From NCBI GenBank assembly GCA_964016885.1, contig OZ024740.1, positions 344,720,001 through 344,784,000 of the forward strand: a DNA stretch of 64,000 bases, in the 5' to 3' direction. A program made the translations under genes and the position numbers. This stretch comes from Eledone cirrhosa. Its lineage: Eukaryota. The notes under the pieces are model-generated. The model made no database searches. It was not told the DNA's origin and saw only the letters and a program-made list of their open reading frames with translations. This document shows positions 1-64,000 of this stretch, in pieces. The number at the start of each line of letters is the position of its first letter. Within the stretch, counting starts at the first letter, position 1.

Positions 1-229
1 ATCGTTTTATTTTCCGGAAGTGTGTGTGTGATTAAGGGGAGTTAATGCGTAAGGGGAGGTAACTAGCTGATTCCTATAACTAAATGTATGTCGCTTGTGT
101 TGGAAAGGAGGTCATGTATGTAAACAATCATTGAAAAATTGCTCCGAACACTCCAAACCTCGGTATGGACGAAACAATTATAAGCTAATAAATGGTTTGA
201 ACAGAACTTTGATTCATGTAATTTCTATA

Positions 230-275
<46 letters not shown>

Positions 276-296
276 TATATATATATATATAACTTT

Positions 297-3250
297 CATA
301 GGTTTCGGCCAGTATTAGCCAAGGCCATGTCTAACTTAATAGCACCACCTGGCGTAGTTTTACAAATTCGTGTTTGGGCACCATAGCCCACTTGAGCAGA
401 GAGTTACTGTTTACGGAGGCATATCCGGGTTTAGGAGGATTATCCTGGATTTCTTGAAGGAAATTTGTCCAAAGAATTCTTGAACTTGATGGGGTCTGTC
501 TCTACTTTGATGTGTTTTGGTGTAATGTTAAAGAGTGCAGGGCCAATTAAGGTGAAATAATTATGCCGTATTGTTGTTATGAGATGCGAGTGAGATTTGT
601 GTCGTGGGCGGATAGCACGGGGCCCAAGCCTTGGCTGTACATTAAAGGTGATGCCAACATCATTTGGGCAAAGCTGATGGAATATTTTCCTCATCATGCA
701 GATGATGTAGCGTTCACGGCGACGTTGGAGAGAATAAAGTTTGAGCTTTTCTAATCGACTCCAATAGTCAAGGCCTGTCATGTCATCTATCTTTTTTGTT
801 ATTGACCTTTGGGGTGCTTCAACTTTCATGATACTTTGTTTCGTGTGGGGTGACCACAGTGGACAACAGTATTCAAGGTGGGGTCGGGAAAAAGTGGAGA
901 AGAGAAGGAAAACAGTGTGTATATCTCTCGACTGGAAAGTTCTGAGAATCCAGGAACACATTCTGAAGCCATATCAACTTTGCTGTTTATATGAGTGGCC
1001 CAGCTTATATTGTTGTCCACAATTACTCCCAGGTCTCTGATGTTATTGGATGCCACTAGAGTTTCAGGGCATCCTTTTTTCCAAAGTGGATTAATTCAAA
1101 CTTATCCTCATTCAACAGCATATTATTCATTTCTGCCCATTGGATAACAGCCAGTATGTCTGACTGAAGGCAAGTCCGGTCACCCACTTCATTGATGACC
1201 CTTTGGAGCTTGGAATCATCTGCGAAGATTTTTATGTTGCTGTGCTTGATGATGTCAGTAATGTCATTAATGTAGATGATGAAAAGAAGTGGGCCCAACA
1301 CAGTGCCATGTGGGACGCCACTGCTAACTTTAGCAGGGCTTGATTTTACTCCTTCGACTACAACATGCTGGCTTCTGCCTGTCAGGAAACATTTAATCCA
1401 CTGTAGTAACCTTCAAGAGACACCAACATTGGATAGTCTTTTACAGTAGAATATTATGATCAACCCTGTCGAAGGCCTTGCTGAAATCAAGGTAGATGAC
1501 ATCAGTGTTGGAGCCCTCTCCCAAGCCTCTCAAAACATCGTCAAAATGATGGAGGAACTGCGTTAGGCAGTCCCTTCCATTACGGAACCCATGTTGGTTG
1601 GAGTTCAGCAGGCCATTGCTTTCAAGAAAGTGGGTTATTCGTGATCTCACCCCCTTCACCCTCTCAAATACCTTGATACTATGAGAGGTGAGTGAGATCG
1701 GACGGCAGTTCACTGCAAGTGACTTATTTCCATTTTTGAAGACTGGGACAGAAAGGTTTCAGGAATATAGCCAGTGTCCAGTGAGTTTCTCCAAAGATTA
1801 GCAGAGGAGATGCAAGTTGGCGTCGACACACCTTCAGGACACAAGCAGGGAACCTGTCGGGGCCTACTGCTGAATTGTGTTTAATTTCATTTATTACCGC
1901 TAAGACATCAGGGGCGCCAAACGTTATGTTTGATATAGTGTGTTGGGGATTAACATCATTGATACAGCCCAGATCGGCCATATCAGGATTGCTAAAAACA
2001 GAGCAGTATTGTTACTGCAGTATCTCGCCTATGGTTTTGGCATCGCCTTGGAGTGTGCATTTTCATCAACTAGGGGAACAACAGTGGAGACGGTGACCTT
2101 GTGTTTTTTAGCAAATGAAAAGAAGACTTTAGGGTTGAGTTTGATTTTCTCAATGGCCCACCTCTCTTCAACTATTCTCTGGTTATTGATGATGGTCATC
2201 ATGCATTGCTGGAGGTTATATTTGTTTGACTCAAGCATGGCGATAGCCATCGAATGCGTTGCTGTTGGCCGTATTTTAGTGTGTTAATTTTTTTGTTTGT
2301 TCTTTCAATTTTTCTGATAATTGTTTTTCTGTTTTGGGGGATACTGCACTTGGTTTTTTCACAGGTTTTGGTGGGGTATGTTTTGTACATATATTTGTGA
2401 CAGTGTCTACAAAGATCTGCCAAGATGTTTTGATGTTGGTGGAAGTGTATGCGTGTGTAAAATACCAGTCGACATGTGATAGTTCGTTCATAATTGCATC
2501 CCGGTTGGCATTGTAGAGATCCATGTTATCAAATGGGTGGGCTGGAAAGACGACTCTGGGATTTGCTTTCGGCGGGTGGAATCTCAGGTTACAAAGAACC
2601 ATGTCATGGTCTGAGAGAAGGGTTTTTTCCACTGTAATATTATGCATAGTGTTAGTGTGGTTACTAAACACTAGATCAGAGAATATTCTTCTGGTGCCTC
2701 GTTGGTGCAAGGACAAGTTGGGACAAGAAAAACTCATTCATGAAGTCAAGAAGTGACTCGACAGCTTCTTTGTCAGTGTTTGAAGTTGTGGTGCCTGGTT
2801 TCAAACTACATGTAGGCCAATCAACACAGGGTAGATTAAAGTCTCCCATCAAAAGTATGTTGCTAGAATTGCACTGTTTAATAAAGCATTTAATACTCTT
2901 AAGGCATTCTTTGAAGCAGTTTAAGGGTGTTTGTGGTGGCCTATAGAGCCCAACTAATTGGCTTTATTGTGCGCAGTGACTGATTTACAGTATCCATTAG
3001 AAAATGATGTGTTACCCTCTGCCGTAAAGGAACCATGCAGGAAAATGGTAGTTCCACCCTTCCTTCTGCCAACACGATCCGCACGGATGGTTGTGAAATT
3101 TCTCACTCTTACTTCGGCCTCCAAGTGGGAGTTGTCAAGGTGGGTCTCAGTAAGAATGAAGAAGGTGATGTGAAATGGATGGTTACAAACCCAATGAATT
3201 GAATCTTCCATTTCTGTGCATTGATGGATGGGCTGATACCTTGTGTATTG
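297..3250 (-). mobile_element. Decayed CR1-type LINE ORF2 (APE endonuclease + RT), fragmented by frameshifts
   Basis: Collinear minus-strand fragments: EN (LTETHL..RADR, 2954-3211; SDHDMV, 2276-2737), RT (RPISLTS, QHGFR, YLDFSKAFDRVDH, 1441-1713; LGPLLFIIYIND..FADDSKL, 1056-1301), C-terminus (RPHLEYCCPLWSP..LYSLQRRRERY, 440-961). Both ends abut (TA)n. Confidence 0.9.
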
Positions 3251-3287
3251 AGTAAATATATATATATATATTGTAAATATATATATT

Positions 3288-3326
<39 letters not shown>

Positions 3327-3328
3327 AA

Positions 3329-3404
3329 TAAATAGCTTAGAGTTTAGACTCAATGGGGTCATTTACAATAATTTCAGCTCTAAGAATCGCTTCTGAGCAG
3401 AATA
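3329..3404. repeat. Dispersed repeat end shared with 38591-38664
   Basis: aataaatagcttagagtttagactc...gcttctgagcag follows (TA)n at both sites. Confidence 0.75.
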
Positions 3405-3803
3405 AATTAATATTTGATGAACATTTACATGTTTTAGTTGTAATTCACTAATAAAATCGCTAGAATGAAATATCTTAATTCAACAACATAAAGTTTGCCT
3501 GTACGATCTAAAAAATAATAAATCAATACTCACAGACTCATATGGGCAAAAGGCCTTGGTACCTAGACACGTTTAAAATTCAAAATACAAACTTTTTCCG
3601 CAGATCGGTCAGAACTTCAAACTTCAAACATGTTTCACAAAGGATGGTATAATAGTGAAATAATTAATTAATTAGTAGTGAGTTAATCAACTTTTTCTGT
3701 GTTTATCAATAGGTACCCAGATAAAATTAAATAACTTCACCTCAGAAAAATATCTAAGGTCTGGTTAGCGTAGCGAAAATACACGAGGTTTTGCACACGG
3801 CTT

Positions 3804-4157
<354 letters not shown>

Positions 4158-5226
4158 TAAGAGAGTATTGAAGTTTGCTTGAAGCATTGTGGAATAATAA
4201 GTAAATATCTTTAAGTCGTTTGGAAGCCTCGACAATGCAAATGGGTAAATCTCCGTGTAACAAGATCCGGTGGTGGAGAGAGAGATGTAAGTGGGTGTAC
4301 GTTGAGATGCGTGGTGTGTATAAGATGTGTAGAAGAATGAATGAAAGAGTATAAAGGATAAAATACGTCGAGTATAAGATAGAATGTGACAGGTGCAACC
4401 AATACTACAAAGGTAGCACGATCCGACCTTTGCACATCCGGATCAAGGAACACACTAAAACCAGGGCCTCGTCCTTCCGGAAACACATAGACAAATGCGG
4501 AAACAAAGACGGAAGGCCCATTGTCACAATTCTAGTGACTGAAAGAAACGTCGGCAAGTCACGTATCAAGGAAGCGCTTTTTATCAAACGCCTGCAACCG
4601 CAAATAAACAATCGATCCGAGAGAAGCGAAATGAGATGTCTGGTTTAAGTTAACAAACGATGCAGCAACACACGCACGCACACACACACAAACGAGACAA
4701 CTACACACACACAAGCACACACACACAGTAGCATTCCACCATACGAACATACTACACTGCCAATACAGAGGAACATGGCAACAACACACGCACACACACT
4801 CAAGCGAGACAACAACACATGCACACACACACACAGTAACATTTAACAAACAGGCAGAGAATGGACTGACAGCTAGCGCCACCCCACTCCCTCATTCGGC
4901 CGCTGACCTCTGCCCGACCGACCCCATTTCACGCGCACGCGCGCTCTGTTGAATACTTCAGATATTCAAAACAACAAACAGCGGAGGACGCGGTCGCACC
5001 TTTCCGACAGACAACCTTTGCCCCACCCCAGAAAAAACCCCAGTCGATGGATGTGAATCCGAAATATATAGAGACAATTAAATCTCTCCCAAGGTAACTC
5101 TCTCTCGTGATGTTATTTTATTTTATCCTTTATATTCTTTCCTTCATTCTTCTACACATCTCAAAGTACACCCACTTACATCTCTCTCTCCACCACCGGA
5201 TCTTGTTAACCGGAGATTTACCGATT

Positions 5227-5229
<3 letters not shown>
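4158..5229 (+). mobile_element. 5'-truncated Penelope-like element: GIY-YIG C-terminus + pseudo-LTR, preceded by an inverted copy of its 3' end
   Basis: 4364-4648 encodes IECDRCNQYY..RPLHIRIKEH..IKEALFIKRLQPQIN and is nearly identical to 23300-23587. 4158-4363 is the reverse complement of the family 3' end (24080-24297). Confidence 0.9.
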
Positions 5230-5284
<55 letters not shown>

Positions 5285-5288
<4 letters not shown>

Positions 5289-5639
5289 AAAAAGAGATGA
5301 AATCGAAAATGCAACTGGAGTCTTATTTTAAAAAAAATATATATATTTATTTGGTTCCTTTACCGTTTTCGCAGTTCTTCTGCTTTTCAAATGGTGAGTT
5401 GAGATGGAGGGTCTGTGGTTTTTCTCACATCAGATGTGAGAAAAACCACAGACCCTCCATCTCAACTCACCATTTGAAAAGCAGAAGAACTGCGAAACCG
5501 GTAAAGGAACCAAATAAATATATATATTTTAAAAAAAAATAAGACTCCAGTTGCATTTTCGATTTCATCTCTTTTTCCTTATACTTTCACTCGTGTAGGA
5601 CACCTCGGTTATTTTTCATTTTGTTAAAAAAAACCTCAC

Positions 5640-5647
<8 letters not shown>
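5285..5647. mobile_element. ORF-less fold-back element with variant hammerhead; copies at 12041-12401 (palindromic) and 53028-53237 (single arm)
   Basis: Near-perfect palindrome of about 2x147 bp centred at ctcacat-cag-atgtgag (about 5432), with a unique 3' tail, flanked by (TA)n. Confidence 0.9.
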
Positions 5648-5699
<52 letters not shown>

Positions 5700-5936
5700 A
5701 TAACAATAAATTTGAAGACTAAAATCCAAAGAGGGCTCGATAAGTATAAATATATATCAAATATATAAGTCCAGTAGAGCAAATATTTATTAAAATAACA
5801 GATTAAATTTTAAGCAAAGAATCGCTGCTTTCACCCTTAACGGGATCTTCTAAAACTAACAAAGTCAATCTGTAAACGCAGAAGTGAATATTTAAAAAAA
5901 ACGTTGCAACCGCAGGAAGACAGGAAGACGATACTT

Positions 5937-6220
5937 TGGTTCGTAGAAACGTTCCCTGGCAAAGAACGGGAAAAAACGAATATAATACGTCATTATTTGG
6001 AGCGATGAAAAACAATTACACGCAAAGACGGAATCACGTTTATGGTATAAAAGAAGTCGTAGACTAATATTCTCTTAGGTGGTTCATAGAGACGTTCTCT
6101 GGCAATTAACGGAAAAAACGAAGATAATACGCCATATGTGGATCGTGGAGAACAATTGCACGCAATGACAAAACCACGTAAATGGTATAACTGAAGTCAT
6201 AGATTAAAATTCTAACTAGG
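5937..6220. repeat. Two diverged ~142-bp tandem units inside the PLE terminal repeat
   Basis: tggttcgtagaaacgttccctggc... (5937) vs tggttcatagagacgttctctggc... (6080); mirrored in the other arm at about 9440-9910. Confidence 0.8.
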
Positions 6221-6819
6221 AAACCGAATGATTCTCCGCTTCAGAGTTAAGAATAAAGTAAATAAAATACAGAGGTAATTGAAATTAAATAAATATATAC
6301 ACGCATCCAAATACGTACATACACAAGCATACGCGAAAACACTCGCCATAGGTATACAAATAGGGGCACATATAAATATATATGTGTGTGATGCGTGTAT
6401 ACAAATAATTAAATAAACGTATATAAATAAATAAATACGTTATAACAAGCGCACACACATACCTACATGTAAATACACAAATGTTCTGAGACGTACGTCA
6501 AACAAAACACCAAGTACACATATACACCCACCCTACATACGTACGAACCCGCATACTCACACAGACGCAAAACACACGTATACACATAACCAAAAGCATA
6601 TGTACCAGAATATATAAAAATATACGCCATAACATATACAATCAAATATACGTACGAGAAAGTATATGTACCTTCACAAAACATACAGGTAATATATACT
6701 TACCTATGCAAATAAGTAACGGTATAAACATAACAGTTACTTAGTTACCACATCAAGACGTAAAATATCCGCGTATAGATCGTACTATCCGTTAGGGTAT
6801 AATGTGGGGCTGTAATACA

Positions 6820-8900
6820 GGAAAGTTTTGTGAAATTTATGTTTACAAGCCGAAAATTCCCCCAGATTTTTTGTTTAAGATGTGGTCTGTGGCGTAGAGT
6901 ATTTCCAGGGCCTTAGCGGCGCAGAGGTCACATGGTCTTTTATTTCCGTTATACGATCTAGCCCTAGCTAGGATCTCCCAGTGTAACTTATATTGGGTGT
7001 GCTTGTCTTTTAGTCTCCAGATATAAGCTGAAATGACGTCATATTCCTTCTTAGAGAGTAACGAAAAGAATGGGTATGCATGTAAAGACGCTGCTTGAAT
7101 CTACTGACGGTTAACCCTATGTAGGCCCTACGGAAAGTGGGTGTTTCAGCCTTACATTTGTAGACAATGTTACCAGAGAGGCATTTCCCGGATAGGGGGC
7201 AATCAACACGATTCCTACAATTAGAGTTAGTACTAATTACAGGGGTGCACGTGTTCCTACGACTAGGTAGTTTAGCTAAATTTGAAGCTGTGGTGTTATG
7301 TACAAGGTTAGGTGTCGTAGAGTAAGACATGTTAATAGTATTTCTATTAAAAATGTTACTATATTTATGTGTAGGGGGAAAATGCTTCGTAATAAGGGAT
7401 AGAAAGATCTTAGCTAATGGTGTGGCCACCTCCATATTATATGGTGGGTTATACCATATAATGCGTCTTCTAGGTCTATTCTCGTACTCTGTATATGCTA
7501 CCTTATCGACAAATCCACTCCGAGCAAGAGCTTCATTGTAATATGTGGAATGGTCGTTGAAAATATGCTCGTTAGTAGATAAACGGGAAAGCCTCAACGA
7601 AACGTTTCTTACCAGGTTCTTGGTTATGCTGGCAGGGTGGTTGGAATGCTTACTTATGTAATTAAGAGTAGCATTCAGCTTTCTATACGGGTAATACAAG
7701 CCATTCGATAAATTGAGGGTAACGTCGATGTAATTAACGACCGAGAGGTTGGCCTCAACCTGTATAGAGAGGTTGAAGCCTTTAAAGATGGCTGTGAGTT
7801 TTTTCTGAACCTGTCGCAAGCACGAGGGCCGCACTTAGTCATGGTCAAAAGACCATCATCACGGTACAAACCACTGCCCACTTTGCGGAATTTGTCCTTG
7901 ATAGAGAAAAGAAGGAAAAGGCCGATAAGATCAGTAACCTCCGCAGAATCGCTGGCACCCATATTCACGTCGAATGGGGTACTATTGGATTTTTTAATCC
8001 AAATAGAGTCGTCGAAATTAATCACCGACTTATGGGCATTGAGCATGACATCAACTTCGAAATCCTTAACCACTGTGAGTGTTTTAGCGAAATTGATAGC
8101 TCTAAGTAGAAGTGGTAAAGTGATAGAGGAGTAGTAATTGTTGGTGTCGAATTGGATAAAGCGACAATGTTCCTTGTTGCATATGCCGTTGAACCAATCA
8201 ATCACCGCGAAAGAATTGTGCCACAGTGCAAGAGGGGCCAAACTTCTAATTACAGGTATAATTCTATCAAGAATCCTTTTACTAAGTCTACCTAAATCGG
8301 ATTTCGTAGGGTTAGTAAGCCGAATAGAGGGGTTGTTCGGAAAATTGGATTGGTGATCCTTCAGGGTAAAGTGGGGAGAAATAGGGTCCAGAGGTTCGTT
8401 CCGGTCCAGGAAGTTGAGATCAGATGTGATTTTAAACCCAGCATCGTTGATTTCATTGATGACGCACCGATTAGTTTTACGGTAATCCTTAGTTACAGCA
8501 TTATGTAGTAGTTGATAGTAAGTACTGCGCTCCACTTGATATAGGTTGCCAGTTTTGTCGGAATGGACGTGCACGACATTAGAATCCTTAATAGAACGAA
8601 TTCTATTATTCAGGTCCTGCTGGAAGGAATTGTTCCTATTCCGAAATTTGATACTCCGTATGAGTTCCAAGACATCATTTTCGAAGGGTAGCAATGCTGG
8701 GTTACACGGAGGGTTATTATAGGTTTTAAACCCAAATGTATCCTGTTTGTTGTCTGCTTTACGCGGATTATCGAAATAAAAGGCACGCCAACGCAACCTT
8801 TTAATGAACGCGTCTGTTTTCTGTATCAGGAGTTTTAGGTATGTTTTCCTGCTTGGTACGGGTATGTTCTTTGTAGAAATATTCAAATGTTATTTCTGCA
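6820..8900 (-). pseudogene. PLE polyprotein (RT + Cys-rich linker + GIY-YIG), frameshifted near 7800-7830 and 7020
   Basis: STKNIP..FIKRLRWRA, FIQFD..YYSSI, FDVNMGASDSAEV, LYRDDGL, IIWYNPPY, NCR..CPLSGKC..VYKC..YIGLT..FKQR..H..SF; read manually downstream, PCDLCAAKALEI. Confidence 0.88.
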
Positions 8901-9682
8901 TATGTGGTAGCTAAGTATATGTTATGTTTATACCGTTACTTATTTGCATAGGTAAGTATATATTACCTGTATGTTTTGTGAAGTTACATATACTTTCTCG
9001 TACGTATATTTGATTGTATATTTTATGGCGTATATTTTTATATATTCTGGTACATATGCTTTTGGTTATGTGTATACGTGTGTTTTGCGTCTGTGTGAGT
9101 ATGCGGGTTCGTACGTATGTAGGGTGTGTGTATATGTGTACTTGGTGTTTTGTTTGACGTACGTCTCCGAACATTTGTGTATTTACATGTAGATATGTGT
9201 GTGCGCTTGTTATATACGTATTTATTTATTTATATACGTTTATTTAATTATTTGTATACACGCACACTCACGCACATACATATTTATATGTGCGTGTATT
9301 TGTATACCTATGGCGAGTGTTTTCGCGTATCCTTGTGTATGTACGTATTTGGATGTGTGTATGTATTTATTTAATTTCAATTACCTCTTTATTTTATACA
9401 CTTTATTCTTAATTCTGAAGCGGAGAATCATTCGGTTTCCTAGTTAGAATTTTAATCTACGACTTCAGTTATACCATATACGTGGTTTTGTCTTTGCGTG
9501 CAATTGTTCTCCACGATCCACATATGACGTATTATCTTCGTTTTTTCCGTTCATTGCCAGAGAACGTCTCTATGAACCTCCTAAGAGAACATTAGTCTAC
9601 GACTTCTTTTATACCATAAACGTGGTTCTGTCTTTGCGTGTAATTGTTTTTCACCGCTCCAAATAATTACGTATTATATTCG

Positions 9683-9861
9683 TGGATTAGCAGTATCGGT
9701 AGAGGGTCGGACGCCATCCTTTCCAGCATAGTTACGTCCCTTTACGATCTAGGTTCAAATCCCGCCGAGGTTGACTTAGCCTTTCATCCTTACGGGGTCG
9801 ATAAAATAAAGTACCAGTAATACACTGGATAATTGCTGGCCTTGTGCCTAGCGTAGAAACA
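9683..9861 (+). mobile_element. tRNA-derived SINE with Nin/Deu-type core, inserted in the PLE arm
   Basis: B-box ggttcaaatcc, core gcctttcatccttacggggtcgataaa, TSD attatattcg on both sides; absent from the opposite arm. Confidence 0.9.
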
Positions 9862-10056
9862 ATTATATTCGTTTTTTCCCTTTCTTTGCCAGGGAACGTA
9901 CCCACGAACCAAAGTATCGTCTTCCTGTCTTCCTCCGATTGCAACGTTTTTCTAAATATTCAATTCTGCGTTTACAGATTGACTTTGTCAGTCTCAGAAG
10001 ATCCCGTTAAGAGTGAAAGCAGCCACTCGTTGCTTAAACTTTAATCTGTTATTTTA

Positions 10057-10130
<74 letters not shown>

Positions 10131-10547
10131 TGTATATAGAGAAAACTTGAACGGGAACAAAAACAGGAGGCAAACACATAAATGTTTATTAGGTTATAAA
10201 CTTATATATATGGCCACACATATACGCATACATAACCCCTGTTTTACTAAAGCTGGTGTTTGGATTTGCTCAACAGATCTTTACTAACGCTAAATTCTTC
10301 GTTTTCCTGTATGCGAATTTCGTGAAGGTTTACTTTGTATAGAAAGTACATTAATTTCCGCTATAGATATGTTTCCTCGACTTCATTTCACAAGCCACAC
10401 TGCTATTCTTTTAATTTCTGTGGAGTTCCGTCCTTGCTGTATAGTTTCAACAATATATACTATCCACATGAATGCAGACACACAGGCCCACACATTATCA
10501 TGTATTTGTATGTATATATATATATCAATATATATGTGTGTGTGTAT

Positions 10548-10624
<77 letters not shown>

Positions 10625-11527
10625 ATTGTGTGTGAGTGTGTGTGTGTGTGTATTCTTTAAACGCGCCATAATGCCAGAACACCTTTGTTCTTGTTTACTC
10701 ATTAATTATCTCTCAAGCTTAGCTCCGATTCCAGACTCTATTACACAGTTAATTTTACTTGACACTGAATATCATTTTGTTTCTTTCAAATTTCCTTCCT
10801 TTACTCATCTTCATCACACTTTATGTTATGCCCCTTTCTTTTTCTTTCCTCCTTTATCTCTCTCTCTCTCTCTTTCTCTTCCCTCCAATATCTATAACAC
10901 TCCCACTTTCTATTTCTCCTATTTTTATCTGAATCGTCCTTCCTCTCAAGAACCATGATTGTATTTCCTCTTGTGAGATTTCCAGGGGGAGGAACTCATT
11001 ACCAGTAGTTCTATTAACTTGGACGTTGCATCTAATTTCTGCTTGGAGTAAGTTTGATAGAATTTCTTTCAAGACATCCAAATCATAGAGTCTTTTCCTC
11101 TCCCGCAGAGCTTCTAATCTTCCATCCTATTCTCTTGATGTTATTACCATTCTTACTTGTAAATCCATTAATATTTAATGGGATATTATTAATTGAGAAT
11201 TATCTTGGTCAGGTTAGAACAAATATTTTTTTTCTTTCTTTAACAGTATATCTATCTCTATCTATATATTTCCCCATTTCCCTCTGTATTTTATAACTTC
11301 TTGTCTCTATTTCGGATTGCTGTCTTCATAAACTCGGAATTCTACTTCGTTGCAAACATTATTTAAGGCTCCAAACTCAAAGACAGTGCTTTAAATATGT
11401 CTGGCTATTCTTTCTCTTCATTTTCATCGTCACTTTCTATCTTACAGTCATTGTTGCGTATTTACTTCAGCATATTTACTCAATCTTGCAGTCTTACCCT
11501 TATACATATATGTGTGTATGTATGTAC

Positions 11528-11623
<96 letters not shown>

Positions 11624-11933
11624 GGTGTGGTAAGATAACAGGGGCACCATAACGCATCAGAGTACTCAAGACTTAGGATAGTAGAGTTCTGGAACTTATA
11701 AGGCAAACACAGAGGTGCTACAGTACAAAAACTTATTAGTATCACACTAAGACTAAGGAGGAGTTAGAAGACGGTTTATGGTTTGGGACATAACTCCTCT
11801 TTCAGGAAATGGATATTTCGGATATATATGTATATATACACACACACATATATTTATATATATATATATAAATATATATACACACACACAGCTATATATA
11901 TATATATGATATAGATTGGCATATATATATATA

Positions 11934-11996
<63 letters not shown>

Positions 11997-12040
11997 AAAG
12001 AATAGAGGTGTAACACACGAGTTATGATATATATATATGT

Positions 12041-12393
12041 ATAACGAAAAAAAGATGAAATCGAAAATGCAACTGAAGTCTTATTTTTTAAAAATATATA
12101 TATTTATTTGGTTCCTTTACCGGTTTCGCAGTTCTTCTGCTTTTCAAAAGTAGAGTTGAGATGGAGGGTCTGTGGTTTTTCTCACATCTCAGATGTGAGA
12201 AAGACCACAGACCGTCCATCTCAACTCTAGTTTTGAAAAGCAGAAGAACTGCGAAACCGGTAAAGGAAACAAATAAATATATATATTAAAATAAAAAAGA
12301 CTCCAGTTACAGTTTCGATTTCATCTTATTTTCTTCATACTTTCACTCGTGTAGGACACCTCGGTTCTTTATCATTTTGTTAAAAAACCACAC

Positions 12394-12401
<8 letters not shown>
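12041..12401. mobile_element. Second fold-back copy of the 5285 family
   Basis: Palindrome centred at tctcacatct-c-agatgtgaga (about 12190), with the same 3' tail, flanked by (TA)n. Confidence 0.9.
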
Positions 12402-12434
<33 letters not shown>

Positions 12435-12436
<2 letters not shown>

Positions 12437-12620
12437 TTATTCCTGGTTTAATCGGAGGTAACCACAGTAAGTAACCTACTCATAACATAGCAGAGTATAA
12501 ATGTTCCATATAGAAGAGATTCTACAGGACTAGAACAGTTTCATTCGTGAGAAATCATCAGGAAGCTGACTGTCCAAGTGGGTGGAGATATTTATATCTT
12601 TTCTTTTCTGGTGGTAGGAG
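12435..12620 (-). mobile_element. Short dispersed pLTR-like repeat carrying a hammerhead; other copies 27143-27335, 35378-35513, diverged 26296-26435, fragment 30930-30955
   Basis: Shared gttattcc.ggtt.aatcggaggtaaccacagtaag...ctacaggactagaac.gtttcat...gaaatcatcaggaag. Confidence 0.8.
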
Positions 12621-12778
12621 AGGGTGGGGATTACATATATACATATATACATTTATACATACATATATACATACATATATATATATGTATACATATGTAT
12701 ATATATATATATATATACTTATATATATAAATGCATATATATATATGTATATATATATTTATACATATATGAATATAC

Positions 12779-12813
<35 letters not shown>

Positions 12814-12849
12814 CATATATATATACATATATATATATATATATGTATA

Positions 12850-12980
<131 letters not shown>

Positions 12981-13016
12981 CATATATATATATACATGAT
13001 GGCTGCCCCCTTTTTA

Positions 13017-13403
13017 TCGAATAATATATATAAAAGCGAGGATGTGTGTGTGTCTGTATACAACTTTGAATGCCTAAGGCTTTTACAATTACCAACCGAA
13101 TTTGACCAAATTTTCTGTGCACGTTGCACAGGTCGTTAAGATGGTCACATCCCAATTTTTTCAAATCGACCCACGTTGAGCAATAAAAAATCGATATCAA
13201 AATTATCGGTAGCAACATTGATGTAAGGGAGATAACCGACTTTATTGATAATCCTTATAAAAAACGGGATATAACCACCTTTATTGACAATCCTTATAAA
13301 GAGACTGCTTAGGTTGGGGACACATAATGTTCTTCTTTTACTTCCTAGCTGTATATTCTTAGCATAATTTCAAACCCCAAGCAACGCCGATTAAATCTGC
13401 TAG
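13017..13403 (+). mobile_element. Non-autonomous Helitron-like element
   Basis: A|TC start followed by atatataaaagcgaggatgtgtgtgtgtctgt; degenerate subterminal hairpin (ccc.agcaacgccg) and CTAG|T end. Confidence 0.65.
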
Positions 13404-13559
13404 TTATTAATAATTATTAATTAATTCTATCGTGCAATGCCTGTACGTGAAGAATTTTTTAAAGTGAAGAAAGACTGTGCACTGAGCTAATCTCACTCTC
13501 CGAGCGACAGTAACTATAACCCGAAAAAAAGAAAAGATCAACATCATCGGTAACTACTG

Positions 13560-13690
13560 AACCACAGGATTTATATCGGAGTTATCCCAGTTTCCTGAGT
13601 TGCGTTCTCTTAGTAGAAAGCCCTGACAAAGGCTAGGGTTCCTTCACCCCCAATGGTATAACCGCGCGATCGGGTGTCCAGCCCGACTAT
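13560..13690 (-). mobile_element. Probable RTE-LINE 5'-UTR fragment, related to 45400-45660 (+)
   Basis: Both share ccc.tagcctttgtca.ggc...ctaRgagaa...aactc.gatata, resembling RTE 5' UTRs from recall. Confidence 0.45.
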
Positions 13691-13994
13691 TTCTATGTCC
13701 ACGCGCATATACAAACACATTCACCCATACATATGTACATGTGTATATACATATTTACACACATTTGGATGGCCGTAGACTCTTAGACTTTTTTGAATAT
13801 TAATAATAATATTCTATTCATTTGCAATTATGCAACCAGCCAGCCTCCTTAAGCCATGTGAGTAGAATGACTCGTCATTCTTGCTGTTGCATTGGCATAT
13901 AGACATGTCAATACAAGAGCGAGAATAAAGGGGTCATTCTACTCACACGGCTTAAAGAGGCTGTTTGCATAATTGCAAACGAATCGAAAATTAT

Positions 13995-14163
13995 GGTGGT
14001 TTGGCAGTATCTGTAGAGAGTCGGATACCATACTTTGACGGATAGAATTACGGCCCTCGCCACCCTCAGTTCAAATCCCGCCGAGGTTATCTTTGCCTTT
14101 CATCCTTACGGGGTCGATAAAATAAAGTACCAGTAATGCCTTGTGCCAAAAGTAGAAACAATT
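13995..14163 (+). mobile_element. Nin-domain tRNA SINE
   Basis: tggcagtatc.gtagag A-box, gttcaaatccc B-box, gcctttcatccttacggggtcgataaa core, gtagaaac end. Confidence 0.9.
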
Positions 14164-14469
14164 ATTAATATTCGAAAAGCACAGATTTCCATTACTACTG
14201 TTAAATAAATTCTTGATACATAAGTAGAGAAGACAGCTTTGTATTCAATATAGAAATGGTTTCTGCAGAAATAGAAATGTAAATATGTTAGCCGCTCATT
14301 AGAGAAGCAACATCAACACTGGTAAAGAAAGAAAATTTTAACCAGGCGTTAAGGGATCGGAACAATAACACTTACATGACAAATGGAAAACACCTATATC
14401 TAATAGCTATCTGATGAGGTCGTATCTATTGCATAGTTGTTGTAATAGAAATACGCAAAGACATAATTA

Positions 14470-14696
14470 ATGATTTCTAGTATAGGCACAAGTCCAGTAA
14501 TTTGGGGGGGAGGGAAAAGTCGATTAAATCGACCCCAGTACGTTACTGGTGCTTTATTTTATTGACCCTAAAGGATGAAAGGAAAAGTTATTGAAATGTT
14601 ATTAAAAAGTTATTGAAATCAGACCGTAAAGGATCGTAACTCTATGCTGCAAAACATGGTGTCCGACTTTCTACCGATACTGCCAATCCACGGCCC
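14470..14696 (-). mobile_element. Nin-domain tRNA SINE
   Basis: Reverse complement of the same family (tttattttattgacccta aaggatgaaagg ... ctaccgatactgccaatcc). Confidence 0.85.
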
Positions 14697-15103
14697 TACA
14701 CAATGTTATAATTAATGTAGGATTCTTACAAACTGCTTTTTTAAAATATTCATTATGTATATATATATATGTGTATATTTGTATGCATGAATATATATAT
14801 GTCGTGTATCCGTTCAGTTTGAGTACTTCCAGTACGTATAAAGCCGCAGTCTCTAGCAACCACCGTTGCTCGTTTGTTCAACACTGACAAAGGAACGCTG
14901 TACTAGCCGTACTAAGAGTGGAAAATGAAATTTCGTTTCATTATTGCCGTTTATCGTTTTCGGTGCACCCGGCCGATTAACCCACTCGATATGCAAATTG
15001 GGCTACTCAGCCGTTAATATGCATAAGGAAAGTATATACTTTCGGACGTTCAACAATCTGGCAGGAAGGTATACGTTGCTGACGATAGCTAACAAGCTGG
15101 AAA

Positions 15104-16319
15104 CTAGTACAGTGTTTCTTTGTCAGTGTTGAACAAAAGAGCAACGGTGGTTGCTAGAGACTACGGCTTTATACGTACTGGAAGTACTCAAACTGAACGG
15201 ATACACGACATCCACCACAAACCGTGCCAGAAAGAACAGAGGACACCACATCCGAGGCACTAACACTTGCTTCCTGAAGCTCCCACACTTCAGTGAACAA
15301 ACAACAACAGCCATCCGCAGAGCTATCAGACGAGAGGGACTAGATATCCAACTGGCCCACTCAGGTTCTTCTCTACGCGGTCAGCTAACCAAAAGACACT
15401 CCACCAGACATGACAACTGCTGCAGACTAGCCAACTGCCCCATCAACGACATAGACCTATGCCACCAGGCTTACGTCGTATACAGACTAAAGTGTGACAA
15501 ATGCAACAACTTCTACGTAGGTAGCACCACAAGACCACTCCACATAAGAATAAAAGAACACCTCAATACTAACGCTTCCTCATTTAAGAAACACCTAGTT
15601 AAATGCAAAAACACCTACAAAACCATAACAGTTATGATAGAACTAAGGAAAGAAACATCGGCAATCTTAGAATTTAGGAAGCACTAATTATAGACAAAAC
15701 ACAATCACCAATCAATAATAGACTAGAACTCAACACCCAATTTATAACTTGATAGAGCTTCTAGCCCCATATTTACACCCCCCCCCCCACACACACACGC
15801 ACACACGCACGCACACACACACACACACACACACGCTTACACCTCCACTTATTCTCTCTCACACAGACACACACAAAACCAGTTCTAACACGAGATAACA
15901 TCTATCCCCGACATTTACGTATAGACATATCTTCTCACACTCACACACACTCACATACTTACACCTTCATGCATTCTCCCACACACTTAAACAGGCATGT
16001 ATAAAAAAATCCAAAAAAAAAACAAAAACAAAGCCCTCTTAAAGGGAAACTACTCTTTATCTACCTAATCCTAACTCTTTGACATTAGAGATAGAACAGA
16101 TACTCTTTACCATTTCCTGTCAGCATGACTTGGCAAGCTATTTAGAACACTGGTTTGACAGCTTTACTTCCCTCTGAAGAAGAGACATTATCTCGAAAAT
16201 TTAGGACATTTAAATAAATCTAATGTAAAAGACTAATTGTCAACAATATCTTTTGCATTTGCATTCTTTATTCTATGTCCATACCTGCATTGTTTTGGCT
16301 TTATTATACATATACAAAC

Positions 16320-16322
<3 letters not shown>
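15104..16322 (+). mobile_element. 5'-truncated Penelope-like element (GIY-YIG + pLTR with hammerhead)
   Basis: ORF 15151-15687: LNGY..FLKLPH..VVYRLKCDKCNNFYVGSTTRPLHIRIKEH, homologous to 23015-23587; HHR at 16171. Confidence 0.88.
16171..16205 (+). ncRNA. Minimal type I hammerhead ribozyme
   Basis: CCT-CTGAAGA-A-GAGA(CATTA)TCTC-GAAA-ATT-T-AGG: canonical core, 4-bp stem II, palindromic AATT stem III, 3-bp stem I. Confidence 0.7.
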
Positions 16323-16390
<68 letters not shown>

Positions 16391-16710
16391 ATTAGAGATG
16401 TATATATATATATATGTTTGTGTGTGATTAGTGAGGGTGAGAGAAAGGGATGAGATTGAGAGAGAATCAAAGAGCAAGAAGATTATCAGGGTATGTATAA
16501 CTGTTTAAGCGTGAGGTTTCGTGTTCGATGCAAGTTTCTCTACCACCATAGCTTCAGGATATTTGAAACTCGTGAGGGAGTTGAAATTTACTGAAATTAT
16601 ATGGAATCACCGCGGGTGGATTTAGAAATATTGGAAATCACTCAAACACTTACTCAAGTTACACGTTCAGTTTATCGATTAAATGAATGGTCATAGTCGA
16701 AACACGGAGA

Positions 16711-16835
<125 letters not shown>

Positions 16836-18859
16836 GATATATGTGTTGCATTTACATTTAGTTACGTTTGTGTATTGTACGTCAACACAGGACATATAGA
16901 GGGAAGAGCATGATACAGAGAGCAGAAGAAAAAGGCAGTGTGAAATAGAGAGTTGCAGGTAGAGAAACGGAAAAGCAAAAGAGAGAGAGGGGAGAGAGAT
17001 AGAAATCACATTATTATTCTGCTGACACATCAATTATATGTTCTACAGCGACGCTTTAGTTCCTTAATATTTGTATTGTTTGAATATCGCTGTTTTAGCT
17101 GCCTGAAAATAGATATTTTTATTGTTAATGAAGAACAATAAATGATCCCGACATCAATAAGCAATGAATATTGGTCTCTATCAAATCTACAAATGTATAT
17201 TATTTAAAAACATTCAGGAAATTTATTAATCCGATTTTAAACTGATTGAACAAGGGACTCTGAAGGGCAGATATTTTTTAATACACTTGAGGCTCTGAGT
17301 TCCTTGAGAGAAAACAAATTCTTAAACGGTAAACTGAACCTAAATCATTGTAATAAACCGAACTTCTCTAAATGCCTATAATACACACACTGTAGTGATA
17401 AGTTAAGTCTGTCACCCAATGCTTCAAACGGCAAGCAGCTGGAACATATTCCTCACCATATCTCGTTTGGCTCTCTAATAAATCCGATATTCTTACACTT
17501 ATACTTGAGCTATAGTTTATCAATCACTGAAGGATGCAAGGCAAAAATGACCACAGTTGATTTTAAAATCAAATCACTCAAGTGTTGGAAGAAAAACCGC
17601 ATGTCATCTTATCCTGGGCTGTCATTTGTCTGCCAAATCTAGTTTCGGAGCAGTGCATGGAAATATATGACCTCACACAATTGCTTATGTCAAAGATGCA
17701 GCCCTTTTCGTGGTTGCTTACTTTGATACTTGGAAATTATCTGTTATGTACCCCCTTCTGTCATATAAATACGGAAGGCGAAAGAATAATTTAGACCATC
17801 GCTAAAACATTCATAGGCACGGAAAAATGTTTCTCTCTCCCGGAGTATTTTGCACGATTGTGTAACGCTATTGTTTATAGAGATCGACTGTTGTTACAGA
17901 GTTATTTTCTGCTTTTGAAGTCTCGCGTGTTCAAGTTTCATATCACCCAAGTGCTTCCACATTGCATACGATTAGTTTACTTCGAGTTCTCGAGCATGCT
18001 GTGGAGTATAGCCTCTTAAGTTTAACGGAATTTGTTGTTTGTTATCTCTTAGCGTAATGTCTAAAACACACGACTGGTATTAAATACATATGGAATTTGT
18101 GTCTTCGTAGTAGGTTCTAGTAATTTTTTTCAGTCTCTACCCTATTTATGAAAGCTATTGTTTATAGCATTTGATTTTTTTTTTTTTTCAGTTAGGTTCT
18201 CCGTGGAAATTTTCAATACAATTAAGCGCTTCGATATTTCATAAGATATAAATATATATACGTGTGTGTATCGTTGTTTTTGTATGTGCGGCTGTATGTG
18301 TATAGATCTCGCTACACTGTGGTGCAATTCTAGAGGGCTTAAATGTTTCAATATGCCTAACCGATTTATACACGACGAAAAGATATTAAACTCGTACAGA
18401 TATGTTTATGTAATTCCTAAGATGATACTCACAAACGCACAATATTCTATGTGTAATGAGAGAGATACTCAGAACACGTACTGTTGCTTTTATACTAAAT
18501 AATATTGAAATGTACAGTGATTCACTGACATGTTTCTATGCGTAGAGAGTGTCTCGATCACAGAGATATTCCTGTGTACACACATTATATTTATGTCAAA
18601 TTTTCACACAAATGTTGGCACATTTTAAGAGATCATAGGAAATTTATATCTCATAACATGAATCACTAAACACAAGATAACTCGAAAGAGATATATCATG
18701 ACCTCTGTATATATATTTTGTCCAATAGATATATTTGGTTATACAAAAAAATCACTTCAATGCCTGCATAATTCTCACTATCTACCTATTTTTCTGTCTA
18801 TCTACATCCTTATCTATTTATCCCCTCTTTCTCTCGCTTTCTCTCTCTCACTCTCTCTC

Positions 18860-18930
<71 letters not shown>

Positions 18931-19236
18931 ACATATACATATACATGGTTATATATATCAATGCATACATAGCGGATACGTTAGGGTTTTGTTTGGTAAG
19001 CCGGTTTATTAGTGAGCATCGACGGCTATAAAGAAGGAAAATGATTTTCGTATACTGTATACTAAAATAGAATAGTGATAATAAAAACGATGATAATAAT
19101 GATGAGTTGGATAATATTAATAACACCAATGATAATCATAACACATGTATTAATGATGGTATTAATACTAGAAAATTAATATTATTATCATAGGGACTGA
19201 ATACCTATTAAACATAGAAATCTCTCATTATTAATA

Positions 19237-19278
<42 letters not shown>

Positions 19279-19294
19279 TATTATTATTATTATT

Positions 19295-19348
<54 letters not shown>

Positions 19349-20049
19349 TATCATTATTTTACTATTAGGTGGTGAATATTACAATGAAAGAGGCATTTAC
19401 GGATAAAGAGGGAAAAAAATCACGTGAATGAATTTTCTTCTGATGTACCAATTGATCTGTGATTAGTGACCATCATTCAATATCCGTATTTATACTGCGG
19501 CTCTTATCCTTCCCCGTATTACCTTCTATTCACACTCAGTTATTTCGCTGTAATATACATTTTGTACTTTTAACTCTCTTCTTTCTCTAACCTCGTCGAT
19601 TAGGATGATCGATTTATCAAAATGATAGGATGAATTTATGTCATCTTCGTCTATATTTCAGATAAAAGAATCAAATGTTTTACGTGTAATGTCAAATTTA
19701 TCAGATATAATCTCTCTTACTATCCTACGGAGAAACGCCTTCTCCATTCTGTCCGCTGGGGCTGTGGGGAAGCCAGCACATGGGACCCCATTTGCTCACA
19801 ATACAGAGAGATCGGGAGGGGGAGATATGGAGGTGATGACAGTGGGAGTTCGGCTCTTCCACGTTTGGGCCATATCCTTCTGGTTGTATTCATTATCTAT
19901 ATATAACTATATAACCTTTCTGTATTATATTTTGGTTAAATACATATTTTACGACAATGATGTATGAATTTCGTAGATATTACCATGTGAAAGAACCACC
20001 CTTCTCTCTACTTATCTATTTCCTCTCTCTCCCTCTCTCTCTCTCTTCT

Positions 20050-20080
<31 letters not shown>

Positions 20081-20139
20081 ATATACATATATATATCTAT
20101 CTATCTCTATCTATCTGCTAATGTATCTCTCATATAATA

Positions 20140-20270
20140 ATTGATTCTACTTTTAGCACGAGGCCAGCAATAACCAGTGTATTACTGGTACTTTATTTTA
20201 TCGACCCCGTAGGATGAAAGGCAAAGTCAACCTCGGCGGGATTTGAACTCAGATCGTAAAGGGACGTAAG
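20140..20270 (-). mobile_element. Nin-domain tRNA SINE (5'-truncated)
   Basis: ctttattttatcgaccccgtaggatgaaaggcaaagtcaacctcggcgggatttgaactc. Confidence 0.9.
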
Positions 20271-20273
20271 ACA

Positions 20274-20650
20274 CACCTCATTCTGGAAGGCCAATCTCGT
20301 CAACAAGTGGAAGTTGTGCAAGAGGTGATGGTTAAAAGATCACCGATTAAGTGAGAGCATAATAGCAGAAGATACCGTCTGCGATAAAAATACTGTTCAC
20401 AGAATTTTGACTGACCATTAGCACATGCGGAAAATTTGTGCAGAACTAGTGCCCAAACATATGTCTGTGGAGCAGTCTCGAAATTGAGCCAAATGTCTGG
20501 GATAAAGTAATAACAGGAGATGAAATATGGGTGTTTGAGTACGATCCTGAACAGCAAAGATACAAAATGGCAAAGTGAGGAGTGTCATAGGAAAATTCTC
20601 CTCGTCCAAAGAAAGCACGAATTAGCAGATCTAAGATGGAAACTATGATT
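20274..20650 (+). pseudogene. Mariner transposase fragment
   Basis: Manual translation across frameshifts: PHSGRP..DHRLS..MRKICAELVPKHMS..KVITGDEIWVFEYDPE..SPRPKKARISRSKM. Confidence 0.85.
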
Positions 20651-20866
20651 TCCGATAGCCTTGAAAGTCCAGCGAGTCCGCACGGACATTGCAGGAGATA
20701 GGGTACTGCACTTCGATAACGCCACAGTTGTTAGATAAATATCTCTTGTAATATAAATATATTTAACTTTAAATTTCGCATGGGGATAATAATTTAACAA
20801 TACACAATGCACAACTACAAAGCACTTGCACACATACATAAACATGATACGCACACACACACACAC

Positions 20867-20977
<111 letters not shown>

Positions 20978-21576
20978 AAAAGCCAAAAGTCTGAGAGATT
21001 AGAGAAATCTGTATTGCGTCGAAATTTGTTATATCCCAAAAGTAATGAACCAAGCGGAAAACGAGGCAAAAAATGAACAGACGAGACACTACATCCCACT
21101 TTGTAAATGTTTTGTCTCATTTTCCACGTATTAACATAACTTTGCGTTATCACATATTTTTGGTTTAATATGTGACTATGTATCTATTCCTCGTTTGCCA
21201 AACGTTTGTCTCCCTCTACAGGATTCTCTTTCGCAATGCCTATTCGAACATATTCCTTGTTCTCTATAAGATTCGATAGAGGCGATTCTACACACACACA
21301 CCCTCGCTCTTCCTAGGTACTTATCACGGAGGACGCATCTTTGCTGTGAGTCCCCATGTTATCCACTTATCCTTCCGCTAACCGTCCTACTCTTTATGTC
21401 ATTTCCATTAGTCTTCGAAATCTCGAAATTTCTTGGTAGGACTGTAAGCTATGGTTTTCTGACTGTTTAGGCAACGTTCCTGTAAAAAACTGTTTTGTTA
21501 TTTTTGTTTTTCATATTCCCCAGCTTTTCACCCGTGTCTGTATTTTCCCCTTTGTTCGGCCTTTGTCCTATTTCCC

Positions 21577-21995
21577 ACTTGTAGTGGAGTCTGTGCTGCT
21601 GTAGAGGTCTGAGACTTGGGCACTGACCAAGTAACTCACTCAGATGGTGGATAGGTGCTATACAAGAATATTGAGGATGGCTCTGAACATTAATCAGTAT
21701 ACATTGAGGATGAAGAACTCAGACCTGTACGGGATCCTCCCAAAAGTCAGCTCAAAAGTGACACAGAGGAGACTGAGGTTAGCTGGACATGCTCACCGAC
21801 ATCTAGAGTTGACACTGCACTCAGTGCTCCTGTGGGAGACCCTGCATGGATACAATGGAGGAGGAAGACCGAGGTTGTGTTGGTGCCCTGAGGACGGACA
21901 CTGGTCTCTTGGGGACGTGGGACATGGCAGCGATGTTGGGGGACAGAGACCGCTGGAGAGAGCTCGTCCATGGATCTCGGGAATTTTACCCGCCC
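21577..21995 (+). mobile_element. RTE-clade LINE 3' fragment
   Basis: VESVLL.RSETW, then YTRILRMALNI..RRLRLAGHAHRH..VLLWE..GRPR (21644-22012). Confidence 0.85.
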
Positions 21996-22008
21996 TATAT
22001 ATATATAT

Positions 22009-24292
22009 GTAAATATCTTTAAGTCGTTTGGAATCCTCGACAATGCAAATGGGTAAATCTCCGTGTAACAAGATCCGGTGGTGGAGAGAGAGATGTAAGT
22101 GGGTGTACGTTGAGATGCATGGTGTGTATAAGATGTTTAAGATGTGTAGAAGAATGAAGGGAAGAGTATAAAGGATAAAATAAAAATAAAAATAACAACA
22201 CAAGAGAGAGTTACCTTGGGAGAGATTTAATTTCATGGCTGCTAGCCAGAATACTCAAACCTATCTTAGATACCTTGCCGGGACACGTTAACAGCTCCGA
22301 GGAGGTGTTGAAGCGCCTGCACTAAATGGATCCCGAAACCAGAAGGAATAACAGATATGCCTTCAGCCTTGATGTAGTCTCTCTCTACACCTCGGTCCCG
22401 GCACTCCCGACCGTCAATATACTGATGGAACGCGTCCAATCCACCGACCTACACTGCTTCGGGCTCACCACCACTGACATCCACCAACTCCTATCCATCG
22501 TCGTCGACAACACCTACTTTGGATTCCTTGACCAAACATACCAACAAACCTCGGGATTGCCCATGGGATCAAGCCTATCAGGTGTGCTAGCGATCTCTTA
22601 CATGGACAACCTCGAACACAAGGCACTCAACGCCTGCCACCCCAACGCCGTAGCCTTTTTCTCAAGGTACGTGGACGATATCCTCATCCTCACATATTCC
22701 CAAGACACGGCGAACAGAATCTATGAGACGTTCAACAACACGGACGAGAACATTGACTTCAGTGTTGAACACCCCAACGAAGACACGAAGACGGGTCACT
22801 TGCCCTCCTCGACTTCCGAATCAACATCACGGAACAGGGAAGGACACACTGCAACTTCTACAGAAAGGCAGCCTGCAGGGACCTGTTCATTCACTACAAG
22901 TCCACCCTCCCTAACAGTGCCAAAAGAGGATACATCACGAACGAGATCGCGCGAATCAAAAACAGATGCAGCGATCCCGCGTGTGGTGTCACTCATACCA
23001 AGCGATTCCTCGAGGTGCTGGAGACGAACGGGTACCCTACCTCGATCACAGACAGAATAGGAGACACCAGAGACAAGAGACAGAGAGGCACCCAAGGCAA
23101 GTGCTTCCTTAAAATGCCACACCTGTGCGAGAATACCACCAACGCTATCCGCAAGGCTACACGGAGGGAGGGCCTCGACATTCACCTGGCCCACTCGGGC
23201 CCCTCCCTGCGAAGATGCCTCTCCAGGAAACCCGGGAAATCTACTGACGCATGCTCCCTCAGAGACTGCCCGATACGCCATGCGAACTGGTGCCTACGCA
23301 CATACGTTGTGTATCAGATAGAATGTGACAGGTGCAACCAATACTACATAGGTAGCACAATCCGACCTTTGCACATCCGGATCAAGGAACACACTAAAAC
23401 CAGGGCCTCGTCCTTCCGGAAACACATAGACAAATGCGGAAACAAAGACGGAGGGCCCATTCTCACAATTCTAGCGACTGAAAGAAACGTCGGCACGTTA
23501 CGTATCAAGGAAGCGCTTTTTATCAAACGGCTGCAACCGCAAATAAACAACCGATCAGAGAGAAGCGAAATGAGATGGCTGGTTTAAGTTAACAAACGAT
23601 GCAGCAACACACAACACACACACACACACACACACAAACGAGACAACTACACACACACACGCACGCACACACAGTAGCATTCCACCATACGAACATACTA
23701 CACTGCCAATACAGAGGAACAAGGCAACAACACATGCATACACACACACACTCAAGCGAGGCAACAACACACGCACACACACACACAGTAACATTTAACA
23801 AACAGGCAGAGAATGGACTGACAGCTAGCGCCACCCCACTCCCTCATTCGGCCGCTGACCTCTGCCCGACCGACCCCATTTCACGCGCACGCGCGCTCTG
23901 CCGAATACCTCAGATATTCAAAACAACAAACAGCAGAGGACGCGTTTCACACCTGTCCGACAGACAACCTTTTCCCCCAGCCCGGAAAAAAACCCCAGTT
24001 GATGGATGTGAATCCGAAATATATAGCGACTATTAAATCTCTCCAAAGGTAACTCTCTCTTGTGTTTTTATTTTTATTTTTTTTTATCCTTTATACTCTT
24101 CCCTTCATTCTTCTACACATCTTACGCATCTTCTACACTCCACGCATCTCAACGTACACCCACTTACAACTCTCTCTCCACCACCGGATCTTGTTACCCG
24201 GAGATTTACCCATTTGCATTGTCGAGGCTTCCAAACGACTTAAAGATATTTACTTATTATTCCACAATGCTTCAAGCAAACTTCAATACTCT

Positions 24293-24297
<5 letters not shown>
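22009..24297 (+). mobile_element. 5'-truncated Penelope-like element (RT + GIY-YIG) with inverted pLTR
   Basis: FSLDVVSLYTSVP, GLPMGSSLSG, RYVDDIL (22326-22800); frameshift; GIY-YIG YVVYQIEC..YIGSTIRPLHIRIKEH (23015-23587). 22009-22232 is the reverse complement of about 24032-24253. Confidence 0.93.
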
Positions 24298-24356
<59 letters not shown>

Positions 24357-25662
24357 ATGTGTGTGCGTGTATGTATATATATATATATATATGATATTTT
24401 TATGTTTGGTATTCTTTGGGTTATTAGTTTCTCGAATGTACATAGAAATACACATACATGAAACAAAATAAAAAAATTGTAAATCATCAAATATAAATAT
24501 ATACGCGGAAACTTTGCGGTGTGCTTGTATGCCCCACAAAATCATTTCAGTTGTATTTCGAGATAATTTGATATTTTGTCTTCAATTGTTATTTCAAAAA
24601 ATAATTTCCTCTGTCTAATCTTCTTATTGATGGATTCTCAAGAGATACACCACTATTATCAATAATATGAGGATTATGAAATCGCTATGTATTATAATTT
24701 GTATTTTATCTATACTACTATCCAGAATTTTAAAAATTATATTCTAAGCACTTATTGACGAAGTTTTTTTTTAGAGGAAACCGTTATAGAAGCTAGTAAA
24801 ATGAAGTGTTCCGCCTCATATTGAAATGTCCCTGTTAACTTTTCCCGAATATCCGATCATTTAAAATTCTCCTGCCTAACGTGTGTGGGAGCATGATATT
24901 GTAGCCCACAAAAAAAAAAAATTAAATTCAAAGATTAATCCTATGAATTGTCAATCCAGAAACATATTTACTTAATTCACTTAGGCAGTTCATTCACTTT
25001 ACGTTCATTGCCCAATATGAAGTATTTCAAAGATATTTATTGAAAAACTACCTACTGTTTGGGAGACAAAGGATTTGTACGATTCAGATTAATTTAATGT
25101 GGCTCGTTACACTATGTAATAATACGTCACCGCTGACACCATATAATCAAATGGGACCAAATTCATATGGTATTCGTTGTCAAATGTGGACCTTGAAGAT
25201 ATATTGATTATTATTATTATTATATTTTCTTTTCGAAAATTGATTCCTGGGGTTTTACCGATTTTAAGAGTTATCAAAACTAAAAACAAAAAAGGTATTG
25301 CTAGAGAAAGGATCAATTAGAACTATTTTCTCCGAATTTAAATGTGTAAAGTGCCGAGATTTAGTATAAAGAAGCGCATGAGAATGTATTATCGAAATAG
25401 TTGAATTTTAAGAAAATATTAATATCGGGGAATATTTTTTTTTAAATTTACAATCATACACAATGCAATACTTTACTCCTAGTTCAAATATATTAAATGG
25501 CAGTAAATTATGGTGCACATTCAGGTAGGGTAATCAAACACCCAGAGCAAAGTTTCAAGATGCGAAAAAGAAAATATAATTCTCCCGAGAAAACATTATG
25601 GTTGGGTCAAATAAGTTATAAGATATCTAGGAACACCCTACATTAGTTATTAGATAAAGTTT

Positions 25663-25693
<31 letters not shown>

Positions 25694-26215
25694 CATACAT
25701 ACTTTTAAGTACTTCTTTGAGTTTCAGTTTTTTGTGTGTGTCTGAGTGTGTATGTGTTTGTATCCCAAGGCATTGAAATCAGAATCACCCGACTAGGTAA
25801 TGTTGTCCCAGTAGAACCATATTTCCGTTCCTCCACACATTATACATTTCAATCTTTTGCTTTAGAAACGCGTCTTAAAATTTGCTCAGTTTGCCACCTG
25901 AATTGATGATTTGATGTAACATCTAGACACCGAAAAAACACGCATACACACATAGGCAAGTACAGGCCATAGACACACACACACACAGCCACACGCGCGC
26001 GCATACGCACACACACACAACCACACGCGCGCGCACACACACACACGCATTCCCGCAAGATGTCTGTCCAATTCTTTTCTGTATCAAGGGATATCTTACC
26101 AGACATATTCAACTATTATAATTGTGAACGTTTTTATGTTTATTTCTCTGCTTCGTGGCTGACATTTTCAAATTCAAAATCAAACCTATGCTTCATAAAC
26201 TATCCACATATTTAT

Positions 26216-26256
<41 letters not shown>

Positions 26257-26482
26257 AACACAAAAACTGAATGTGTAGGTTCACAAGTTGTGTTTGGAGG
26301 TAATCACACTTAAAGAGGTACAGACTACAATAATAAAGTATAGTCATCTATATTATATAGAGAAGTTACTTCTAGAGGACTAGAACGCTTTCTCTCTTGT
26401 GAAATCCTCATACAAATGAAACAGTTCTAGTCCTTTTGACGTCATTTCTATCTCTATATCTGTCTCTCTCTCCATATATATA

Positions 26483-26589
<107 letters not shown>

Positions 26590-26784
26590 TTTAAAACAAT
26601 GAAATTAAACACAAAACTGTAAATTCATAGTAAAACACATTATTTTACGATCGTTTCTGGGGGGGGGGGGGGGGTAGTCGTCTGCATGTTCATTTAATTA
26701 TTGATCTATGTAAAACATATTACAAAATATCATAGTGAGAAAAGAATACATACGCCTTCACTACCCGCCGTCTTCAGAAATAAT

Positions 26785-26830
<46 letters not shown>

Positions 26831-26835
26831 CTATG

Positions 26836-27000
26836 GTTAGTTTCAGAAGATCCCGTTAAGGGTGAAAGCAGCGATTCTTTGCTTAAACTTCAATCTGTTA
26901 TTTTAATAAATATTTGCTCTACGGTTCTTATATATTTGATATATATTTATCCTTATCGAGCCCTCTTTGGATTTTAGTCTTCAAATTTATTATTATTACT
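26836..27000 (+). mobile_element. Solo 3' pLTR fragment of the Naiad-type element; another copy at 32003-32205
   Basis: Reverse complement of 5696-5860, embedded in (TA)n. Confidence 0.9.
26839..26889 (+). ncRNA. Type I hammerhead, U4A core variant (copies 5807-5857 -, 9990-10040 +, 32022-32072 -)
   Basis: AGTTT-CAGAAGA-T-CCC(GTTAA)GGG-T-GAAA-GCA(9 nt)TGC-T-T-AAACT: three complete helices. Confidence 0.75.
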
Positions 27001-27275
27001 ATATATATACATATATAAGGAAGGAAATGTGGTAAGTAACCAGGGGGACCATAACGCACCATAACGCACCAAAGTCCAGAATTAGCCGTCGAAACGGCTT
27101 GAGCTCAGCCGTCGGAGTCCTACTCGTTCCTATATATATAGGTAAGTTATTCCGGGTTGAATCGGAGGTAACCACAGTAAGTAAAGTACTCAATACATAG
27201 CAGAGTATAAGAGTTTTAATATAGATGATATTCTACAGGACTAGAACTGTTTCATACTTTAGAAATCATCAGGAA

Positions 27276-27328
27276 GAGATTCCTGATGATTTCTAAAGAA
27301 TGAAACACTTCTAGTCCTGTAGAATCTC
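27276..27328 (+). ncRNA. Type I hammerhead (copies 27231-27275 -, 12520-12564 -, 35461-35513 -)
   Basis: GAGATTC-CTGATGA-T-TTC(TAAA)GAA-T-GAAA-CA..TG-T-A-GAATCTC; stem I is TGGCTTC/GAAGCCA in the 35461 copy. Confidence 0.78.
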
Positions 27329-27351
27329 ATCTATATATGTATATATATTTA

Positions 27352-27403
<52 letters not shown>

Positions 27404-27419
27404 GGCTGCAACTCGATTT

Positions 27420-29240
27420 CGTGTAATGCTATCGTTTGATACTTAAGTATGAGCAGCATAGACGTGGCTTTTTAGCCCTGCTAGGGACCTGCATACACTA
27501 GCACATACTTTGCAACAATGGGGCCCTCTCTCTATAATTGTTACGGTCATGTTTTGGTGTACTTTTAAATGACGTTCCAGTCTACCAACTGTGTCACACT
27601 CATAACCCACAAACAGATATGCCATACACTGCACAGTTGAACGTATCCCCGTGTATGTGGCTTCTCCGATGAATTCCAACGCCTGCTCTACTTAGACATA
27701 ATCGCCCGTAAGAGGCGCTATACTGCTAGAGCGACTGCGTTCGAGGACTTCAGTGTCACTCACGTACATTTTCCAGTGGATGCCCTGTATACGTCAAGGA
27801 CACTATTGGTGAGAGTACACCAATCTTTTGTTATGCCATCCTGAAGTGACCCAAGTCTCTAATGAAAACAACAAAGAGGACAAAGCACAAGTATTATACA
27901 TATTTAAGGGCGGTGGATTGACTGTATCGGTACAGCGATAGACACCATGCTTTGCAGCATAAAGTTATGGTCTTTTCCGTTCTGAGTTAAAATCTCACCG
28001 AAGTTGAATGTGTTTTTCCTCCTTAAGGGATCAATAAAATAAAGTACCAGCAATGCAATGGGATAATTATTGGCCTTGTGCTAAAAGTAGAAACAATTAT
28101 ATACATTTAACTTTGACTCAATGAAATACCATGCTGACACCATAGACGTCCATGCAAGTTCCGAAATGCATCACTTCTAGATTCGGTGGAAGATTTTGTC
28201 ATCCAGAGTATTGGTCATATTCACATTGCTGAAAAGATATTCAAACGCATCCACAACTTTCAATTTCTGCCAATAAACTCATATATTTGGCGTAAAGTAG
28301 ACGTTACCTGGTGCAGGTTGGTATATAACCAAACTTTTTCCGACTGAATGTTACGTCCAATGTACTGCATACTTTGGAAAAAGAATCAATGAGAAGCTAC
28401 GTGTCACTCTCGGGATGAGAGACAAGATCACAGTTGACAGCTTACAGAAATCCGTGTATCAGCGATATATCATCTGTCTGGCACCAAACCTTCTGACATT
28501 AAACATGTTACCTGTTGTACGAAATCTATTGTAGACACCAGGTGAGAAAACTTCAAAGGCCTTCAAGAAAACCATAGCGAAGTACAACGCAAACAGATTC
28601 GGCACCGACATGTCTCCTTGGTTAACACCATTCTCAACCACAATGGGATCAATGAGTTTACCACCCTAACCTTAACGTCTCAACACAGAGACATATTTAT
28701 CAGACAACCAGGCTTCTTGAGAATCTATCTGAGGGCAATTATATTGATTCTATCTAAAGCCTTTCTCACATAAATTAACACCTGATACAGGTCAAGCCTC
28801 TACTCAATGCATTTCCCTTGCCGCTGCATTACCGTAAAAATCATTTCCCGTTGACCCCCTACAATTTCTAAAGCCACACAGAGATTCAGGAAGGACTTCA
28901 TCAGCGATGTTTTCAAGGAACCTGTCCAGTGCGGTTCTGCATTAGACCTTGCCTAAAACAACAAGAATGGATATCCCACGGTAATTGCTGCAGTCATCCC
29001 ATCCACATTTGCATATATAGAAAACCACGACTAGTGAATATGTCGTGTAATGTGGGAAAATCTCTTCAAACCAAATAATTGGATGAACCTAGTTAGACGA
29101 CGGAGTAGGTTTTCACTTCCATATTTGAAGATTTCAGCACAGACACCATCCAAGGTGACTTAAAACTATTTAGCTTTTTCACAACAGTTTCGACTTTGTT
29201 TAAGGAAGGAGTTTCTCTCATTATATCGTTGTTGGATTGG
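27420..29240 (-). mobile_element. Heavily decayed RTE (BovB-like) LINE RT region, interrupted by a SINE
   Basis: CSNYRGISIL, PESLCGFR, NGVNQGD..PNLFALYF..RFRTTGNMFNVRR (28459-28641), terminal C2H2-like CKVC..LAGLKSHV (27443-27679). Confidence 0.8.
27908..28096 (+). mobile_element. Nin-domain tRNA SINE
   Basis: gggcggtggattg start, diverged core, gtagaaac end, imperfect TSD attata..atttaa. Confidence 0.85.
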
Positions 29241-29330
29241 AGGTAATTGTGATGACAAACTCTTCATCAAACACAGAGTGCCCATTCAAAACTCTGACAA
29301 AGTTTTCGCGCAACCTGACTCTGTATATAT

Positions 29331-29406
<76 letters not shown>

Positions 29407-29420
29407 GCACGCACACACAC

Positions 29421-29452
<32 letters not shown>

Positions 29453-29489
29453 GCGCACACACATGTATATATATACATATATACATATT

Positions 29490-29550
<61 letters not shown>

Positions 29551-30696
29551 ATATATGTATATACATACATATATGTGTATATATATATGTGTGTATATAC
29601 ATACATATGTATACGTATATACTCTTTTACTCTTTTACCTGTTCCAGCCATCCGACTGAGGACATGCTGGGGCACCATCCTTGATGTATATATATATATA
29701 TATATATATGTATGCATACATTTATTTTTTTTAATTAATTGAGTTCTTTACACGAGGAATTGATATTGATTTTGAAATAACTAATTAACCCGCGTGTGTG
29801 TTATAATTTACTCTTAATTCGGCCGGAGATTTACATTCCCATTTGCCCTTTAAAGCATAACTTTCCGTATTTACTACGGTTACGAGATGCGGTTTCTTAT
29901 TCAGGTACAACCTCTGGTTTAGCCTAAGAAAATATCTATATGCGTGTGTAATTTATACACGCATATATTTATATTTTTAATTTCAATTGAGTTCTTAACA
30001 CGTTGGATTGATAATGTTTTCGAATAAACTGATTAACCCACGTGTATATTATTTTTTTTTTCTCCTTTCGTGGATCGTAGTTGTCTCCCCTTCCCGCTTA
30101 GTGACGCTATAACACTTCCTCAGTCAAAAACTGCTGGAATTTCAAATTTGCCGGTCATTCGATGCGGGAAGGAGCAACTTAACGGACATGATTTTTAACA
30201 GCGGTAAGAAATGTTTTTTCTTATATCAATGTTTAATGGGCTTCCACTGATGATTTATAAGCGCCCACCTAAATATATTCTTACATGAATGTATATTAGG
30301 TTTCTACATAAACTGGAAATATTCTCCGAATTTGTAGAAAACTTATAATGAAACAATTGTTTGGAAAGAGAGATATATTTTAACTTTAATTATATCTCAT
30401 AAAATAATACAACTGGCTTTTCCGCATAATACATATTGTTAGCACACCAAACACTTAAATTGGGTTTATATTAAAATATAACCTAATGTTTGTTGAGTGA
30501 GATGGTTACCAGTCAGAGATTAGCTTTAAACTATCTCTGTTATTGTATTAATTATATATATCTATATATGTATATGCATATATATATACACGTTGGGGTC
30601 TTGAACATTTTCCTGTTACCCACTCTACTACCCTAATTATTGAGTACTCTGGTGCATTATGGTCGTCCTGGTTCCTTACCACACTTATTTCGTTAT

Positions 30697-30727
<31 letters not shown>

Positions 30728-30839
30728 GGTATATAAAACAAACAAATAGTTTTATCGCGCTACATTGCTGAATGCAATAAATGTAATCTGAGTTTTTCAA
30801 ATATTAATGTTAATATTAAAAAAACTCAGATTACTTTTA

Positions 30840-30909
<70 letters not shown>

Positions 30910-31098
30910 GAAATAACTTCTTCACGACTTCGGGAGAAATCATCAAGAAGCCCGGGCATCTTATTTTGTTATTTTTATAAAAATTTCCATCGAATCTAAA
31001 AACTGTGATTGTTGAGATCTTTCCCCTGCTTTTACTCAAACAATCTCTTCGGAACATATCAATACACACAAACACACACAAACACACACACACACACG

Positions 31099-31143
<45 letters not shown>

Positions 31144-31151
31144 AGACACAC

Positions 31152-32004
<853 letters not shown>

Positions 32005-32194
32005 TTAAAATAACAGATTAAAGTTTAAGCAAATAATCGGTGCTTTCACCCTTAACTGGATCTTCTGAAACTAAAAAGAATCAATCTGTGAACGCAGAAG
32101 TAAATATCTCGAAAAACGTTGCTCTAGGGTTCTTATATATTTCATATATATTTATCTTTATCAAGCCCTCTTAGCATTTTAGTCTTCACATCTA

Positions 32195-32266
<72 letters not shown>

Positions 32267-32807
32267 ACTTCCTTGATTTTGTGCAAGGATGCTTGAGTGT
32301 ATATGTGTATATATATATCTACATACGTGAGTGTTTTCTCAGTGTATATGTTTATACGTTGACAGGTAAATAGGTGTACTACATACTGAAATGTTGACGG
32401 GTTCATCTTTAACGTAAATCAAATTTAGAAAAACTAAAATGAAGTTCTACATTGAAAATAGAAACAAGAAATATAATTATAACATACATGTTTATAAGTA
32501 TACCTGTGTTGAAATGCAAACGAAACTCCACAAACACAAACTCTCTCTTCACAATATATAAGTGTATGCGAGTGTGAGAGAGTGTGTATGTGAGTGTATC
32601 TGCGCATGTATCTATGTATTTATGTATATGTATGTATTATAAACTTAAGTATAACAAGTACACAGAAAAATAAACGAGGAGACAAAAATGAGATCATGTG
32701 TAGATTTCAATTACTGAACATAAGCATGCTGGTCAAAAACGAATATTTTCACAAGATCATGCAGGCATAGGTATAGCAATTACCTACAGACAGACACACA
32801 TACCCTC

Positions 32808-32944
<137 letters not shown>

Positions 32945-33209
32945 TGTATATATATGTGTGTATATGTATGTAATTATATATGCATGTATAAAAAAAGGTT
33001 ATGCATATACATATATATATATGCATAAGGTTTTTATTTATACATTAAGCAAAATTCATATTGTAAATACCTAACACAATGTCAATACACAGATTTTCTT
33101 ATTCTCATCATCTCTTGGTCCTTCTTTCTTTATTTCACTTCCATTCTCTCTCACACACCCTCTCTATCTGTTCTTCTATCTCTTTATGTATATATATATA
33201 TATATGTTT

Positions 33210-33240
<31 letters not shown>

Positions 33241-33241
33241 A

Positions 33242-33323
<82 letters not shown>

Positions 33324-33452
33324 TTTGTATATATATATATATTATATACGTTCATGCATCCATACTGCATAGTTGCATATAAACACATATACATAGATAT
33401 ATAACATTAATTAAGATATTTTCAAACATCTGAAAATGTGTTGGTGTATGTT

Positions 33453-33505
<53 letters not shown>

Positions 33506-33695
33506 ATACATATATGAGAAAAAGATAATACACAGCATTTTTTTAAGGTGCCACAACGTAAGTTCAGTCTGCAATCATACAAAAAAATGTTATGCGTGTT
33601 AAAATTTAACGTACAAAATAATATAAAATTAATTAAAGTAAATAAATAGTTATATATTTATATATATATATATATATAAATAGAAACACACACAG

Positions 33696-33764
<69 letters not shown>

Positions 33765-33902
33765 ATATGTATATATATATATATAATGTCACGCTATATT
33801 TAATCACACTCTGACGTACATATGTATATATATATATATATAAATATACATATATACATGCATATATATATGTACATGCATATATTTGCATATATGTGTA
33901 AA

Positions 33903-33936
<34 letters not shown>

Positions 33937-33962
33937 ATATATATATATATATGAATACATGT

Positions 33963-33998
<36 letters not shown>

Positions 33999-34352
33999 GT
34001 GTGTGAGTGTGTGTGTGTGTCTGTGTAAGTAATGATATGTATATATATGTATATTTAATGTGTACTACATATATCGGAATATCCCTGTGATTTTCGGTGA
34101 TAGTGAGTTAGCCCCGTATATAATAGGACGTGAAATACAATACGGAATGACTTTGAAAATGGATTGAAAAATAACAATATTGACACCATGAATAACAATG
34201 AATATAACAAGTTAAAATATCTAAGTAAATAAATATAAGCGCTCACATAGATACACATATGCCTCACACACACACATATAGACTTGTATATATATATATA
34301 TATACATATATATACATATATATACATATATATATATCAACACACATATTTA

Positions 34353-34392
<40 letters not shown>

Positions 34393-34534
34393 CATATGTA
34401 TATATATATATATACGTATGTATATATATATAGAGAGTGTGGATGTTGAAAATATATTTACATATATATGTATATCTATAAATATACATTTTAGTATATA
34501 TATATATATATATATGTATAAATATATTGACACC

Positions 34535-34573
<39 letters not shown>

Positions 34574-34576
34574 CTA

Positions 34577-34630
<54 letters not shown>

Positions 34631-35288
34631 AGTGTGTGTGTGTATAATTATTTACTTATTTTTGTATATACATACAAACAAGATATGTAAATATATAGGA
34701 TATAGAAAGAAGTGCAGAACACTGAAGTAAAAGGATATTTGGAAGAGTTATCACGTGATGTAAGCACGAATATAGAGATTTTCGTGATCGACAAGGTCTG
34801 TAAAATCGATTTTTGAATTCCCCATCTCTGCAAGACACATCACGAGTGCCTTTGTTACTTTATTTTCAAAAATTCTTTAAAGAATTTTTTCTTATATTTT
34901 TCACCACAGGTTCCATACTCACCATATTGTTAGCGGTAAAATAATAAAAAATATAACGGAAAAATAAACAAATGCAGTAAAAAAATAGAATATAACAATA
35001 AATTAAAAAATATATGAGAAAATGAAATTTACAAATGTACTACGAAACGTCTGGTTTCATTTTTCTTTCGAATTTTCATTGACGTTTATATATCTATTAA
35101 TGCAACTATTATCAAATAGACTTCATGCATGTATGCATTGTAATATCATTCAAAGATTTGCTGGCGTAATAAAATCTACGATGTTAGAGTAAGAACTACT
35201 TACAAAAGACATGATACATATACTTAAACAGACACTTATTAGCAGTCACTCTATTATACACACAAACACATACACACGTATATATATC

Positions 35289-35320
<32 letters not shown>

Positions 35321-35511
35321 ATATATATATGTATATATAGTATATGTATCATATATATATATGTATATTTATATATAAGTTTATCCCGGGTTCAATCGGG
35401 GGTAACCACAGTAAGAAGGTTACTCAATACAAAGCAGAGTATAACTATTTGGTATAAAAATGGCTTCTACAGGACTAAAATTGTTTCATTCGGGAGAAAT
35501 CATCTGGAAGC

Positions 35512-35554
<43 letters not shown>

Positions 35555-35677
35555 TTTGTAAATCGGTGGCTCGTCGAGAGACAGAATCGTATCCGGTGCC
35601 AGTTGCTAATCGCTTTACCGAGTCGGTTGTCACAAACTGTCATGACCGGCATGGGGTGGGGTTTTGATTAGGCGATA

Positions 35678-35781
35678 CCCGCTGATGAAGCCGCATAAGC
35701 CGCATAGTTGCATAATATATGCCGACGGATGGTGCAGTGCACCTTACTGCTGCATTAGTGCGGCCGAAACTCGAGTCCGGG
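35678..35781 (+). ncRNA. Type I hammerhead with large stem II insertion
   Basis: CCCG-CTGATGA-A-GCCGCA(63 nt)TGCGGC-C-GAAA-CTCGAG-T-C-CGGG; palindromic ACTCGAGT stem III; GUC site. Confidence 0.85.
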
Positions 35782-36285
35782 AACTATTATAGGCACGCGT
35801 TTAACGTGTGTTGTATTGAAGCGAATAACTATGTGTATACTCTGGGAATGTATCTTACATTGCCCATGACGTACGTTGAGATACAAAAGGTCCTGGCATT
35901 GATAAATATGCTGGGTCCATCAACTCCCTATTATATATATATATATATAGTATAAAGGATTGAAAAATAACACGGATCGGCTGTATAGTAGGGTTTTTTC
36001 CAAGTATTAACAAATGTTTCATTAGTATGTTGTGTCTGAAAACTGCTGTCCGCCGTATGCCTTCGATTTTAATTACAGTTGACACCCAACCAAATTCTGA
36101 AAATCCTGATTTGGTGATACTGTGCGTTACTATTTATAATTACATGAAAAATAAGAAGGATAATAATAAGAAAGAAAATATAAGGATGAGGGGGAATTAG
36201 GATAATGGCATGATAAAAATAATAATAATAATAACATCAACATGGATTGCCTTAAACGATACATCGTTAACTTATATATATATAT

Positions 36286-37429
36286 ATATTAAATTCAAGG
36301 GGTATATATATATAATTAGACATAGTCACAGATATATATATGAGTTTGGCAACCTTTCACGGCGTGGCTCGATGAAGAATTAATTAAGCAAATAATCATT
36401 AATCAGAGCTATATATAAAACTGCAAGTCTGAAGAACTATTAGATAAAATATTTACAGTATTTCCTCTCCTAGTCCGTATAAATCAACCACATAAAAAAT
36501 CATTTAGAGGAGGCTATAAGTTTAAAATGTAATTATGAAGAAATAATAGACAAATGACACAGACTATCTTCCGCGATGTACAGCCATATGACATTTATCT
36601 AATTATTTCTTTTAGCCTGTAGAAATTGACTAGACAAATAATTAACTACACGGAGTTAGGTACAACATAGAAGTTTGAAGAAAAAATGCACATGACTTTT
36701 ACCAAAATTCCTCTAGTCCCTACCACCGGCGGTTTCGTGCCACTCTTTTCATATACCCGATCTTGGATCTATCCACGAAAGGTTGTCAAAATCATATACG
36801 TATCTTTGACTATGTCTAATTATATATATATATACCCCTTTGAATTTAATATATATTCAGGTAAGGTTGATTAAAACTTTAGGCAGTATTCGGCTGCGCT
36901 TTCTAGAAAATAGCCTACTCGCCGACAGGCACCAATCAAACATTTCTGCCTTGACCGCTAGCCACGTGATAGTTCTTAGCCATTTTGAATTCATTTCTGG
37001 CGGGGATCAGGGTAGGAAATATTTAGTCCGGTCTGAGGTATCTCCTGATGAGTTCCAAGCCTCGTGAATAGATCCAAGATCGGGTATATCTAAAAAGTGG
37101 AACGAAACCGCCGGTGGTCGGGACTAGATGATTTTGGTAAAGTTTATGTGCATTTTTTTCTTCAAGCTTCTATTTTTTACCTAACTCCGTGTAGTTAATT
37201 ATTTGTCTAGTCAATTTCTATAGGCTAAAAGAAATAATTAGATAAATGTCATATGGCTGTACATCGCGGAAGATATCTCTATCATTTGCCTATTATTTAT
37301 TCATAATTACATTTTAAAATTATAGCCTCGTCTAAATGAATTTTTAAGTGGTTGATTTATACGGACTAGGAGAGGAAATACTGTATATATTTTATCTAAT
37401 AGTTCTTCAGACATGCAATTTTATATATA
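36286..37429. mobile_element. ORF-less fold-back element with nested inverted repeats and a hammerhead
   Basis: 36411-36778 is the reverse complement of 37062-37429; 36286-36357 is the reverse complement of about 36777-36854. Confidence 0.85.
37021..37129 (+). ncRNA. Type I hammerhead with extended stem I and enlarged loop II
   Basis: TCTC-CTGATGA-GTTCCA(40 nt)TGGAAC-GAAA-CC(GCCGGT)GG-T-C-GGGA; possible outer helix atttagtcc/ggactagat. Confidence 0.87.
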
Positions 37430-37579
37430 CAAATATATATATATATATATATCTACCAACTCATAATATTATTATATTATATCATAACATTAAATCATAA
37501 CTTTTTTAACACTACATGTGAAGTCATTATTTTCCTTTTTTTCAAATATACCTAACTGTACCAAGGATCTCACACATTT

Positions 37580-37622
<43 letters not shown>

Positions 37623-37691
37623 AATAAAGTTTCAGCGAGAATCGCATTTTCGGCGGGCAGGAAAAGCGAAGCGAAACGCAAAAATCAGAAA

Positions 37692-37766
<75 letters not shown>

Positions 37767-38258
37767 CGCGCGCGCGTTTGTGTGTGTTTGATGTGTTCGT
37801 GCGTGAGTGTGTGTATATTAGCCAATCAAATTTAAACTATATTTTCACATTTTCTTCGCTACATTCACCTCTTTCTGGCAAGTATTCTGGAAAATATTGA
37901 TATTGTCACGTTACTTTGACGACGATATCATTATGGCTTTAGTACAGTTAAAAAGAGATAATCTATTAAACATTTCATACTTCATATTTGTTTAATTGCA
38001 TAACTCAAGTGAAATCAAAAGAAAATGACAAAAGAATGTATTTCATTGAATACCTCGCGCCAGTACTGAATAGACAACGACAGCGATTCGATTTGATTTA
38101 GTTTAATTACGGTCAATTTGACCTATTCTGCAATGTTTATTAACAACTATTTTATTTACGAAGCAGAAATAACATTCTTAATTACATAGGTGAAACAAAG
38201 ATATTCCACTTAATTTAATTAACCGTCCTTTATGTCTTACTCATTCTGATTTACTCTC

Positions 38259-38304
<46 letters not shown>

Positions 38305-38333
38305 TCTCTCGCTCTCTCTATCTATCTCTCTCT

Positions 38334-38397
<64 letters not shown>

Positions 38398-38542
38398 TCT
38401 CCCTTTGTCCCCCCTCTCTCTTTCTCTCTCTCTCTCTCTCTCTGACCTCCAGTAGATAACTGACGAAGGAAAATTTTCTCCCGTTCTGGCTTTCCTCTTT
38501 TAATAAGTACATCGTGTCCAGCAGCTACACAGCCCATGTTTA

Positions 38543-38598
<56 letters not shown>

Positions 38599-38694
38599 GC
38601 TTAGAGTTTAGACTCAGAGAGGTCATTTACAATCATTTCAGCTCTAGGAATTGCTTCTGAGCAGTATAAATATATATATATATATATATACATG

Positions 38695-38728
<34 letters not shown>

Positions 38729-38729
38729 C

Positions 38730-38761
<32 letters not shown>

Positions 38762-39020
38762 TTAGAAACACACAGATACATGCGGACACACACATATATA
38801 CATGAATGCATCCGCACCCAAATGTGAGTTAAGGGTGCCAACTTCACCGATGTTGCTCAATGAATGACTGGGACAGACCAATTCAGTTTGAACCAGACTG
38901 AACCAGTATCAGAGTTAAAAATACATTATGAAGAGAGAAGAAACATTTAGATATAATTAGTAATAAAATTTTCTTTCTCACGTCGTGTAGACGCGTTCTT
39001 GAGACTAGTAAAATGAGGTA

Positions 39021-39108
39021 TCCTCTTGATAAGTCGGCAGACCTCGCAAGGACTCTATATCTTTGATATATTGTTTTTGTTTATGCCACGAAACTACGTA
39101 GTCGAGGA
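39021..39108 (+). ncRNA. Type I hammerhead, U3-A8 variant (copy 1)
   Basis: TCCTC-TTGATAA-GTcGGCA(44 nt)TGCCAC-GAAA-CTACGTAG-T-C-GAGGA. Confidence 0.87.
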
Positions 39109-39611
39109 ATTTAGGAACAGTTTAGGTATGATACATTTTATTACTAATTATATCTAAATGTTTCTTCTCTCTTCATAATGTATTTTTAACTCTGATACTG
39201 GTTCAGTCTGGTTCAAACTGAATTGGTCTGTCCCAGTCATTCATTGAGCAACATCGGTGAAGTTGGCACCCTTAACTCACAGTTGGGTGCGGATGCATTC
39301 ATGTATATATGTGTGTGTCCGCATGTATCTGTGTGTTTCTAAATATATTAATAACTCCCTCTGGTCGAGCAATCTTTGAAGTGTGGGGACAACTGGAAAG
39401 CTTCCATTACTCATACTTCTCGCCTTCTTCACTACCTCTTCTACGGCCTCGATATGAATACCCCCTCCGCCTCCGTGGTATTTTCTTCGTGGTTATAAGA
39501 GGCTTAGCTCTGTTTCTCGACCGTTATATCGCGTGACTATCTCCCCCTCCGCCTTTTGGGATTCTTTCTCACGTCGTGTAGACGCGTTCTTGAGACTAGT
39601 AAAATGAGGTA

Positions 39612-39699
39612 TCCTCTTGATAAGTCGGCAGACCTCGCAAGGACTCTATATCTTTGATATATTGTTTTTGTTTATGCCACGAAACTACGTAGTCGAGGA
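39612..39699 (+). ncRNA. Type I hammerhead, U3-A8 variant (copy 2)
   Basis: Identical to 39021-39108. Confidence 0.87.
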
Positions 39700-39768
39700 A
39701 TTTAGGAACAGTTTAGGTATGATACATTTTATTACTAATTAAATCTAAATGTTTCTTCTCTCTTCATA

Positions 39769-39879
<111 letters not shown>

Positions 39880-39920
39880 TACATATATATATACATATAC
39901 ATATACATGTATATATATAC

Positions 39921-39976
<56 letters not shown>

Positions 39977-39977
<1 letters not shown>

Positions 39978-41048
39978 CATGTTATCCATGTGCAACCAGC
40001 AGTATTCTTCTCCCCATTTTTTCACATATATTTACCTATACTGCGATTCTGTTTTTTTCTCTCTCTCTCTCTCTTGCTGCTCCATCGCTCTCTCTGTTTC
40101 TCCTGCTTTCTTTCGCCCCCTCTGTCATGTCAGTTAACTCTTCCTCACACTTCCACTCACTCACTCACTGTTTCTCCTCTTCACACTTCACCCCGTTCGC
40201 GACGAAATCATTTTCTCTCTCTCACATTTGAATTCGCTGCTGAAAGGTCTTTTTTCTAAGCGCTCATATATTCACCTAGCTTATGCTAACAGAATAACTA
40301 TGAAGCTTGTTCCCTTCCTTCTACGGTTAGCTATCCTCTTTGTTGTTATCTTATCTCACTCGCTTTACGCGTTTTAATTGTCCTAATAACTTAATTTAGT
40401 TATTATTGCACCGACGTGAGGTATATGATTTTTAATGCAATAAAATATCTATGATCATCGGCAAATCACTGATGAGGGACTTATTTTATTACATGTTATC
40501 CATGTGCAACCAGCAGTATTCTTCTCCCCAATTTTTCACATATATTTACCTATACTGCGATTCTGTTTTTCTCTCTCTCTCTCTCTTGCTGCTCCCTCGC
40601 TCTCTCTGTTTCTCCTGCTTTCTTTCGCCCCCTCTGTCATGTCAGTTAACTCTTCCTCACACTTCCACTCACTCACTCACTGTTTCTCCTCTTCTCACTT
40701 CAACCCGTTCGCGACGAAATCATTTTCTCTCTCTCACATTTGAATTCGCTGCTGAAAGGTCTTTTTTCTAAGCGCTCATATATTCACCTAGCTTATGCTA
40801 ACAGAATAACTATGAAGCTTGTTCCCTTCCTTCTACGGTTAGCTATCCTCTTTGTTGTTATCTTGTGTCACTCGCTTTACGCGTTTTAATTGTCCTAATA
40901 ACTTAATTTAGTTATTATTGCACCGACGTGAGGTATATGATTTTTAATGCAATGAAATATCTATGATCATCGGCAAATCACTGATGAGGGACTTATTTTA
41001 TTACATGTTATCCATGTGCAACCAGCAGTATTCTTCTCCCCATTTTTT

Positions 41049-41050
<2 letters not shown>
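39977..41050. repeat. Tandem repeat of a ~513-bp unit (2 units + ~50 bp)
   Basis: acatgttatccatgtgcaaccagcag begins at 39977, 40491 and 41003; near-identical units; (TA)n on both sides. Confidence 0.95.
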
Positions 41051-41138
<88 letters not shown>

Positions 41139-41165
41139 TATATATACATATACATATATATATAA

Positions 41166-41899
41166 TCAAGGTTTAGCAAATAAGAAAAAGTTTCAAAATA
41201 AATTTCAAAAAATTCACTGTACTCACTATGGTTACCTTTACCGAATCGGTTTCGAGTCTCAAAAATAAATGGACAGTCCTTGCGGCCTTCCAGAATTGCT
41301 TCCACATCATTCAGTCTCATCTCAGGAACAATTTTGAATAGCGCCAGTTACTTTATTAACTAGCCATTGAACCACATTGGCATATGGTTGGACAATACAT
41401 GTGTCCCTGGACGCTTTTTGCGTGTAGGGATATATACTTTATTATTATTATATCTTGGTCGAGATAAAATTTGGTCGTTTTGATTGCTGCTATTTATAGT
41501 GGTAGTAGACTCACCTCCCTGCCTCTGCTTCTATCTTTACACATGGCACTTGACAGACTTGCTTCCACATCATTCATTCTCATCTCAGGAACAATTTTGA
41601 ATAGCGCCAGTTCGTAATTTGAACTCGGGAATTTTATATTCTCCGAGTAAAAAGAACCTTCTGACGAGAGCTTATGTTTAAAATGGAAGGCCGCAAGGAC
41701 TGTCCATTTATTTTTGAGACTCGAAACCGATTCGGTAAAGGTAACCATAGTGAGTACAGTGAATTTTTTGAAATTTATTTTGAAACTTTTTCTTATTTGC
41801 TAAACCTTGAGTATATATGTTCTGGCTCGTTAATTTATTAACTAGCCATTGAACCACATTGGCATATGGTTGGACAATACATGTGTCCCTGGACGCTTT
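41166..41899. mobile_element. ORF-less fold-back element with hammerhead and internal direct duplications
   Basis: 41166-41292 is the reverse complement of 41684-41810; direct repeats 41298-41349/41561-41612 and 41353-41418/41834-41899. Confidence 0.85.
41656..41742 (+). ncRNA. Type I hammerhead with long stem II
   Basis: ACCTT-CTGACGA-GAG(..AAATGGA..TCCATTT..)CTC-GAAA-CCG(ATT)CGG-T-A-AAGGT. Confidence 0.87.
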
Positions 41900-42021
41900 G
41901 TGAAAAAACAACGTTGTCCTTGATGGACACGAAGCGAAGAGTATTTGGTTACTCTTTTTCTCTTTTACCTGTTCCAGCCATTAACGTAGAAAAATGAGAA
42001 AACTCATCGCTAGAAAAGCCG

Positions 42022-42116
42022 TCTACTACATGCATTCAAGGACAATCTACTACATGCATTCAAGGACAATCTAATACATGCATTCAAGGACAATCTACTA
42101 CATGCATTCAAGGACA
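42022..42116. repeat. 24-bp minisatellite x4 inside a diverged inverted repeat (41993-42215 vs 42660-42800)
   Basis: tctactacatgcattcaaggacaa repeated four times with no spacers. Confidence 0.9.
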
Positions 42117-42816
42117 GCGATGGGAAAGAATGCTTCCGAGGACTACGAAGCGCGGTCAGTGCTCAAGAGAGAGACAATCCACATGATGGCAGACAGGCAG
42201 ATCAAATATAGAAAATAGTGGAAGAGGAAGAGGAGGAGGAGGATGACAGAGAGAAGTATGTTGGTGTACCTAAATGGCTGGAAGAAGAAATAAAATCCAT
42301 TGATGTACAAGAAACGTTTACACACGCATCATGACCCACATCAGTTCTCAAATCAGCCTATTGTTTCGCATGATTTAATTGAGAGTACCATTTCAAAATG
42401 TAGGATCGTGCAACATAAAAATAAATCTCTCTGCTGGCATGATGTGTGTGTAATGAAACAAAATGCTTAGATAGAAGGACGAAAGTAAACAAAGAAAATA
42501 AAATAATGAGATAGTGGACCTCAAGCTGTGGTGTCTGACCTAATTAAAAAATTAATCATAGCTATGGTAAAGTTATATTGAAAAGCAATGTTGTCTCTGA
42601 TCGAGACTAAGGGAGAATATATTTGTGCCTGCACACTACTTCTTGTCCTCTTTCAAACTTTTCCTTAGTTCATCTGCCTGTCACCCACCATGTGGATTGT
42701 CTCTATGTTGTGCATTGATCGCTGGTTTCCCTCCTATGGGCATTTTTTCCCATCGCTCTCTTTGACAGCATTTGGCTGTTCTAGAGATGAATTTTCTCAT
42801 ATATATATATATGAGA

Positions 42817-42874
<58 letters not shown>

Positions 42875-43085
42875 GTATTTATATCATGCAAATGTATGGC
42901 TTTTTTCATTCAACTCTATCGAAGAAAGAAATACAAGCCTAATCTAGCGGAAACAGACATAACATTAAAAGCATACTCTCTAAACACAACAGAGAGACAG
43001 TCAAACATATATACATGCACATACACTCAAACACACGCCTGTGAATGTGTTTGTGTCTATTTGTTGCTATATTTATATATGTATA

Positions 43086-43383
43086 CAATGGAACCTCGGT
43101 TCACAAACGTCTCTTATAACAAGCAAATCTGTTCATGAATAATTTTTCCAACCTAAATCATCTCGGCTGACGAATAGCAAGGAATATTCTAGCCGGCAAC
43201 AATGGTGGGTGACAAGCTGGTCGTATCGGTGAGAAAGCACTGTCTGCTGTATAGTTAGTTGCAATGACGATATATTTCTGTACTTTCACATATATTCTCT
43301 CTGTCATTGTATTTCTCTTTCAAAATTCCGCATGGGAAATATAAATTCGATTCAAGAACTTTTAGTGAACCGATGTTTCGCTG
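43086..43383. mobile_element. Tigger/pogo-like MITE
   Basis: TA|caatggaacctcggttcac ... gtgaaccgatgtttcgctg|TA: imperfect TIRs with TA TSD. Confidence 0.75.
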
Positions 43384-43596
43384 TATATATAATTAATTAT
43401 GCATGTACGTACTACCCATTGGAAATGCAGTGCTTGAACTTTTTAGGCATATGCTAACCGTTAGATTATCATGAGACCATTACATCATCTAAATATGACT
43501 GTCAACGGATGATGAGTCTTACCCTTTTTTATTGTACATATTGGATGACGTGATCAAATCATCTACAGAGGCGTCTTTCTTTCATGTGTAAATCTA

Positions 43597-43657
<61 letters not shown>

Positions 43658-46011
43658 TATATATATAGATATAGATATAGATATATTTACACGCAAAATT
43701 TCTCTCTCGCCCTCCCTTATATATATATATATACAAACGTAAAATTGCATTATATTCTTTTTATATATATAGACATACATAATGAATATAATTTGTCATG
43801 CAGAAACCCGCCTGAAACAGTTATCATTTCATAACAAATCGGTACTATTGTTAATTATGTAACACACGTACGCGGAAAACGGAGGAATATACCTCCGCTT
43901 TCCGTGTACATGTACATATATATATATTTATATATATATATATGTAATGAAAAATGGAAATGCCCTGAATTTTTCTGAAAGTATATATTACGTGATATAG
44001 CAGATTAGATCTATGACAGGCCACATTTCTTGATGATATTGGCATCATTCTGACATATCTATGCATGATCCTTTGTTTGTATTCTTTTATTCCCTTATTA
44101 TTTCACTTTTTAAAACTATTGGAACTTTGGTGTTCCATTTACATGGGCTTTATCGATCTTGTATATAAATATATATATATATATATATGTATACGACATA
44201 ATTCTACGCAGTTTCCCACTTACACGTAGTACGCACAAGACATTGGGAAATCGTGGGCTAAACTAAAATTGAATTGACAACGGTTTCAAACAGTAAGACT
44301 GAATCCCTAACAGCATGATTGAGAAGCACATTCCTCGTCTACACACACATGCCTGCTCCTATGCAGAATATATTTCATGTATGACATTGGTGAGGTAAGT
44401 TCGTCTCGTAGTGTTAAAATTACATGGATCATCACCGCATCACTTTTGTGTAGTCGGTTAATGTAATCGTTATGGTTGTTGCTGAATTGAAAGTTCACTC
44501 TATGTAACGTTACACGACACTCAAAGTGTGTCTGAGCTCATTAAATGCCATTCCAATACATTCTTTCGAACCAGCCGTTATATCAACATCTGAGGAAATT
44601 TCCAAGTTATGATAATACAGGTTTGATTATACATGGAAATAATTTCCGCTATAGTCCAGTCAGACGTTGTACATTAGGATGGCTCCCATTATGTACGACT
44701 TACATATTAGAGAGAGACCATCGACATAAATGTATTTAGAAGGAACATTATTCAGTTCAACTATTAAATAAATCATGTCAAGTAGAAATATCATTAAATC
44801 AGGTTGTTATTATAGACATCCCAAAAAGTTGTTTAGAAAATGACGTAATAGATTAAGGATACATAGATGCATCTTTAATGAGATCGGCTCATCAAAATAT
44901 TCCTTTCGAAGGATTTATAATGTCAAAACCATATTAGAGCATGAACCTACAATGGTGCTGAGGGTTAATCAATCATTATAATCCCATCAAAAGCAATAAA
45001 TAAATGCTGTGATTAAGCATTCATGAGTGATAGAGTTAAACATGATTTTTAAATAAAGAAAAACTGTCACACAATTCTATAAGTTTATTTTCTGACGAAA
45101 TAGTTTAATTATATAAAACCTTTTCAGGACATACTCATATTTGCTTCTCTATTTCTGCCTGCTCAACACTCTATATATTTTTGGATCCTTAGATTAAATG
45201 TTTTAAAGATTTTACATCTTATTTAATGTTTAACATTTTCTGCCTAGAATGGATTTTCAATATTTGCTGCAATATTTCTCAACGCTAGAGTTAACTAGTT
45301 GGATCTGTCGATTTGGACTTCCATAGTTTTGAGAGTAGAACATTGTTATATTACTGGTATCCAATTACGATGTATCTATGTATGTATGTATGTATGTATC
45401 TTATGTCAGGTCACCAGTACAACCTATCTCATGGTCGGGTCGTTGGCGACGAAACTGGCAACCCTACCAAGGTTTCTGGGTGAGGAGGGTGACTTTGGAC
45501 ATCCTGCAGGACTAAAAACACAACTTGTCAAAGGAAAAAGGAGCTCTTAAGAGTTAATGGCCATCCAAAATCACCGGGAGAGATGACCCCTTAGCCTTTG
45601 TCAAGGCAGAATTCTAGGAGAAGGAAAACTCTGATATAGCACCTGCAACTCTGATGGTATCCAATGATGTTGACTTGTTCTTCTTTTCGGTAAATATCAT
45701 CTTGGTTAAGAGAGTGGGACTGGCTTTGTGCAGTGCCTTTGCTCACTATAAAAGCTTCACGGCACAGGCATTGCTTTATATCTGGAGATCTCTCTGCACT
45801 TGTCCTCACATGGTACCATGGGCCCAGCACTACGTGTCAATAATTGTCACAAGTGTAGTGTTTGTACCAGAGTTTTCAAGTCGCTGGCTGGACTAAAATG
45901 TCACACTCGTTCAGCGCATCGGTAGGGGTTCTCCTACATGGATATAAAGTAGTGGCCGTACTCGAAAACGAGTTGGCAGCCACCATCTATGTATATATGT
46001 ATGCATGTATC

Positions 46012-46127
<116 letters not shown>

Positions 46128-46139
46128 TGTATGTATGTA

Positions 46140-46191
<52 letters not shown>

Positions 46192-46299
46192 TGTGTATGT
46201 ATATATGTATGTATGGATAGATGGATACACTCTATTTCTCTTCATTTGGGTTCACTTTTATTGGCCAACTTCCCGGTTACAATGTTATAAAAAAGGAAA

Positions 46300-47090
46300 T
46301 TGCCGTAGTCTATTGTCTAGTTGTTCATCCTTTGAATCGTATGCATGTTGTACAAATTATGAAGTTCCAAATATGAAGTTCCATTTGTTGCTCATGAATT
46401 AAGGAGCGACGTTGTTTCTCCACAAATCGAGGCTCAGCTATACTTTGTCCATGTGGGTTGACATATAATCTGTGGCTCCAAAAATGGTAGGTATGAAACT
46501 GAACTTGTATCTTGGATACTTGATTTGCAGACTCCTCATGAATGGTAGATATCTTCCCTCTCTTGCATTTTTCTAACCTCATTGACATCAAGTGGAAAGT
46601 TGATTTTTATAACAGAGCATGTTGTTAATGCGAGGTCCCACATATGAATATCAAACTGGTAATGCATTCAGTTGGTGGCAGCGCTTTTAGATTCCACCCT
46701 CATTCCTTTGAGTGATCAGTCCCAACATAATCCACCCTATTTTACTTTCGTCTGCAATAATGCCTTCTAGATCAATTTAGCTATCACATCGAGCCTCATG
46801 GGCAGGTAGCAAAGAGAAGACATTCTTTCATTTAAGATAACGTGGTTAACATCTTCGATCTTAGTTTTTCAAAGCCTTCATGTATTGCCTTCCTCTTTTG
46901 TGCAGTTAGTACTTGGTGGGGATTTCTTGTTCTTGGATTGCATAGAGATATCATTCAAGGCGGTATGTTACGAACTTGGAGCTCTACGTCAGGCTTTTAG
47001 CATGGCCTGTGTTTTTCCTTTCAAGTACCCATGTTTAATTTTCTTATTGAATTGGTCCATTTTTTGTATTTTGCTTGGACATTGAGTAGA
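46300..47090 (-). mobile_element. Decayed R4/Dong-clade non-LTR element, C-terminal zinc knuckle and RLE region
   Basis: Manual translation: LCAIQEQEIPTKY-like segment, IEDVNHVI, YLPMRLDVIAK, MRSLQIKYPRYKFSFIPTIFGA. Confidence 0.65.
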
Positions 47091-48989
47091 GACTTCTATT
47101 GTTCTTGGGAGAGAGATGTTTATCATTTTCTATTTCATATCACTCTTCTATATGTCTTTCTAAAAATATTATTATTTCTGGAATAAAATGGACAATCTAT
47201 TCTGCAATAGCAATCCAACTTTATCACTAACTGAAAATGCATCGCCTTGCAGCGTTTATTATTTTACTTTTCAACAATTTTTACGAATAAATTTTTCGGG
47301 AGGTATGTAAAATTGTGAATGCACTCTGACGTTCAATGAAACATTTGGACCCTATACATCAACGACCAACAAACCCAAAACGTTATGGTGACTGGTGGTT
47401 AGGAGCCGGATTAATCGAATTACAGCCTTCTGAAATAGGGTGAAACTAACAAAGCAGATAAGTATTTTCATGAAATCTATGGAATTTATAAAATATTGCA
47501 GCGTATGCGTTTAGCATTTCTCAATATAGAATGTCCAACCCTTTCGCGTGACAACACATGCTCAGACAACACGTAGCTAACGCTTCAAAAGTTGAATTAA
47601 TTAGGCTAGAACATTCTGGCTCTTCAAGCATACTCAACAGATGTTTCAGCAACGGATATTTCAACTATTTTGTTAAATTCTTTCAAGGAAAAGTACTTAA
47701 CAACCAAAGAGTTGCAAATATTTCCTTCGGAGAATCCATCACATTCGGACGCGACATAAACAAGCTTAAATCATGATTGCTAAGCGTGTATATTTTAATG
47801 GTTTTCTTACAATCCTGGATTGAAATATGTCATTTCTGGACTTGTAGTTATTTACTTAAATCTCAATAGCAAAATAATATTGCATGTATATAAAACATTC
47901 ATGTGTTCGAATGATGCAATATGGCAATGCGTATCTCTAACTTTCAGTAGATTTCCATTGATTAAAAGGGAACTGAAGAGTTTCCTAAACGCAATGTAAA
48001 TGCGTTCCCTTGAAAGATGAAAGTTTTCTTTCGAGTAATCTGAAGAAAAGTAATCATATCTCATAACACATTGGGCTCCTACCCCTCTAAAAAAACGAGA
48101 CATGTTATTACATTAAAGACATTGAGAGGATGGAAAGCTGTATCGAAATAACGTATGTTATTTATAAGTAAGAACAAACGTTGATATATAATGCAGTTTC
48201 AGTGATAATAAAGTTTATTTACAAAGAGTTAAGCTGCTTATCATTAATAGAAAAATAAAAAAAACAAATCTAGAGTCTTATAGGATGAGATGAGTGTCAT
48301 ATCGCCAGGCAGACTACTAAGTAAAAGAGACGGCTGATTTGCAGTGGAGATGACAAAAGCAAGAGAGAGGACATAATGCGCCGATGGACTATACAAAATA
48401 GCTTATACAATGACAAAATTCATTTTGCATGCATTTATGTGGAAATAGCTTAGGATATACAAAAATAGAGAAATACTATGGCATATGTTGGTTTGAAAAG
48501 GTTATGGCAAATATCAACAAAATGTTCTTTATCACCGTGAACAATAATATGACATTCTTTAAATTTATATTTTATTTTACCATTATTTTCAACCTTCTTT
48601 ATATACTTCGTTCATTCATTTGGTCTTTCTTACTGTCTTTCATTTTATCCTTTATATCGACTTGCCTTTGTATTTTGCATTCATTCATTCATTATTTTCG
48701 TTTCTTCTCGTTGTCTTATTCTTGTTAGAACTTATTTATTTCTGGCAGTCATTTGAAAATAAGTATTTAAACTCTTTATTCATTCTATCCTTTTGCTACC
48801 CTGAATATAGAGTAAGAAATAAAGGAAGATATAACGACATTGTTTAAATGTCAGTGTAATAAGACACTAAAGTGTAGAAATCTCTGTGAAAGAGAAAGAG
48901 AAAGATTATCATAGAAATAAAGGTAATAAAACAAAATGTTTTTACATAGCTAATGCCAAGCAGTGCGCAAATCCTATATATATATATAC

Positions 48990-49081
<92 letters not shown>

Positions 49082-49140
49082 TTTTGTGTGCGTGTATATG
49101 CACACATTTACACACAAACACACACATATATATATATATA

Positions 49141-49229
<89 letters not shown>

Positions 49230-49901
49230 AATATATATATATAAATATATATACATATATGCATGTAAACACATATCTGTATGTGATTGTAGTAACAAAA
49301 AAAGTAGGATAAAAGAGGGAGATAACTCATTGAGATGTTTAGAGGCACCTGCAAGAGACATCAAGATCGTTTGAAAGTTAAACGAAAATAAAGGCAATAC
49401 GAAACGCAATCTGTCTTTCCACGATATATGTATGTGTGTTTGTTTGGGTATTTTATATATATATATACACACACATACACACACACATATATATATATAA
49501 TGAGAGAGAGAGAGAGGGAGAGAGAGATAGAGAGAGAAATAGAGAGAGAAAGAGAGAGAGGGAGCTGGTATGAAAAAGGAAAACATAGAGAGTGAGTCGA
49601 TGCATTTTATATAGAGTGTGTGCGTATGTTCATATTTAATATATCGATGTCTCTATTTATAAATCTAGTTATCTATGTCTTCACATATCTATGCATGCCT
49701 CTGTATAAAACTAAGGAGCACCAGGGCCATTGCCGTCGCTGTCATCCTGGACAAGTTCACGACACCAACAGATGACGTTCCGATGTCAGTCCCTGTACTG
49801 CCTCATCTATCTCTCTATGTGTCTGTCTATTGATGCATTTATCTCCCCATGACTCTCTTTCTCTCTCTCTCTCTCTCTCACTCTACCCTATATTTCTCCC
49901 T

Positions 49902-49968
<67 letters not shown>

Positions 49969-50067
49969 TATGTGTATATATATATATGTACATATATATA
50001 TACATATATATATATATGTACATATATGCGCACATATATATATATATAAAAATATGTACATATATAT

Positions 50068-50098
<31 letters not shown>

Positions 50099-51475
50099 TG
50101 TGAGAGTGAGAGAGAGAAAGAGAAAGTGACAGATAGAAAGTGTTATACTATGTATGCATATATATATATATATATTAAAGGTAAGTGATGGGTAGTATTT
50201 GACACATTGGTCAACTATGACCTCTTGCTCACGTCATCTGCAGTTGACATAAGGAAAATCATTTTACTTTTCGCATTAACACTATTGAAAACTATCCAGA
50301 TATTTTCAGACATATTCTCTATAGTATTTTTTATATTACTTTTTACCAGTTTTTCTTTTTAATTTCGTACATTCTTTTTTTTTTTCGTAAATTTTCTCGA
50401 TTTTATTTATCGTACCTTTAAATTTTTCCAATCGGTTCAGTCTGAATATTATGAAATATTTTCACGTATTATTGATATCTTCCGAGCTCGCATGAAAGAC
50501 GTGCATCTTCGGAAACGGTAAATGAGAAATTGTGACATCAGTACTTTCCCTAGCATGTTATTTATTGAAACTGAGATGCATCTTGTTGCAGATTGCTCAT
50601 GGTAATTACGCACATTTGTATAATGTGAATAATATTTCATCTCATATAATTTAATTTTGCACAATGTTAAAAAAATACTAAAGGTAAGTCCTATACTGTA
50701 TATACATAAACATTGGTGGTTAATACTCTTATTTCGTTTCCCCTTTTCTTAGTGAGATGCTAGCATTTACCGCGAATGTGTTGGTTTGTTGGTTTCCTAT
50801 AACTAATAGAAAAGTATCAACTAATTGGGAACTGTTTCGGATATATTATTCATAGCATTTCAAAATTTCTTAATCATCTGAATTCATACCATTGCTCATA
50901 TTTATCTTAATTTACATTTTTTATTCAAGCTCTTTAAAAATGACACCTTCATAAGTCTTTTGATTTATACAAAATTCTTAAATACACATCCCTATTCACG
51001 TCATATACGACCGTAACATGTCCGTATCTGACATCTAACTTGCAAAAAACATCTGATATTTCCATACTATGAGTGTAATTACAGTCTGTGAAATATCTTT
51101 AAAATTTATGTTACCTTCTCTTCCAACAATAATCATGGAACTTTCTATCAAATGGGATATCGTTTCATGGGTCACGTAGTACATCCCTAACCTTATTTTC
51201 TTTAAACATATGTACATTAAATTAGGAGTGCCTATTGTAAAATAAATGCAGTTTTTTGTTTTTTTTGTGATTGTAATTCTTCTAGAATGAAACATTAAAA
51301 AGAATATATGAATTCGAGATCGTTCTTAACTAGCGAAAATTCAGAGTTTTCGAAAACGTAGTAAGATATAAGGATACAATATTCATAGCAATATATGTAT
51401 TAAATATGTTTATAGCTACAAACACATCCTTTCTTAGACTAGTATAGTTAACTTTCATTAATTAGTAATTACGAA

Positions 51476-51616
51476 GGGCGGTGAATTGGCAGTATAGTTA
51501 CGTCCCTTTACGATCTGAGTTCAAATCCCGCCGAGGTTGACTTTGCCTTTTATCCTTAAAATAAAGTACCAGTAATGCACTGAGTAATTGCTGGCCTTGT
51601 GCCTAAAGTAGAAACA
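51476..51616 (+). mobile_element. Nin-domain tRNA SINE, internally deleted, with 19-bp TSD
   Basis: TSD attaattagtaattacgaa at 51457-51475 and 51617-51635. Confidence 0.9.
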
Positions 51617-51789
51617 ATTAATTAGTAATTACGAATATATTATTGTAATAGCGTTGATTCAAGTGAAGACGGTATACATACAAAACATAATTTCTTGACA
51701 TAAGCAAAAGGATTAAATTAAAATCAACCACTGACAAAACGTAGGAGCGTTTGTACAATTGTACTTCTTATTCTAGAAGTCATATTAAT

Positions 51790-52020
51790 ATCAAAATAGA
51801 TCGGGGGTATTTTCCAAGTGGATTGCTTATCACGACGTTTTGTGCAATTGCCTCCATCCGGTAAAATTGAAAGGAATCAGTTGTTTCCTATTCATGGATG
51901 GGCTGATGTTATGTGGGAAGAATGAGAGAAAACTGGAGACGTTTGTCAGCTTAAGAAGAGTATTAATTGACGTCATAAAAGTAGACGTTGGTATTTCTAA
52001 ATGTGAAATCCTTGTGCCGA
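51790..52020 (+). mobile_element. Decayed R4/Dong-type RT fragment
   Basis: GISCFLFMDGLMLCGKNERKLE..DVGISKCEIL resembles HLLFMDDLKLYGKNE..EFGISKC. Confidence 0.65.
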
Positions 52021-52454
52021 ACAATATATCAGTGGTTCAGAATATTTTGGGTATACCTGTTCTGACATTAATATTTCAATTGTTTGATTTGTCACTAGAT
52101 GGGATAAGAGCTATTCATGTTAAAACCCCATAACATATAATTACTTGATCATTATATTTTATGTAAAAAATATTTGCATCCTAGATTGTCACATCACTGT
52201 GTTTCCTCAATTACAATAGTATCATTTAGTCATTATCAAACGTATATATCCACTAAATTACAATGACATTGCGCTATCTATTTCTCTCTCTCTCTCTCTC
52301 GCTCGCTCTGTCTCTCTCTCGCTCTCTCTCTCTCGCTCTCTCTATCACTCTCTCTCTCTCTCTCACTCTCTCTCTCTCTCTCTCTCTGTCTCCCCCACAC
52401 ACACTGTCTCTGTTTCACTCTCTATCTCTCTCTTTCCAAGCTGTTTGTGAAGAC

Positions 52455-52600
52455 ACGTGGCAGTGGTTAGAGCGTTGGATTCAACATCTTTAGGTTAAGA
52501 CCGATTCACGGACAGGGCAATGTATCCTTGACCAAATCACTATAATTTACAGTGCTCCAGTTCACTTGGCTGTAGTAATGAGTTGCGAAGTCTCTGGTAC
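52455..52600 (+). mobile_element. Diverged tRNA-derived SINE of a second family
   Basis: gtggcagtggttagagcgttgga A-box region, cgattc B-box remnant, tccttga.caa..cact core-like segment. Confidence 0.5.
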
Positions 52601-53062
52601 CAAGCTGTATCACATTTGCCTTTCCGCTGGACAACAGGTTTGGCGTGGAGAGGAAATCAGACACGCATGGGAGAATGATGGGTGTCCATAAAAACTCCTT
52701 TCCTGGGATTGTGCTTTGGGTGGGAACTTTCAAATTCCACGAGCGTTTCTGACCGAAGGCGTCATAGGATGCTGCTTGGATTACTGACCATGTTGACAAC
52801 ATTGTTATGAGAATAATAAGAAGGCAGGAAGTTATCAATTTGCCGTTTCGCAGACAAATATAGCACAAACTGGTTGTCACGCGACATTGCTACTCATTGT
52901 GAATATATATATATATATATATATATAAATATATATAAATATTTATATGTCTCTGTGTGTATGCTTGTGTTTGTGTTTTCACCCCCCCCCCCCCCCCCCC
53001 TCTCTCTCTCTATATATATATATATACGTGAGAAAAACCACAGACCCTCCATCTCAACTCTA

Positions 53063-53098
53063 CTTTTGAAAAGCAGAAGAACTGCGAAACCGGTAAAG
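53063..53098 (+). ncRNA. Minimal type I hammerhead, U3-A8 variant (copies 5470-5507 +, 12115-12150 -, 12231-12266 +, mutated 5357-5394 -)
   Basis: CTT-TTGAAAA-GCAG(AAGAA)CTGC-GAAA-CCGG-T-A-AAG; palindromic ACCGGT stem III. Confidence 0.75.
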
Positions 53099-53238
53099 GA
53101 ACCAAATAAATATATATATATATCTTTAAATAAGACTCCTATTGCATTTTCGATTTCATCTTTTTTTCTTTATACTTTCACTCGTGTAGCACACCTCGGT
53201 TAATTTTCATTCTGTAAAAAAAACCCTCACTTTCTAAT

Positions 53239-53321
<83 letters not shown>

Positions 53322-53762
53322 TATGTGTACACTTGTGTGTGAGTGGATGTGTGTGTGCATATGTTAATATATGTATACATATGTGTCTGTCTGGGAACCT
53401 AACTAGTTGAAAACGCCGACTTTGGAGAAATTTTTTAACATACATACAAGAACTGACGTATTCTTACACTATTAAGTCACGCTGGCTGAAAAGCAGAGGC
53501 TAGGTAATTATTATGAGTAGTTTTCAAGTAGCATCAGTTTACAGTCCTAGTTGATTTCTGAACGAATCAGAGAATATTAGAAAGTGATTTGTGAAAATGA
53601 CAAATACGTTTGCACGTAGTATTCCAATAATGAATGTTCTCTTACAGATTCCACAACGAATTCCTAACAATTGCCCCCAAACACACACTCACACACACCC
53701 GGCACCACTCACCATACACCACACAGACACACATACACACTAACACACATATATATATATGT

Positions 53763-53937
<175 letters not shown>

Positions 53938-54058
53938 GAAAGCAGAAAATTGCTTATTGTAATCCAGTTCCTGGTCGGTTTCCAACGTACGGTTAGGGGT
54001 AACTCCACAAGTTTGCAAGAATCTGGTTAGCAAATCCCGTTCAATCTTGGAGTATAAA

Positions 54059-54445
54059 CAATAAAAGAGAAAACACAGGTAAGCATTTAAAAAAGGATTT
54101 TATCCAGGTATTTACGACCATTTCATTGGGAAGCGCAACCTTATATCGTTATACTGCAAGTAGCAGCCAATCGATAATAACTGTTGCTGAAAATAATGAA
54201 TAAGTTACTTGTAAAAGGTTCTTAATATATAAAAAAAAACATTTTTGGGGAATCGTATTTACTAGTATAGAGAGACAGGAAGGGGGAGATGTTAGGAAGT
54301 ACAGGGACAAACGGTGATGGAGGGTTGGTTAAAGAGGGAAGGATTCCTCGATCGGTTTTGATTCGAAGACGTGATGTCGTCAATTTACAGTGTAGGGAGT
54401 TAAAGAGAATTAAATTGTTTATAGTGAGAGAGAGAGAGAGAGAGA

Positions 54446-54510
<65 letters not shown>

Positions 54511-55592
54511 ATATATATATAAAAAAGGGGGAAGAGAAAAAATAAGAAAAAAAAGAGGACAAAAAGAGAGAGAAGAAAAGACGAAAACGAAAAATGAACA
54601 AAGGAATGAAGGAGGAGAGAGGGACATGACTATTGGTTACTGTGGGTAATAAAAGGGGTTCGATTCAACAAGAGGGAAGAAAGTCCATGTGTATGCAGTT
54701 TGTCAGGTGGCAGTAGGAGGTTAAGGGTTCGATTTGTACATTTAGTGCGAAAACTGTTCTTGAAGTCTATGGCTGCAATAAATTGATCTTTCGATTTTAT
54801 TGTTGAGTAACTTATTCTTCGAACTCAAAATGTGGAACAGTTCAATTTCACAAAACCGACAACTTCTCAGACCACTCCGATATGGAGGCGCGTTCGATCA
54901 TTTCTCCCACTTCAGGGTGTATTGATGGTTACATTTCCTCAGTTGCCAGGTCTTGTTCGCAAGGGTAGTTACATAACGATGCTGGGATTGTTTAATTGCG
55001 AAACGATGTGTGTACCAACGAGCTTTAAATGTATTCCCAGTCGCTCCGATGTAATACCACTTCTGGTTGTCTGATTCGACCGTGCATTGGTAAACCAGGT
55101 TAGACTGCATACATTCATTATGCAATTGACAGGTTTCAGGTAGGTGGCAATTACAATTTTTGTCCTGGGCAACTTTGGCATTATTGGTGGGCTGCGATGC
55201 CTGTACATGTGTGTTACTATAAACAATTTAATTCTCTTTAACTCCCTACACTGTACATTAACGATATCAAGTCTACGAATCAAAACTGATCGAGGAAACC
55301 TTCCATTTTTATCCCTCCCTCTATCACCGTTTGTCCCTCTACTTCCTAACTCTTCTCTTCCTTCCTCTCTCTCTATATACTAATAAATACGATTCCCCAA
55401 AAATGTTTTTATATATTAAGAACCTAGTACAAGCAACTTATTCATTATTTTGAAAATTTAGAGGTGAGTAAGTTATTATCGATTGGCTGATATTTGCAGT
55501 ATAGCGATATAAGGTTGTGCTTACCAATGAAACGGTCGTAAATACCTGGATAAAATCCTTTTTTAATGCTTACCTGTGTTTTCTCTTTTATT

Positions 55593-55593
<1 letters not shown>
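54059..55593 (-). mobile_element. 5'-truncated Naiad-type PLE (GIY-YIG only) with inverted pLTRs
   Basis: 54898-55125 ECMQSNLVYQC..YYIGATGNTFKARWYTH, then PPY..CRFCEIE..LLN; 54059-54426 is the reverse complement of 55215-55593. Confidence 0.88.
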
Positions 55594-55650
<57 letters not shown>

Positions 55651-55716
55651 ATAAATGTAATCTGGGTTTTTCGAATATTAATAACATTCGATTCGTTTGC
55701 AATTATGCAAAGAAGC

Positions 55717-55756
<40 letters not shown>

Positions 55757-56556
55757 CGAGAGAGAGATTTGAGTTATCATATATGTGAATAGATATGAAA
55801 TCTAATATACATTTAAACGACTAAACATGTATGATCATATAAAAACTATATCGGTATGGAAATGACGTGACGCTGTTGTATAGATAGAAAATTAGAAAAG
55901 TACACTTTTTTATCATATATTTTAAATATAAGTTTGCTTTTTTTTTTTTTTTTGCATTTATAGTTCATGCCTTTACTCGTATACTTTCTCTGTTGCAAAT
56001 GTAATTAAAAGCGTATCCTAGTGTCTTCCGCGACATTGGTTTTGGAATTGTTTTTTCTAACTTCACACGGTGCAAAATATTTCAACCGTGAATAATATAC
56101 ATTTGTGAGAATGAGGTATGCAAAATAAATCAGGAAAATTTTAACGATTCCGGAAACTGATACATTTTTACATGAAATATACCATCATGATTAAAATAAG
56201 TATTTATACATAAATATTTTCATCCCAGGAAACCCTTTGGTTCTTTTATATATGAATACATACGCACACACACACACATGCCCTCACGCACACACACACA
56301 CAAGAAGAAAATGTAGTTATAGACGAAGAGAAAACAAGGCTAAATTGAACTCCTTACCTGAACACATGCTTATTATCTCTCTTAGGGGAAACACTTGCTC
56401 AATAAACTATTATTACTGGGTTAAATAGTCAACAGTTAGTGTTTGCAAGATAATTATGTTAATTTGTTTCTGTAAATACGTACATAGAAGAAGAAGAAGA
56501 AGAAGAAGAAGAAGAAGAAGAAGAAGAAGAAGAAGAAGAAGAAGAAGAAGAAGAAA

Positions 56557-56852
56557 ACAATACCAGTGGTTGTAGGCGCTCTGGGAATGATACCTAAGGG
56601 GTCTAATGATTACTTATCGCAAATCCCAGGAAACCCGCGTATAGGAGAAATACAAAAGATAGTACTAATGGGAACTGCCCATATACTAAGGAAGATTCTG
56701 TCAATATAAGTACATCACAAGTCTAAACACTAAAGATGCATGTGTGAGTATGTATGTTCTTTCTTGAACATGGCGGACCTTGTTTTCTCTTGAGGTCACT
56801 GGTTGTGACTTGGTGATAACTCGTATGAGCATAAAGCAAGATAAATGCAACT

Positions 56853-56854
<2 letters not shown>
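56557..56854 (+). mobile_element. R4/Dong-clade 3' end fragment running into (AAT)n
   Basis: TIPVVVGALGMIPKG..IQKIVLMGTAHILRKILSI-stop, then short 3' UTR and (AAT)n. Confidence 0.85.
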
Positions 56855-56898
<44 letters not shown>

Positions 56899-57160
56899 TA
56901 ATAATAATAATACTAATGTTTTCTTTATTAACCACAAGGGTTCACATAAAGTAGACATTAAGGACAGTAGAGGACAATACAGGACGGTACAAATGGGCAT
57001 TTCTGCGTGTAAAAAAACAGAGGTTGAAATAAAATAACAAAGAAAAATTCCCCAATAGGGGGGAGACTTCCAAGGGACATTTGTGGAGAAAGCCCATTAA
57101 AAGACCACAGTGGCCCTGACCACCAGGGCAAGTGCCCTCTCCCAGTTTTCCACCTTTAAT

Positions 57161-60100
57161 TTACAGACACATACTCAGAGAAGGCCCATTCATTCGGGCC
57201 ATACTTGCTTCTCTCACCCATCTTTCAACAAAATGCTGGGAAGAGAGCACTTCCCTCTCTACCCTGATTTTCCTTTTCAAATGAAATTTGAAAAAGTTAA
57301 TCAGGGCATCACCGAAGAGGTAAGTGCTCGTCTTCAGCCCTTTCAAACGTGTCCACCATACTATCTCTTTCGCCATGGCCACCAGACAGATAAAAACTGC
57401 CTGCCCTTCCCGGCTAAAGGAAGGGGGCGGGGCTATCCTCACGATGGACTCAGCTGATAGCTGGATAGGTCCTACACGTGACAGCAGGTGTTCGACATAA
57501 ACCCACAAGTCAGCAATGCTCGGACACTGGACGAGTGCGTGCAGGACGGTTTCGTCGCCCTGCGCGCATCTCGGACATGCCCGGCTGACGGCACCTCCAT
57601 GCCTGTAGAGTTTATCCCGAACTGGCAAAGCTCCTCGGTAGCACTGCCAGGCCAGGGATTTCTGGAAGTTGTCCATAGGCCCCGGCCCGAAAGTCCTTCC
57701 GAAGAGATTGGCTAGTTGATTTTCGTCGACGCCTAGAGTTTCTCCAAGTACGTCGTCGCTCTTCCCCTCCACTAATCCCCTATAGAACGCCAAGGTGGAG
57801 TTTCCACCGATCACATTGCCCGATTGGTCGAGGGCTGTGAGCGCCTGAAGAAATTCCAGTCTCCAAGCGCTCCCTCTCGGTCTTCGCTTGTCCCAGGACT
57901 GCAGCTCCGTCAAGGAGACGAGCTGGGGAAAAACGTGTCTTGCAAACGGCGACCACACCTGATCACCGTCGAGGAAGAGGTGGAGATGTCGTAGCCTGAA
58001 CGCGTGTCTGCGCATCATCAGCCACGGCATGCCCAGCCCTCCACGTAGCGGGTGTTGACAGCAGACGGACCGCCTGACCATCGGAGCGCGTCCCTTCCAC
58101 AAGAAGCGAAAGAGCAAACGCTCCAGCGCAGTCAGGCGGGGCTTAGGACAAGGTACGACGGTCAGGCGGTAGTAGATGACGGATGCGATGTACGCATTCG
58201 CCACCTCCGCTCGACCTTTCAGGGATAGCTTCCTCTCGGCCCATTTCTGGGTGAGATAAGCCACCCTTATCGTCACCTCGTCCCAGTTTTTGTCCGTCTG
58301 GAGGTCTGGACCGAACCAGACCCCTAGCAATTTAACCGGTCCGTCCGTCCAGCGCCCGACGACGCTGTTGGACGGCATGGACCTGCCTCTCCAGGTGCCG
58401 AGCTGCAGGCCCACTGACTTTTCCTGGTTGATCATTGCTCCTGTCACCGCTTCGTATTCTCTTAGTGTAGTGCCGATCGCCTCGATGTGTTTGGCGTTCG
58501 ACACCACTACGGTGCCATCGTCGGCATATGCTGACACGGATCTTCCGCATCCTAGTTCGCGCGGGACCCCCCTCAACGTCTCCAGTTTGTGCAGTAATGG
58601 CTCGAGAGTCAATACGTACAATAGGGACGAGAGGGGACATCCTTGGCGGACCGAGCGCATGATGTTGAACGGTTCCGAAAGGTGACCGTTCACTCTCACT
58701 ACAGAGCAGATGTCGCTGTGCATGGCAGCGATCCAGCCTCTGAAGACGGGCCCAAAGCCAGCCGCCCTCAGGACTGCCGCTAGGTAACGATGGTCGACCC
58801 TATCGAAGGCTTTCGACTGATCTAAATTGATCAAAGACCCACCCGTGCCAGGTTCCCTAGCTACCCTCTCTACGATGTATCGCATGAGGTGGAGGTTGTC
58901 GTGGATGGATCTGTCGGGAATGGCGCATGTCTGCGCCTCTCCCACCAGACCATCAACGACAAGCGCCAACCTCTTTGCTAGCACCTTGGCCAAAATCTTG
59001 AACTCTGTGTTTAGCAGAGTTATGGGCCTAAAATTATCTATGTTATCCCCCTTGTTCGGATCCTTTCTCAGCAGCGCCACCGCTCCTCGGCTCACAGAGC
59101 TGGGAATTCTCCCGTTCTGTTGCCAGTTGCAGTAGACGTCCGCCAAGAGGCCTCCGAACAAGTTTGGCATTTGTACGTAAAGTTCATAGGGCAGACCATC
59201 CAAACCAGGCGATTTACCCCTTGTGCAACTAGTCATTGCATCCCGTACTTCAGCGGTTGTTATCGGCTTTTCGCAACACTCCGCCTCAGTGGCCGAAAGC
59301 CGCGGCAGTCCGTCGAGGTAGACACTAAAGTCCATCCCTCGATCCGGCCCGCCACTGCCCCCGAACAGTTGAGCGAAGTGTCGCTGAAAAGCTTCACACA
59401 TTTGCCCGGGATCGAGTAGCATGCGCCCGTCGTGGTCCACCAAAGACCGGATCGTGCCTTTGTTGCCACGACGCGCCTCCGCCACTCGGGCCTATTGAAC
59501 GGCTTTCGTCCCCTCGTGTCTGAGAGCACGCACCCTAGCTCTGACAACGCAGCCTTCGTGCTTTGCATTGAAGAATTTGTCAAGGGCCAATTTCGCCGCA
59601 AGTACGTCGGTCGCGATGCCTTTGCTAAGCGCCTCATCTAATTTTCTAACTAATTCTCCCTCTGCTCTATTTTTCTCTATTGCTAAAGTCTTACTAAACC
59701 TAATGGACTCTATTCTAATTGCTCTTTTCAGAGCAAACCACCACTTGTTGTTGACGATGGCCCCCGTCAACGCCCGCTTAACTAGTTCGCTAATCCGGTC
59801 TCTGTAGGCCTTGCGCGCTGGTAAGGACGCGTTTAACTTCCAGTAGCCGGGTCCTCGTCTATGAAGCCTATCTAAGTCAAGCACACAGATCACGAATTTG
59901 TGGTCCGTGTAGCTGACTATCTTGAATTGTGGACAGCCTATGCTAGACCTATCTATTTCCCTACAAAATACTCTATCTAGATATGATCTGGATGACCCTA
60001 TGCGATTTTTCCAAGTCCACATTGGTACATTCGGGAAATCCATTCGGTACCTGTCAGACAGTTCAAAACGTCTGAGCAGGTTGGTGAGACTCTTGCACCC

Positions 60101-60580
60101 TCCTTCCCTATCCACTAATCCCACACAATCCCAGCGTGCATCTAAGATCCCGTTCCAGTCGCCCACTAACACTAAAGAGCGGGACGTTCCAAGAAAAGTC
60201 TCCAGACGCCGGAAGAAATCAGGCCGCCCTGCTCCTGTCGGGGCATAGACGGCCACTAACCTTAAAGCTTGCCCGTCTCCGCTGGTCACGTCCAGCACCA
60301 CCAACTTACCTTCTGGGTCCAGGAAGATGGCCCGTATGGCAAGATCCAAACCTCTCCGAAAAAGCACAGCAACTCCTCCCCCCGATCCCGGACGGCTGGG
60401 AGATGCGTACACATCGTAGCCGCCGAAGATCGGTGCGAAAGCCTGTGCTTCGGAGATTCTGGTCTCGCTGATGGCCACTACATCTATGTTTAGTGACCTG
60501 AGGTCGTTGAGCAGGTGGCCCTGCTTCCATGACGACCCCAAGCCACGCGCATTTATGCTGCATATTCTGAGTGAGGTCAT
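57161..60580 (-). pseudogene. Tx1/L1 ORF2 (APE endonuclease, RT, C-terminal zinc finger) with one in-frame TAG at 59492-59494
   Basis: SINARGL..SET..VYAP..GDWN..YLDR..TDH..PGYWKLN; KSPGLDG..FRPITLLN..LDQSKAFDRV..RQGCPLS..YADD; CPRC..ETVLHALVQC. The two track ORFs share one frame. Confidence 0.95.
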
Positions 60581-60619
60581 GTTGAAAAGGAGTGGAAAAG
60601 ATGGGAAAGACCACTTACC

Positions 60620-62609
60620 TTACTTCTCGTAGGGGAAGGACGGTTTTTCCATCCTTTTCACTGCTTGTGGCCTCCTCAGGAAGAATGTCCTTATAAATCC
60701 TCCTGGAGAGTGCTTGTCGGAAGTCTCCGATGTCTTTGGGGAATTTTTGTTTTAGTGTCATGTACGTTTTCTGTGTGATGCGAGTGATTTGTATGTGTGG
60801 AGGTGGTATGAATTTTGGGGTTGTTGTGTAGTCTTTTTCTGTGATGCTGGTGTTGTGTTGGATGTAGTGTAATCATTGCTTGTTGTTCAAATTTAATGCT
60901 GTGTAGTGTGTATAGTTTCGGTCGTTTTGTTTTGTTTGCGTTTGTTGTGGGTTTGTTTCTGTTTCGCATGTTGGTGACTTTTGTGGTGTAGGTGATGGTG
61001 GTGTTGGAGTTAATGATGGTGATGGTGTTGGTGTTTGGGTTGATGGGGTTGGTGATGCTGGTGTGGATGGTGGCATATCTGTCCTAACTTTTTTGTTTCT
61101 TAGTTTATTTGTTTCCCTCTGTATTTTGTTTTTGGAGGGGGAAGGAAGAGAATTTTTTCTTTTTTGGTTTCTTTTTTTTTTCCGGATATCGTAACCCACT
61201 CATCGTCGTCACAATCTGCCTCCAGTTGTGATAGGCCGGGGAGTAGAAAATCCTCCACAGCCGTTAGTTTTGGTTGTGGTGTGGTGGATGGTGTAGGCGC
61301 TGGTGCTAGTTCTGAAGCGTTGGGTGGTGGTGGTGTTGGTTTTGCTGGTGGTGGTAGTGGTGTTGGTTTTGCTACTGTTGCTGGGGTTGATGCTGTTATA
61401 GTTGCTTCTGTTGTTGCTGCTACAGTTGTTGCTGCCATCTCTGCTACTGGTGGTGTTGATGGTTGTGTCACTGGGGTGGGTAGGAGAGGTGGCCTCAACC
61501 TTTTAGTCTGAGGGCAGAAAGCCCTTAGGTGGGTTCCTTCACCACAAACGACACACCTAGGTCTTCTGCCCTCGACAATTACCGTGAGGTGGCTGCCGTC
61601 AGTGAGGTCTATTACCTCTGGGGTCTCCTCAATACTTTTTTGGTCCGCTTGGATTAGGAGCTCCATCCCAGATCCGGACCAGTTTTCCTGCTTTTTTTTG
61701 CTATTGCTATTATTTTCGTGTTGGCTTCGATGCCGGCGAGGACAGCCGCTATTAACCAGGGAATTTCGATGGCCGGTGGAACGTGGGCCACCCTGATCTT
61801 TACGAGTCTCTGGCCACAATAGCTTGGGACGAGTGTGAAGTCGTCACTTTTTAATGGGGCCATGGAGTGTTCTATAGCCTCCTCTGGTGTTTCAAAGAAC
61901 ACATCCACGGTTGCATACTTTTGCCCACGTCTGATGTGGGTTTTTCTTGCCCACACATGTCCCAAAGCTTTTTGGATTTGGGACTCGGATGCCCGTTCCA
62001 CTCGGCGCGATTTTACATTTATTGTTCTATACGACACGGTGCATAGGCGCCGATGCTCCATTTTATTAGGTGGGGGGTGAGGCTGACCCTGTACCCAACT
62101 TTCTTTACCATTTGTTTGGCATTTTCTAAATCCTCTTGAGATACCGTGAATGCTTCGAATTGTTTTGCCACTATGGCGAAACTGAGGGTCGGTCTTATAA
62201 TGTCATTGTTGTTGTTGTTGTTGCTATCGTTATTTGTGTTAATATTAATTTTAGTTTCAGTTGTGGTGGTGGTGACGTCAGTCGTCTTTGGTGCGGAAGA
62301 GTCCATTTTGCTTAATTTCATTTCGACATCACGAGTTAATTTATTTTTTTCTTCTTTTGTTTCTGTTGTCGTGGTGGTGGTGGGGGTGGTGGTTGTCGCG
62401 GTGGTGGTGGTGTTGGAGGCTTTAACACCTGCAGTCATTGGTAATGGCGGGAAATGAATGTCTGCCTGAGACAAATTTAAAATATTGCTACTGCTTATAT
62501 TTTTTTTTGTGTTGGCAAACGTAGTAACATTTACAATGGTGGTGTCGGTGTGAGGTGTTATTTTGTGAGGAAGGGTTTCAGCTGCTTCGTGCAGAGGGGA
62601 ATTAGCCAT
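60620..62609 (-). pseudogene. Tx1 ORF1 (gag-like, zinc knuckle), split by several frameshifts
   Basis: Overlapping ORFs 62019-62609, 61654-62061, 61100-61819 (CVVCGEGTHLRAFC = CX2CX4HX4C), 60873-61199, 60691-60969; Thr/Pro-rich linkers. Confidence 0.8.
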
Positions 62610-62817
62610 TTTCTTTCAAAGAAATTTTTGGATAATAATAAAAGTTAAAATTTTGGGCACAAGGCCCCAATTTTTTTGGGTGTCCTTTTCGGAAAACAAT
62701 GTTTGTGTGCTTATAAACAGTTAACAATAAAATTTTCCATAAATGGCAATTTTTAACAAACGGAAATAACAAACCTCTGCGGAGCTCACGATGATACGAT
62801 TTACTACGTAGGTCGCC

Positions 62818-62862
<45 letters not shown>

Positions 62863-63029
62863 TTAAAATAAAAAGTGCAAATATTTGGAATAATAAGATA
62901 TATGATATATTCAGAATTACCGTTTTTATTCTACTCTCTACATTTTGGAAAGCACATTTTTGGTTGGTAGATCCAACAGTTCTTACTTAACTTATTACTA
63001 TCTATACCGTACAAAACCAGACAAGGAAA

Positions 63030-63430
63030 ACAGCTAAATCCTGAAAATACTATCTATTTTTCAAACTTTTCCATGTAATGTGACTATGAAATTTAACATC
63101 GAAAACCAGATATTGTAGTGATCAACAAATTTAACAAACAATATTTGATTTTGGATGCGGCTTGTCCCACTGACAAGAGGTACAAGAATAAGGTTTGCGA
63201 CAAAAACTGAAGAATATTAAGACATACGAACCACTTGCCTAGGAGTTAAAAAATCTGTGAGCAATAGAAAGTGTAGAAGTGACCCCAGGTATAGCCGGGG
63301 CGCCTGGTTTTGTGAGCACCAGAATTGAAAGCTATTTTAAAAAATTTGCAGCGCCTATATCAGAGTAGTGTCCTTACAAAAGGCAATACTATTTCGAACT
63401 GCCATGATACCCAGAAAAGTGCTAGATAAT
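63030..63430 (+). mobile_element. Decayed R4/Dong RLE-domain fragment
   Basis: HRKPDIVVINK..LILDAACPTD..ELKNL..LQKAILFRTAMIPRKVL with stops. Confidence 0.8.
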
Positions 63431-63490
63431 TGAGCATGCCATATCAGTCCAAATCTTTTGCACAATTAGCACCAGAATAATAGTAGTAGC

Positions 63491-63551
<61 letters not shown>

Positions 63552-63790
63552 CTAGTAGTAGTAGTTATAGTAGTAGTAGTAGCATTTCTCCTTATTGTGA
63601 CGTTTGAATTCATGTAATAGCCTTGATGAGGGTGTAGGTTGTAAAACTGAAGCAGTGACTCCGTGATAAAACGATGGTGACTTGTTCATCAAAGTTTTGC
63701 ACCCGTGGATGTGTGAATATCGTGAACTAATCAAGCAACCAAAAATAATATGAAAATATCCTATACAGGAAAAAATGTATCGGCTCCTAT

Positions 63791-63824
<34 letters not shown>

Positions 63825-63825
63825 T

Positions 63826-64000
<175 letters not shown>

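What the first reader, a model, noticed from the sequence alone, without database searches (positions are those of the whole stretch)
37021..39108. Shared GAGG/CCUC pseudoknot in two otherwise unrelated large-loop hammerheads
Seen: both HHRs have UGAGGUA directly 5' of stem I (37034-37040 and 39014-39020). Both have a complementary segment at the start of loop II: GCCUCG (37059-37064) and ACCUCG (39041-39046). This allows a 6-bp pairing although the stems differ completely. Known: stem I-loop II tertiary contacts allow HHR activity at low Mg2+, and pseudoknot contacts are best known in type II HHRs. Inference: a conserved type I pseudoknot architecture.
Basis: partly seen in the sequence, partly recalled or inferred. 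Interest (0 to 1): 0.75.

Follow-up and report, generated by a model that had tools for sequence, protein, structure and literature searches.

The report
Pseudoknot-braced hammerhead in animal retrozymes
Thousands of small jumping repeats in this animal genome carry a hammerhead (self-cutting RNA) motif in which a short upstream strand and the start of an unusually large loop stay complementary across some twenty related repeat families even as their letters change, so the pairing likely braces the ribozyme, although cutting itself has not been tested.

Summary
Both motifs are complete type I hammerheads with palindromic stem III. They sit in non-coding repeats of about 704 and 591 nt with Penelope-type insertion anatomy; the second family has at least 6,457 copies. 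The pseudoknot is well supported but is not a fixed GAGG/CCUC. Over 51 hammerhead-like clusters from this genome, cognate flank/loop II duplexes beat mismatched ones (0 of 100,000 permutations). The pairing changes in register across families: GAGG/CCUC, GAGU/ACUC, GAGC/GCUC, UGAAAAGA/UCUUUUCA, GGAAAAU/AUUUUCC. 'Otherwise unrelated' is probably wrong: intermediate families link the two, so the shared letters likely reflect descent. Stem I/stem II pseudoknots are known in all three hammerhead types (Perreault 2011). I found this build in neither Rfam nor the Penelope/retrozyme papers I could read; three relevant papers were not held. Cleavage is untested, and a genomic cut-site test was only suggestive. 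The scan noted pseudoknotted hammerheads before on other DNA of this genome and in other genomes. Verdict: new variant of a known kind.

The parts
36280..36778 (-). Inverted, 5'-truncated copy of repeat family A (about 704-nt unit), ending in (TA)n
36777..37430 (+). Direct copy of family A carrying HHR1; 3' end at the family's main fixed end (about +311 from the cut site), next to (TA)n
37034..37039 (+). HHR1 pseudoknot 5' strand (UGAGGU)
   Evidence: covariation
37041..37044 (+). HHR1 stem I 5' strand (pairs with 37120-37123, 4 bp)
37045..37051 (+). HHR1 core CUGAUGA
37052..37057 (+). HHR1 stem II 5' strand (pairs with 37098-37103, 6 bp, G10.1-C11.1)
37059..37064 (+). HHR1 pseudoknot 3' strand (GCCUCG), start of loop II
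37066..37091 (+). HHR1 predicted hairpin inside loop II (two mismatches in this copy by eye; cleaner in the family), followed by an A-rich linker 37092-37097
37104..37119 (+). HHR1 GAAA, palindromic stem III (ACCGCCGGUGGU, 37107-37118) and predicted cleavage after C37119
37137..37142 (+). Splice-donor-like hexamer 18 nt after the predicted cut site (function untested)
   Evidence: sequence; motif recurs in 16 of 23 clusters
38751..38969 (-). Inverted, 5'-truncated copy of repeat family B, ending in (TA)n
38971..39779 (+). Direct more-than-unit copy of family B (591-nt period) with two hammerheads, ending in (TA)n
38995..39003 (+). Family B distal helix 5' strand (9 bp with 39110-39118); not a feature shared across families
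   Evidence: cross-family test p=0.72
39014..39019 (+). HHR2 pseudoknot 5' strand (UGAGGU)
39021..39025 (+). HHR2 stem I 5' strand (pairs with 39104-39108, 5 bp)
39026..39032 (+). HHR2 core UUGAUAA (U3-A8 variant)
   Evidence: variant described in PMC4209133
39033..39039 (+). HHR2 stem II 5' strand (6 bp with 39084-39089, C39035 bulged)
39041..39046 (+). HHR2 pseudoknot 3' strand (ACCUCG)
39047..39079 (+). HHR2 predicted hairpin inside loop II, starting at the base directly after the pseudoknot strand
39090..39103 (+). HHR2 GAAA, palindromic stem III (ACUACGUAGU, 39093-39102) and predicted cleavage after C39103
39605..39699 (+). Second tandem copy of HHR2, the likely dimer partner on the same transcript
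41645..41742 (+). Third large-loop hammerhead of the same build (family D2); this copy's pseudoknot is worn, the family's is UGAAAAGA/UCUUUUCA

Best explanation
These are type I hammerhead motifs in non-coding, Penelope-type tandem repeats, in which the strand just upstream of stem I and the start of loop II keep 4-8 complementary bases across families, and this pairing likely forms a pseudoknot that holds stems I and II side by side so that the RNA would cut itself efficiently. Shown: core and stems, covariation of the pseudoknot, a predicted hairpin right after it in loop II, palindromic stem III, more-than-unit and inverted insertions in (TA)n with two fixed 3' ends, no long ORF. Inferred: the pseudoknot replaces the usual loop-loop contact and probably stacks on the loop II hairpin; two tandem copies pair through stem III to become active; cleavage gives unit-length RNA that may circularise and is copied by a Penelope-like reverse transcriptase/GIY-YIG protein acting in trans (partner not identified).
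For: Cognate vs non-cognate duplex energy: all 51 clusters -4.12 vs -2.51 kcal/mol, 0 of 100,000 permutations; 21 multi-member clusters -5.25 vs -3.04; the 23 clusters of this build (picked by eye) -6.53 vs -4.22; the other 28 not significant (p 0.34); two shifted control windows not significant. With per-strand anchors, positions P1-P4 pair in 82 of 88 cells against 37-52 when slid; P4 is paired in 21 of 23 clusters with all six pair types (shuffle mean 10.6). On a tree built with the pseudoknot masked, P4 reads G-C, U-G, U-A and C-G in successive groups, the G-C and C-G groups each at 100/100 support. Stem III dimer energies are -7 to -23 kcal/mol in 22 of 23 clusters against 0 to -3.9 as hairpins. 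Fixed 3' ends: family B 24 and 22 of 54 ends at about +80 and +245; family A 25 and 5 of 40 at about +311 and +439. Precedent: disrupting a stem I/II pseudoknot cut the rate 20- to over 100-fold at 0.5 mM Mg2+ and compensation restored it (PMC3088659 passages).
Against: No cleavage or probing data. The nested minimum-energy folds of both window copies are not the active fold (HHR1 -30.4 vs -15.3 constrained; HHR2 -31.5 vs -26.6, pseudoknot and dimer not counted). In HHR2 GAGG can also close a local hairpin with the stem I strand (-2.4). Family D1 has an A-G mismatch inside the helix (0 of 10 sequences with P1-P4 all paired), c29 was mis-anchored, c26 and c18 each break one pair, and P5-P6 are weak. 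The anchor rule was refined after a first version mis-registered four clusters (vs 62). Clusters are related, so permutation p-values overstate independence. The cut-site test is weak: 25 junctions at the cut vs 15 and 18 at two controls, p 0.077. PLE hammerheads are often slow or protein-assisted (PMC4209133; PMC11167929).
Confidence: 0.7

Rival explanations
1. The pairing is real but serves something other than catalysis: the pseudoknot and hairpin form a binding or packaging signal for the Penelope-type protein, or protect the RNA, while cleavage stays slow or protein-assisted.
For: One G-C pair (P1) is invariant in the anchored table (partly by construction) and the outer positions keep sequence bias. 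An anole PLE hammerhead cleaved only with protein and cleavage was not needed for insertion in vitro (PMC11167929 passages). Few copies start at the cut site: 25 by an exact two-mismatch pattern in a family of over 6,400.
Against: The geometry is tied to the core: the first paired G lies 9-14 nt before C3 and its partner 11-15 nt after the core in all 23 clusters, as expected of a stem I/stem II contact. The inner pairs vary freely in letter, which fits a structural helix better than a sequence-read site.
Confidence: 0.17
2. The upstream strand is a folding switch. It either pairs with loop II (active) or folds back on the stem I strand while loop II pairs with the 3' strand (inactive), so it mainly restrains cleavage, for example in the circular monomer.
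For: HHR2 has two GAGG and two CCUC segments, and its minimum-energy fold contains the GAGG/CCUC local hairpin. A weak local hairpin is predicted in 10 of 23 clusters.
Against: Those hairpins are -0.2 to -2.4 kcal/mol and absent in 13 of 23 clusters. Loop II vs the 3' stem I strand shows no cognate preference (p 0.58).
Confidence: 0.08
3. There is no selected pairing: purine-rich flanks and pyrimidine-rich loops inherited from a common ancestor match by composition and descent.
For: Non-cognate pairs among the 23 clusters also pair fairly well (-4.22 kcal/mol); the clusters are related; D1 is imperfect.
Against: Cognate advantage with z -5 to -6.5, absent in control windows and in the other 28 clusters. 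Two-sided changes on well-supported branches. A-U vs G-C swaps between sister families c8 and c9.
Confidence: 0.05

Closest known systems
Hammerheads with a stem I/stem II Watson-Crick pseudoknot (Perreault et al. 2011, PMC3088659; passages and section 10 seen, figures and datasets not)
   Same: A base-paired helix joins the stem I side to the stem II side; reported for about 40% of representatives and for all three types, including the human C10orf118 ribozyme (5-bp pseudoknot).
   Different: The tested example was a metagenomic type II with a one-pair stem II. In the passages seen there is no loop II hairpin after the pseudoknot strand, no palindromic dimer-type stem III and no retroelement link. 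Fig. 2B and Dataset S1 were not seen and could hold a similar type I case.
[quoted passage not shown]
   Same: Type I, short helix I (4-5 bp), long helix II, palindromic stem III for dimer activity, U3-A8 core variant, opposite-strand pairs of motifs.
   Different: In the 56-row alignment (Fig. S3 text) loop II is 3-9 nt and no tertiary contact was recognised; here loop II is about 35-50 nt with a pseudoknot strand and a hairpin.
Metazoan non-LTR retrozymes (Cervera and de la Pena 2020, PMC7229834, passages; Li, Clavereau and Pollet 2026, bioRxiv 10.64898/2026.07.22.740005, parts 1-2 of 5)
   Same: Non-coding tandem repeats with one type I hammerhead per unit, thousands of copies, proposed non-autonomous derivatives of Penelope-like elements.
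   Different: Classical retrozyme hammerheads use non-canonical loop 1/loop 2 contacts and units near 220-390 nt (51-972 nt in the 2026 survey). Units here are about 480-700 nt and use a Watson-Crick pseudoknot; expression and circles are not shown here.
Pseudoknot (PK) hammerhead (Zhan et al. 2024, PMC11300833; part 1 of 6 seen; the RAGATH-1 label comes from an earlier scan note)
   Same: Hammerhead core with a 6-bp pseudoknot as the stabilising contact.
   Different: There the pseudoknot replaces helix II and involves a stem-loop tied to helix I; here a full 5-7-bp helix II is kept and the pseudoknot lies beyond it.
Type III hammerheads of toad and termite HDV-like RNAs (PMC7936874, passages)
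   Same: Longer helix II (6 bp), 5-bp first stem I and a Watson-Crick contact between the stem I side and loop II, in animal-associated RNAs.
   Different: Type III topology, internal loop of helix I as partner, extra hairpin on helix I rather than in loop II.

Membership tests
Hammerhead ribozyme, type I | Core CUGANGA (or U3-A8) and GAAA with NUH cleavage triplet, in type I order | tested here: met
Hammerhead ribozyme, type I | Stems I, II, III can form, G10.1-C11.1 closing pair | tested here: met
   (4/6 bp HHR1, 5/6 bp HHR2; stem III palindromic)
Hammerhead ribozyme, type I | Self-cleavage at the predicted site | not testable with these tools
   Only an indirect genomic test, inconclusive
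Hammerhead ribozyme, type I | Match to an Rfam hammerhead model | tested here: not met
   No hit at gathering score in the window; no hammerhead family among 52 matches to E 10 in 36200-42000
Pseudoknot-stabilised hammerheads (Perreault 2011) | At least 4 bp between the stem I side and the stem II side, kept across homologues | tested here: met
Pseudoknot-stabilised hammerheads (Perreault 2011) | Pseudoknot needed for fast cleavage at low Mg2+ | not testable with these tools
   needs kinetics
PK hammerhead (Zhan 2024) | Helix II replaced by the pseudoknot | tested here: not met
   A 6-bp helix II is present in both window motifs and predicted in most of the 23 clusters
Minimal PLE hammerheads (Cervera 2014) | Short palindromic stem III favouring dimers | tested here: met
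   22 of 23 clusters
Minimal PLE hammerheads (Cervera 2014) | Small loop II, no recognised tertiary contact | tested here: not met
   loop II of about 35-50 nt with pseudoknot and hairpin vs 3-9 nt
Non-LTR retrozyme / non-autonomous Penelope-type element | Tandem repeat with one type I hammerhead per unit, many dispersed copies | tested here: met
   591-nt period and 6,457 matches; family A more-than-unit copies, 41 scored matches from 557 candidates
Non-LTR retrozyme / non-autonomous Penelope-type element | No protein-coding capacity | tested here: met
   longest stop-free frames 86 aa (B) and 89 aa (A)
Non-LTR retrozyme / non-autonomous Penelope-type element | Penelope-type insertion anatomy (inverted 5'-truncated copy, fixed 3' ends, microsatellite target) | tested here: met
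   compared with PMC8557442 passages. The two 3' ends are about 130-165 nt apart, not the 30-40 of the described tail
Non-LTR retrozyme / non-autonomous Penelope-type element | Homology to the terminal repeat of an autonomous Penelope-like element | tested here: inconclusive
   PLE ORF fragments lie near some copies but with no consistent link; the Naiad_Ovul consensus has a different, reordered core by eye
Non-LTR retrozyme / non-autonomous Penelope-type element | Expressed as linear and circular unit-length RNA | not testable with these tools
   no RNA holder listed

The most novel reading that the evidence does not exclude
A distinct, unlisted hammerhead architecture: type I with a full helix II, a 5'-flank/loop II pseudoknot stacked on an extra loop II hairpin, and dimer-dependent stem III. 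It has radiated into at least 23 sequence clusters and about ten thousand or more copies in one animal genome, and makes Penelope-type hammerheads fast cutters at cellular Mg2+, unlike the slow minimal ones. The families give a natural, interchangeable library of pseudoknots.
Probability: 0.45. Interest if true: 0.65.

Novelty: new variant of a known kind. Interest (0 to 1): 0.52.

Why it matters
Penelope-associated hammerheads were described as lacking recognisable tertiary contacts and cutting poorly, which left open whether they matter. Here a large radiation keeps a helix-type contact under evident selection, so the catalytic fold is likely needed for these elements to spread. It gives a direct test: break, restore or swap the pseudoknot between families. 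The motif is invisible to Rfam and to short-loop descriptors, so such ribozymes are probably undercounted in invertebrate genomes. The underlying principle (a stem I/stem II pseudoknot) is known, which limits the surprise.

Tried and rejected
Rfam scans gave no hammerhead. DNA similarity searches with HHR2 returned nothing because the words are too common; patterns worked instead. A very loose pattern was mostly noise (64,841 vs 39,691 control). MAFFT did not align the pseudoknot strands across families, so I used anchor rules in scripts and did not run the pair-counting tool. A shared distal stem I extension was rejected (p 0.72). Loop II pairing with the 3' stem I strand was rejected as a conserved feature (p 0.58). 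No RNA holder was listed. Laying four contig runs of unknown kind showed the 591-nt junction in all four and no variant above 10% in the pseudoknot, which is uninformative. The search for an autonomous partner failed. Cut-site test: raw 25 vs 15 and 18 (p 0.077). Restricting after the fact to distinct inverted-copy junctions, counted by eye as about 11 vs 3 and 5, gave p 0.024; controls begin with AT/TA and collect extra (TA)n junctions by microhomology. The local background could not be fixed, so I treat it as suggestive only. Not held: Lunse et al. 2017, and two ids recalled as the Hammann 2012 review and the 2010 intronic-hammerhead paper; any of them, and the unseen figures and datasets of PMC3088659, could already show this build.

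Full report
OBSERVATION. Both are complete type I hammerheads. HHR1 has core CUGAUGA at 37045, a 4-bp stem I, a 6-bp stem II and predicted cleavage after C37119. HHR2 has the U3-A8 core UUGAUAA at 39026, a 5-bp stem I, a 6-bp stem II with one bulge and predicted cleavage after C39103. A second copy of HHR2 follows 591 nt later. Rfam finds neither. On their own the two duplexes are only moderately unlikely against shuffled loops (p 0.03 and 0.007), so homologues were needed.

CONTEXT. The window lies in a 3.0-Gb genome, is rich in (TA)n and holds Penelope-type fragments: RVT_1 and GIY-YIG hits in 3 of 5 frames tested. HHR1 sits in a unit of about 704 nt (41 scored matches from 557 candidates). 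HHR2 sits in a 591-nt unit with 6,457 exact 16-mer matches against 1 for the control. Neither unit has a stop-free frame above 89 aa. Both insertions consist of an inverted 5'-truncated copy and a direct copy, flanked by (TA)n. 3' ends are fixed at two places per family: B 24 and 22 of 54 ends near +80 and +245 from the cut site; A 25 and 5 of 40 near +311 and +439. 5' ends are scattered. This matches the tandem/inverted anatomy described for Penelope-like elements (PMC8557442 passages) and internal initiation at two sites (PMC11167929 passages), though the spacing here is larger. I read the elements as non-autonomous Penelope-type retrozymes (PMC7229834 passages; bioRxiv 10.64898/2026.07.22.740005 parts 1-2). 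No autonomous partner was found.

HOMOLOGUES. Core-only patterns that assume no pseudoknot gave 3,483 matches vs 21 control, 2,535 vs 300 and 6,131 vs 2,737. I held 30 loci per search plus 60 stretches picked by eye from the first 100 listed places of these searches. So the sample is small, mostly from the start of contig C1, and not random. A descriptor scan of 236 loci and the window gave 171 distinct hammerhead-like sequences in 51 clusters, junk included.

COVARIATION. Using fixed windows (-16 to -6 before the core; +6 to +19 after it), each cluster's flank pairs better with its own loop than with another's. All 51 clusters: -4.12 vs -2.51 kcal/mol, 0 of 100,000 permutations. The 21 multi-member clusters: -5.25 vs -3.04. 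The 23 clusters that I assigned to this build by eye: -6.53 vs -4.22. The remaining 28: -2.15 vs -2.03 (p 0.34). Shifted windows and the rival pairing of loop II with the 3' stem I strand give nothing. The helices read UGAGGU/RCCUCG (A, B), UGAGGUG/UACCUCA (c28), GAGU/ACUC (c20, c23), GAGC/GCUC (c21), UGAGCG/CGCUCG (c24), UGAAAAGA/UCUUUUCA (D2), GGAAAAU/AUUUUCC (E), UGGAAA/UUUCCA (F), GAGAAG/CUUCUC (G), UGAGAAU/AUUCUCA (c9), UGAAAA/UUUUCA (c8). With per-strand anchors (117 of 129 sequences anchored), P2, P3 and P4 are each paired in 21 of 23 clusters; P4 shows all six pair types against a shuffle mean of 10.6; P1-P4 pair in 82 of 88 cells against 37-52 when slid. The first anchor rule mis-registered four clusters and still gave P4 20 of 22; I refined it after looking. 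In the lineage homologous to family A over the whole unit, a tree with the pseudoknot masked (26 rows; family A limited to its first six sequences, five of which entered) shows P4 as G-C, U-G, U-A and C-G in successive groups, the first and last at 100/100. The G-C to U-G step may be a paired deletion rather than two substitutions. Against: D1 has an internal A-G mismatch in all its anchored majority, P5-P6 are weak, and clusters are not independent.

REST OF THE FOLD. Loop II is not a plain loop. After the pseudoknot strand comes a predicted hairpin, then a 4-8-nt A- or U-rich linker, in most of the 23 clusters (c30 folds poorly). In HHR2, D2 and F the hairpin starts at or next to the last pseudoknot base, which suggests coaxial stacking (inference). 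Stem III is palindromic, with dimer energies of -7 to -23 kcal/mol in 22 of 23 clusters against 0 to -3.9 as hairpins, like the dimer-dependent motifs of PMC4209133. A distal stem I extension exists in family B but is not shared (p 0.72). The nested minimum-energy folds of the two window copies are alternative structures, so the active fold would depend on pseudoknot, dimer or protein.

RELATEDNESS. HHR1 and HHR2 are 0.44 identical, within background (0.36 +/- 0.05, max 0.51), and their units do not hit each other. But U3-A8 families bridge them: HHR1-c16 0.72 with whole-unit homology, c16-c28/c29 0.51, c28-HHR2 0.60 with a weak flank hit (71-72% over about 110-120 nt, E 1.7e-5). The shared GAGG/CCUC is therefore more likely inherited than convergent. 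The middle link is no stronger than the background maximum.

ACTIVITY. Not shown. Copies of family B beginning exactly at the cut site: 25, all true junctions, against 15 and 18 at two nearby controls (p 0.077). The controls start with AT/TA and so collect extra (TA)n junctions; a post hoc restriction gives p 0.024. I count this as a hint only. The idea for this test came from earlier scan notes.

COMPARISON AND NOVELTY. Stem I/stem II pseudoknots occur in about 40% of hammerheads and in all three types, and are needed for fast cleavage where tested (PMC3088659). The crystallised PK hammerhead differs, since its pseudoknot replaces helix II (PMC11300833 part 1). The 56 published PLE motifs have 3-9-nt loops. 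Passages of PMC10085705, PMC6765202, PMC13725137, PMC7936874 and PMC12192606 did not describe this build. Nine literature searches listed nothing on it, but three relevant papers were not held and figures cannot be seen. Earlier scan notes report pseudoknotted hammerheads with a C-A closing mismatch in this genome; these probably correspond to my clusters c8/c9, which have that mismatch. A sequence look-up for HHR2 in the notes found nothing.

VERDICT. Real, conserved, covarying pseudoknot (about 0.9); that its job is to speed cleavage, about 0.7. New variant of a known kind. Interest 0.52.

Noticed in passing
window 37137-37142 and 39126-39131; clusters: A splice-donor-like motif lies about 10-25 nt after the predicted cut site in 16 of 23 clusters of this build and 3 of 28 others (pattern written after looking). 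Penelope elements carry introns near their terminal repeats; splicing here is untested.
   Followed up: partly
window 35682-35780 (+): Another large-loop hammerhead-like motif (CUGAUGA, about 75-nt stem II domain with two hairpins by eye, palindromic stem III, GUC site) without a clear upstream pseudoknot; a different build.
   Followed up: no
window 15079-15109 (+): Small-loop Penelope-type hammerhead next to a GIY-YIG fragment (15133-15687); related motifs occur in tandem at about 480-nt spacing in L239.
   Followed up: partly
window 7010-8889 (-), 22326-23587 (+), 15133-15687 (+): Broken Penelope-like RT/endonuclease fragments; two LINE-type frames at 57161-60619 (-) and 440-973 (-) by recalled motifs.
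   Followed up: partly
L237:1510-3862 (+): A 784-aa uninterrupted Penelope-like frame beside family E repeats; no large-loop hammerhead linked to it was found.
   Followed up: partly
L105, L103, L232 (clusters c8, c9): Same pseudoknot build but with C-A instead of G10.1-C11.1 and a UU cleavage triplet; sister families swap an A-U for a G-C pair in the pseudoknot.
   Followed up: partly
L129, L172, L182, L195, L230, L104, L029: Several other multi-copy large-loop type I hammerhead families lack the upstream pseudoknot (no cognate signal) and may use other contacts.
   Followed up: no
family A and B 3' ends: Each family has two fixed 3' ends 128 and 165 nt apart, both ending in TAT(A) next to (TA)n, longer than the 30-40-bp tail described for Penelope-like elements.
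   Followed up: partly
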